A stretch of 64,000 nucleotides of DNA from Eledone cirrhosa (GCA_964016885.1 OZ024743.1:275032001-275096000), one strand, 5' to 3'. Shown: positions 1 to 64,000, counted from the first letter of the stretch. Notes: a model not told the origin generated them from the letters alone. Numbers and translations: made by a program.

Positions 1-219
1 TTTCTCCGATGAAAGAACAATGGGAATATTTTGGAAAATGCACTCAGTAACCTTTCCAATGTTCTCCACCCCAACTCGCAGACGGTAATGGAATATATTG
101 AGCGTGAGCACGCATACAAATACATGTACGTATTTCTATACACACACGCTAGGTGCACACACGCCCATACACACACACACTCAATCACACACACACACAC
201 ATATATATATGAATGCCCG

Positions 220-298
<79 letters not shown>

Positions 299-360
299 AT
301 ATGTATGTGTTTCTATATGAATATATGTGTGTGTATGTGTGTATATATATACTGTATATA

Positions 361-431
<71 letters not shown>

Positions 432-435
<4 letters not shown>

Positions 436-625
436 TTAATATAGATGAGATTCTACAGGACTAGAACTGTTTCATTCTTTAGAAATCATCAGGATTCCTG
501 ATGATTTCTAAAGAATGAAACAGTTCTAGTCCTGTAGAATCTCATCTATATTAAAACTTTTATACTCTGCAATGTATTGAGTACCTTACTTACTGTGGTT
601 ACCTCCGATTCAACCCGGAATAACG
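432..625 (+). mobile_element. Short fold-back Penelope-like (pLTR-derived) insertion in (TA)n with hammerhead ribozyme
   Basis: Perfect 63-bp inverted arms 432-494/496-558 centred on 495, then a unique tail 559-625; (TA)n on both sides. Confidence 0.75.
493..541 (+). ncRNA. Type I hammerhead ribozyme
   Basis: GATTC-CTGATGA-tttctaaagaat-GAAA-CAG ttctagtc CTG-TA^-GAATC: intact core and all three stems pair (stem II short). Confidence 0.8.
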
Positions 626-656
<31 letters not shown>

Positions 657-931
657 TATATATACACACATATATGAATATATGTGTGTATATATATATA
701 TATTGTATATATATATATATATCTATATACACACACACATATATTCATATAGAAACACATACTACATATATACATTCATACATACATACATATACATATA
801 TACATCCACATACGTATATGTGCATATACGTATATATGTACATGTAGACACGAGCTTAGGCATACTCATTATATATGTGTGTGGGGGGGGGGCGTGTGTG
901 TGTGTGTGTATGTATATATATCTATCTATCT

Positions 932-1454
932 AAGGCGGGTAAAATTCCCGAGATCCATGGACGAGTTCTCTCCAGCGGTCTCTGTCCCTCATTATCGCTG
1001 CCATGTCCTGCGTCTCCAACAGACCAGTGTGTGTCCTTAGGGCATCAACATACGTTAACCTTGGTCTTCCCCTTCTAGTGTGTCCATGTAGGGGCTCCCA
1101 AAGGAGCACTGAGTGCAATGTCAACTCTGGATGTCGGTGAGTATGTCCAGCTAACCTCAGTCTCCTCTGTGTCACTTTTGAGCTGACTTTTGGGATGCTC
1201 CCATACAGCTCTGAGTTTTTCATCCTCAGTGTATACTGATGATGTGGTTGAGAGGAAGAGCAAGGCCTGGGCGGCGTGCCACAGCTTGAGATCGGTGTGG
1301 AAGTCGGACCTTCGTAGAGACCTGAAAGTCCGCCTCTTCATTGCTGTAGTGGAGTCTGTGCTGCTGTATGGGTCTGAGACTTGGACACTGACCAAGAAAC
1401 TCACTCAGATGGTGGATGGGTGCTACACGAGAATGCTGAGGGTGGCTCTGAACA

Positions 1455-1457
<3 letters not shown>
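932..1457 (-). mobile_element. RTE-clade LINE 3' fragment with 5' inversion
   Basis: Minus 932-1223 encodes the RTE C-terminus (RRLRLAGH..LLWEP..RGRP..DRDRWR) with an (AGAT)n tail. Plus 1225-1457 encodes the immediately upstream part (VESVLLYGSETWTL..GCYTRMLR). Confidence 0.85.
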
Positions 1458-1488
<31 letters not shown>

Positions 1489-1496
<8 letters not shown>

Positions 1497-1760
1497 TAAA
1501 AGGAATTCCAACTTTGTCTGATTTACTCGTTTTATTTACAATCCTTTAAAATGTATAATGGTATTAGAATGAAATAGTATGGTAGAATATTAAATGTGAA
1601 GTGTTAATTGAACAAGTACTTTCATGCTTTCGCAATCTGCAGGTTCTTAATGTGTGGTGACAGTCAAGTTTGCAATAAAAGAAGTAAATGAGACAAAGTT
1701 GGAATTCCTTTTATTAATATAATCTTCTATACACAATCATACACACCCGTGTATATTTAT
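1489..1760. mobile_element. Fold-back insertion with minus-strand hammerhead-like motif
   Basis: Imperfect inverted arms ~1489-1545/1672-1721. Spacer on minus (1646-1610) reads GAAC-CTGCAGA-ttgcgaaagcat-GAAA-GTAC-TT-GTTC (one core mismatch). Confidence 0.65.
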
Positions 1761-1801
1761 CTCTCTATCTATATATATAGATATAGATATAGATATATAT
1801 A

Positions 1802-4297
1802 GGTGGCCAGAGTGCTAGCGTCAAGAAAGGCCCTGGGCCAGTTCTTCGACGCGAAACACGAAGGCTGCATCTTCCGAAGCAAAATACGTGCTCTGGGAAA
1901 CGAGGGGACCAAAGCTGTTAGCTAGGTCCGCGTGACAGAAGCCAAAAGAGGGAGTAGATCCACTATCCGGTCTTTGCGAGACCAGGATGGACGGGTGATC
2001 CTTGAACCTAAGCACTTTGCCAAATTGTTCGGAAGGGGCGGGGAGCCGGTTGAGGAAGTGGACTTCGGTCCATACCTCGACGGCCTGCCGTGTCTCTCGG
2101 ACAGGGAGGCGAATTCCTGCGAGGAGGCGATTTCAGCCGCTGAGATAGAGGACGTGCTGAGCCAATGCGGCAAACGCAAATCCTCGGGTCTCGATGGTCT
2201 TCCATACGAACTATATCTAGCTATGCCGGACATGTTCCCCGATCTCCTCGAGGCGGTCTACTGCAACTGGCAACAGAACAGGAGAATACCCTGTGCTGTG
2301 ACCAAGGGCGTAGTCAGGCTAGTGAGGAAGGAGGAGAACAAAGGGGACGATATAAATAATTTCAGGCCTATAACTCTGCTAAATACAGAGTTACAGATTT
2401 TTGCCAAGGTGCTAGCAAAGAGGTTGGCGCTTGTCGTGGGCAACCTGGTGGGAGATGCGCAGAGATGTGCTATCCCGTCCAGGTCCATCCACGACAACCT
2501 CCACCTCATGTGATACATCATAGAGAGGGTTGGGAACGAACCCGGCTTTGGTGGGGCCCTGATCAACTTGGATCAATCTAAGGCGTTCGATAGGGTCGAC
2601 CATGGTTACCTGGATGCGGTGCTAGCGGCGGCAGGCTTCGGACCCGTTTTCAGGGGCTGGATCAATGCCATGCACAGCAGCCGCATCTGCTCCAGGGTCA
2701 AGGTAAACGGCTACCTCTCGGTCAAGGTGAACGGCTACGTTCGAAATCGCGCGTTCCATCCGACAAGGGTGCCCTCTCTCCTGCCTTCTGTATGTAATGA
2801 CTCTAGAGCCACTGCTGCAGAAGTTGGAGTTGTTGCAGGGCATCCCGTTGGAACCGGGATTGCAGAAAGCGGTGTCGGCCTACGCCGATGATGTAACAGT
2901 AATGGTGTCGACGGCCTCGGAAATCGGGGCGATCGGCACCTTACTGGAGGAGTATGAAAGGTTTACAGGGGCTAAGCTGAACCGGGACAAGTCGATCGGT
3001 CTGCAACTCGGCACGTGGAGGGGCAGATCGATGCCCTCCGATGGCGCCGTCGGGCGCTGGACGGAGGGCCCGGTGAAGTTGCTCGGGGTCTGGTTCGGAC
3101 CAGACCTCCAGGTGGAGAAGAACTGGGGTGAGGTAACGAACAGAGTGTTTGCACTGACCCAGAAGTGGGCCGAGTGCAAACTGTCCCTGAAAGGTCGGGT
3201 GTAGGTGGCGAACACTTATATAGCGTCCATCATCTACTACCGCCTGACCGTTGTGCCTTGCCCAACGGAAACGCTCACCAAAATGGAGCGCGCACTCTTC
3301 CAATTCCTTTGGAAGAATCGGGTTGTCAACACCCTTAGAAAGGAGGGCTGGGGATGCCGTGGCTAATGATACGTAAACACGCACTAAGGCTACGGCACCT
3401 CCAGGTATTCCTCACCGGTCAACCGGTGTGGGCGCCGTTTGTGAGGCGAGCCTTTCCTAGACTCGTCTCGCTCACCGAGCTGCAATCCTGGGTCAAGCAA
3501 AGACCGAGAAAACTGGGCGCCTGGCACACCGAGTATGCCCAGGCGCTCACGGCTCTCTGGCAGGCAGACCCGGCTGTCAGAGGAGAATCCACCTCGTCAT
3601 TCTATAGAGGGCTGGTGGTTAGCAGGTGCGACGACGCCCTCGGAGAAGCCCTAGGCATGGAGGAAGACGAACTGGCCAACCTGTTCGGTAGGACATTCAG
3701 CCCGGGACCCATGGATAACTTCCAGAGGTCCCTGGCAGTGCTACCGAGGGGCTCTGCCCGTTCGAGAAAGGCTCTACAGCCACGGGCGCCCGGGTAGGGA
3801 CCCCTCGAAAAAGATCTGTCCCAGATGCGTGTGCGACGAGGAAACCGTTGCACACGCATTGGTACACTGCTCGGGCATTGCCGATTTGTGGGGCTATGTC
3901 GAACAACTGCTGTCAAGGGTGGGACCAATCCGGTGGACCACCGAGTCTATATTGTAACGATCAAGCCGCCTCCCCTCTTCAAAAACGAAGGAGAGGCGGT
4001 GTTTCTGTGCGTAATAGCCATGGCGAAAGCGGTTGTATGGTGGACGCGTCTGAAAGGACTGAGGTCAGATACCTTTCTCTCTAGTCCGTTTCTTCCGATA
4101 TCATTTCGGAAGAAGAATCAGGATGGAGAGAGAGGTGCTGCACCCCAGCCGTTTTTATGAAAGATGGGTGAAAGTGGCGAGAATGGCCCGTGTGAATGGG
4201 CCTTCACTCTACATCAGACTATAGGTGAGGAAGATGAAAGATCCATTGTACTTGTCCCACAGTTTGATGCCCTGGTGGCAAATAAAAAGAAAGTTAT
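1802..4297 (+). mobile_element. Tx1/L1-clade LINE, 5'-truncated, frameshifted ORF2 (RT + C-terminal Cys region)
   Basis: ORF pieces 1932-2513 (KSSGLDGLP, NFRPITLLNT), 2568- (DQSKAFDRVDH), 2797-3204 (AYADD), 3354-4160; AATAAA near the 3' end. Confidence 0.9.
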
Positions 4298-4342
4298 CTA
4301 TATATATATATATATATATACATATATATATGTGTTCTGTTA

Positions 4343-4434
4343 TTAATTCTGGCAATATTACACAAATATGACCCTCCCCAAGTATAACAATATTTGTTTC
4401 GACACACGACTTCATATAAAAAACGTCGCAAAAC
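4343..4434 (+). mobile_element. 3' terminal fragment of a Penelope-like pLTR family
   Basis: atgaccctcccc-aagtataacaata-tttgtttcgacacacg matches the terminus of the GIY-YIG element at 53424-53500 (minus) and 48120-48168; lies between (TA)n tracts. Confidence 0.6.
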
Positions 4435-4465
4435 TATATATATATATATATGTATGTATATATAT

Positions 4466-4669
<204 letters not shown>

Positions 4670-4999
4670 GTGTATATATATATACACATAGATATACCCA
4701 CATGCGCACATAAACACATATACATATATACTCGCTTACTCACAAATATCGCCTGTACAAACGTATTATTTGTTCCGGCTCTGTGTATTCTGATTTCAAA
4801 TCTCGTTGTGGTCTATTTAATCTGTCACCCGATTCAGCCCTGTTACTTTTACTTTCCGTGCCTTTAGCCCTTTCATTACAAAACCGCCTGAAACCGACTC
4901 TAGTTCTATAAAACAAAAGCAAACACCCATTTAAAAAGTTCCTATGTAAATTAAAATTTTCCAACATATAAGAATCTTATGTTAATTGACTATATTAAT

Positions 5000-5533
5000 A
5001 GTTCTTTCTAACATTGGTACAAGGCCAACAATTTGGAGAATTGTGTGTGTAACTCCAGTACTTAACTATTACTTTTTTTTTTGTCGACCAGAAAGGATGA
5101 AAGGCAAAGTTGACCTCGTTTTGAACTCAGAACGTAAAAACTCGTAACTAAATACCGCAAAGCATTTTGTCCGACGCTCTACCGATACTGCCAATCCACC
5201 ACCTTAGACTATCTTAGTAATGGTTCCTGATTTAGGCACAAGGCCAGCAATTTTGCGGGAAGGGAATATCGACCCCGTATGAATGAAAGGCAAAGTTAAC
5301 CTCGGCGGGATTTCAACTCAGAATACAAAGAGCCGTAACGTTATGTCCCAAAGCAGGGTGTCCGACGCTCTACCGATACTGCCAATCCACCACCTTTGAC
5401 TATCTTAATAATTGTTTCTACTTTTGGCACAAGGCCAACAATTATCCCAGTCCATTACTGGTACTTTATTTTATCATCGACCCCGTAAGGATGAAAGGTA
5501 AAGTTAATCTCTGCGGGGTTTGAACTCAGACCT
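5000..5533 (-). mobile_element. Three tandem tRNA-derived SINE copies (Meta-domain type)
   Basis: Reverse complement has A/B-box-like TGGCAGTATCGGTAG...GAGTTCAAATC and the core gcctttcatccttacggggtcgataaaataaagtaccagt. Confidence 0.8.
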
Positions 5534-5744
5534 TAAATGAAATTAAAAAAATATTAGTAAATCCCTCAAAATGTTCAGTTATTTGAAATAGAATGTATTT
5601 CAATAGAGTCCAGTCTGTTGTAACTATTGAGGCTATATCTCTAGTTTAGGGTTACTTTCTTCATATTTTCAGTCTCAGAGAAGGGTCATGAGCACTTCCC
5701 ATCCATCCCTGAATGTGGAATGAAATGAACCTCCGTCAGTTTCG

Positions 5745-6020
5745 ACGATGAGTATTCCAGTCGTTTGATCAACGGAACTGCTCATGAAATTAACGTGTAA
5801 ATGGCTGAGCATTACACAGACACGCGTAACCGTAACGTAATTCTCAGGGAGATTCAGCGTGACACAATATGTGACAAGGCTGACGCTTTGAATTACAGGT
5901 TCGGTTCATTCCACGAGTTTCCAAAAAGTTTCGACCGACTAAGCTTCCCCCACGAGGTTATGGCAGACGTCGTACAGTGGGATCGAACCTTGGACCTAAT
6001 AATTGCGAAACAAACTTCTT
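5745..6020 (-). mobile_element. Second tRNA-derived SINE family, degenerate
   Basis: Similar to 59970-60290 (gttcgatccc head; gttaatttcatgagcagttccgttgatc body). Confidence 0.6.
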
Positions 6021-6525
6021 AACCATTCGTCCACGCTGCGTTCATGCTGACTAAACAGTAAGAAAAATACATGCACATATATTCATATATACGTACACGT
6101 ACACACATACAAACACGCATACATACATATATACATACATACATACATGCATACATATATAACTACAAACATACATACATACTTACATACATACATACAT
6201 ACACAAAACGTACATACGTAAAACGTACTAGCCAATGAAAAAGCCTATATATGTTCATTCAACCGGCTAGAAATAGTTGCGAAATCTCCCCCAAATATAA
6301 TTTAGCAATCCAAACGAAGGACACGTTTATACTCAAATGTATTATGTCTGAACGAAAAAAATCTTGGACGGTCATAGATCCTTTCCGTTCGAACTGTCTT
6401 CCTTCGGTTGCAACATTTTTCGAAATATTTACTTCTGCGTTCACAGATTGATTTTTTTAGTTTCAGAAGTTCCCGTTAAGGGTGAAAGCAGCGATTCTTT
6501 GCTTAAACTTTAATCTGTTATTTTA

Positions 6526-6616
<91 letters not shown>

Positions 6617-6860
6617 CATATTTGGGTAGAAGAACTCAACCCCTTTGAAAAAGAGATCTTAAATCTGAAATATCATAAAATATAAAATAAAAATGTAAAC
6701 TAGTTTTTGGTTCTGTCTAACATTTTTTTTCTTGTTTTCACTCCTTCTTTTCTAACTTGCATTGCACTGGCTTTCCTAAAACAGTTGTAATCCCACACAC
6801 CCACTCAAACACAGGTAGTGGTATGTAATGTAAGGGATATGTAATTTTGATTTTAAAAAA

Positions 6861-7024
6861 AGACCAACTGGCAGGAGACTAAGGAGTAAACACCAAGCAA
6901 GAGAGTTGGATAACATCCATGAGCTCGGCTGGTCTCGCTTGGGGATCCAGCCGGATCAGTTGGAAATGTTGTTTCTGATAAGATCCGCTGGAAGGAGTGC
7001 TTGGGGACTCTGCGCCCACAACCC

Positions 7025-7055
<31 letters not shown>

Positions 7056-7125
7056 AAGAAGAAGAAGAAGAAGAAGAAGAAGAAGAAGAAGAAGAAGAAG
7101 AAGAAGAAGAAGAAGAAGAAGAAGA
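6861..7125 (+). mobile_element. RTE-clade (Expander/Rex3-like) 3' end with (AAG)n tail
   Basis: RPTGRR..LDNIHELGWSRLGIQPDQL/..DKIRWKECLGTLRPQP* resembles the Rex3 C-terminus; the stop runs directly into ~33 AAG units. Confidence 0.75.
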
Positions 7126-8078
7126 CCATTTTAGTCACACGTTGAGAAGGATTGATTGACTAGTTTCTAGACTTCTTAGGCCTTCATCGGATTTAGAACA
7201 TCTATCTTCATTCTCTTTTTTCATTCCTATTATGTTTCTTTTATTTTTATTTATTTCTTCCTTTTCTTTCTTTCATATTCTTTCCTGTGCCACTTATGTT
7301 GTTGATGTTGTTATTGTTGTTGATGTTGTTTTTGTTGCTGTTTTACTCATTTATTGATTCTAATCGTTAATTCTAATCCAGTGACAAAATGTGAACTGGG
7401 ATGTGTGTGCGTGAGTGTGTGTATGTATGTGTGTGTATATGTATGTGTGTGAATATGTATGTGTGTATGTTTGTGTGAGTGTGTAATTGTGTTTGCGTAT
7501 ATATGCGCATGTGTGTGTATCTGTACATGCAGAACTTGTACAATGGTGAATCGCGAAGAAAAGCAATATCCAACGTTTTTAGTGATGGAGATGGTGATGA
7601 TAATGATAACGGTGATGGTAAGAAGCAATATCTAATGTTTATAACGATAGTAATGGTAATGGTGATGATGATGGTAAGGTGATGTTGTTGGTGATGGTTA
7701 TGTACATATGTGATGGTAAAGGGCCTGTGCTTTCATTACAAATTTGACACTCTGCCCATGTAGACGGTCGTTACTTTCTTATAATTCTCATGATTATCTT
7801 AAATTATCCCCCCACGAAAAAAAAAATTAACCTTTTCAGGCCATCTTTATGACAGAGCAGAATCGAAATGATTTTGTTATAGTTTCAAATTGCAATGCTT
7901 TTATTTTTATTTTTGTTTGGTGAAGTTATCACCTGGAATTGACCAGCTAAATAGCTGTAACACAGGTAACCGTAAAGAATCTCTAAAGTAATTTCTGTGT
8001 ACGAAAAGAATAGCAAAAGTAACTTTCCATTTCTTTATTTTCAGTACAAGGCTTAGAATTTAAAAATACACTGATGTA

Positions 8079-8295
8079 TTCCAATCCAATCCAATCCAGA
8101 TGCTTCTCACTCATTTTGGAGGAACCCCTCCCTGGTTGACCCCCACCGCTTTCTGTTTGGTTTTGGTAATGTCGGTGGTGTAGCCGTACTCACTACGTTT
8201 GGCCAATTGGGGGTTGGTGAGGCTATTTAACTTGTAGATGGTGTGGATGGCCCTTTACCCTGAGGAGGTCATCGCCTTTTGAATCTCTGTATATC
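8079..8295 (-). mobile_element. Probable retroelement 3' end with (GGATT)n tail
   Basis: GC-richer island ending in ggattggattggattgg on the minus strand; family not recognised. Confidence 0.3.
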
Positions 8296-8655
8296 TCCAT
8301 TAAATTTATCTAAGATATTCTACTATAAACTTCTGCATAAATATTTCTTATTTATTTAATTACGGACTAACCGAAAGTGCGTTATGGAAATTAGACTGGT
8401 TTTAGTAGTCCAATTTTAGTTTGTTTCACATAAATAACGACTGCTAAGGATACTTATCATTTAATAAATGATGAAATATATGCAATACACGTAAGGTTTT
8501 TGGTTTTTATGTACGAAGATGATAATGTATGTGTTTACACGTGCTCGTTTTCACAGTGAGCCTTAAAACTTTTAAAAAAAGAAATGATTCTCTCAGATAT
8601 TCTGATATAGGCTGTTTCGTGAATTAAATATTTGTTTAAAAAAAGTCAAAAAATG

Positions 8656-8702
<47 letters not shown>

Positions 8703-8705
8703 GCG

Positions 8706-8794
<89 letters not shown>

Positions 8795-8884
8795 CCATTT
8801 CTTTCTTATGTAGATTGTTGACAATGACTTTGAAGTTCCGTCAATGATACTTTAATCAAACTGTGAGAACTACGCCAATATTAA

Positions 8885-9256
8885 CTATGTTAGGTTTTGT
8901 CTTTGTTGGTGTTGATGATATTGTATAGGCTGAAATCAGCTCTGATTGGACAATCCTATGTATAGTGTTCAATTGAACGATGGTGCATATTACTAATTTC
9001 AATACAATCCATACACTTGTGCGATAAATAGAGTCAATTTTGTGTGGCCAAAGATGATTGGATATGTGGCATATATACTATTTCCAAAGAGCAATAGCTG
9101 ATAAAGTGAACATGTTACAAATGAAAATTAGCCTCTGTCGCAGTACATACATTAACTTCTATGTTAGGTTTTGTCTTTGTTGGTGTTGATGATATTGTAT
9201 AGGCTGAAATCAGCTCTGATTGGACAATCCTATGTATAGTGTTCAATTGAACGATG
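8885..9256. repeat. 98-bp identical direct repeat, 274-bp offset
   Basis: 8885-8982 = 9159-9256. Confidence 0.9.
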
Positions 9257-9469
9257 AAATACGATCGCAACATCTTAGGTATCTCATACTTACTATATCC
9301 CACATGAGTAAGTTCGTAAAACGTCCATGAAGACATTCTCACAATAGTGAAGAAAAGAAAGTAAGATCTTATAGTCTCGCAAAGACCAATCTATAAGGAA
9401 TTGTGGAGGAGAGAAAGAAAGGGAAGCAGGCAAAGGTAAACATAGATTAGCAACTTTAAAGAATCGTAG

Positions 9470-9803
9470 TAATAAAGCCCCCTTCGATCACGAATAACCT
9501 TGAGTTTGCACCCAGAATATCCCTTTCCGAGGTACAAACACGAATATGGTGTTTTGTGAAATACCAGCAGTACCCCTCGCATGCCACTCTCCCCTCTCTA
9601 TACCACTGATGTTGTTCAAGGGGAAGGCTGATAGAGCTTGGCACAAGAGATGTCACAACTCATTTTTTCTTCATCTGCGTGAATTTGGGGCAACGTAAAA
9701 TGATTGTCATTGTTCAAGGACACAGCACACCGCCCGGCCCAGGAATCGAACTCACAACTTCACGATTGTGAGGCTAGGCTAATGCTCTAACCACTAAGCC
9801 ACA
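9470..9803 (-). mobile_element. tRNA-derived SINE (second family)
   Basis: Minus: tggcttagtggttagagc...gtgagttcgattcc...gtgtccttgaacaa. Confidence 0.7.
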
Positions 9804-10538
9804 CCAAAGAATAAAAACCCAATGTCTGGCAAATAGCCGTGATATGTGGAGAAGAATGTCACAACGGCGTCCCTGTAAATAAGCAGATGTTGGGGGCCCA
9901 TCTAAGCAAGGAAATACCCACCAGAATACGATAGAAGCAACGGCCCTGTACGTAACTGTTATACAAAAGCGATGGCATGGCTGTGTGATTAAAACATTCG
10001 CTTTGCAACCACGGAGTTCTGCGTTTGGTCTCAATTTTATATTGTCACATAGACTCGGACATGGCTGTATGGTTAAGACGTTCGTTTCGCATGTGATTCT
10101 GGGTTCAGACCCACAGCACGACACATTGGGGCAAGTGTATTTTACTATAACCTCCATCTCTATCTTCCGGGACATACTTCTTTCAAAATTCTATACATAC
10201 ATGTATTAAAATACATCTAGATCTATATATACACATGCATGTCAATACATTTACTTAGTTGATTATCTGCACTGAATCTTCTTTCCCCCTTCTCCCCCTT
10301 CTTCTTCTTCTTCTTCTTCTTCTTCTTCTTCTTCTTCTTCTTCTTCTTCTTCTTCTTCTTCTTCTTCTTCTTCTTCTCATCCTCTTCTTTAGTTTCTCTT
10401 CCACTACATATGCATGTATCTATTCACAAACATAGACAACATTCATTCACCCCAGACATCTCATCACTCACCCACCACTCCAGTTATCAGCTCCACTTTT
10501 CAACTTTTCAATCATTTCTCATGCAGTCCTTCGTTTCC

Positions 10539-10574
<36 letters not shown>

Positions 10575-10779
10575 CTGTTTTCTCTTCAAATCGTTTGCCT
10601 TATTCAAATTCCACTTTCTGTCACATAGGCACACACACACACACACCTCCGCATACACATACCCACATACACGCATGCACATACACATATATATATTTAT
10701 TTATAGGGTGTTCCAAAAAATGTATACACATATTTATTAGAATGCTGTTGAAGTATGCATACATACATATGTATTTATG

Positions 10780-10810
<31 letters not shown>

Positions 10811-11292
10811 CCCAGACTCCCTAGCGTCTTTCTCTTTCACTTTATTTCATTTAACACCCTCTTTAACCCTAAAACACCACCACCTCCTCTTCTTCGCCCC
10901 TTTGCTCACTTTCGTTCACCTCGTTCTTTTCTTTATATCTCCCTCAGTTTCTCACTTCTTTCTCTTTCTCTCTTTCAGCCCACAATCCCTCTCGTTCACC
11001 ACTACACACCTCCCACCACCACCTACGCCTCTCTCTCACTCCCTCACGTTCATTCCTCCTCCCACTATGTCGTCTGCGTCTAAAAACTCTTACAATATCA
11101 AAAGCGATCCACCGCTGTTAACATGTCGGCCGCTTGTCTTTTATAAGACAATTTGATAGCCTTGTTTAGAGTTTATAGATTTTTTCAAATAATATTTTTT
11201 ATATTATTTTGTATTTCAGTTCTTCTTCATTTAATGATATCCATTTATTTTCTATCATTCTATAATTTTCCATGTGTTTTTACCCTATATAC

Positions 11293-11345
<53 letters not shown>

Positions 11346-11466
11346 CGTGTGTTTATATATATATATATATATGTATTTAGATATGTGTATGTGTGTGTGT
11401 CTGTGCATTTATATATATATATATATGTATTTATATATGTATATATACATATGTATTTATATATAT

Positions 11467-11556
<90 letters not shown>

Positions 11557-12597
11557 GTATTTCAATTTATTTTACATTGTTATTTCTTAATTATATTTTT
11601 CTTTACATTTCAAGAGACAAAAATAAAAATAAAAATTATATTCTTTTACATTTTCTCAAATTTTATATTTATGCATTTATCAAATATTTCTTCTTCTTCT
11701 TCTTCTTCTTCTTCTTCTTCTTCTTCTTCTTCTTCTTCTTCTTCTTCTTCTTCTCCTTTTACGATCCTCAATCTCCTTTAAAACTCTTAAATGTGCTTGT
11801 CGATTTGATGAGGGCTAAACCCCTTAGCAATAAAGATTACAAATAGTGGAATAAAATTGAAAAATGAAAGAGAACAAACGTAGAAAACATGGGAATGAAA
11901 TTGTGAAGAATAAGTAGGGGGGGGGGGTAACGAACCTCAAGAAACCAAGCAGTATGTTGAATAAATGGTAAATCAAAAGAAACAAGGAAAGATTGAGAGT
12001 GTATGTGTTAGTGTGGGCTCTGTATGTGTGAGTGAATGAGTGTATATGTGTGCCTGTGTGAGTAATTGTGTGGGTCTGTATGTATGTATGTGTGTGTGTG
12101 TGAATGAGTCTATATGTGTGCGTGTGTGAATGTGTATGCATGTGTGAATGAATCTATATGTGTGCGTGTGCGAGTAATTATATGTGTCTGTATGTGTAAA
12201 TACGTGTGTGAATGAGTATATATGTGTGCGTGTGTGAGTGATTGTGTGTGTCTGTATGTCTGTATGAGTGTATATGTATGCGTGTGTGAGAGATTGAGCG
12301 TGTCAGTATGTGCGAATACGTGTGTGAATGAGTGTATATGTGTGCGTGTATAAGTAATTGTGTGTGTCAGTATGTGTGAATACGTGTGTGAATGCGCGTG
12401 CGCATGTATGTGCAAACATATACACAAATTATACACTCACATTTATTGTATATACATGCATTTGGCATGTGTGTATATATGGATGTATGCATACATATGT
12501 ATGCATACATATGTATGCACGCAGAATGTTGGTATGTGTGTGTCTGTTTGTGTGTGTGTGTATTTCAACGAATGCGTGTATATGTGTGAGAGAGGTG

Positions 12598-12668
12598 AAA
12601 ATTCTCTTATATTAAAATTTATATAACATTGTAAATACAGTGTTAAAAAGAGACAAGCACACACACAT

Positions 12669-12743
<75 letters not shown>

Positions 12744-12837
12744 TGTATGTGTGTATGTGTGTGAGTGTGTGTGTGTGTTTGTCTCTTTTTAACACTGTAT
12801 TTAGAATGTTATATAAATTTTAATATAAGAGAATTTT
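12598..12837. repeat. Inverted repeat with (CA)n-(TA)n-(TG)n spacer
   Basis: ~59-bp arms 12598-12656/12779-12837; the spacer microsatellites are themselves self-complementary. Confidence 0.85.
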
Positions 12838-12840
12838 AAA

Positions 12841-12871
<31 letters not shown>

Positions 12872-13039
12872 GCGGATGGCTAACATAACCCCATCTCCCC
12901 CCCCCCCCGCTCCCCACCGCTCCCACCCTCCAAACGCAATCCACACCATCCAGGCCGAAACAAATGAGATCGTGTAGGTGTCACGACAAAAAAACACACA
13001 GTCTACGCTGTAATGTGGCCGTGTAGGTAACACGGTAAA

Positions 13040-13222
13040 AACCTCCCAGACCCACACTGTAAATGTGGTTGGTGTTAGGAAGGGCATCCAACTGTAGAAA
13101 ACCTGCCAGACAGTCCTATGCGAGCAAGACAATCACTCTTGCCTCAAGTGGGAAAACCTCCGTCCAAACCCATGCAAGCGTGGAACACGGACGTTAAACG
13201 TTGATGATGATGATGATGATGA
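13040..13222 (+). mobile_element. RTE-related SINE/LINE 3' end with (GAT)n tail
   Basis: ggttggtgttaggaagggcatcc...catgcaagcgtggaacacggacgttaaacgttgatgatgat. Confidence 0.6.
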
Positions 13223-13235
13223 TATATATATATAT

Positions 13236-13590
13236 ATAAAGAGCGGAGCAAGCGGTTATCAAACAATTCTCTAAATAAATTAAAAAACGATTTTAAGGCT
13301 GGCAACCTTATAGTATGGAAATAAGCTGTCTGAAGATCCATTTCTTTCCATTGGAAATTCTCTGGATTTCCAATTTTTGGAATGGTGAAACCGTCGGTAA
13401 CAGCAATAGAACAGGTGATTATTTAAATCGTTTTTTAATTTATTTAGAGAATGTTTGATAACCGCTTGCTCCGCTCTTTTTATATTGTTCTGGTATCTCA
13501 AATTAGTACCATCGAACCACAACTATTATAAACACCTTGCATATTTCTACAAGTACTTAGTGCCTGTTGAAGTATTCATCCACTTTTTTA
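13236..13590 (+). mobile_element. Fold-back insertion in (TA)n with hammerhead ribozyme
   Basis: Arms 13238-13296/13422-13480, tail to ~13590. Confidence 0.75.
13325..13404 (+). ncRNA. Type I hammerhead ribozyme with long stem II
   Basis: GCTGT-CTGAAGA-tccattt..ttggaaat/atttccaa..gaatggt-GAAA-CCG t CGG-TA^-ACAGC. Confidence 0.8.
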
Positions 13591-13626
<36 letters not shown>

Positions 13627-13760
13627 TTGGTGCTCTGAAATAGCTATATATATATAAATGTATATATAGTGTATTTTGCAATACACTGTATGCTTAATTA
13701 AAAGCATTTCGAAGACCTTATGCTATTGTTTTGGAGTAGTGATAGTCTCACTTACTTTAA

Positions 13761-13853
13761 TTTTCAGCAAACAGGGGAGATAAAGCCGACAGAGCCCTGT
13801 TTCGCATTTGTTGATGCTTATCAAGGCTAACTACTCCTCCTGTTTGCCGAAAA
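13761..13853 (-). ncRNA. Degenerate type I hammerhead with extended stem I
   Basis: Minus: AGCC-TTGATAA-gcat caacaa atgc-GAAA-CAG ggct CTG-TC^-GGCT, enclosed by ttttcggcaaacagg/cctgtttgctgaaaa; two core substitutions. Confidence 0.65.
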
Positions 13854-13904
13854 TCATCGATATTTGATTCTTATAGAATTCTAGTAAATAATCAGGAATT
13901 GATT

Positions 13905-14701
13905 ATACAGAGCGGTTGCCGGTCAAGCAGAAATTGTTAATCGGTCGGGGTACCGAAAACGATAAACGGAAAAAATGAAACGAAATTTCACATTTCTCAC
14001 TCTTAGTACAGCTGTCACTTAAATATAAGTATGTATACGTACATACATATATGTATACAGACGTACAGTAGTATGTATATATATATACATACATGCACAC
14101 ATATATATATGTACGTATAGATTCACCGAACATTTATTATAATGCTCGGTTTGTTTGTAAACAGACATCCCGAATTAAGCTGTACAGTGTTTAGAAACTA
14201 TCGTTGCCCTTTTGTTCAACACTGACAAAGGAACGATGTCCTAGTTTCAAGCTTATTAGCTATCGTCAGCACAGTATACCAGATGATTGAAAGTCTGAAA
14301 GTATATACTTTCCTTATGTAAATTAGGCTGCTCAGCCGTTAATATGCATAAGGAAAGTATATACTTTCAGGCGTTCAATCATCTGGTAGGAAGGTATACG
14401 GTGCTGAGGATAGCTAATAAGGTTGAAACTAGTACATCGTTCCTTTAACAGTGTTGAACAAAAGGGCAACGATGGTTGCTAAACACTGTACGGCTCGGTT
14501 TGTTTGTAAACAAACATCCCGAGCATTATAATAAATGTTCGTTGAATCCATACGTTCATATATATATGTGTGCATGTATGTATATATATACATACTACTG
14601 TACGTCTGTATACATATATGTATGTACGTATACATACTTATATTTAAGTAACAGCCGTACTTAGAGTGAGAAATGAAATTTCGTTTCATTTTTTCCATTT
14701 A
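13905..14701. mobile_element. ~740-bp fold-back element with a hammerhead in each arm
   Basis: Arms 13962-14330/14333-14701. Plus 14398-14440 reads ACGGTG-CTGAGGA-tagctaataaggtt-GAAA-C TA G-TA^-CATCGT; mirror copy on minus ~14235-14275. Confidence 0.8.
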
Positions 14702-14718
14702 TATATATATATATATAT

Positions 14719-15483
14719 ATAAAAACAAATAACGAAACGAAATTAAATTTCGTTTCGTTTGTAACTCACTTTTGTATGACTGACGCTTAAACAATTAAGT
14801 TAAAAATGTACATCCACATATGTATACTGAAATACTAGTATGCATATGAATACACACAAGTATACATATGTAGATGTACCGAGTTTTTCACTGGTCACTT
14901 TACTGTGAGTGTTCAGCTATTCTGTATGTAAACACACAGACAAACCGGTTTTTAGAGTCATACTGGTTTTTGAGGAAACACCTTTCCTCTATTCTCCAGA
15001 AAGCCAGACAAGGAATATTGAACTAGTTTCGATGTTGTTACATCTCATCAGCAATATTTACCTATCTTCCGGCCTTTCTAGAGAATCGTAAAAGCACATA
15101 TCGTTATATGCTTTTTCTATGAAAATTAGTAGTGGGCAGACTAATTTGCATAGAGCGTGAGTACGTACCGGTTCAACGGAGACGATAAAAACAAATAACG
15201 AAACGAAATTAAATTTCGTTTCGTTTGTAACTCACTTTTGTATGACTGACGCTTAAACAATTAAGTTAAAAATGTACATCCACATATGTATACTGAAATA
15301 CTAGTATGCATATGAATACACACACGTATACATATGTAGATGTACCGAGTTTTTCACTGGTCACTTTACTGTGAGTGTCCAGCTATTCTGTATGTAAACA
15401 CACAGACAAACCGGTTTTTAGAGTCATACTGGTTTTTAAGCGTCAGTCATACAAAAGTGAGTTACAAACGAAACGAAATTTAA
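14719..15483 (-). mobile_element. Tandem 468-bp hammerhead-bearing unit (retrozyme/pLTR-like) with short inverted end
   Basis: Direct repeats 14719-14970/15187-15437, inverted copy 15437-15483, hammerhead between the direct repeats. Confidence 0.75.
15014..15058 (-). ncRNA. Minimal type I hammerhead ribozyme
   Basis: Minus: AATATTG-CTGATGA-gatgt aaca acatc-GAAA-C TA G-TT^-CAATATT. Confidence 0.85.
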
Positions 15484-17640
15484 TCAACCACTCCAAATCG
15501 TTTGCCATACACATAGATGTTTGGTTCAGTGTACTGCTTACCAGGGGCAGGTTGGTACATGACGACGGTTTTCTTGAGACTGACAGTCAATCCTAGGGCA
15601 GTGCAAGCGTCAGAAAATGCATTCAAAATGTGCTGCATATCACTCTCTGTGTGCGCTACAAGATCGCAATCATCTGCATACAAGAGGTCTCTTATGATTG
15701 ATGTAAATACTTTTGTTTTCGCAGCAAAGCGCCTGATGTTAAATATGCTGCCTGAGGTTCGATATCGGATGTAAACACCATGCTCATAATTCCTGAATGC
15801 AATACAGAAAACCATTGCAAAGTATATGGCAAACAGGGTCGGTGCTGGAATATACCCCTGTTTCACACCATTTTTTACTCAGATAGGCTCCGACATGTTA
15901 CCTCCGACATTAACCCAAGCCTTCATGTCGTCATGGAAAGACCTAACTGAAGCAAGGAACTTATCAGGGCAACCAAGTTTCTGGAGAAAGCTTCCATAAT
16001 GCATTTCTGTTAACAGTATCGAAAGCTTTTGCGAAGTCGACAAAAACCTGATACAGATCCAAACCTTGTTCCATGTACTTCTCCTGGATAGCCACTTCTC
16101 GAGATAGCCACTTCAACCTCCACAAGCGTCGGAGGTTCTGCGAGAGCTACTTTCACAGGACTTTCTGGAATGAGATTGAGGAAATCTTCACTGACGACAG
16201 ACGGCTGATTCAAAAGATCATCAAAGTGCTCTCGCCACCTTCGTAGAATTCCTTGGGAGTCTCGAAGAAGTTCTTTGCCATCCTTGCTGCGAAGCGGTGT
16301 CACCAGAGAAGAAGACGGTCCATAAACCTCACGCAAGAGACTGTACAACAGCTTTGTGTTATTGGAATCTGACGCAGTTTGTATCTCACCAGCCTTCTCA
16401 CTCCACCACTCATCCTTCATCTGAGAAAGACTCCGCCTAACACGTGATTTTACATCCTTGAGTTCCTCATGCAACGTATTCCTCTCCTGTTGTTTTGCCG
16501 TCAAGTAGCGTGACAGAGCACGCCTCTTATCAGCCAACAAGTCTTCTATATGTACATCATTCTCATTAAACCAGTCCTGATGTTTTCTCTGCTCCAATCC
16601 CAGAACAAGCCTGCCTACATCATAAACCGACTTTTTAAGGGTCGGCCAATCCTCACCAAGATCTGCAGCCTGCATTTCTTCTTCCAATGTCCTCTTCACA
16701 TGTTTATCCTTAAGACGAGTAGCATTCAATCTTTTGGGCAGGGCAACACCAGGAGCCCGGAATTTACGTTTAGTGATTAGTTTCACTTTTGCGCGTACCA
16801 GGCGATGGTCCGTCCAGCACTCAGCTCCACGAAGAGCACAAACACACTGCACATCCTGTCTGTCACGCATCCTGACTAGGACGTAATCCAAAAGATGCCA
16901 TTCCTTAGATGCAGGATGCATCCATGTGGTCTTGAATTTGTTTTTTTGCTGGAACATAGTGTTGGTAACACACAGATCCAGCTCCTCACACATCTGCAGC
17001 AGGAGCATACCATTGTTTTTACACCTTCCCACCCCATGCCTTCCGATTACATTCCATGTGTTAAAATCCCTACCCACTCTAGCATTAAAGTTACCAAGCA
17101 CGGTGGCTTTGTCTGCCTGAGGGATATTTCTTAAAACACCTTTCAAGGCATGGTATAAAAGTACACTTTTTCTTCATCGACAGAATTCATAGTTGGAGCA
17201 TACACACTCACCAGGGTCGCATATCTTCCTTTGTCCAGCGGAATTCTCATGGACATAAGACGCTCATTAATCCCTACTGGGAATTCTTCTAATTTATTCA
17301 CAAGAACAGTCTTAACAGCAAATCCTACCCAGCCTCTCTTCTGGTTCCTTCATCTCTTCCTTTCCAGAAGAATGTATATTCTCCACAAAATTCTGTAAGA
17401 TGACCATCTGCAGCTAACCTCGTCTCAGATAAAGCCACGATGTCAAGATCGTAACGTCGAAGCTCCTTTGCAACAAGAGCGGTCCTTCGTTCAGGACGCT
17501 CCAAGGAATCCCTGTCAAGCAGCGTCCGTACGTTCCAGCAGCCAAGACTAAATGCCCTGTTTGGCTCTATTACAATGGCACAATGACGAGCGGGCCCAGG
17601 CTGTGATAACCTGGGTCCCCTGCCCTTATTGCCAATTATC
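15484..17640 (-). mobile_element. RTE-BovB-type LINE, 5' part (APE endonuclease to RT), frameshifted with internal deletion
   Basis: GCWNVRTL..ERRTALVAKEL..IVALSETR at ~17550; GNFNARVG, TWMHP..WHLLDY, TDHRLV in ORF 16010-17146; KQG..APTLF and YADD in 15480-15866. Confidence 0.9.
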
Positions 17641-17743
17641 TTTTTTGTTCCAGAATCTAAATTGCCAATTATCTCTTTTATATTGTTCTAGAACATCATT
17701 GAATTGGGAAGAAAAAAAAAAAAAAAGTAATAATAATAGTAAC

Positions 17744-17782
<39 letters not shown>

Positions 17783-17783
<1 letters not shown>

Positions 17784-19945
17784 TTTTCTTTATTAAGCAC
17801 AAGGGTTTACATAAAGTAGACAATAAGGACAGTACAGGACAATACAGGACGGTACAAATGGGCATTTCTGCGTGTAAAAAAAACAGAGGATGAAATAAAA
17901 ATAACAAAGAAAAATTCCCCAATAGGGGGGGAGACTTCCGAGGGACATTTGTGGAGAAAGCCCATTAAAAGACCACAGTGGCCCTGACCACCAGGGCAAG
18001 TGCCCTCTCCCAGTTTTCCACCTTTAATTTACAGACACATACTCAGAGAAGGCCCATTCATTCGGGCCATACTTGCTTCTCTCACCCATCTTTCAACAAA
18101 ATGCTGGGAAGAGAGCACTTCCCTCTCTACCCTGATTTTCCTTTTCAAATGAAATTTGAAAAAGTTAATCAGGGCATCACCGAAGAGGTAAGTGCTCGTC
18201 TTCAGCCCTTTCAAACGTGTCCACCATACTATCTCTTTCACCATGGCCACCAGACAGATAAAAACTGCCTGCCCTTCCCGGCTAAAGGAAGAGGGCGGGG
18301 CAATCCTCACGATGGACTCAGCTGATAGCTGGATCCGTCCTACACGTGACAGCAGGTGTTCGACATAAACCCACAAGTCAGCAATGCTCGGACACTGGAC
18401 GAGTGCATGCAGGACGGTTTCGTCGCCCTGTGCGCATCTCGGACATGCCCGGCTGACGGCACCTCCATGCCTGTAAAGTTTATCCCGAACTGGAAAAGCA
18501 CCCCGGTAGCACTGCCAGGCCAGGGATTTCTGGAAGTTGTCCATAGGCCCCGGCCCGAAAGTCCTTCCGAAGAGATTGGCTAGTTGATTTTCGTCGACGC
18601 CTAGAGTTTCTCCAAGTACGTCGTCGCTCTTCCCCTCCACTAATCCCCTATAGAACGCCAAGGTGGAGTTTCCACCGATCACATTGCCCGATTGGTCGAG
18701 GGCTGTGAGCGCCTGAAGACATTCCAGTCTCCAAGCGCTCCCTCTCGGTCTTCGCTTGACCCAGGACTGTAGCTCCGTCAAGGAGACGAGCTGGGGAAAA
18801 ACGTGTCTAGCAAACGGCGACCACACCTGATCACCGTCGAGGAAGAGGTGGAGATGTCGTAGCCTGAGCGCGTGTCTGCGCATCATCAGCCACGGCATGC
18901 CCAGCCCTCCACGTAGCGGGTGTTGACAGCAGATGGACCGCCTGACCATCGGAGCGCGTCCCTTCCACAAGAAGCGAAAGAGCAAACGCTCCAGCGCAGT
19001 CAGGCGGGGCTTAGGACAAGGTACGACGGTCAGGCGGTATCAGATGACGGACGCGATGTACGCGTTAGCCACCTCCGCTCGACCTTTCAGGGATAGCTTC
19101 CTCTCGGCCCATTTCTGGGTGAGAGAAGCCACCCTGCTCGTCACCTCGTCCCAGTTTTTGTCCGTCTGGAGGTCTGGACCGAACCAGACCCCTAGTAATT
19201 TAACCGGTCCGTCCGTCCAGCGCCCGACGACGCTGTTGGACGGCATGGACCTGCCTCTCCAGGTGCCGAGCTGCAGGCCCACTGACTTTTCCTGGTTGAT
19301 CATTGCTCCTGTCACCGCTTCGTATTCTCTTAGTGTAGTGCCGATCGCCTCGATGTGTTTGGCGTTCGACACCACTACGGTGACGTCATCGGCATATGCT
19401 GACACGGATCTTCCGCATCCTATTTCGCGCGGGATCCCCCTCAACGTCTCCAGTTTGTGCAGTAATGGCTCAAGAGTCAATACGTACAATAGGGACGAGA
19501 GGGGACATGCTTGGCGGACTGAGCGCATGATGTTGAACGGTTCCGAAAGGTGACCGTTCACTCTCACTACAGAGCAGATGTTGCTGTGCATGGCAGCGAT
19601 CCAGCCTCTGAAGACGGGCCCAAAGCCAGCCGCCCTCAGGACTGCCGCTAGGTAACGATGGTCGACCCTATCGAAGGCTTTCGACTGATCTAAATTGATC
19701 AAAGACCCACCCGTGCCATGTTCCCTAGCTACCCTCTCTACGATGTATCGCATGAGGTGGAGGTTGTCGTGGATGGATCTGTCGGGAATGGCGCATGTCT
19801 GTGCCTCTCCCACCAGACCACCAACGACAAGCGCCAACCTCTTTGCTAGCACCTTGGCCAAAATCTTGAACTCTGTGTTTAGCAGAGTTATGGGCCTAAA
19901 ATTATCTATGTTATCCCCCTTGTTCGGATCCTTTCTCAGCAGCGC

Positions 19946-19949
<4 letters not shown>
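17783..19949 (-). mobile_element. Tx1/L1-clade LINE, 5'-truncated (related to 1802-4297)
   Basis: ORFs 19040-19960 (NFRPITLLN, DQSKAFDRV, AYADD) and 18029-18985 (CPRC..ETVLHALVQC); 3' UTR with AATAAA then (TTA)n. Confidence 0.9.
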
Positions 19950-20006
<57 letters not shown>

Positions 20007-20221
20007 CCGTCATTACTGATACAAGATTACAAGATTGTGTCAACTGTTGACTTTCAAGAGTTCGTATAGTTGAAGCCGTTCGTATTACAGTCCAGTATTA
20101 TTATAATTGCTTTACAGCATAGAGCTATGGCTCTCCACGCTCTGAGCTCAAATCCCGCCGAGGGATACATACATACATACATACATACATACATACATAC
20201 ATACATACATACATACATACA

Positions 20222-20252
<31 letters not shown>

Positions 20253-20423
20253 TGGCATTGATGCCTGTAAGACTCTCCATAAACTCTTGCCTGTGCGACC
20301 TATGTGGCTTGGTCTGTAGGTCAATGGCGGGTTTGAAATGTCACATGAGACACCGCCATCCAGAGAGGTGAACTTTTGTTGGACACTCATACGTCGGATA
20401 TCGACGGGGCAGTCCATCATCAT
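20253..20423 (+). mobile_element. RTE-BovB-type 3' terminal fragment
   Basis: [23 protein letters not shown]2H2-like terminus, followed by a short (CAT)n tail. Confidence 0.7.
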
Positions 20424-20580
20424 TTATATATATATATATGTGTTTGTGTGTGTATGTATGTTTATTGACATGGACCACCTGCTGTGGAAATGCAATTTGC
20501 CCGATTATGTAACTGCTGATAACACGTAATTTTCTGATCACTGCAGATTTAATATCTGTAGTGAAACATATTGCACTGAA

Positions 20581-20655
<75 letters not shown>

Positions 20656-20665
20656 AGTGTATATG

Positions 20666-20696
<31 letters not shown>

Positions 20697-20743
20697 ATAT
20701 ACATATATGTATATATATATGTTTGTGTGTGTGTGTGATATTA

Positions 20744-20911
20744 TATATAGAAATGACTTCATCAGGAAAGGTTCATGATTTCATGCAAATTAAGCAGTTC
20801 TGGTCCTGTAGAAGTCATTTTTTATATAAAATAAAGATGCCCTTAGTCTATTAATGTATTGAGTACGTTTTGTAACTGTGGTCACCTCCCGCTACCCATC
20901 GGGAATCCACC
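20744..20911 (+). mobile_element. Degenerate relative of the 432-625 fold-back hammerhead element
   Basis: Shares cagttct.gtcctgtagaa and aatgtattgagtac..actgtggt.acctcc; short inverted arm aaatgacttc/gaagtcattt. Confidence 0.65.
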
Positions 20912-21037
20912 TGCATGCATGTATGTGTAGTAGGTGGATTCATACATACATACATACACACATACACATACATACATACATACATACATACATACATACA
21001 TACATACATACATACATACATACATACATACATACAA

Positions 21038-21103
21038 ACAACCTTGCCACCAGGAAGGTGGCCGGTCAAAAAAAATATACTCGAAATTAAGAGAAAGAGA
21101 TAA
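21038..21103 (+). mobile_element. 66-bp 3' tip of the (TACA)n-associated R4/Dong-type LINE
   Basis: Near-identical to 25487-25551 and 26619-26682; (TACA)n on both sides. Confidence 0.9.
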
Positions 21104-21523
21104 CATACATACATACATCAAAAATTTTGCATCTAATAACTACATATACACATGTACAGATACAAAGCATATACACATGCACACATACAACTCAAAACAT
21201 CCACATCCACACATACAATAACATCCATATCTACAGATGCATGCATACATACATATCTACCTAGTTGATGTTGTGTAAATTCCAATGAGAGAGTCGTGTG
21301 TCTATGTTAGAAACCGACTCTCTCTCTATTGGTAAAACTTTGCGAAATTATAAAACCAGAAGAACATACATACATACGTACATACATACTTATATACATA
21401 CTTATATACATACATACATACATACATACATACATAACTTTGCGAAATTATAAAACCAGAAGAACATACATACATACGTACATACATACTTATATACATA
21501 CATACATACATACATACATACAT

Positions 21524-24500
21524 AAAATGGCGACCGTTGTGGTCAGTGTCCGATCATCGGACGTGTGTAATTACGGCTTACATGAAGGCAACATACCATA
21601 TATTGGAAAAAGTTGAGCTACATTACGCGGTAAGATTACATACAATAATTCTACATAAGTGTTTGAACTGTAAGTGTGTTGTAAAACACCTATTTATATG
21701 AACGATACATACACTTATGATATATGAACGATACATACACTTTAACATATAAATGCAACGTTGTTATATTACATTTATAAAGAAATATTACATTTATATA
21801 AAACACAGTTGTAGAATTAAAAACTAACTGAAAAGAAATATTACTCAAGCTGTGAATAACTTTAAATTTGATTCTGACAGAACTTTGTCGTAACTTTTAA
21901 AGAAGATCATCGACTATTTTGAAAAATAAATACGAAATATTAGTGAATAGACGAACTCATCATGGCAAAAAGTACAAGTCTCCTTCGACCAAATCGCAAT
22001 TACAACCGTTGTACACAGTGGAGCTACGAGCTTAACAAAGTATTATATGAAGCATACAAACAATCTGAACCCCAAAAGTTCGGTTTTATGCAAAGGCTAA
22101 AAACTTTATGGAACTCCAAACACCCAGAATTAGACTTTTCTCCAAAGCATTTAAATGAACAGGCAAAACGTATCATTAGATGTAAATTGATACATCTAAC
22201 GGAATCGAGTGATACTACAAATACAGCCCTTGTAGACAACCACCCCACCTCCACTGACAGACAAAGAGAATGGCCAGCTAAATCTAACAGTGAACAGCTC
22301 ACCAACAATTTTGCTGAAATTCATCCCACTTCCACTGAAGAACAGCGAGAAAGGTCAGCTGACTCTAGTAGTAATTGTCACCACACCAACAACGAGGCTG
22401 AAATTCATGACTCTACTGAACAAACAGAGCACCAAAAACTTGTGGGCTCCCTACAAGTGATATGGAATGATATGTTTCAAGAGATTCACAGCCTTAATGT
22501 GAGTGACAGACCATACAACACTAGAGTCAGTAAAGAACCCACTAAATTGGAATTGGAAGCGGTGAACGAAATAGCTGGCAATTATCTGAAGGCTATACGA
22601 TCTAAAGGTGTAGAAACGACATTTGAAACGCTTAATGTTTTGTTATATGTTTCAGCTGTCACATTGCTAGCATATAACAAACATCTAAAACCACGCAATC
22701 AAGATACAAACAGAAAGCCTGAACCAGCGTGGATGCGAAATTTAAAAACCAAAATTTTGTCCCTGAGACGAAGTATCTCACACATCGCAGTCGTTATGAA
22801 ATGCAACATAGAGAGCAACTTCACACAACACCAGGAAGACCTAAAGAAAAAGTTAGAGAGAAGATTTGGAGATACAAAATTTAAAACTTTGAACTCCAAA
22901 TTACACCAGTTGAAACAACAACTCACAGCTACAACAGAAAGACTAAAATATAAGTCAACAGCACATAAACGACAAGTGCTAAATAGATTGTTTGCCAGAG
23001 ACCCTAAATCAGTTTATTGCAGCTTCGGTGGCAAAAGCTCAATCTCTGTAAATGACACCCCTTCAAAAGAACAGGTTGAGAGCTACTGGAGATCTGTATG
23101 GGAAACGGATGACGGATTCAACAGACAAGCTAATTGGCTAAAAGAACTGGAACAGGACTACTGCCAACATGTCCAGACAAAACAATATGACATAGATGGG
23201 TCAATACTGGAAACAGCTCTACAGAAAATGTCGAATAGGAAATCGCCAGGCCCAGACCTCATTACAGGATACTGGTTGAAGAATTTCACTTTCTATCGGC
23301 AAGATCTCATACGGCTGTTTACAGAAACCATTAAGGGCACACAAGAACTGCCCAGATGGTTATCAACTGCCTCTACTCTCCTCATTCCCAAAAATAGCCA
23401 AACCACCCTTGCTAAAAATTACCGCCCAATTGCCTGCCAAAACATCATGTATAAATTATATACTGGGTGCCTTAACCTGTTCCTACAGGATCACTGTGCT
23501 ACCAACAACATCATAACACCTGAGCAAGCTGGTGGAAAGAGGGAGGTGTGGGGTTGCATAGATCACCTACTAACTAACAAAATTATTCAGGAAAAAACAA
23601 CAAAGAATCGCAGAAACATGACTGTCGTGTGGCTGGACTATCAAAAAGCATTTGATAGTGTACCTCATGGGTGGATTGTTAAGGCTTTACAGTTAGCTAA
23701 AGTCCCACAACCATTGGTAGCTGCTGTTGAACACCTGACCAAGAACTGGTACACCAGTTTGATCCTTAGAGGTGAGAAGGAGCAGGTTAAGACTGATAAG
23801 ATACATTACCAGAAGGGCATCTTTCAGGGTGATAGCTTGTCAGTGCTACTCTTCGTTCTCTCACTGAATCCACTATCTTACCTACTCAGGAAACAAGGTC
23901 GACAAAGAAGTGGGACCAGAAGTATCTCCCATCTTTTCTTTGTTGATGACCTGAAGTTGTATGGGCCAAATATCAATGACATCAAGAAACAATTGGACCT
24001 CATTACACAATTTTCAACCGACATCAAAATGAAATTTGGTGAGTCCAAGTGTGCATATTTGGCAGTAAAACGTGGAAGAGCTGTGCCCTCCTCTAGAAAT
24101 CTAGAGATGAACGGCCTGACAATACAACCTCTGCAGTCAGGTGACAACTACAGATATCTTGGACAGGATGAGAATGTCAGATATGATGGACCCATAAATA
24201 AGGAGAGAACCAGAACTGAATACCTCAGAAGAGTAAAGAAAATATGGTCATCAGAACTGTCAGCATACAACAAATACATTGCCCACAATACTTATGCTGT
24301 GCCAATTCTAACGCCAACATTTGGCCTACTGAACTGGTCATTGCAAGAACTAAGTGAGATGGATGTTAGAACTCGAAAACTTCTCAGTGTTACTGGGAAC
24401 TTTAACATCAATGGTGATGTGGATAGGCTATACTTCTCACGCAAGGAAGGTGGCCGGGGTCTAAAATCAATATTAACAACATATGAGACCCGGATAGTGA

Positions 24501-25551
24501 CACTGAAGCAACACCTTCAACAGAGGAAAAAGGTTGGCAACCATCTTGCCCAGGTTTATGACCATGAAAAAAGAAATATCATTGGAATAGCGACTGATCT
24601 GGAGGAGAGATATGGAATAAAGCCCGATATAAATCTCTCACCCAGAGAAATCGGAAGATCCTATTCAATGTTCAAACAAGAAAAAAAAATTGACCAATTT
24701 ACAGAAAAAGTTGTGCATGGATACTTGAGGTGTAAAAGACAGACCATAGAGGGGATAAATCACTCAAAAAGCCTGGCATGGAGTTCCGACAAGTTTATGA
24801 CATCACACCTTGAGGGATATCTCTATGCAATACAGGAACAAGAACTCCCTACCAAATATCTGCTGCACAAAAGAGGAGGGCCAGCAGCTGACAATAAATG
24901 TAGGCTATGTAAAACAAAGATCGAGGATGTAAGCCACATTGTTGCCAGCTGCGAAAGAATGTCATCTCGCTACTACCTCCCCATGAGACACGGTGGGATA
25001 GCTAGAACCATCTGGAACGCACTTCGGAAAACAAAATTAACAACAAACGAGGAAGAATATATTGAGACAGATGGCACTAAGGAATACTTGTGGAACCTGA
25101 AAATAAAAACTGCCACCAAATTAAAGCACAACCGGCCTGATATTGTAGTTTGGGACCACACATTGAAAACGTGTTCTGTTGTGGAGATCAGCTGCCCACT
25201 TGATGTAAACGTTGTCAGAAAAATACAGGAGAAGGAGGACATCTACGGACCATTGATGAGGAGTTTACAAATCCAGTATCCAAGATACACCTTTAGCTTC
25301 ATACCCATCATTATTGGTGCTACGGGTTATATACCAACCCGCTTGGACCAAAGTATGACTGAACTTGGATTTGCGGACAAAAAGCGCAGCTCCCTAATTC
25401 ATAGTCTACAAATGGCTGCGATAGCTGGCACCTTCAAAATTTGCAAAACATTCTTGCGATTCAAGGGATGACAATTTCTTTTCTTTTACAACTTTGCCAC
25501 CAGGAAGGTGGCCGGTCAAAAAAATATACTCAAAATTAAGAGAAAGAGAAA
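21524..25551 (+). mobile_element. Apparently full-length (~4.0 kb) R4/Dong-type RLE non-LTR retrotransposon inserted in (TACA)n
   Basis: Both junctions abut (TACA)n; single long ORF; short 3' UTR with a gccacc/ggtggc hairpin. Confidence 0.9.
21962..25471 (+). CDS. 1169-aa retrotransposon protein: reverse transcriptase + CCHC knuckle + restriction-like endonuclease
   Basis: KSPGPD, NYRPIAC, WLDYQKAFDSVPH, GIFQGDSLS, FVDDLKL, GGRGL, CRLC..HIVASC, NRPDIVV..VEISCP motifs in an uninterrupted frame. Confidence 0.92.
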   Translation: MAKSTSLLRPNRNYNRCTQWSYELNKVLYEAYKQSEPQKFGFMQRLKTLWNSKHPELDFSPKHLNEQAKRIIRCKLIHLTESSDTTNTALVDNHPTSTDRQREWPAKSNSEQLTNNFAEIHPTSTEEQRERSADSSSNCHHTNNEAEIHDSTEQTEHQKLVGSLQVIWNDMFQEIHSLNVSDRPYNTRVSKEPTKLELEAVNEIAGNYLKAIRSKGVETTFETLNVLLYVSAVTLLAYNKHLKPRNQDTNRKPEPAWMRNLKTKILSLRRSISHIAVVMKCNIESNFTQHQEDLKKKLERRFGDTKFKTLNSKLHQLKQQLTATTERLKYKSTAHKRQVLNRLFARDPKSVYCSFGGKSSISVNDTPSKEQVESYWRSVWETDDGFNRQANWLKELEQDYCQHVQTKQYDIDGSILETALQKMSNRKSPGPDLITGYWLKNFTFYRQDLIRLFTETIKGTQELPRWLSTASTLLIPKNSQTTLAKNYRPIACQNIMYKLYTGCLNLFLQDHCATNNIITPEQAGGKREVWGCIDHLLTNKIIQEKTTKNRRNMTVVWLDYQKAFDSVPHGWIVKALQLAKVPQPLVAAVEHLTKNWYTSLILRGEKEQVKTDKIHYQKGIFQGDSLSVLLFVLSLNPLSYLLRKQGRQRSGTRSISHLFFVDDLKLYGPNINDIKKQLDLITQFSTDIKMKFGESKCAYLAVKRGRAVPSSRNLEMNGLTIQPLQSGDNYRYLGQDENVRYDGPINKERTRTEYLRRVKKIWSSELSAYNKYIAHNTYAVPILTPTFGLLNWSLQELSEMDVRTRKLLSVTGNFNINGDVDRLYFSRKEGGRGLKSILTTYETRIVTLKQHLQQRKKVGNHLAQVYDHEKRNIIGIATDLEERYGIKPDINLSPREIGRSYSMFKQEKKIDQFTEKVVHGYLRCKRQTIEGINHSKSLAWSSDKFMTSHLEGYLYAIQEQELPTKYLLHKRGGPAADNKCRLCKTKIEDVSHIVASCERMSSRYYLPMRHGGIARTIWNALRKTKLTTNEEEYIETDGTKEYLWNLKIKTATKLKHNRPDIVVWDHTLKTCSVVEISCPLDVNVVRKIQEKEDIYGPLMRSLQIQYPRYTFSFIPIIIGATGYIPTRLDQSMTELGFADKKRSSLIHSLQMAAIAGTFKICKTFLRFKG

Positions 25552-25674
25552 ACATACATACATACATACATACATACATACATACATACATACATACATA
25601 CATACATACATACATACATACTTATATCCATACATACATACATACATACATACATACATACATACATACATACA

Positions 25675-25706
<32 letters not shown>

Positions 25707-25709
<3 letters not shown>

Positions 25710-26682
25710 CAATAGGATAGCCACTGATCTGGAGGAGAGATATGGAATAAAGCCTGATATAAATCTCTCACCCAGAGAAATCGGAAGATCCTATTCAATG
25801 TTCAAACAAGATGAAAAAAATTGACCAATTTACAGAAAAAGTTGTGCATGGATACTTGAGACGTAAAACACAGACCATAGAGAGGATAAACCACTAAAAA
25901 AGCCTGGCATGGAGTTCCGACAAGTTTATGACATCACACCTTGAGGGATATCTCTATGCAATACAGGAACAAGAACTCCCTACCAAATATCTGCTGCACA
26001 AAAGAGGAGGGCCATTAGCTGACAATAAATGTAGGCTTTGTAAAACAAAGATCGAAGATGTAAGCCACATTGTTGCCAGCTGCGAAAGAATGTCATCTCG
26101 CTACTACCTCCCCATTAGACACGATGGGATAGCTAGAACCATCTGGAACACACTTCGGAAAACAAAATTAACAACAAACGAGGAAGAATATATTGAGACA
26201 GATGGCACTAAGGAATACTGGTGGAACCTGAAAATAAAAACTGCCACCAAATTCAAGCACAACCGGCCTGATATTGTTGTTTGGTACCACACATTGAAAA
26301 CGTGTTCTGTTGTGGAGATCAGCTGCCCACTTGATGTAAACGTTGTCAGAAAAATACAGGAGAAGGAGGACATCTACGGACCATTGATGAGGAGTTTACA
26401 AATCCAGTATCCAAGATACACCTTTAGCTTAATACCCATCATTATTGGAGCTACGGGTTATATACCAACCCGCTTGGACCAAAGTATGACTGAACTTGGA
26501 TTTGCGGACAAAGAGCGCAGCTCCCTAATTCATAGTCTACAAATGGCTGCGATAGCTGGCACATTCAAAATTTGCAAAACATTCTTGCGATTCAAGGGAT
26601 GACAATTTCTTTTCTTTTACAACCTTGTCACCAGGAAGGTGGTCGGTCAAAAAATATACTCGAAATTAAGAGAAAGAGATAA
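25707..26682 (+). mobile_element. 5'-truncated second copy of the (TACA)n element (endonuclease domain + 3' UTR)
   Basis: Closely matches 24576-25551; ORF 25928-26602; upstream frameshift/stop; (TACA)n on both sides. Confidence 0.92.
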
Positions 26683-27185
26683 CACATACATACATACTTA
26701 CAAACATACATACATATTTACAAACATACATGCATACATAAATACATACATACATACATACATACATACATACATACATACATACATACATACATACAAA
26801 CATACATACATACATTAGATAATTATGGTTTGAATAACTTTAAACATGTATGTTTCCTTTATTGGGGTCTATCTTGAACACACCATCACCCCTGCTGCCA
26901 TATCAACAACAGGAACAAGATCATATAAGTGCCATAACTGAAAGATCCGATTTCTACCTAGTTTGGTGTGTATCAGTTTCCGGACATATATCCAGGTTAA
27001 TCAATGGCACTTTAGAATTAAAATGAAAGCAACATCTACAATATTTCCTAGGGAAGTATAAACTGGACTAGGTTACCCGTTGCCTTTTCCATTGAACTCT
27101 TTATTAAAAGCAAATATATTTATGATAGATAGGTGTAATGAACCACACAGATCAAGAGATATACACATATAATGGTCTGCTTATG

Positions 27186-27560
27186 TTACCTGCTCAAAAC
27201 TTGACCAGTTCATAACGTGACTTACTCATAATGTCTCCTGCTTCTAACGTGACCTGTTCATTGTTCATAATGGGACCTGCTTTTAACGTAGCCTGCTTGT
27301 AAAGGGACCTGCTCATAACGTGCCTTATTCATAACGCGACATGTTCATTGTATGACCTGCTCATAACGTGACTTGTTCATATTGTGACTTATTCATAATA
27401 TAACCCTCCATAACATGACCTGCTCAAAACATGACTCGTTCATAATGTGACCTGCTCACAATGTGATTTGCTCATAATTTGACATGCTCGTAGTGTGGCC
27501 TGCTTATTATGTGACCTACTCATAATGTAATCTGTTCCTATCGAGACAGGCTCATAACAC
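27186..27560. repeat. Degenerate 16-bp minisatellite (consensus GACCTGCTCATAACGT)
   Basis: Roughly 23 diverged tandem units, no unique spacers. Confidence 0.8.
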
Positions 27561-27794
27561 TACTTCTACATTAATTTAACGTAACACTTGTAAAAGCTTT
27601 GAACACGTTGACCAGTTCAAGATTTTAGCCGTGATAAACTACGTATGTGATTCGGGGATGACCTGCCGTTACAATAAGACGGAATCAGTGGGACATCCCC
27701 GAAACAAAATAATTCCTCAATTTTTTATTTTCTATTATCCGTTTGGGTTCGCCAAAATCCTGTTCTCTTATTTAACTAATTCTGCTATTAACAC

Positions 27795-27978
27795 CTGATG
27801 AAATCGCCTGCGTCTTGCATCATATTCGACGAGGAAGCTGTGCCGTTGAAATATGTATATTGTTTTCGCGGAATTCAAATTATAAAGTTTCCAGTCCGGC
27901 CTGCTGTAGTTGTTTTTAATGAACATTTTCACTTCGTTCCTGCACCAGCCACTGGATACCACATCTACGAGGGATGAT
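27795..27978 (-). other. Candidate host exon (184 nt), product unknown
   Basis: ttatgcag|...open frame SSLVDVVSSGWCRNEVKMF...RRRRFHQ|gtgtta; non-repetitive composition; no homology recognised. Confidence 0.3.
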
Positions 27979-28100
27979 CTGCATAACGTTGAGTGTTTTA
28001 ATTTATTGCATCATCGTTTAATAACCAGAATCACAAGATCCCCCCATTGGTAAACAATGTAATATAAAGGTACACATATATATATATATATATATATATA

Positions 28101-30706
28101 TTGGAAAATGTGTGTGATCCTTGGTACAGTTAGGTATATTAAGACAGGGGGGAAGAAAAAATGGCTTCACTTGTGCTTTCAACAAATTTATTTTCTTCAC
28201 AAAATCCAAAAAGAATTTTTTTCCGGATTAGAAAAAATTTTTTTCCTTAGAAAAAATTATTTTATAAATTAAGTTGTTGGTTGTTGGTTAGGAGTTCTTG
28301 GTTAACGTAGGAGGTATTGTTTCGTTTTTAGCACGACCTTTCACGCTGAGGTGCGCTTGTCAAACTGATGTGTATGTGGTGTGTTGTTCTATAGGAAAAT
28401 CACTAAAAACGAAGAAAGGAAATCGAGGAACCAAATAGGCAAACTAACAACAAAGTACCAAAACAACCTAACACCAAAAGAAGTAGATTACCTAACCAAC
28501 TTCGAAATGAAAACCAGCAATTTCTATGGATTACCAAAAATTCACAAATCCATAGAAATCCAAAACAACATAAAAGGGAAAAATACATCATACATCGAAG
28601 CACCAAAACCGACAGACTTAAAATTACGCCCCATTATTGCTGGCCCAGCCTCAAGCACACAACGTCTAAGCAACCTATTAGACATCATACTCAAACCCCT
28701 ATGTAAAAAAGTTCCAAGCTGCATCAGAGATGATATGGAATTCCTTAACTATATCCCCCCAAAAGTACACCAGGATACAATCCTAGTCAGTTTTGATGTA
28801 ATAAGCCTGTACACTAACATCCCACACGACCTAGGGATTGAAGATGTGGACTTCTGGATTACAAAACACTCAAGTCACATTTCAGAAAGATTCCCCAAAG
28901 AATTTATCTTGGAAGGACTTAAATTAGTATTGGAAAACAACCACTTCCTCTTTGACAACGAACTTTATCTACAAATAAAAGGAACAGCCATGGGTACCAA
29001 AGTGGCCCCTACATATGCAACGCTCGTTATGGGTCACTTAGAGGCAAAATTATATTCACAACTACAGATAACATTCAGTCACGACTTCGCCTTCTACATT
29101 AATAAAAACTGGAAACGTTACCTAGATGACTGCTTCATCTTCTGGAACAGAAGCCAAACAGACCTACAAAAATTTTATTCGATCCTAAACAGGCTTCATG
29201 AAGCTATACAATTCACTAAAGAAGGGGAAAATATCATAACGGACCTATTTTGCAAACCCACTGACACACACCAATACTTAAATTTCCGGTCAGCACACCC
29301 CTCACATACGAAAAGGAACATCCCCTTCAACATGCAAGGCGCATCTGCACTATAGCAACACACCCCGTACTACAAGAAAAAAGATTATGTGACCTGAAAA
29401 AATTCCTTAAAAAACAAGAATACCCGATGAAACTCATCAACGCAGCCATCTCCAAGGCTAAGAACATCCCAATAACAACACTGAGAAAACCAAACCCACA
29501 ACATAAAAAAGAAAACCCTGCTATCTCTTTTGTCATCACTCACAACCCAGGGAACATCAACATTGTGAAAACTGCTAAGCAGTATCTCCCGATTCTACAG
29601 CAATCTACCAAAATGAATGCACTCTTAAAAAACACAGATAATTTATAGCAGACGCCAAACACCCAAACTTAAAAAACTAATTACCAAGGCAAAATTTACG
29701 ACCAACATGGAATCAATGCAAGTGACGAAATGCGGGGACCCTAGATGTGGAACCTGTGAACTCATCGAAGAGGGCAAACAGTTGTCCTTCAAAAACCATG
29801 ATAATTTCAAGGTCAATGCTAACATGAACTGCAAAACGAAAAACCTAATATATTGCGCAACATGTCCACAGTGTAAAGAGTATTACATTGGGGAAACCGG
29901 AACGGGATTACATGATAGAGTCCGGGTACATAAACAACAAATTAAAGACCCCACAGTCAGAAATACCACATGTAGCGCATACTTTGCATCATGCGGGAAG
30001 GGAAAATTCACAATCTTCCCTTTCTTCAAGATATGGTCGGATAACGAACATTTCCGCAGATATAAAGAAGAATTCTTCATTGAAAAATTTAAACCACTAC
30101 TGAACACGAAAAAATGAATTAACACTCGGAGGTAAAATTCCATTTCACTACCCCCCCCCCCCTCTTCTTATGTATACACATGAATATCTGAGTGAACGGT
30201 AAGACACACACATATGTGTGTGTGGGTATGTATGGATGTATGTACGTGTGGGTATATATGTATGTGGCTGTGTGTATGTGTGTGTGTGTATATATATGTA
30301 TGGATGTGTGTATGTTTGTATGTGTGTGTGTATATATATATATATATATGTATGTGTGTATGTGTGTATATGTATGTATATGTATATGTATGCATGTGTA
30401 TGTTTGTATATATATATGTGTATATATATAGAGAGAGAGATAGATATATATGTTTATATGTGTGTGTATGTATATGTATGTACCTATATATATGTGTGTG
30501 TGTGTATGTATGTGCATATATGTATATATGTGTGCACATATGTGTATGCTTCTGTATGTGTATATGTATGTATGTATGTAGATGTATGTATATATATGGA
30601 TATATATATATATATATATATGTATATATGTGTCTTTATGTGCTCGTGTGTACACATATATATATGTATATGTGTATGTGTGTATGTATGTGTGTGTGTA
30701 TGTATA

Positions 30707-30751
<45 letters not shown>

Positions 30752-30804
30752 GTATGTGTATGTGTGTATGTGTGTATGTATGTACTTGTATGTGTATGTG
30801 TATG

Positions 30805-30873
<69 letters not shown>

Positions 30874-30964
30874 ATATATATGGATATATATGTATGTGTA
30901 TATGTATGTATATGTGTGTATGTGTCTGTATGTGTTTATGTGTACATATATGTATATATATATG

Positions 30965-31019
<55 letters not shown>

Positions 31020-31193
31020 ATGTGTATATATATATATATATGTATGTGTGTATGTGTGTGTGTGTGTGTACACGTGTGTGTGTGTGTGTGTGTATGTGTG
31101 CGTGTATGTGTATATATGTATATTTAGTTATGTATCTTTATGTGTGTATATGTATGTATGTGTTTGTATGTATGTGTATGTATATGTATATAT

Positions 31194-31227
<34 letters not shown>

Positions 31228-31288
31228 ATTTGTGTGTGTGTATATATGTGTATATGTGTGTATATGTATATGTTTGTGTATATATGTT

Positions 31289-31356
<68 letters not shown>

Positions 31357-32131
31357 CATGTGGAGGTATGAGTACATATTCGTGTGTGTACGTATGTGTA
31401 TATGTGTTTTTATATGTGTCTCTACATGTTTTTGTGTATGTATGTGGATGTATTTGTACATGGGTGTGTGATTGATGGTGTGTGCCTATATATTCCTACA
31501 TATGCCCGTGTGTGTATGTACGTATATACGCACATATGTGTGTGTTGAACAAAGGACTAATTTTGGGATGGACGTAGAAAAATTCTTCAGAAAAAAAGAA
31601 AAAAAATTATTATTCACAAACTTGAAAGGTGCGATTTGCCTGTGACCATTCTCAACACAAAAGCAATGCTAAAAGCTTTTTTCCCCTGAATAAAGGAATT
31701 TTTCGAGAATGACCGGGGCAGGCCGCACTTGCTACATTTCTCCCCACCCAACCCTACTCTCCGTCTCAACTCATTCCTGCTATTAACACTTTTTCAACAC
31801 ACCTACACCCATACACTTATTAAAGGGGGAGAAAAGAAACCCCCACCACACCACAGACATGTTAAATCCCTATATATAGAACAACACACCACATACACAT
31901 CAGTTTGACAAGCGCACCTCAGCGTGAAAGGTCGTTCTAAAAACGAAACAATACCTCCTACGTTAACCAAGAACTCCTAAGACCTAACCAACAACCAACA
32001 ACTTAATTTATAAAATAATTTTTTCTAAGAAAAAAAATTTTTCTAATCCGGAAAAAAATTCTTTTTGGATTTTGTGAAGAAAATAAATTTGTTGAAAGCA
32101 CAAGTGAAGCCATTTTTTCTTCCCCCCTGTC

Positions 32132-32136
<5 letters not shown>
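28101..32136 (+). mobile_element. Penelope-like element (Neptune-type), 5'-truncated, with inverted pLTR
   Basis: Inverted repeat 28139-28393/31877-32135; (TA)n flanks; microsatellite-filled 3' region. Confidence 0.88.
28394..30117 (+). pseudogene. Penelope-like RT + Cys linker + GIY-YIG endonuclease, frameshifted
   Basis: FYGLPKIHK, RPII, SFDVISLYTNIP, GTAMG, RYLDD, KPTD..YL, CGDPRCGTC, NLIY..C..C...YIGET..RV..H. Confidence 0.9.
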
Positions 32137-32190
<54 letters not shown>

Positions 32191-32192
<2 letters not shown>

Positions 32193-32387
32193 CAAAGAAA
32201 CTGTGGTAAGGAACCAGGTGGACCATAACCCACCAGAGTACTCGATACTTAGGGCAGTAGAGTGGATAATAGGAAAAGTTTCAGGACCCCGACGGCTGAG
32301 CTCCGGCTGTTTCGACAGCTAGATCCGAACTGTCGGATCTAGCTGTCGAAACGGCCGGAGCTCAGCCGTCGGAGTCCTGACTCTTTT

Positions 32388-32392
<5 letters not shown>
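32191..32392 (-). mobile_element. Fold-back short element (family also at 42988-43068, 48992-49133, 59302-59471)
   Basis: Arms ~32269-32328/32333-32392 carry the hammerhead 3' half GAAA-CGGC..GCCG-TC; 78-nt tail on the left; (TA)n flanks. Confidence 0.75.
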
Positions 32393-32447
<55 letters not shown>

Positions 32448-32449
<2 letters not shown>

Positions 32450-32605
32450 AGGTGTCCTCAAAGAAATGTATACACACTTTTATTAGAATGCTGTTGAAGT
32501 GTGTATACTATTTGGGGGATATCTTGTATATATATATACAGGATATCCCCCAAAATGTATACAGCATTCTAATAAAAGTGTGTATACATTTCTTTGAGGA
32601 CACCT

Positions 32606-32607
<2 letters not shown>
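32448..32607. mobile_element. Two inverted Tc1/mariner-type MITEs in (TA)n
   Basis: TA|CAAGGTGTCC...GGATATCTTG|TA (32448-32526) and an inverted, internally deleted copy (32539-32607); related fragment at ~10704-10760. Confidence 0.65.
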
Positions 32608-32648
<41 letters not shown>

Positions 32649-32652
<4 letters not shown>

Positions 32653-33812
32653 CATTAACAGAGAAAGCCTTAAGCGATACTCTGACCAACTCCATCTCAC
32701 TCAACAAACATTAGGATATACCTAAGTATTTTCCCAATTTAGTGTTTGGGGTGCTAACTAATCAGTATTTCGTGGATAGCTGGTTGTATTATTTTATATG
32801 AGACATAATTCAATAAATATCTCTTTCCCTCCAGACGATCGTTTCGTTATAAGATTTCTACAATTTGGGATAAATAATTGTTTCTACGTTAGGCACAAGG
32901 CCAGCAATTACCCAGTGTATTACTGGTACTTTATTTTATCGACCCCGTAAGGATGAAAGGCAAATTAACCTCGGCGGGATTTGAACTCAGAATGGCAAGG
33001 GCTGTAACTCTATGCGTCAACGCATGGCGTCCGACCCTCTACCAATACTGCCAATCCACCTTGGGATAAATAATGTCCAGGTTATGTAGAAACTTGTATA
33101 TAATCCATAGTTTTATACACAAGAGGGCTCTTATAAACTCATCAGTGGATGCCCAAATAATATCGATATAAGAATTACATCGACATTAATAGATTAGTGA
33201 TGGTCTCCTTCAGCGCTAAAAAGAGATTGGTAGATTCGAAAACCCAGCAGTCATCTCAAAGATAAAATACATGCTGCCCCCAAGAGAGTAAGGGGAGGTC
33301 ATCTTAAAATATAAAACAATATACACGCTGGTCATTTAAACCTGTTAGGTATTATAACCACGTGTTTAAGAACTCAATTGGATATTAAAAGAATAACTAT
33401 ATGTATACACAATCAATGCACACACAGAGATATTAAAATATAATAAATACATGTATGGACCACCCATATACACACATAGCTATTCCCTAAGGTTAAATCA
33501 AACATGGGATATAATGAAGATCAATCAGTATTTCATATAAAAAATAATAATTGTTTCTACTTTAGGCACAAGGCCAGTAATGACCCAGTGCATTACTGGT
33601 ACTTTATTTCATCGACCCCGTAAGGATGAAAGGCAAAGTCAACCTCGGCGGGATTTGAACTCAGATCGTAAAGGGACGTAACTCTATGCTTCATCTGAAA
33701 ATCATATCCGGCCACCAAGAGTATATATTTAATACATTAACAGAGAAAGCCTTAATCGATACTCTGATCAACTCCATCTCACTCAACAAACATTAGGATA
33801 TACCTAAGTATT
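32649..33812. repeat. 82-bp direct repeat, 1082-bp offset, enclosing two minus-strand SINEs (32876-33060, 33550-33692)
   Basis: 32649-32730 vs 33731-33812, two mismatches seen. Confidence 0.85.
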
Positions 33813-34503
33813 ATATATATACAAGTTGTTGTATGAGCAATTGACATTTTCATTTTATTTTATAAGAAATTCAGTTTTGTATTCACTGCTAGTAATTAAT
33901 AAGAGAGTCAGACACTTAATAAGATAGCGATTTACTTTCCACGACCAGTATTTATTCTGGACAGTTATACGTATGTTATATTATCCTAGAGAGTAAAGCT
34001 AGGAAGTTAAATGTTGTGTGCGCTAGATATGTCAATACCACTAGGCAAGGAAAACAAGCAAGAAACATTATCCCCATAGACACGGTATACAAGCATATAT
34101 GATTAAAGATATGTATTTATGTAATGATAATTAATGGTATAGTTCTAATGTTACAATGATGTAATTATAATGCTGTAATGATATATTTCTAATGATACAA
34201 TGATGTAATTACAATGATGTAATTATTATTGAATGTTGAAACAAATAAAATATTCCATTTTCCTCCCTGTCTCTCCATACACAGATAGTAAATAACTACG
34301 GCAGAATAATGCGTTACTGTGTTTTAGTTGTCAACAACTGTGGGATTTACATGGGTTGAGCTACGATATAATTACGTGTATGCATTTGCTTATACACATA
34401 CGTACAACTCACAGACATGTGCACACATAGACATACATCATATATAGACACACACACATACAAACACACACATACACAAACACACACATATATAAATTTA
34501 TAT

Positions 34504-34553
<50 letters not shown>

Positions 34554-34599
34554 CACATAAGAAACGGAGAATCAGTGGTGCGACGAATTAAAATTTATT

Positions 34600-34696
34600 A
34601 GACATATTACAATCGTTTCTCTGGCGACCGGCTCGAGGCGCGATCGATGCGATGATCGAACCTGACTCTGAAATCGCAAGATCCTCAGATACGTCT
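34600..34696 (-). ncRNA. Type I hammerhead ribozyme with long stem II
   Basis: Minus: AGACGTAT-CTGAGGA-tcttgcga...tcgccaga-GAAA-CGATTG-TA^-ATATGTCT; 8-bp stem I; within a ~180-bp island between (TA)n tracts. Confidence 0.8.
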
Positions 34697-34836
34697 CGAT
34701 TCTTCGAAGCAGAGTTTTAAGCATCCCACACCAATTATATATATATATATATATAGATAGATAGATAGATAGATAGATAATATATATATACTCTTATACC
34801 TGTTCCAGCTATCCAGCTGAGGCCATGCTGGGGTAT

Positions 34837-34954
<118 letters not shown>

Positions 34955-35472
34955 TACGTGCTTTCTCATTTTCTGTAGGACAAGCTCACTATACGCGCGC
35001 ATAATACACAGAACGATAGACAGGTAGAGTGATAATGAAGGAGACTGGAAGAGAGATGAAGATAGAGATAAGAGAGATATACTGTGTGTTTATGAATGCA
35101 GGGGATGTGTGTGTGTGTGTAAAAGACAGAAAGCAAGAGAGAGAGAGTGTCTGAGTGAAGTACCCGCCCAACTAGCCACCGAGACAACCAGACAGTCAAA
35201 CAGACAGACTGAGATAGATCGATAGACGACATTACTAGAGATAAACATAGACATGAGCAACATTAACGGACTTGTAAGTGAGAGTAAAAAATGTTAAGTA
35301 ACGAAATCAACTGACTAAATAAACAAATACTTCCCTCACCTTCCATTGCTCACAACCCCACCACATCATATAAGATTTCTATCAACCACAAATGTCCCGG
35401 AAGTGCCAAGATGCCATTTCTACACCATTTGCCGTCACACGTGACTTTCATTTATACATGATTCTCGTTGCT

Positions 35473-35507
<35 letters not shown>

Positions 35508-36057
35508 TGTGGATGCTATAGTTACATTAGCACGATGTTCTTGTTGCGTCTATCCTGTATGTTGCCAGTTAAATAAATATCATGGTTTCCCAAAGAAAGC
35601 CTAAGAGCACTTAATTCGAGGATGGGAAAAAACGTTTAGTTGTCTTATGTTCTAGTCTCATACGAGCTAACGAGGGGGCACTAAGTAATGAGAAAGGAAA
35701 TAAAAATGAAAGAGAGATATAGAGATATAAAGATTATTTTTTTTACTGTTTAGTCAGTGGGGGATGGGCATTAATCATGACCCCTTTCAGGGCCTTCGAG
35801 ATAGTTAGGGGGTGAAGAGAGGAAGGTATCCTCAAACCGGAGACATGGTTCGAATACTTGTAGCAGAGTGGCCTTTACTAAGGGCCATGTGGTGCTGTTA
35901 AACTAGGGGACGGATTAACTATACAAAGTAGGGGATAGCGGGGTTTGATCTAAAAACGTGAAGAACCCAGAACAAACACAACAAAGCATCGCGGGTGTAG
36001 TAACCTATGGCCGGACCTGTAGGCTTAATGTCCCCTCTGGCACTTTAATCTAAAGTG

Positions 36058-36335
36058 AAGGTACGTAGCCTAGTGGTTAGGTTCCTGACTTAAAATCATA
36101 ATGTCATGAGTTCGATTCATGGACCGAGTTATGCATTGAGTTCTTAAGCGAATCACTTCAATTCACGTTACTCCAGTCCACTCAGCTGAAAAGTAATAGC
36201 GGCAATTGGTGGGAGTTAAACTTGCGATGAACTATCGTTCTGTCCAGAGGAGAGTCTTGTACACTTAGTCGCTTAACGCAAACGAAAACCAGAATAAACA
36301 CTGGTCTGAAGCGTTTCGGGGATTGGGACAGAATT
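36058..36335 (+). mobile_element. tRNA-derived SINE (second family), degenerate
   Basis: tagcctagtggttagg..gagttcgattc..ttcacgttactccagtccactcagctg. Confidence 0.65.
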
Positions 36336-36489
36336 TAATTCTTTTCCAGCTCTTTAATCTTTCACCCAATGCAGTGATAAAAAAGATTACTAGCCCCTAG
36401 TTCTTGTGGAGCTAAGCTTCAGCTTACTCAGCTTTATGAATAATACAGCCTTGCAAGGCATTAGGAGAAATAACAAAAATGAACAATAA

Positions 36490-37570
36490 CGGTTTGTAAT
36501 TTGGATACAAGGCTAGCAATTTGGTGGATAGGAAAAATAGATTAAATAAACCCCAGTACTTCGGGTGTACTTTATTTTATCAACGCCGACAGGATAAAAG
36601 ACAAAGATGACCTCAACTGGATTTGATTTCAGAACATAATGATTTGAACAACTACTTCAAAGCATTATGTCCGACATGCTAACGATTCTGCCAATCCACC
36701 GCCATGTGGTTTCTTACGGGGCATAAGGATAAACATGTTGGGGAAGGGAAAGTCGATTATAACGACCACAGAACATAACTGGTACTTTATTTTATTGACC
36801 TCGGAATGATGAAAAGCAAAGTTGACCTCGGCGAGATTTGAACCCAGAACGTACAGGGCGGTAACAAATACGGCTACATATTTATCCGATGCACTAATGA
36901 CTCTGCCGACCCATCATCCTCAAAATGTGAACTATAATACCTGTTTCTACTTTTAGCAAAAGGCCAGCAATTTGAAGAAAGAGGAAAGTCGATTAAATCG
37001 ACCACACTGAGTTACTGGTACTTTATTTTATGGATCCGGTAAGGATTAATGGCAAAGCTAACCTCGGCGGGATTTGAACTCAGAACGAAAAGGGTCGTAA
37101 CATATGTCCGACGCTCTACTGATACTGCTATTTCACCTCCCTAACTATAATAATTGTTTCTACTTTAGGCACAAGGCCAGCAATTATCCCAGTGCATTAC
37201 TGGTACTTTATTTTATCGACCCCGTAAGGATGAAAGGCAAAGTTAACCGCGACAGGATTTGAACACAAACCGTAAAGGGACGTAACTATGCTGGTAAACA
37301 TGGTGTCCGACCCACCCTCTACCGATACTATAATAATTGTTTCTACTTTTGGCACAAGGCCAGCAATTACCCCAGTGCATTACTGGTACTTTATTTTATC
37401 GACCCCGTAAGGATGAAAGGCAAAGTTAACCTCGGCGGGATTTGAACTCAGACCATAAAGGGCCTCAACTCTTTGCTGCAAAGCATGGCGTCCGACCCTC
37501 TACCGATACTGCCAATCCACCGACAGAAATATGAACAGAGAACTTGAATTCAGAAGGTAAAGAACCGTAA
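36490..37570 (-). mobile_element. Cluster of ~5 Meta-type SINE copies, minus strand
   Basis: Repeated ggcacaaggccagcaatt..ggtactttattttatcgaccccgtaaggatgaaaggcaaag..gatttgaactcag. Confidence 0.85.
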
Positions 37571-37693
37571 CAAAGCAGACATTTTGACCAACCATTGACT
37601 CAACCTATTACACCAGTTCTACTCTCATCTTACTGAGAAACTCCTCGTCGGAGAAATTCAGACAAAACATTGAAGTACAAGATATTTAAAAGA

Positions 37694-38220
37694 ACGACAA
37701 CAACGTCATCACCATCACCCCTATCAACAACAACGCCGCCGCCACTACCATCGTCACCACTAACAACAACAACAACAATAACAACGATAACAACGCCACC
37801 ACCACTACCATCGTCACCACTAACAACAACAACAACAATAACAACAACAACAACGCCGCCACCACTACCATCGTCACCACTAACAACAACAACAATATCA
37901 ACAACAACAACAACGCCACCACCACTAACAACAACAACAACAATAACAACAACAACAACGCCACCACCACTACCATCGTCACCACTAACAACAACAACAA
38001 CAATAACAACAACAACAACGCCGCCACCACTACCATCGTCACCACTAACAACATCAACAACAATAACAACGATAACAACGCCACCACCACTAACAACAAC
38101 AACAATAACGATAACAACGTCATCACCACCACCCCCATCATCAACAATAACAACAACAACTTCCCCACAACTACCACTGTCACCACTAACAACAACAACA
38201 ATAACAACGCCACCACCACG

Positions 38221-38265
<45 letters not shown>

Positions 38266-38390
38266 ACGACAACAACAACGACAATAACAACGACCACGAC
38301 GAGAAAGAGGTGGTGGAGGAGGATTTTGATAATAATAACGAGGATTATGACGATGGTGATGATAAGGATGTTGATGATGATGATGATTAA
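37694..38390. repeat. Higher-order triplet repeat (~60-bp ACA/CCA units) grading into (CAA)n/(GAT)n
   Basis: Repeated acgccaccaccactaccatcgtcaccactaacaacaac. Confidence 0.85.
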
Positions 38391-38644
38391 TAATTTTGGA
38401 ATAGGGAGTTGTGATCGATTTCAATGTGTTCTCTCAGAAGAGATCTCAATATAGAATCAATCAAGGAATTCTATCACATGTTCCAGTTCGCTTAACATTC
38501 ATGGATTAGCGAGTAATTTGGGACATTTCTCCGCTTGGCTAATCTATCCTTCTAATGGCTCCTCAATTCCCTACATCCGCCCATCTCTCCCTCTAGCAAT
38601 AAGAGAAACTCTTATCAATCTTGTTGTTATTAATATTATTAAAC

Positions 38645-39350
38645 GCGGTGGATTAGCAGTATCAGTAGAGGGTCGGACGCCATGCTTTCCAGCATAGAGT
38701 TACGTCCGTTTATGTTCTGAGTTCAAATACCGCCGAGGTTAACTTTGTCTTTCATCCTTACGGTGTCGATAAAAGAAAGTACCAGTAATGTACTGGGATA
38801 ATTACTGGCCTGGTGCCAAAAGTAGAAACAGTTATTAATATTATGGTGGTGAGAGGAAAGTGGATTGGCAGTATCGGTAAAGCGTCGGACGACATGCTTT
38901 GCGGTAGAGAGTTACGACCCCTCATATTCTCAGTTCAAATCCTGCCTAAGTTAGCTTTGCCTTTCATTCTTACGGGGTCGATAAGTACCAGTAATACACT
39001 GGGGTTGCTTTAATCAATTTTACTCTTCCGTTCAAATAGCTGGCCTTGTGCCAAAAGTAGAAACAATTACTATTAGGAGAGTGGATCGGCAGAATCGGTA
39101 GAGCTTTGAGGTATTTGTTTTGGTTCTTTAATCATTATTTGCCTTTCATCCTTACGAGGTCGATAAAATAAATACCCAGTAATGCACTGGGGGCGATTTA
39201 GTCGACTTTCCCCTTCTCTTCAAATTGCTGGCCTTGTGCCAAATGTAGAAATAATTATTATTATATAACGTTGAAAGAGATAGAAGGCTAAACAATTCAA
39301 AATGGACTGTAAGATGAGGTAACGAAAAGTAAAACTAAGTTACCTGGTAA

Positions 39351-39393
<43 letters not shown>

Positions 39394-40245
39394 TGTTGGG
39401 GAAACAAAAATTACCAGGTAACTTACTTTTAATTTTCATTACCTCATCTTACAGTCCATTTTGCATTGTTTAGCCTTCTATCTCTTTCAACGTGATATAT
39501 CATATACAATGCTTCAAGCAAACTATCTATAATATTCTATTAATTATTATTATCATTATTGTAAGACCGATGGATTGGCAGAATCATTAGTGCGGCATTT
39601 GTTCTGGTTCTTTACATTCAAACATATCAACTTTGCCTTTCGTACTTCTGGGGTCGATGAAAGGAGATACTAGTAAAGTATTGGGGTTGATATAATTGAC
39701 TTCCCATCCACACAAATTGCTGGCCTTGTGCAAAAATTGTAGTTCAAAATAATTGTTTCTACTTTAGGCACAAGGCCAGCAATTATCCAGTGCATTACTG
39801 GTACTTTATTTTATCGACCCCGTAAGGATGAAAGGCAAAGTAAACCTCGGCGGGATTTGAACTCAGATCGTAAAGGGACGTAACTATGCTGGAAAGCATG
39901 GCGTCAAACCCTCTACCGATACTGCCAATCCACCAGTAGTTCAAAATAATATTATCAGGATTTTATTAAAAAAACTAAAGAAATTGTAGTTCAAAATAAT
40001 CCTGATAGTATTATTTTGAACTATATTATTATTATAGCAGTTGATTGGTAGAAGCGTTAGAGCGCCAGGAAATATGTTTCGTGTATTTATTTCAGCTATT
40101 TATTTGCTGAGTGCGAATCCCGCCGACGTCAAATTCGCTTTTCATGAGTTACAGGTCAATAAAATAAAGTACCAGTCAAGTACTGGTGCCAATATAATCG
40201 ATTTCCGTTCTCCATAAAATTACTGGTCTTTTGTCTAAATTAAAT
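38645..40245. mobile_element. Cluster of Meta-type SINEs, mostly plus strand; one minus copy 39754-39935 with 15-bp TSD
   Basis: Plus copies ~38645, 38860, 39078, 39565, 40035; GTAGTTCAAAATAAT at 39739-39753 and 39936-39950. Confidence 0.8.
39268..39493. repeat. ~90-bp inverted repeat with (GTTTT)n spacer
   Basis: Arms 39268-39359/39402-39493. Confidence 0.85.
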
Positions 40246-40498
40246 ATCATTATCATTGTGGTTGTTATAGACAATACAGTATAAAATCTAAAACAGAAGA
40301 GACAATATTGAGACAGAAGAGACAATATTGGGACACGACATGAAATTTAATTATTATAATTCAAATAGAAAAATAGACGAACGTATTCTATACAGAATAT
40401 ATTAGTTATATGTTAATCATACGAGCTAAACTAACGTATAGATACATATGCATATATATATGCATACATACGAACATACATATATACACCCCATACCA

Positions 40499-40550
<52 letters not shown>

Positions 40551-40566
40551 CAAACAAACAAACAAA

Positions 40567-40945
40567 CAAATCTGCTTGATATAGGTCTTGGCTAATCGTC
40601 CCCTGCTAGCTCTCCCTTGTGTAGGCTCCCAGGAAAGAACTTCCCTAACCATTTTGTCTTTAGCTCTCCAGCAAAGCTCTGTAAATCTGACTCTACGCTT
40701 TGATACTGAACGAAGGTTCCCATACAGTTGCTCATTGGGAAGAAGTTCTCTGAAAGTGATATTCAAAATCACTCTTAGCATGCGACTGTAAACTCCATCT
40801 AATCTTATTTACATACAATAGAACAGAGGTAAGAGTTGCTTGAAAGAAGTTTCTTTTCGTGCTGTCTGGACGTCTACATTTCCACGGAAGAGATAACTTG
40901 ACGATAGCACTCCAGGCCTTACCAATACATGAGCTTACATATGCA
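40567..40945 (-). mobile_element. RTE-clade LINE fragment (same type as 932-1457)
   Basis: [48 protein letters not shown]. Confidence 0.8.
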
Positions 40946-41015
40946 TGTATATACATATATATATATGTGTATATATATATATCTATATCTATATCGTATA
41001 TATATATATATACAG

Positions 41016-41046
<31 letters not shown>

Positions 41047-41048
41047 GC

Positions 41049-41079
<31 letters not shown>

Positions 41080-41333
41080 CTGTATATGTATATATATATA
41101 TATGTATATATATATGTTTATGTATATATGCATATATATATATATATATATCGTATATATATATATATATATATACAGTATATATACATATACATATATA
41201 TATATGCATATATATATATATATCTATATATCTATATCGTATATATATATATATATACAGTATATATACATATACATATTTATATATATATGCATATATA
41301 TATATATACATATATATGTCTATATACATATAC

Positions 41334-41555
<222 letters not shown>

Positions 41556-41824
41556 CGATTTCACCGAATTTAAATTCATAGAAATCTGGGACTTGTCTCT
41601 TTCTTACTCACTTTCTGTTGCTTCACCATTTTGTTTGTTTACCCTCGCGTCCCCTTTATTTACGTGTCCGAACGACTTTTTTTAGCCGTTGCTCGCACCA
41701 ACCGGAGGTATATGGTCTTTAAAGCGATGAAATGCCTATGATGGTTGGAAGATCACTGATGAAGGGCAAACTATTTTCATATGTAACCCAATTGCAACTC
41801 CGCAGCGCCCTTATTATCATATTT

Positions 41825-42972
<1,148 letters not shown>

Positions 42973-43065
42973 ATATATATATACATATAGGAAAAGGTAT
43001 GACCCGACGGCAGAGCTCAATCCGTTTCGACGGCTATTTCCATCTGGTTCCTTACCACAATTCCT

Positions 43066-43134
<69 letters not shown>

Positions 43135-43164
43135 TATATGTATATAAATATATATATATATTTA

Positions 43165-43240
<76 letters not shown>

Positions 43241-43929
43241 GAAGAAGAACCCCCCCCCCCCCTCCTCTCCTCTGTCTACACTATATAGAACAGCCAAACT
43301 CACCAACACCAGAAACTAGATACACCACCCACCCCATCACCTGTGTACACTAAACACAACAGCCAGATAACGGCATTTTCACCACCACCGCTCACTACGG
43401 CCATCATTACCACCATTATCCCATCACCGCCGCCACCACCCCTTCACTCCTTCACTGCTGCCACCGCTACAGCACCATCACTACAGTAATACGGTCACAT
43501 CACCGCCACCACTGCCTCGGTATCGACATCACCACCACCACTGTCTCAGTATCGCTACCGCCGCCAGTCCCCACTTCTCCCAGCTGACTGCTGCCACCAC
43601 ATTATAGAATCCCTACTGCTAAAAAAGAGGAAGGCATCAAAACATCAAAATATATAGATAGACTCAAAAGAAAAAACAAAAAACAAACAACAAAACCAAA
43701 GCAGCACAGCAACAACAGCAAAAAACGAGAAAAACAAACAGAGAAAAACAAAAACAAAAACAAAAACAAAACAAAAAACCCAAAAAACGTAAAGAAAATA
43801 AGAATGAAGAGAGAAGCAGGCGGACGGACAGAGAAGAGGGGGGAAAAACTAAAACTTAAAAAACAAAAACTAAGTCAGACATTCGAACACTACATTACAA
43901 TGAAACTTATGCTTATTCATTTTTGGGGC

Positions 43930-46900
43930 CCTTTCTGCCTGTGTGTTTGTTTGTTTGTGTGTGTTCGTATACAGCGTGGTGATAATGCCACACAAGGGCC
44001 AAGTGGAATGGCGGATCCACAGATGGCTATGTAACCATACATTCGCCAATCCTCGATAAGAGTGTTTAAATATCGAACATAAACAGTTCGAATAACGGTG
44101 AAATGGAGACTAGAACGTCATGTGACAGACTCTCACCCAACAGGTGCCCCCTGGCTCAGCAGCAGGAACCTGACTGTCAACCAAATACTGCTGATGTTGG
44201 AGGAAGGAGAAGAAGGAAAGGGGGCAGAACCAACTGGACGAAAGAATTGAATAGAACTGTTATGCAATGTTACCTGAAAAGTAACCCCAAGGAGAGGGGC
44301 TACAGGAGATGGATGCATAACATCTGGAACAAGATTGGTTTATTTAAATTAGATGAACAAAAATTGGCCGGGCAGGCTCGGGTAATAAGAACTAATGGGT
44401 GGATAAGCGAGCTGAAACTGGAGGAACTGAGCAGAGAGAATGGCTTGGAGATGGCGGGTGTAGTATGCCAGACAAGCGAGCCAGTGGGAAATGAAGGTGA
44501 AGAGGTCCTGAGAACGGAGGAACCACCCGAAGCAGATAATGATCTGAATACTGAGATAAATAATACCTGGAACAGAGATACGGCCACTGAGGAGATGAAT
44601 GCTGACGGGCTAGGACAAGATTCGGTTGACATCCTAAATTTAGTGGTAGATGAATTGAACAATGATAGTGGGAGACCTATGAACCTAAGATTTGTAGACA
44701 GGAAAAAGTTAAAAGAAACAACAGCTAAGGTAAACAAAGTCATCCCATACCTTGAGGCGAGGAGCCTTCACCAGTGCAACAATATCCTCAAAGCAACAGC
44801 AAATACGGTGAGGAAACTACTTGGTATAAAAGCGAGAGGAAACAACAGACAAGAAAGAACAGAGCCGTGGTGGAAGAAACGAGTGGGCAAATCGGGGAAA
44901 TGAGAAATGACATAGGAAAGCTTGAGTCACTACTGAATGGGACACTAAAAAACATAGGCACTAAAAATAGACTGGAAATAAAGTACAAAACTAGGAGGAA
45001 AAAGCTAAATATTATCATAGAGGAACTGAAGCAACGCATTGTAGCAAAGAGTGCAAAAATCAGGCGATACGAGAACAGAGTCAGTCAGTATAAACAGAAC
45101 CGCATGTTCGACAACAACCAGAAGATGCTGTTTGGACAGCTTGAGGGGAAAGAAAGAGGCAACGACTTGATCCCTGGGGCGGAGCAAACTAAAACATTCT
45201 GGAGAGGAATATGGGAGCAGGATGTTAGACATAATGTCCAGGCAGGGTGGATTGAGACAGTACAGAGGGAGATCGGTGAGCAGGCACAACAACAAACTGA
45301 TTTGAGTATCACAGTTGAAACTCTTAAGGGGCAGGCCAAAAAACTAACCAACTGGAAATCACCAGGCCCAGATGGTGTGCAGGGGTATTGGATTAAACAT
45401 TTAACATCCCTCCACCCGAAGCTGACGGCCATGTTCAATGACTGCTTGGTGTCGGGTGAGGTGCCAGAGTGGTTGACAAAAGGTACCACAGTTCTGATAA
45501 TGAAAGACCGAATCAAGGGTAATGATGTTACCAACTATAGACCTATCACATGTCTGTCCGTAATGTGGAAACTGTTGACGAGCATTGTGTCTGAGGAAAT
45601 CTACCATCACCTCCACACAAACAACTTGTTACCGGACGAACAGAAAGGATGCCGAAAGAAGTCACGTGGTACAAAGGACCAGTTACTTGTTGATAAGATG
45701 GTAATGGGGAATTGCAGGAGGAGACACACTGATCTTGCCATGGGATGGATAGACTACAGAAAGGCATTTGACATGGTGCCTCATTCTTGGATCACCAAAA
45801 GCCTGGAGATCTTCAGGGTGGCGGATAACATCAGACAGTTGCTAGGCAGGAGTATGGGGTCCTGGGAGACAGAGTTGACATCAACTGGAGTATCCTTGGG
45901 AAGCGTGAAGATCAAGAGAGGTATCTTCCAGGGAGATAGCCTGTCCCCTCTGTTGTTTGTCCTTGCCCTGATGCCCTTGACCATTATGCTGCGAAAAGTG
46001 AGAGCAGGATACAAGTTGGGAAGGGGAGAGCTTACCATCAATCACCTCCTCTTCATGGACGATCTTAAGCTCTTCGGGAAAAGTGAGAAGGAGTTGGATG
46101 TGCTTGTTGACACTGTCCGTATTTTCAGCAGTGATATATGTATGCAGTTTGGTATTGGTAAATGTGGAGTCATTGTGATGAGGAGGGGTAGGTTGAGCAG
46201 AAGTAACGGGATCCAGATACCAACAGGTGAGATGATAAAGGAAATTGACTCTGAGGAAGGATACAAGTATTTGGGCGTTCTGGAGGCTGATGGCATAAAG
46301 AACAAAAAAATGAAGGAATTGTTAAGAACTGAATACATTCGGAGAGTAAGGAGCGTATTGAAGTCACATCTGAACAGCAGAAATGCCATAAGCGCAGTAA
46401 ATTCCCGAGCTGTGTCTATTATTAGGTACAGTGCGGAAATTCTGAGATGGAATGTTGCTGAACAAAAAGAAATGGATAGGAAGACTAGGAAGCTATTGAC
46501 TATCTACAACATGTTCCACAAGAGGAGTGATGTCGATAGACTCTACCTAAGGAGATCTGAGGGTGGAAGAGGTCTTATCAGCATAGAGGACTGTGTTCAG
46601 ATGGAGAAAAACAACCTATACAAATACGTGACCTATAGTAAGGAGCCAATGCTCAGAACTATACTGAAGGAGGGGGACAGTAGGCCAGGGGATGTCCAAG
46701 GAGGAAATAACATCAAGGAGGAAGAGCAGCCTTAAGGGAAAATCCCTTCATAGTACCTTCTTTGAGAAAACTGAATTTAGAGATCCACAGACATGGAACT
46801 GGTTGAGAAGAGGAGACCTCAAAAAGGCTACAGAAGGAATGCTAATGGCTGCGCAGGAGCAGGCCCTCAAAACGAAGTGGTTGAAGCACCATATTTACAA

Positions 46901-47575
46901 GGAGGAGGCTAGCCGACTGTGCAGGATCTGTGGAGAGAGAGAGGAGACTGTGGCTCACATTGTGTCCGAGTGTAAACACCTAGCCCAGACCCACTATAAG
47001 GGCTGGAGACACGATGTGATGGGCAAGGTGATCCACTGGCACCTGTGCAAAGTAAACAATTTACCACATTCTGAGAAATGGTATGAGCATAGGCCAGAGG
47101 CGGTGATGGAGAACAATCAGGTGAAGGTGCTGTGGGATTTTAGGATACAGACGGACAAAAAACTGGAACACAATAGACCTGACCTGGTGGTTGTGGACAA
47201 AGAAAAAAGATCGTGTCTGATTGTGGATGTGGCCTGCCCGTTCGACACGAGAGTGCAAGAGAAGGAGAGGGAGAAAATTAACCGATACCAGGACCTAAAG
47301 TGGGAGGTGAAAAGGATTTGGAACTGCCATGAAGTCAAAGTGATCCCGATTGTCATAGGCGCACTGGGGACTATCTCCAAAAGTTTCCAGGGATGGTTAA
47401 AGAAAATCGGCCACTTCACGCTTTTTGGAACGCTTCAAAAGGCATGCTTGCTTGGAACAGCAAGAACCCTCCGATACGTCCTGAATATCTGAGGCTGCAG
47501 GTAGTGGCTTGATATTCAATCCAACGGACTTTCCAGTTAACCAACATCAATGACTGAGATTCAAGGAATAACAAC

Positions 47576-47649
<74 letters not shown>
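43930..47649 (+). mobile_element. R4/Dong-type RLE LINE, near full length, two frameshifts, ending in (TAA)n
   Basis: ORFs 44103-44903, 44774-46735 (WKSPGPDG, NYRPITC, GIFQGDSLSP, FMDDLKL) and 46692-47492 (CRIC..HIVSEC, RHD, NRPDLVV); 5' boundary approximate. Confidence 0.9.
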
Positions 47650-47987
<338 letters not shown>

Positions 47988-48196
47988 ATATATACCTTTA
48001 TTTTTAACCGTTGGTCAATCAATGATAAACATTGATTGCCAGATAAATTAATTATGGAGATATAAATGATACAGAAGCGAAGACCAACCCAAACAGAACA
48101 GTGGGTGTCTTTTATTATTATTTCTGGCAATATTATAACAATATCACCCTCCCTAAATATAACAACATATATATATATATACATATATATGTATAA

Positions 48197-48271
<75 letters not shown>

Positions 48272-48294
48272 TATACATATATATGCATATATAT

Positions 48295-48904
48295 ATGGTG
48301 GCTGCCAACTCGTTTTCGAGTACGGCCACTACTTTATATCCATGTAGGAGAACCCCTACCGATGCGTTGAAAGAGTGTGACATTTTATTCCAGCCAGCGA
48401 CTTGAAAACTCTAGTACAAACACTACACTTGTGACAATTATTGACACATAGTGCTGGGCCCTTGGTACCATCTGACGACAAGTGCAGAGAGATCTGCAGA
48501 TATAAAGCAATGCCTGTGCCGTGAAGCTTTTATAGTGAGCAAAGGCACTGCACAAAGCCAGTCCCACTCTCTTAACCAAGATGATATTTACCAAAAAGAA
48601 GAACAAGTCAACATCATTGGATACCATCAGGGTTGCAGGTGTTATATCAGAGTTTTCCTTCTCCTAGAATTCTGCCTTGACAAAGGCTAAGGGGTCATCT
48701 CTCCCGGTGATTTGGGATGGCCATTGACTCTTAAGAGCTCCGTTGCCCTTTGACAGGTTTTGTTTTTAGTCCTGCAGGATGTCCAAAGTCACCCTCCTCA
48801 CCAAGAAACCTTGGTGGGGTTGCCAGTTTAGTCGCCAACGACCCGGCCATGGGACAGGTTGTACTGGAATACATGTTACCAGTAGCACCAACTGGTGACC
48901 TGAC
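48295..48904 (-). mobile_element. Non-autonomous RTE derivative (5' UTR-like part joined to 3' end)
   Basis: Ends with [19 protein letters not shown]-like C2H2 remnant; 5' part has RTE-UTR-like taaactggcaacc and ctaggagaaggaaaactctg. Confidence 0.6.
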
Positions 48905-49181
48905 ATATATATATATATATATATATACATACACACCTGTATATATACATATATATATATATATGTGTATGTATATATGTGTATATATATACAGTCCAGA
49001 AATAGCCGTCAAAACGGCTTGAGCTCTGCAGTCGGGGTCATACTTTTTTCCTATTGCCCACTCTACTACCCTAAGTATTGAGTACTCTGGTGCGTTATGG
49101 TCCATCTGGTTCCTTACCACAATTCCTTCGTTACATATATATATATATATACATACACACACAAATATATATATAAATATA

Positions 49182-49237
<56 letters not shown>

Positions 49238-49240
<3 letters not shown>

Positions 49241-50480
49241 AAAATTAAGATAAATTAAATGAATTCAATCTAAATCGAAATTGTGGGTGTCATGCCTTAA
49301 CGGAATGCTCCATATCGCCCGGAAAATAACCTCAAAGACTTTGTAGGTACGAGCATTTTATAATAACTAGGAATTGATCAACATATATATAAATAAATAT
49401 AAACATGAATAATCACGGGAGATAATTTTTACAAGCGTGTAACCACGCATGGCTAGTAGGTAACAAATAAATAAAGTTAACTAGAACTTCAAAAATAGAT
49501 ACCTTTTAATGATTAATCTTCCCTGTATATATTTCATTAAAGAAATATATTTCACCAATTAATCAGATGGTAAGTCACAGAAAGTGGATATTATTGGATT
49601 ATCAACAAGGAAGAACAATTATCAGCGATCCATGTTTACACTTCGAGTCAAAATCTTTAACTGGCCGCTACCACGTGTTGTTTTTACACATCACAGCGGC
49701 TTCGTCTCAGTGGCGTGAATAGGTATTCGACAACTAGAAATAGCAGTCAATTCCCTTCAACAGAGTTAGCTCTACAATTAAGGAGCCGTATTTATATATA
49801 GCCATGCGTGGTTACACGTAAAAATTACATGTAAAAATTATCTCCCGTGATTATTCATGTTTATATTTATTTATATATATGTTGATCAATTCCTAGTTAT
49901 TATAAAATGCTCGCACCTACAAAGTCTTTGAGCTTATTTTCCGGGCGATATGGCGCATTCCGTTAAGGCATGACACCCACAATTTCGATTTAGATTGAAT
50001 TCATTTAATTTATCTTAATTTTGGATATAGATATATAAATACGGCTCCTTAATTGTAGAGCTAACTCTGTTGAAGGGAATTGACTGCTATTTCTAGTTGT
50101 CGAATACCTATTCACGCCACTGAGACGAAGCCGCTGTGATGTGTAAAAACAACACGTGGTAGCGGCCAGTTAAAGATTTTGACTCAAAGTGTAAACATGG
50201 ATCGCTGAATATTGTTCTTCCTTGTTGATAATCCAATAATATCCACTTTCTGTGACTTACCATCTGATTAATTGGTGAAATATATTTCTTTAATGAAATA
50301 TATTCAGGGAAGATTAATCATTAAAAGGTATTTATTTTTGAAGTTCTAGTTAACTTTATTTATTTGTTACCTACTAGCCATGCGTGGTTACACGCTTGTA
50401 CAAATTATCTCCTGTGATTATTCATGATTATTCATGTTTATATTTATTTATATATATGTTGATCAATTCCTAGTTATTAT
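49238..50480. repeat. Complex inverted/tandem repeat A-B-A'-B'-a' in (TA)n
   Basis: A 49238-49455, B 49455-49800; reverse complements at 49800-50027 (A'), 50031-50378 (B') and 50375-50480 (partial A'). Confidence 0.85.
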
Positions 50481-51141
50481 ATATATATACATTTATATAT
50501 ATATGCACATATACATGCACGCACGCACACACACATACACACACATATCGCACAGTGTGTAAACTCTAGTGTGTCAAACTTAGTGCAAAATGAATATATG
50601 AATAACTTCATCTACTTCATTAATGAAGTATTATCTTCCGTTTTCACTTATAAACTGTTACATAGTTCATTGTCGCTGGCTCCTTGTATCCAACAATTAG
50701 TTCCCTCTGGTTTGACTAGCTCCTCTATGATGATGACCTTCATGATTATGGAGACTGAGGAGAAAAATTCTTACATGGGAAATGAGATGACATAGATGGC
50801 CCGTGTGATCAAGTCTTGGCTTGGTTGATTAAGTTAGATTTATTATGATGATGTTAATTCCTTGAAAAAATGTCAAAATACAATAAGCACAACAACAACA
50901 ACGACAACAACTAGGAGGGCGATTTTGATGATAATAATGATAATGATGAGAACAAGGATTATGATGATGATGATGATGATTAATAATAATTTTAGAATAG
51001 GGTGGTGTGATCGATTTCAATGGGTTTTCTCAGAAGAAATCCCAATATATAATCAATCGAAGAATTCAATCACATGTTCCAGTTCGCTTAACATTCGTGG
51101 ATTAGCGATTCATTTCTCTGCTTGGCTAATCTATTCTTCTT

Positions 51142-51604
51142 GATCTTGATCCAGGGTCTTGAAATCACCCAAGGAGGAGGAACTCCTCCCTGGACTCCTT
51201 CCAGCGATCTCTGTCCCTTGCCAGTCTTGGCTATGAGGGTCCCAGGTGGTTGGTGATGTCGTCTGGCCATCTTGTCCTTGGACGTCTCTTTGATCTTGTC
51301 CATTTTCTTGGTGTCCACTCTGTCACTACGATGGTCCATTTGTTGTCACTGAGTTGTGAGATGTGGCCAGCCCATCTGTTGTCACTGAGTCATGAAATGT
51401 GGCCAGCCCATCTGTTGTCACTGAGTCACGAGATGTGGCCAGCCCAGCTGTTGTCACTGAGTCGTGAGATGTGGCCAGCCCATCTGTTGTCACTGAGTCA
51501 TGAAATGTGGCCAGCCCATCTGTGATTGTTTGTTTTGGTGGTTGTTATCATGTCGCTGACTCCAGTTTGTTATCGGATCCAAGTGTTCTTCTTCTTGTCA
51601 CCTG
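51142..51604 (-). mobile_element. RTE 3' fragment with five 36-bp tandem repeats and TSD TTCTTCTT
   Basis: RWAGHISRLSDN-type unit x5 (51337-51523), then VTEWTPR..RPRTRW..DRDRWK; TSD 51134-51141/51605-51612. Confidence 0.85.
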
Positions 51605-52081
51605 TTCTTCTTATGGCTCCTCAATTTCCTGCGTTCACCCATCGCTCCGTGTGGCAATAAGAGAAACTTTGATCAATGTTGAGGTGACACAAATGGCAGG
51701 TGAGAGTAAGTATAGGGCCTGATTGATTAAGCGGGATGTTTGGTTCTTGTTATTTTCCCTGCACTTCCTCTTTTTGTCTTTTGATTTCGAAAATGAAAGT
51801 TCTTTTAATGGCGAATTGATGTCAGTTGAAATGTTTTTGTTACAAAGGTTTCAAACGAATTTGGGTCCATTTTCATTAGCTTGAGAGTTGACATTAGTGA
51901 GGATTTCTACCAGCAGAGATGACGCGCCTGTGGTCTCCTGCTTCTGGTAAGTTTGCTGAAGGGTATCTGACATTCTTCCTTCCAACATGTGCTGACCATT
52001 AATGACGGTGGATTCGTTGCTTTGATATTGGCTCTGTCAAGAACAGAATTGTTAGTTATGTGGTTCTCCCATCTCTCTCTC

Positions 52082-52135
<54 letters not shown>

Positions 52136-52191
52136 CCGAAGAGATTCTTTTGGTAAAAACAGGAACATCTTTAATAATGTTATTATATATA

Positions 52192-52279
52192 CTAGCAGAA
52201 AAACCACCCTTCGGGTGGTTTTCTGCTACCATGTGTAGTGTGTATATTGATATTATACGCAAGTATATATACATGTAGA
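52192..52279 (-). mobile_element. Possible miniature non-autonomous Helitron
   Basis: Minus: A|TC...hairpin accaccc gaa gggtggt...CTAG|T. Confidence 0.45.
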
Positions 52280-52689
52280 TATGATACATCAGAGAGAGAG
52301 AGCAGTACAAAGTCAACGGTAAAAGTAACGGGATCAGGGAGTCTTATCGCCACAGTCAACCTCTGGAATTCCTTATAGTTTCGGTTCACACTATTCCTTA
52401 AATTTAGGTTCACATTATTCATTCGAGTGCGAATTGGGAAAGAAACAAAGCAGGTAGAGACAAAGACGGGACTAGTTATGTCTTTCGGAGAATTACACTA
52501 GTAAGTAATTTCGGCGAATTACACACAGAAAAAGAAAAAATGATAGATATATAAGTATGTGTGTGTGTATATATATATATAGATACACACTCATACACAC
52601 ACTCATAGATACATACATATATACATACATACACACATACGTATGTGTACGCATGCATGTACAATGGTGTTTGCTACACATGCACACAT

Positions 52690-53150
52690 ATATACATGTA
52701 TGTATGTATGAATGTATGTATGTATGTATGTATGTATGTATGTATGTATGTATGTATGTATGCATGTATGTATGTATGTATGCATGTATGTATGTATATA
52801 TATATGTATGTATGTATATATACATACATGTATGTATGTATGTATGTATGTATTTATGTATGTATGCATGCATGTATGTATGTATGTATACATGTATGTA
52901 TGTATGCATGTATGTATGTATGTATGTATACATGTATGTATGTATGTATGTATGTATGTATGTATGTATATATACATGTATGTATGTATGTATGTATGTA
53001 TGTATGTATGTATGTATGTATGTATGTATGTATGTATATATACATGTATGTATGTATGTATGTATGTATGTATGTATGTATGTATGTATGCATGTATGTA
53101 TGTATGTATGTATGTATGTATGTATGTATGTATGTATGTATGTATGTATG
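52690..53150. repeat. (TATG)n microsatellite
   Basis: Direct inspection. Confidence 0.95.
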
Positions 53151-53198
53151 TGTATCCATTATGTTGGCTTTGATCTGTTGAGTAGCTGCTTGTTGTTT

Positions 53199-53255
53199 AT
53201 TTGATTCTGCTTTCGTGAGGAAATACTTTTTTTTTTAAAGTAGTATTTTGGTTGG

Positions 53256-53341
<86 letters not shown>

Positions 53342-53399
53342 TCACCCAACCACATTACTACTTTAAAAACAGGATTTCCTCACGAAAGCAGAATCAAAT
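53199..53399. repeat. ~57-bp inverted repeat with (TA)n spacer
   Basis: atttgattctgctttcgtgaggaaat.. / ..atttcctcacgaaagcagaatcaaat. Confidence 0.85.
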
Positions 53400-53423
53400 A
53401 TATATATATATATATATATATAT

Positions 53424-54319
53424 TGTTTCTGAATTTGTTTAGCAAGATTCTTTATCTGAAAACGTGTGTTGAAACCGATATTGTTATACTTTGGGAGGGT
53501 CATGTTGACAATAAGAAACACACGCACCAGTTGCTTTCACTTCAATTTATTATAAATTAAATTTATAAATTTAGGAATTTATAAATTTCCGGTTGGTTGG
53601 TTGGTTCCACAACCAGACGATTGTTCATATATTGTCAAAGTTCTTTCGTCACACATTCTGTGACCTCTTCAGTGACTGGGGATTCTTTTCTTTGTTTTTG
53701 TGCCTCTCCTTTGTTCTGTCCTACGCCATCTTGTTTTTGTGTGTGTTGTGTGCTTAGTTTGCGCATGTGTTACATCCGGGTGTCTGTGTGTGTTTATATT
53801 TGTTTATTTATTTGTTTATTTACATGTTACTGGTTGGTTGTTTGTTCTATGTGTGTGTGTGTATTTTCATTTTGTCCTTAATTGTAAATTGTGATATTGC
53901 TGTTCCATTCATGTTTTCTATTTAATTTTGGTTGGAGTTCATTTATGTTTATTGCCTCTGTGATTTGTCTAAACATTGCGTCTTTTCTGTGTGTAGATTC
54001 TATTTATATTTCTATGTTCTCTAATTTACCCTTATGTTCTATTTTAGCATGTTGGTGGAGTACAGATGATTCTTTACTATCTTGTAACTCTCGCCAGTGT
54101 TCATTTATCCGTTCCCCTATACTACCAGCTGTCTCACCTGTGTACACTATATTCTTATCTCTACATTGTCCTTCCGTATGAACAATCGTCTGGTTGCGGA
54201 ACCAACCAATCGGAAATTTATAAATTCCTAAATTTTAAATTTAATTTATAATAAATTTAAGTGAAAGCAACTGGTGCGTGTGTTTCTTATTGGCAACATG
54301 ACCCTCCCAAAGTATAACA

Positions 54320-54322
<3 letters not shown>
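53424..54322 (-). mobile_element. Penelope-like element fragment: GIY-YIG remnant, hammerhead, pLTR, tail, plus inverted pLTR
   Basis: YTGETAGSIGERINEH at ~54150-54095; hammerhead 53676-53634 GTCA-CTGAAGA-ggtcaca gaa tgtgtgac-GAAA-G AA C-TT-TGAC; inverted arms 53479-53629/54177-54322. Confidence 0.85.
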
Positions 54323-54369
<47 letters not shown>

Positions 54370-54919
54370 CGTTATATCTATACATATACTGCGTAATTGT
54401 GCTTAGCGTACTTCTGAATACACACACACATAGAAACAATCACTAAGAATAAATTACGAAAGATGTTATGCGCGCGTGTGTGTGTGTACGTGTGTGTGCG
54501 CGCGCGTGTCTGTATGTGTGTGTGTGTATGTGTGTGTATGTGTGTGTGAATGTGTGTGTGAATGTGTGTGTGTGTGTGCGTCTGTGTGCGAATCAAACAC
54601 TGTTTAAAAGGAAAAATGTAATCATATAGATGAAAAAAAAATACGCATAATAAATTTTCTTAAAAGACACCGTATCTTGCAAAGTCCCAGAATGTTTTCA
54701 TGGAAGTCTGATCTACAGCCAACTTAAACATCGTTTTTTATATTTCAAACTAAGTTTCCGTGGGCAGTTAGGGGAGGATTAAGTTTGCACGGGGCCTCAG
54801 GCCGAAAATTTGTGTATTATTTATGACAGCAAAAAAAAATAATAATTTGGGGATCCTTAAATATTTTGTACCCCTTGGCTACAGCCTAGTCAACCCCTCA
54901 TCTTTAATTTGTCATTTTT

Positions 54920-55880
54920 TTTATAGTGCTTTTATAGTGCCTTTACCCTCAGATTTTAAACCTGAACTTTAAAGCTAGTATTGGGATTCTTGTAATCTTA
55001 TGCTGGTTCTTTTACCTTTGATGGCATACTGCACATCCAAAGTTCTTTCTTGACATTTACTCATTGTTAACTTTTCAAATATATTTATTACACCTAATTA
55101 TTTTCCTAGTATCTTATTTTTTCTTCTAAGAATTTCCTTTTTTTATTCCCAACCTCTGCTCTAGCCTCGTTGATATATTTGTCAGCATCCTTAAAATAGA
55201 GAATAATTTCTTTCTTTTTTTTTTTCTTCCCTTTTTCCTGTTTTTTAGCTATTTGTGCCTACTGTCATTTTCTGCTATATATTTATGTAAACAAACATTA
55301 GTTGTCTTAAAGAGATTTTCTAATTGTACGAGACCACTTCCATTTTCTGTTCGTTGTAAATATAGTCTGTCGCTCTCTACTTCAGAATACTGTATTCTAA
55401 ACATAGTCAGTAAGCCTCCTTGTATTTTCTAGTCTCCTTGCTTCGTTCATATTCGAATTTATTACTATAAAAGTATAGCTATTTGCTGGTATGGCTAATG
55501 TATGACCCATTCTTTTATTTTTATAATTTATTTCCTCCCGAGACTTATGCATCAGTAATATTCTTGTCTGATTTTTCCCTTTTTATTCTGGAATGTTGTA
55601 TACTTCTTGTATATTCTATAGGCTTGTCTTTGTTTTAATTCCTTAATGCCAATATCTTTATCAAATTGTACAGCGAAGATTATGTGCATTTATAAATCTT
55701 TCTTAACCTTTGCCCATTTTTCTAGTCATATTTTCATACAGATAATATCCCAATAAAATCCTGCACCAGTTTTAATAAGTTGTCCAACTGGTTATCATAT
55801 TCGGCGAACAATTTTAAGTCGTCCGTGTATAAAATATGATTTATAACAACCCCTGACAGTTTTATCCACTACGTATTAGT
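54920..55880 (-). mobile_element. Old, decayed R4/Dong-type LINE fragment
   Basis: YTDDLKLFAE..QLDNLLKLV at ~55830-55760, downstream IKEL/KIRQEY-like remnants; possible further piece ~60400-60900. Confidence 0.6.
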
Positions 55881-56682
55881 CAGAGATATTAAAGCTAAAC
55901 AGAAGAGCAATTTTGAAAGGAAGCCTTCTCAAAATATTCCTTTATTAATGAGGATTTCTTGGAGATTTTAGCCAAGCATCCTATTTTTATAGGTGTGTGG
56001 CTGTTCTTTATCTTGCCATGGCGTGCTTAATAGAGCTAATTATATCTGGTGTTGTCTTACTCATAGTAAACATCTCCCATGGGCCATTACCAAACTTAGT
56101 TTAGAAGTCTATCTATTCCATATTTAATTTAATCTGCATGTTGCTGTTAACTTCAGTGCTGTGACTTCATTTATCAATTATAGAATTTTACAGCCATAAC
56201 TACCTCATCTATATACCTAATAGGGTAGACCTATTACCAAAGGAATTCCAGTCACGACCATCCAGTCTTCTTCCTAAGTACAGGAAATCTATGACCAAAT
56301 TATCCAACAAGTAAAAGTTCGCCTGTGCACAGTGTTTGTTCAAATTGATAACATTAAACCGTATCATTGGTTGTCATGTGATCTCCGCATAGTCTACACT
56401 TAGCTGTTCCACTGTTGTGTTTCATCTGTACAACGCTATCAGTATAACTGTTGTCAGTTAGCCCAAAGTAACCTCAGAATGATTTATGATCAAAGACATT
56501 CCAACCATGGTCATCCAGTTTTTATACCATTTAATCTATCTAAGATTATGGTGTTCAATGTACCCTCCCATTCTTTAAAGACAGAGGCGGGTAATTTGAA
56601 AAGAATTGGTTACTATTTCTAGTATGTTTACTTATCGTAGATGTTCTCTTGGCTTGAATATCTCATATATAGGTAATAAGGT

Positions 56683-57150
56683 GACACGTTCTCTGCCTCC
56701 AACTTAATGGCTTCGGCCACAAACGCCGATACTGCGGCCCACTATGCAGAGGAAAGGAAGATAAATAAATACCGGGGATTGTCCGGCCGCTGCCTCTTCG
56801 CACCAGTCACCGTCGAGACGTCAGGTGTTCTTGGACCCCGTACTGCCGAGCTCCTCCGCAAGATTGGAACGTCAGCGGCCCGTCAGAGGAAGGAGCCCCG
56901 CGGTGGCTATTGCAGCAGGTGTCGCTGGCCATTGTCCGCGGGAATGCTTTTGCAGTCTTGTCCGCAGAGTGCAGCCCCATTACCGCTGCGCCCTAGGCCC
57001 AGAGCCAATCACCCTCCCTTCCCTTCCCCACTCTTCTGTGACATTAGAGTCCTTGCCTTTCCTTTCCTTTTCCGATTTTTATATTTTTATTTTACATTCT
57101 ATTCTTTCTTCTCAATCTATTTTTTTTCTTTTTCTATTAAATTGTTTTTA
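56683..57150 (+). mobile_element. CRE-clade RLE retrotransposon 3' fragment
   Basis: AAHYAEERKINKY..FAPVTVETSGVLGP.. then (frameshift) LLQQVSLAIVRGNA; T-rich 3' UTR into (TA)(TG)n. Confidence 0.75.
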
Positions 57151-57272
<122 letters not shown>

Positions 57273-57410
57273 GGTAAACAGAAATAACAACACAATCAGT
57301 ACAGTATATGAAAGGAATATATTAGGCTAACGCTTGAAATAGCAGGAAGAGGGTCTTAACGTTTCGGACTGAGAAATATATAGATTGAAAGGATGGGTGG
57401 GTTGGAATTG

Positions 57411-57443
<33 letters not shown>

Positions 57444-57877
57444 CTTGTCATAATAAACTGTGAAAAGTTTTTTAATTACATTGATAACAAAAAAGTAAGG
57501 AATTAATCAGTAACTTGGTAAGTTTCATGTATTCTCAAGTTTGGCTATAAGAATTTTTTTAATTATTGGGTGTAGAACCGTTATAGTTGTTTTTATATAG
57601 CAACGTGAGAAAATGATATAAGAAATGATATCGAAATAGTAAAATAGATTATAGATAGACCTGCCTAACTCTAAAAACCCAAACAGAGTGTACCATAAAA
57701 AAGTGCCATAAAACGGGGAGTAATGTGGTAAAATGAGGGGATTTTACATAATAAAAGCTATAACCATATTCACAAGAGAAGACATGTCTCACTCACCCCA
57801 AACTGGGTGGGAGATCTTCCCGTCGGACGGGGAGAGTTGACAAGTCTGTATAGATGTCTTGTTACTGGTTTAGGTTA

Positions 57878-58063
57878 TAATTGTTTCTACTTTTTGGCAC
57901 AAGGCCAGCAATTACCCAGTGCATTACTGGTACTTTATTTTATCGACCACGTAAGGATGAAAGGCAAAGTTAACCTCGGCGGAATTCGAACTCAGAATGG
58001 CAAGGGCCGTAACTATGCGTCAAAGCATGGCGTCCGACCCTCTACCGATACTGCCAATCCACC
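57878..58063 (-). mobile_element. Meta-type tRNA-derived SINE, full length
   Basis: Same consensus as 37335-37520. Confidence 0.85.
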
Positions 58064-58605
58064 GGATGAGGCGATAGGGATAAGTATTTCCCTCTATATA
58101 TATATATATATATACGGAATAGAAATAACTGAGACTGCGCGAATCTATAACATTTACACATTTTTAGTATATAGACATATAAACATACTAAATACGCATT
58201 TCTCTGTCAATTAAAAGATTGATAAATACGTTTAACCAGTTTTCAAGCCTATTTGGGAAGGCATATATATCATCTTAACGGGCACATGGAAATACATAAT
58301 TGCGGGCTTATATACTCTTAAACTCACAGTTCTATCCTTAAAATGAGTAGTAAATTTGCCCATTATTAGCGCTCATATTGATAGTTAATTAAGATATATA
58401 TTAATTTGTGTGCTAAGCGGCCGAAGTGCATGATAAGGTTATAAACAAAATAGAAGTAAGTGAGACAGTATAGATGTGTATTAATATATGGACATGTAAA
58501 CTTTTATGAAGTCTTCCTTATTTCTTGTCTCTCTATATAGATATAACTTTATCTTATATATACATATATGTATGCGTGTGCGTGCATACATACACACACA
58601 TACAC

Positions 58606-58995
<390 letters not shown>

Positions 58996-59270
58996 TATAT
59001 ATGTATATATATATACAAATATAATTTAAGCGAGATCGTATTTCAGCGGTGGGCAAAACAAAACGAAACGCAATCTTCGAGATATGCCGGCAAGCGCTCA
59101 ATGGATCTAAGAAGAAACCAGAGCAATTAACATGGGTTATAAAGACCAGACAAATTGAAAACAGTGGGTGTGAAGTCACAAGCCGCCGTAGCCGACAAAA
59201 CGAACAAGCTAAACAGGTTAACAAATAATTACCTGGACCTTCCCAGAAAGTGGTGGTAAAATCCAATATA

Positions 59271-59301
<31 letters not shown>

Positions 59302-59305
<4 letters not shown>

Positions 59306-59471
59306 GAAAGTATGACTCCGACGGCAGAGCTCAAGCCGTTTCGACGGCTATAAACGGCTTGAGCTCTGCCGTCGGGGTCATACATTCTCCTATTACCCAC
59401 TCTACTACCCTAAGTATTGAGTACTCTGGTGCGTTATGGTCCATCTGGTTCCTTACCACAACTCCTTCGTT
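59302..59471 (+). mobile_element. Fold-back short element (32191 family)
   Basis: Inverted arms around ~59347, 80-nt tail with GTATTGAGTAC, (TA)n flanks. Confidence 0.75.
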
Positions 59472-59805
59472 ATATATTGGCTTTGTTTACTGATATATAT
59501 ATTGATATTGATATTGATATTGTTTACTGATATATATATTGGCTTTGTTTACTGATTGTTATTTGTGTATAGGATATCTAATGATTGATTGCGTTTGTTC
59601 TGGGTGTGTCTGCGTTCGGATTTGTGTTTGACGGTCCTACTTGCTTGTTTGCATATATGTGTGTGTGTGTGCGTGCGTGCGTGTATGTGTGTGTGTGTGT
59701 GCGTGTGTGTGTATTTATATAGTGTATATATGTGTATAGACTGATTGGAGCAATAACGGTTTTGTTTACACACACGCGCGCGCGCACACACACACACACA
59801 CACCC

Positions 59806-59881
<76 letters not shown>

Positions 59882-59969
59882 GTTAATATGGCTAAGTGGT
59901 GAGTCTTGATAATCTGGTGTTTCACCTCTGCACTTACAGGACCACGATGATTTCCAAAGTACCTACTGA

Positions 59970-60290
59970 AGACGCGTGGCTTATTGGTTAGAGTGCTCGG
60001 CGCATGATCGCAAGGTGATGAGTTTGATTCCCGGCTGTGCGTTGTGTCCTTGCACAAGACACTTTATTTCACGTTGCTCCATTCCATTCAGTTGGCAAAA
60101 CTGAGTTGTACCTGTAAATTAAAAGGGCCAGCTTTGTAACACATTGTGTCACGCCGAATCTCCTTGAAAACTACATTAAGCTTGCACGTGTCTGTGGAAT
60201 GCTTGGCCACTTGCAGGTTGATTTCACCAGCAAGCTATTCCGTTGATCGAACAACTGGCACATTCGTCGTGTGAGCCGAGGGAGATCTAA
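59970..60290 (+). mobile_element. tRNA-derived SINE (second family), full length
   Basis: tggcttattggttagagtgc..gagtttgattcc..gttgtgtccttgcacaagacactttatttcacgttgctcc. Confidence 0.8.
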
Positions 60291-61826
60291 CAATACGCAA
60301 CAACGTCGACCTAACTGCCATTTTGGAAGTTTTATGTACATAATCTACACTCTTCTATTTATGGCACTTGACTTTTTTTATTACTCTATATTGTTTGTCA
60401 AAACCCTTTTATTTCCTTCCTAGTTTGGTATGTCTGTGATTCAACATTTTTTTGTTTTGATTAATTTCTGATAACATTTTATTTGTTGAAGGTGAACAGA
60501 TTGTTTTGATCATAGAAAAGTTAGTATTTTGCAAATCTTTTCATCTTCTGTTTTTACACTGAGATATTTTGCTTAAGCTCCGCTTTGTCTGTAGAATGTC
60601 TTTTGGTGTTATAGTCTATTAAATAAATATCTGGTGCTATTTTCTTGATCTTACTTTCCTATGGTCTCTCGTGATTTCATCACAAATAAAAAAGATATTG
60701 TATTTTATACTTTATCTTTTGATTTATGTTGTTCTATTGTTTTAGACCTTTGGGGTTTTGTATTTTTTCTGTTAGTATCTTTAACGTGTACCCAGTATCT
60801 TCTGGAAATAACTGACACAGTTAAATAAATGATCTAGTTTGGTCTGTTTATGTCGATTAGTTATTCTAGTAGATTGCTTTGTTCTACCCTGACATTTCCT
60901 CGTTAATTCTTCAAATGATATTCTAAGAGCGCTAGTGGATTGGCATAATTGTTAGAGCGTCGGGTAAATTGTTTTGCGGTATTTATGTTGGCTCTTTACG
61001 TTCTGAGTTCAAATCTCGCCGAAGTCAACTTCATATTTCATTTTTTCGGAGATCGATAAACTAAATTACAAGTCTAGTTACTGTTGCTTATGTTGCATGT
61101 CTATTTTTATGTGTTGTTTTCAAGCTTCCGTGCTGGAAATCCGTCGGTTGCAACGACTGATATTCCATTTGTTCGAACAACGGAACTTCTTGCTACCGTG
61201 AGCCGAACTCCCTAACTGCACACTCCCGAGCTGCACACCGTAATTTACACAATCAGTAGCAGATCGGACAAAATATCTGGTAGTATTTGTCATGGTTCTT
61301 TAGGTTACTAGTTAAAATCCGGCTATTGTCAATTTTGCCGTATATTCTTTTGGGGGTCGATAAATAAAGTATCAGTCACTTGACTGATACTGGGTTCGTT
61401 ACAATAGCCTGTTTCTCTCCCCTCCCAGATTTATGGCCGTGTGTCTATCTAATTGTTATTGTTGATTTCGACATTTTATGCGAGTTTCTACTGTCCAAGC
61501 AGATGCACCTTCTTCAACTGCACAAGCAGATGCACATCCGTGTTCCTAAAGTGTGTGCAGCATGGTCTTTCACGAATGTAGAAAAGAGGGGTGGGTCACA
61601 GCCGGAATGATTTTGATCGTATATCTGTTCAATCAGGGTTAAGAAGGGACTAAACAAATACAACCATCTACAATAAAGACAACCTAACATATTGTAGATC
61701 TGCGTGTATTTATCACCAACGTAGACACCTACGCATGTATTGTTCACCTATTAATCCTTCTTTCTTTCATACCACCACATTTTCTCTCACCTCGTCTCTC
61801 TCTCTCTCTCTCTCTCTCACACACTA

Positions 61827-61887
<61 letters not shown>

Positions 61888-62213
61888 ATATAGGAGCGTC
61901 TTTATGTCTTAGTGGGATGCTTAAGTAGAGGAATAGAAAACATAACGACCAGTTGTAAACATGTAACGGATCGGAATGAGTAAAAGCAGAACTAGTTCCT
62001 GTTTCCGGAGTATTTTCCTGATTTAACACTGAACTAAGATGTCATTAATGTCATGATGTCATGCTTTCCTCAAATAACATCGTATAAAACATCCTGGGAG
62101 TACACTGGAGAATGGGAAATTGTGTCACTAAATATTTCGGTCAATTATCTCTCTTACTTTCTCTCTCAATCTATCAAGCTTTCCCTCTTTCTCTTTCCCT
62201 CTGTCCCTCTTTC

Positions 62214-62254
<41 letters not shown>

Positions 62255-62704
62255 AGAGAGAGAGAGAGAATATGTGTGCGCATGTGTGTGCGGGAGTGTT
62301 GCAATCCAAATATTTGTATTACAATGTTCCTAGCAGGAGTGTTGCGGATATATGTATCCTGTCACGAGCCCTGCATTGTTTTCATGACCAAGATACTTAC
62401 TTAACTCCTAACGTTAGCTTGAACGCAAGGCCTGAGAAAGAATTGAACACTGAGTGAGTGAAGATGCAAGCACAAATAGGAGTATGGTATTCATAAGTTA
62501 CAGCGGGCATACAACATAAGAAGAATTTTAAAACCTATGTTTGGGTATTTCAAAACCGTCTTATTACTTGCCAATGTTAGCTGGTGAACTGTCGATGACA
62601 GCATTCGGAGAAGAGTACATTGGCTCACTAATGGCATAAAACCAATGCTGAATTATGTATGGCTGTGTGGTTAAGAAAGTCACTTCTGTACCGCTTGCGT
62701 GTGT

Positions 62705-62850
<146 letters not shown>

Positions 62851-62851
62851 C

Positions 62852-63058
62852 TAATAAACAACATAATATAATTATTCCATTACCCAAGGTTTCACGAAGT
62901 TAGACGATTCTAACAGAAGCGTTCTGATATCGTTCATCAGAACATTAGAATCGTCTGGGGTAATGGAATAATTATATTGTGGTGTTTATTGCATAATTAA
63001 ATAGCTCTGTACTATACATAGAGCACTCTCATTTCCTTTACCTTTTCCGCGGAAATGC
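62852..63058. mobile_element. Fold-back insertion with minus-strand hammerhead core
   Basis: Arms 62852-62885/62958-62990; minus 62940-62881 CTGATGA-acga...tcgt-GAAA-CC ttg GG-TA; stem I not recoverable. Confidence 0.6.
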
Positions 63059-63211
63059 TTTATATATATATATATATTGTATGTATATGTGTGTGTACAT
63101 ATATAAAGTCTGTGGTGCTGAGACTGAGGAGTGACAAATCAGGGGAGTATTCTATGCATGGGAAGAAGCAGAGTGGATGTAGAGGAAGGTTGACACCCGA
63201 CCGCGATGCCC

Positions 63212-63399
63212 TTTGTGTTATAGACCCGACTCCAGCCCACTCAGATCATCAGACTTGTTAATTAAGATGAGATTCTGGTTTTGCTTGATTTACAAGTCTG
63301 ATAATTAGATTGGAGTTGGAATCGGGTCTATAATACAAATATGGATCTTGAGCCACCCATCTGTGAAACGTTCGTAACAGCCGAATCAATAAAAAGCAC

Positions 63400-63478
<79 letters not shown>

Positions 63479-63571
63479 TAAGAAAAACGATGAAGTTTCG
63501 TTTTTCTTGTCTACACTCTGCCAGTGCATTGAGTGCTCATATCATACCACCACCAGTAATTCTCTGAATGG
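63212..63571 (+). mobile_element. Fold-back insertion with long-stem-II hammerhead-like motif
   Basis: Arms ~63212-63258/63291-63339; CTGATAA(63298)...GAAA-CG tt CG-TA(63376); GCATTGAGTGC at 63526. Confidence 0.5.
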
Positions 63572-63604
63572 CACACACACACACACACTCTCTCTCACCA
63601 TATA

Positions 63605-63665
<61 letters not shown>

Positions 63666-63869
63666 TTCATCAACAAAGAATGGATCGTATTCGCGAAACG
63701 TTGAGCAAATGATGGTATGTATGCACGTTAATTTCACGAGTAAATCAACTGGAACAGTTGTCGCTGCAGTCGTTGATGGTCCAACACGCGATCTTAGCCA
63801 GTTTGTAGATCACTCTATAGCTGCTGATGGTCAGCAATAATGATAGGCTGTGAAAGAGAATATATTGTC

Positions 63870-64000
63870 ATTGTGACAGAAAGTCGATTAAATTTACCCC
63901 AGTACATTTCTGGTACTTTATTTTATCGACTCCTTAAGGAGAAAGTTGACTTTGACGGAGTTTGAACCCAGAATCTAAAGAGCCGGAATAAATACTGCAC
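63870..64000 (-). mobile_element. Meta-type SINE, cut by window end (further degenerate plus copies at ~60934 and ~61250)
   Basis: ggtactttattttatcgac..aaagttgac..tttgaacccag. Confidence 0.75.

Follow-up and report, generated by a model that had tools for sequence, protein, structure and literature searches.

We describe family A, a LINE of Eledone cirrhosa whose single open reading frame (ORF) encodes a reverse transcriptase (RT) and a C-terminal restriction-like endonuclease (RLE). Thousands of its copies lie in (CATA)n microsatellites in one orientation and one phase, probably because the element's own protein recognizes this microsatellite, makes a nick in its TATG strand, and starts copying the RNA there. 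By domain and motif comparison, its architecture agrees with the R4/Dong-type RLE LINE proposed in a first-pass annotation of 64,000 nucleotides of one strand (GCA_964016885.1, OZ024743.1:275032001-275096000; hereafter, the window), and we file it on its predicted architecture as R4/Dong-type and not as Dong sensu stricto.

Three copies of family A lie in the window in one orientation, each with (TACA)n on both sides and with a common 3′ junction in which GAGA(A/T)AA is followed by CA, as the first-pass annotation had observed (Table 1). The lengths it gave for the two longer copies (~4.0 kb and ~0.98 kb) hold, and the shortest copy is 67 bp, having been noted as 66 bp. The DNA between the shortest and the long copy, overlooked earlier, has no unique flank and consists of a copy of a second RLE LINE, family B (~50% amino acid identity to A), and a repeat of the end of B. 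This 29-bp repeat reflects either a local duplication or an aborted insertion. The long A copy belongs to a subfamily with a short 5′ untranslated region (UTR), ~195 bp below the 4.22-kb copies.

Table 1. Features of the retroelement cluster and of the protein encoded by the long family A copy (window positions).
Feature	Position	Strand	Basis or remark
(TACA)n array, upstream of cluster	20941..21037	+	
Family A, 5′-truncated, 3′ UTR end only, 67 bp	21038..21104	+	98.5% to full-length A
Family B, 5′-truncated copy, end AGAAGAA followed by CATAC	21119..21364	+	96% to full-length B
Last 29 bp of B, second copy within 100-bp tandem duplication that includes array	21436..21464	+	
(TACA)n spacer, 5′ flank of full-length A	21465..21524	+	
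Family A, full-length copy, 4,028 bp	21525..25552	+	
Single ORF, 1169 aa	21962..25471	+	
N-terminal three-helix domain, aa 20-75, conserved W20 and W50	22019..22186	+	AlphaFold model, alignment
Reverse transcriptase, aa 475-726, FVDD	23384..24139	+	Pfam RVT_1, E 1.1e-24
CCHC zinc knuckle, C980, C983, H992, C997	24899..24952	+	invariant in 69/69 aligned rows
G1011, D/N position in relatives	24992..24994	+	alignment
Restriction-like endonuclease core, P1059-D1060, E1075, D1081, K1091	25136..25234	+	alignment
(TACA)n spacer	25553..25705	+	
Family A, 5′-truncated copy, 977 bp, RHD	25706..26682	+	96% identical to long copy
(TACA)n array, downstream of cluster	26683..26815	+	

Beyond the window, a 26-base tag from the 3′ end of family A has 4,305 exact matches in the genome (reversed control, 0), 3,199 of them directly followed by AWAACAYA, and copies are spread over many contigs. 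Exact 5′ tags number 296. Family B has 5,164 exact 3′ ends. Among 64 unselected A copies, six are full-length, the median length is 884 bp, and the median identity to a full-length copy is 97.3%. When the last 299 bp of A are used as query, the closest 39 copies score alike, slightly below the query itself. These near-equal scores suggest that the copies are young.

The repeat flanks could in principle stem from local duplication, or random insertions might have survived only in repeats. The 100-bp duplication in the cluster and one likely duplicated pair in our sample point that way. We give this explanation almost no credence: breakpoints vary, copies are dispersed across many contigs, the closest 39 are young, and survival would favor no strand, no phase, and not TACA over the commoner (TA)n. 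Local duplication also fails as the source of the three copies in the window, an origin that the first-pass annotation had allowed for, as each begins at a different 5′ breakpoint and their family, with no fewer than 4,305 copies, is dispersed.

We find that (TACA)n is the target of family A and not just its tail. Flanks (20 bases 5′, 16 bases 3′) were classed by their best repeat unit at 75% match in two unselected sets of copies. The first includes twelve 3′ ends without a 5′ junction inside the locus. Both were drawn from the first places listed, in one stretch of contig C1, and required the exact 3′ 26-mer; the sample favors copies with an unmutated tag, and at least one pair in it (L134 and L135) is likely a duplication. 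Sense (TACA)n forms 77 of 84 5′ flanks (19/20 and 58/64) and 82 of 96 3′ flanks (27/32 and 55/64). Two of the other seven 5′ flanks have the opposite orientation and five are unclassed; 14 of the 96 3′ flanks fall below the threshold, and on both sides many such flanks are short or degenerate arrays. Among full-length copies, the 5′ flank is TACA in 19 of 20. In the background, 20 evenly spaced 10-kb stretches (200 kb), sense (TACA)n accounts for 0.69% of 39,920 20-mers; (TA)n accounts for 4.5%, yet A uses it far less than TACA. Family B behaves alike, with sense (TACA)n in 29 of 33 5′ flanks and 49 of 56 3′ flanks. None of the 96 A 3′ ends lies in the much more abundant arrays of TAA or CA, and none of the 56 B 3′ ends lies in (TAA)n. 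Because breakpoints vary from copy to copy, the 5′ repeat is not part of the element. The first-pass annotation had named a mere TACA tail as the finding that would overturn its reading; the 5′ flanks counted here (77/84) belong to independently truncated copies, and that objection falls.

The 5′ and 3′ arrays of A differ in length (median 53.5 versus 17.5 nt, p = 1e-4; the 5′ array is longer in 41 copies and shorter in 23). The 5′ arrays reach 94 nt, against a background median of 12 nt and 95th percentile of 20 nt, and the 3′ flanks of some copies measure only 3-10 nt. This asymmetry is not predicted by simple random insertion into a pre-existing array; it implies either that the protein requires extended repeat upstream or that the array grows during integration. 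The second option can be extended to an element that enters short CATA seeds and then creates most of the long array on its upstream side, through slippage or through template jumps at the 5′ junction, so that it makes the repeat as well as using it. Such an element would account for the long 5′ arrays, for the very short 3′ flanks, and for the template-jump products upstream of several 5′ ends (L039, L047, and L051). In keeping with it, the 200-kb background contains three pure arrays of at least 24 nt, one adjoining A and one a truncated copy of the short element X described below. Nevertheless, we regard an array-building element as quite improbable. Long pure arrays also lie beside X without an adjacent A or B (3/13), a protein that depends on extended upstream repeat and cuts close to the distal end of that repeat would generate an identical asymmetry, and array building would alter only the required target length, with CATA still the target. 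At the 5′ junctions, microhomology averages 1.9 nt against 0.8 expected (35 junctions). No target-site duplication is detectable in 41 informative copies (7 matches against 5.6 expected).

For R2, TPRT is established, and by analogy family A likely integrates in the same way. The A protein would recognize the (CATA)n repeat and nick the bottom strand at G^TA (TATG^TATG, or TAAG^TAAG in relatives that use CTTA). The 3′-OH at the nick would then prime reverse transcription from the 3′ end of the RNA. Synthesis would mostly stop early, as the 296 5′ ends against 4,305 3′ ends suggest, and the 5′ end would be joined via short microhomology. Each insertion would leave the repeat on both flanks, so that A, B, and a short element on the opposite strand could accumulate head to tail, producing a nested cluster like that in the window.

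Alternatively, the endonuclease might be only loosely specific, and a read-through (CATA)n RNA tail might anneal to nicked (TATG)n and prime reverse transcription, the preference being inherited via the RNA. A (CAUA)n tail on any nicked TATG strand would yield identical orientation and phase, and endonuclease recognition and tail pairing are indistinguishable from sequence alone. The 3′ UTR of A is short, has no poly(A), and is directly continuous with the repeat. In one 5′-UTR subfamily, copies at unlinked loci have a common CATATATA variant just upstream of their 5′ ends, suggesting that the RNA takes flanking repeat with it. In addition, the unrelated element X faces the other way and is bounded by these arrays at each end, so that they may be attractive to retroelements in general. 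Even so, tail pairing seems to us unlikely. Site specificity is reported for endonucleases of the R4/Dong type (PMC4640811, PMC7998251), the C-first phase is constant over families at 39-52% amino acid identity and over two repeat types, and A 3′ ends are absent from TAA and CA arrays (0/96). Recognition of the repeat by A's own protein is the reading we prefer.

Element X is 607 bp long and noncoding, has 11,275 exact end tags, and, like its relatives, occupies A's arrays in the opposite orientation. Its copies are cut at one end in 57 cases and at the other in 3, and most cut ends adjoin an array. We considered X as a SINE partner of A and rejected it: the two have no common sequence and X is truncated from the other end (57 versus 3). 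No tRNA was found in 21 copies of X. The constant end of X resembles the end of a fragment at window positions 20252-20424, which, from its motifs, is putatively RTE-like. Bipartite nonautonomous RTE elements are described in PMC5786205. A candidate third TACA family, at ~60% amino acid identity, proved to be decayed copies of A carrying A's 3′ UTR.

The protein of the long A copy has the domains expected of an R4/Dong-type element. Its ORF is unbroken, as first annotated. The AlphaFold model has a mean pLDDT of 88.4, and the best matches in the PDB, by sequence and by fold, are R2 proteins. No zinc finger was found in the N-terminal sequence, alignment, or model, and no APE domain was found N-terminal to the RT; the RLE lies at the C-terminus. 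In the 69-row alignment, R1009-H1010, P1059-D1060, and K1091 are invariant. The three N-terminal helices, which are modeled with confidence, likely correspond to the Myb/SANT-like domain of R4/Dong, in which a diverged Myb/SANT domain is described at the N-terminus (PMC7998251). Pfam gave no Myb match in this domain of the A protein, and a fold search with the 67-aa N-terminal model returned unrelated generic helical proteins (best Z 5.1) and no Myb match.

The long copy reads RHG where the 977-bp copy reads RHD, a difference already recorded in the first-pass annotation. Residue 1011 is D in 41 and N in 27 of the 69 aligned rows, and G solely in the window copy. Of 72 codons at this site, 70 are GAT, and sequencing runs, whether from the same organism or from another, show only A at position 24993. 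Among 20 full-length copies taken from the best matches, GAT is present in all 20, and two combine RHD with an intact 1169-aa frame. These RHD copies, intact elsewhere in the genome, bear out the suggestion that a consensus may be the active form and not the window copy. The description of the latter as intact holds for its frame and not for the copy as a whole, which differs at 12 positions where the three other longest-frame copies agree. Given the rare G1011, these 12 positions, and the RHD/GAT of other copies, the window copy is likely a defective representative of a family with recent activity.

Related elements within this one genome separate cleanly by repeat. Searching with an insect Dong-like protein, we found two further Dong-like families, T1 (with intact 1216-aa copies) and T2, which share 31-33% identity with A over RT-RLE. 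At the 3′ end, (TAA)n adjoins T1 in 12 of 12 cases and T2 in 21 of 24, and TACA adjoins neither. At the 5′ end, flanks are TAA in 5 of 7 (T1) and 7 of 13 (T2) and TACA in none, 15 of 35 rows having been excluded where reference pieces start inside elements.

Two quick maximum-likelihood trees, with SH-aLRT support and no bootstrap, place A, B, and 22-30 relatives on one branch (SH-aLRT 100) that excludes the insect sequences as well as T1 and T2. The trees comprise 47 rows with a Tx1 outgroup and 42 rows with metagenome proteins, chosen among 120 listed homologues with the too-short L251 omitted. In both, A and B are not mutual closest relatives, and the closest named relative of the A protein, from Argonauta hians (62% over RT-RLE), is its sister. 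The nearest group outside the A/B branch consists of TAA-flanked Dong-like families and insect proteins, among rows that include no named R4, Dong, or Rex6.

The same branch occurs in metagenomes, where a scan returned 33 loci. Of 12 A/B-branch loci inspected, nine have adjoining arrays (two CATA and seven CTTA) and three have none; (TAA)4 was found at none of the 12. These loci come from two sources only, their contigs break at microsatellites, and the CATA and CTTA counts are given without background repeat content. The two CATA loci belong to a single source and are flanked by (CATA)n on either side. The seven CTTA loci, from a second assembly group, have arrays at both ends (1), at the 5′ end (2), or at the 3′ end (4, with a single family accounting for two). 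Every array reads in sense orientation, the 3′ junctions start at C, and the phase is fixed by a junction that ends in G. In the CTTA source, the 3′ end of one family lies head to tail with the 5′ end of another across a CTTA array, as in the window. In a run from another organism, a truncated copy has (ACAT)n upstream.

From the trees, we infer that a single switch from the trinucleotide (TAA)n to tetranucleotide repeats of the form C(A/T)TA preceded the separation of A and B, and that CATA and CTTA were exchanged afterwards. More broadly, we lean slightly toward the view that A and B represent an undescribed R4/Dong branch spread across several marine animal groups, which would have left (TAA)n for tetranucleotides while still cutting in a single phase, ahead of the C of C(A/T)TA, would have changed between CATA and CTTA, and may lengthen its own arrays.

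How RLE retrotransposons change targets is of practical weight, since R2-type proteins are under development for gene insertion (PMC13580325). The elements described here offer comparable proteins with TAA, CATA, or CTTA targets, the latter two differing by one base of the repeat, and the TAA and CATA types have intact young copies within one genome. This close comparability, together with the one-base difference, makes protein recognition versus RNA pairing directly testable by swaps of domains and RNA tails. If our reading is true, TAA and CATA users side by side form a natural series for studying how RLE targets are determined. The results also bear on the microsatellite richness and nested retroelement clusters of octopod genomes.

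Among known systems, the Dong/R4 clade (Dong of Bombyx mori, DongAg, DongBg, Darwinula Dong1/2, and "Dong-R4") is closest to A in design. Both have a single ORF with an RT, a CCHC knuckle, a C-terminal RLE, and no N-terminal zinc finger, and both have a microsatellite on both sides and a probably equivalent N-terminal three-helix domain. Identity between A and the insect and TAA-flanked Dong-like proteins is 28-33% over RT-RLE. The target of Dong is (TAA)n (PMC3812793, PMC7998251), reported for "most insects, mollusks and cnidarians" (PMC7998251), whereas A targets (CATA)n, some of its relatives (CTTA)n, and A stands on a separate branch of the tree. Dong of B. mori is described as carrying a 5′ HDV-like ribozyme (PMC3774820), and none was found in A: Rfam gave no match, and two descriptor searches gave no candidate where the 5′ end joins the array and did not clearly exceed shuffled sequences, the TAA-family control also giving none. 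For Octopus vulgaris, Dong-R4 elements are listed as abundant, with recent activity (PMC13282606), and the catalogue passages of PMC13282606 and PMC8967140 list octopus Dong-R4 without mention of a target.

In the literature searched, outside Repbase, Dfam, and the tables of Fell et al., any of which may contain one, we found no R4/Dong element that targets CATA or CTTA, and no description of a CATA/CTTA R4/Dong lineage such as that found across our sources. The first-pass annotation, which knew of no described (TACA)n-targeting lineage, is corrected in one respect: ACAT-type repeats are an established target in another clade, that of Waldo (PMC3812793).

R2 has N-terminal zinc fingers and a 28S rDNA target, with 16-20% identity to A. 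Togen (NeSL-related, (TG)n) and microsatellite-specific HERO elements, compared by their descriptions, share with A an RLE and microsatellite targets and belong to other clades with other repeats (PMC4640811). Waldo (WaldoAg1, WaldoAg2, and WaldoFs1), of the R1 clade, inserts into ACAY microsatellites including (ACAT)n (PMC3812793), and thus has the same repeat target as A. Waldo, however, is APE-type, whereas A has an RLE and no APE domain. This difference in endonuclease type indicates that their shared target is a case of convergence.

The window contains a complete copy of X, a non-coding element that occupies the same (TACA)n/(CATA)n arrays as family A, the R4/Dong-type LINE, but in opposite orientation. 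This copy is flanked by TA-rich arrays; judged by the truncation polarity of X, it is a minus-strand retroelement. The Tx1/L1-type RT frames terminate beside a (TAA)n array (17728-17782). The 5' flank of the RTE-like fragment has a polarity opposite to that of X. No match to A, its sister family B, or X adjoins the long (TGTA)n array.

Repeat-associated features and Dong-like remains in window coordinates (T1 and T2, (TAA)n-flanked Dong-like families of the same genome)
Feature	Position	Strand	Remarks
X, complete 607-bp copy	48297-48903		97% to the copy at locus L040
Tx1/L1-type RT frames	17728-20026	-	
RTE-like 3' fragment	20252-20424		Directly after (ATAC)21 array
Long (TGTA)n array	52713-53148		Higher-order units
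Broken Dong-like element	44070-47495	+	Approximate extent; 42-46% to T1/T2, 35% to A
Pieces of TAA-type Dong-like RT	55267-55961	-	

The two sampled A copies with a TGTA 5' flank are those at loci L126 and L327. In L327 a pair of pieces face opposite ways, which resembles an inverted duplication.

Short-5'UTR A copies, the subfamily that includes the window copy, have CATATATA immediately 5' of the element start at seven unlinked loci (L032, L034, L038, L039, L040, L044, and L047; locus positions 1490-1500). From this common upstream sequence, it appears as if flanking repeat had been carried along in their RNA. Short element fragments upstream of A copies in L039, L047, and L051 resemble template jumps.

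Within the ORF of the window A copy, an imperfect 81-bp internal duplication (22241-22408) lies in the linker, modelled with low confidence, that joins the N-terminal domain to the RT region. The motif GGA(C/T)GTG is absent near the 5' end of B. It occurs ~17-34 bases inside the 5' end of A (window 21559-21565) and of four of five metagenome relatives (L236, L238, L239, and L240). The motif is similar to the Drosophila DPE promoter motif, but its spacing is variable.
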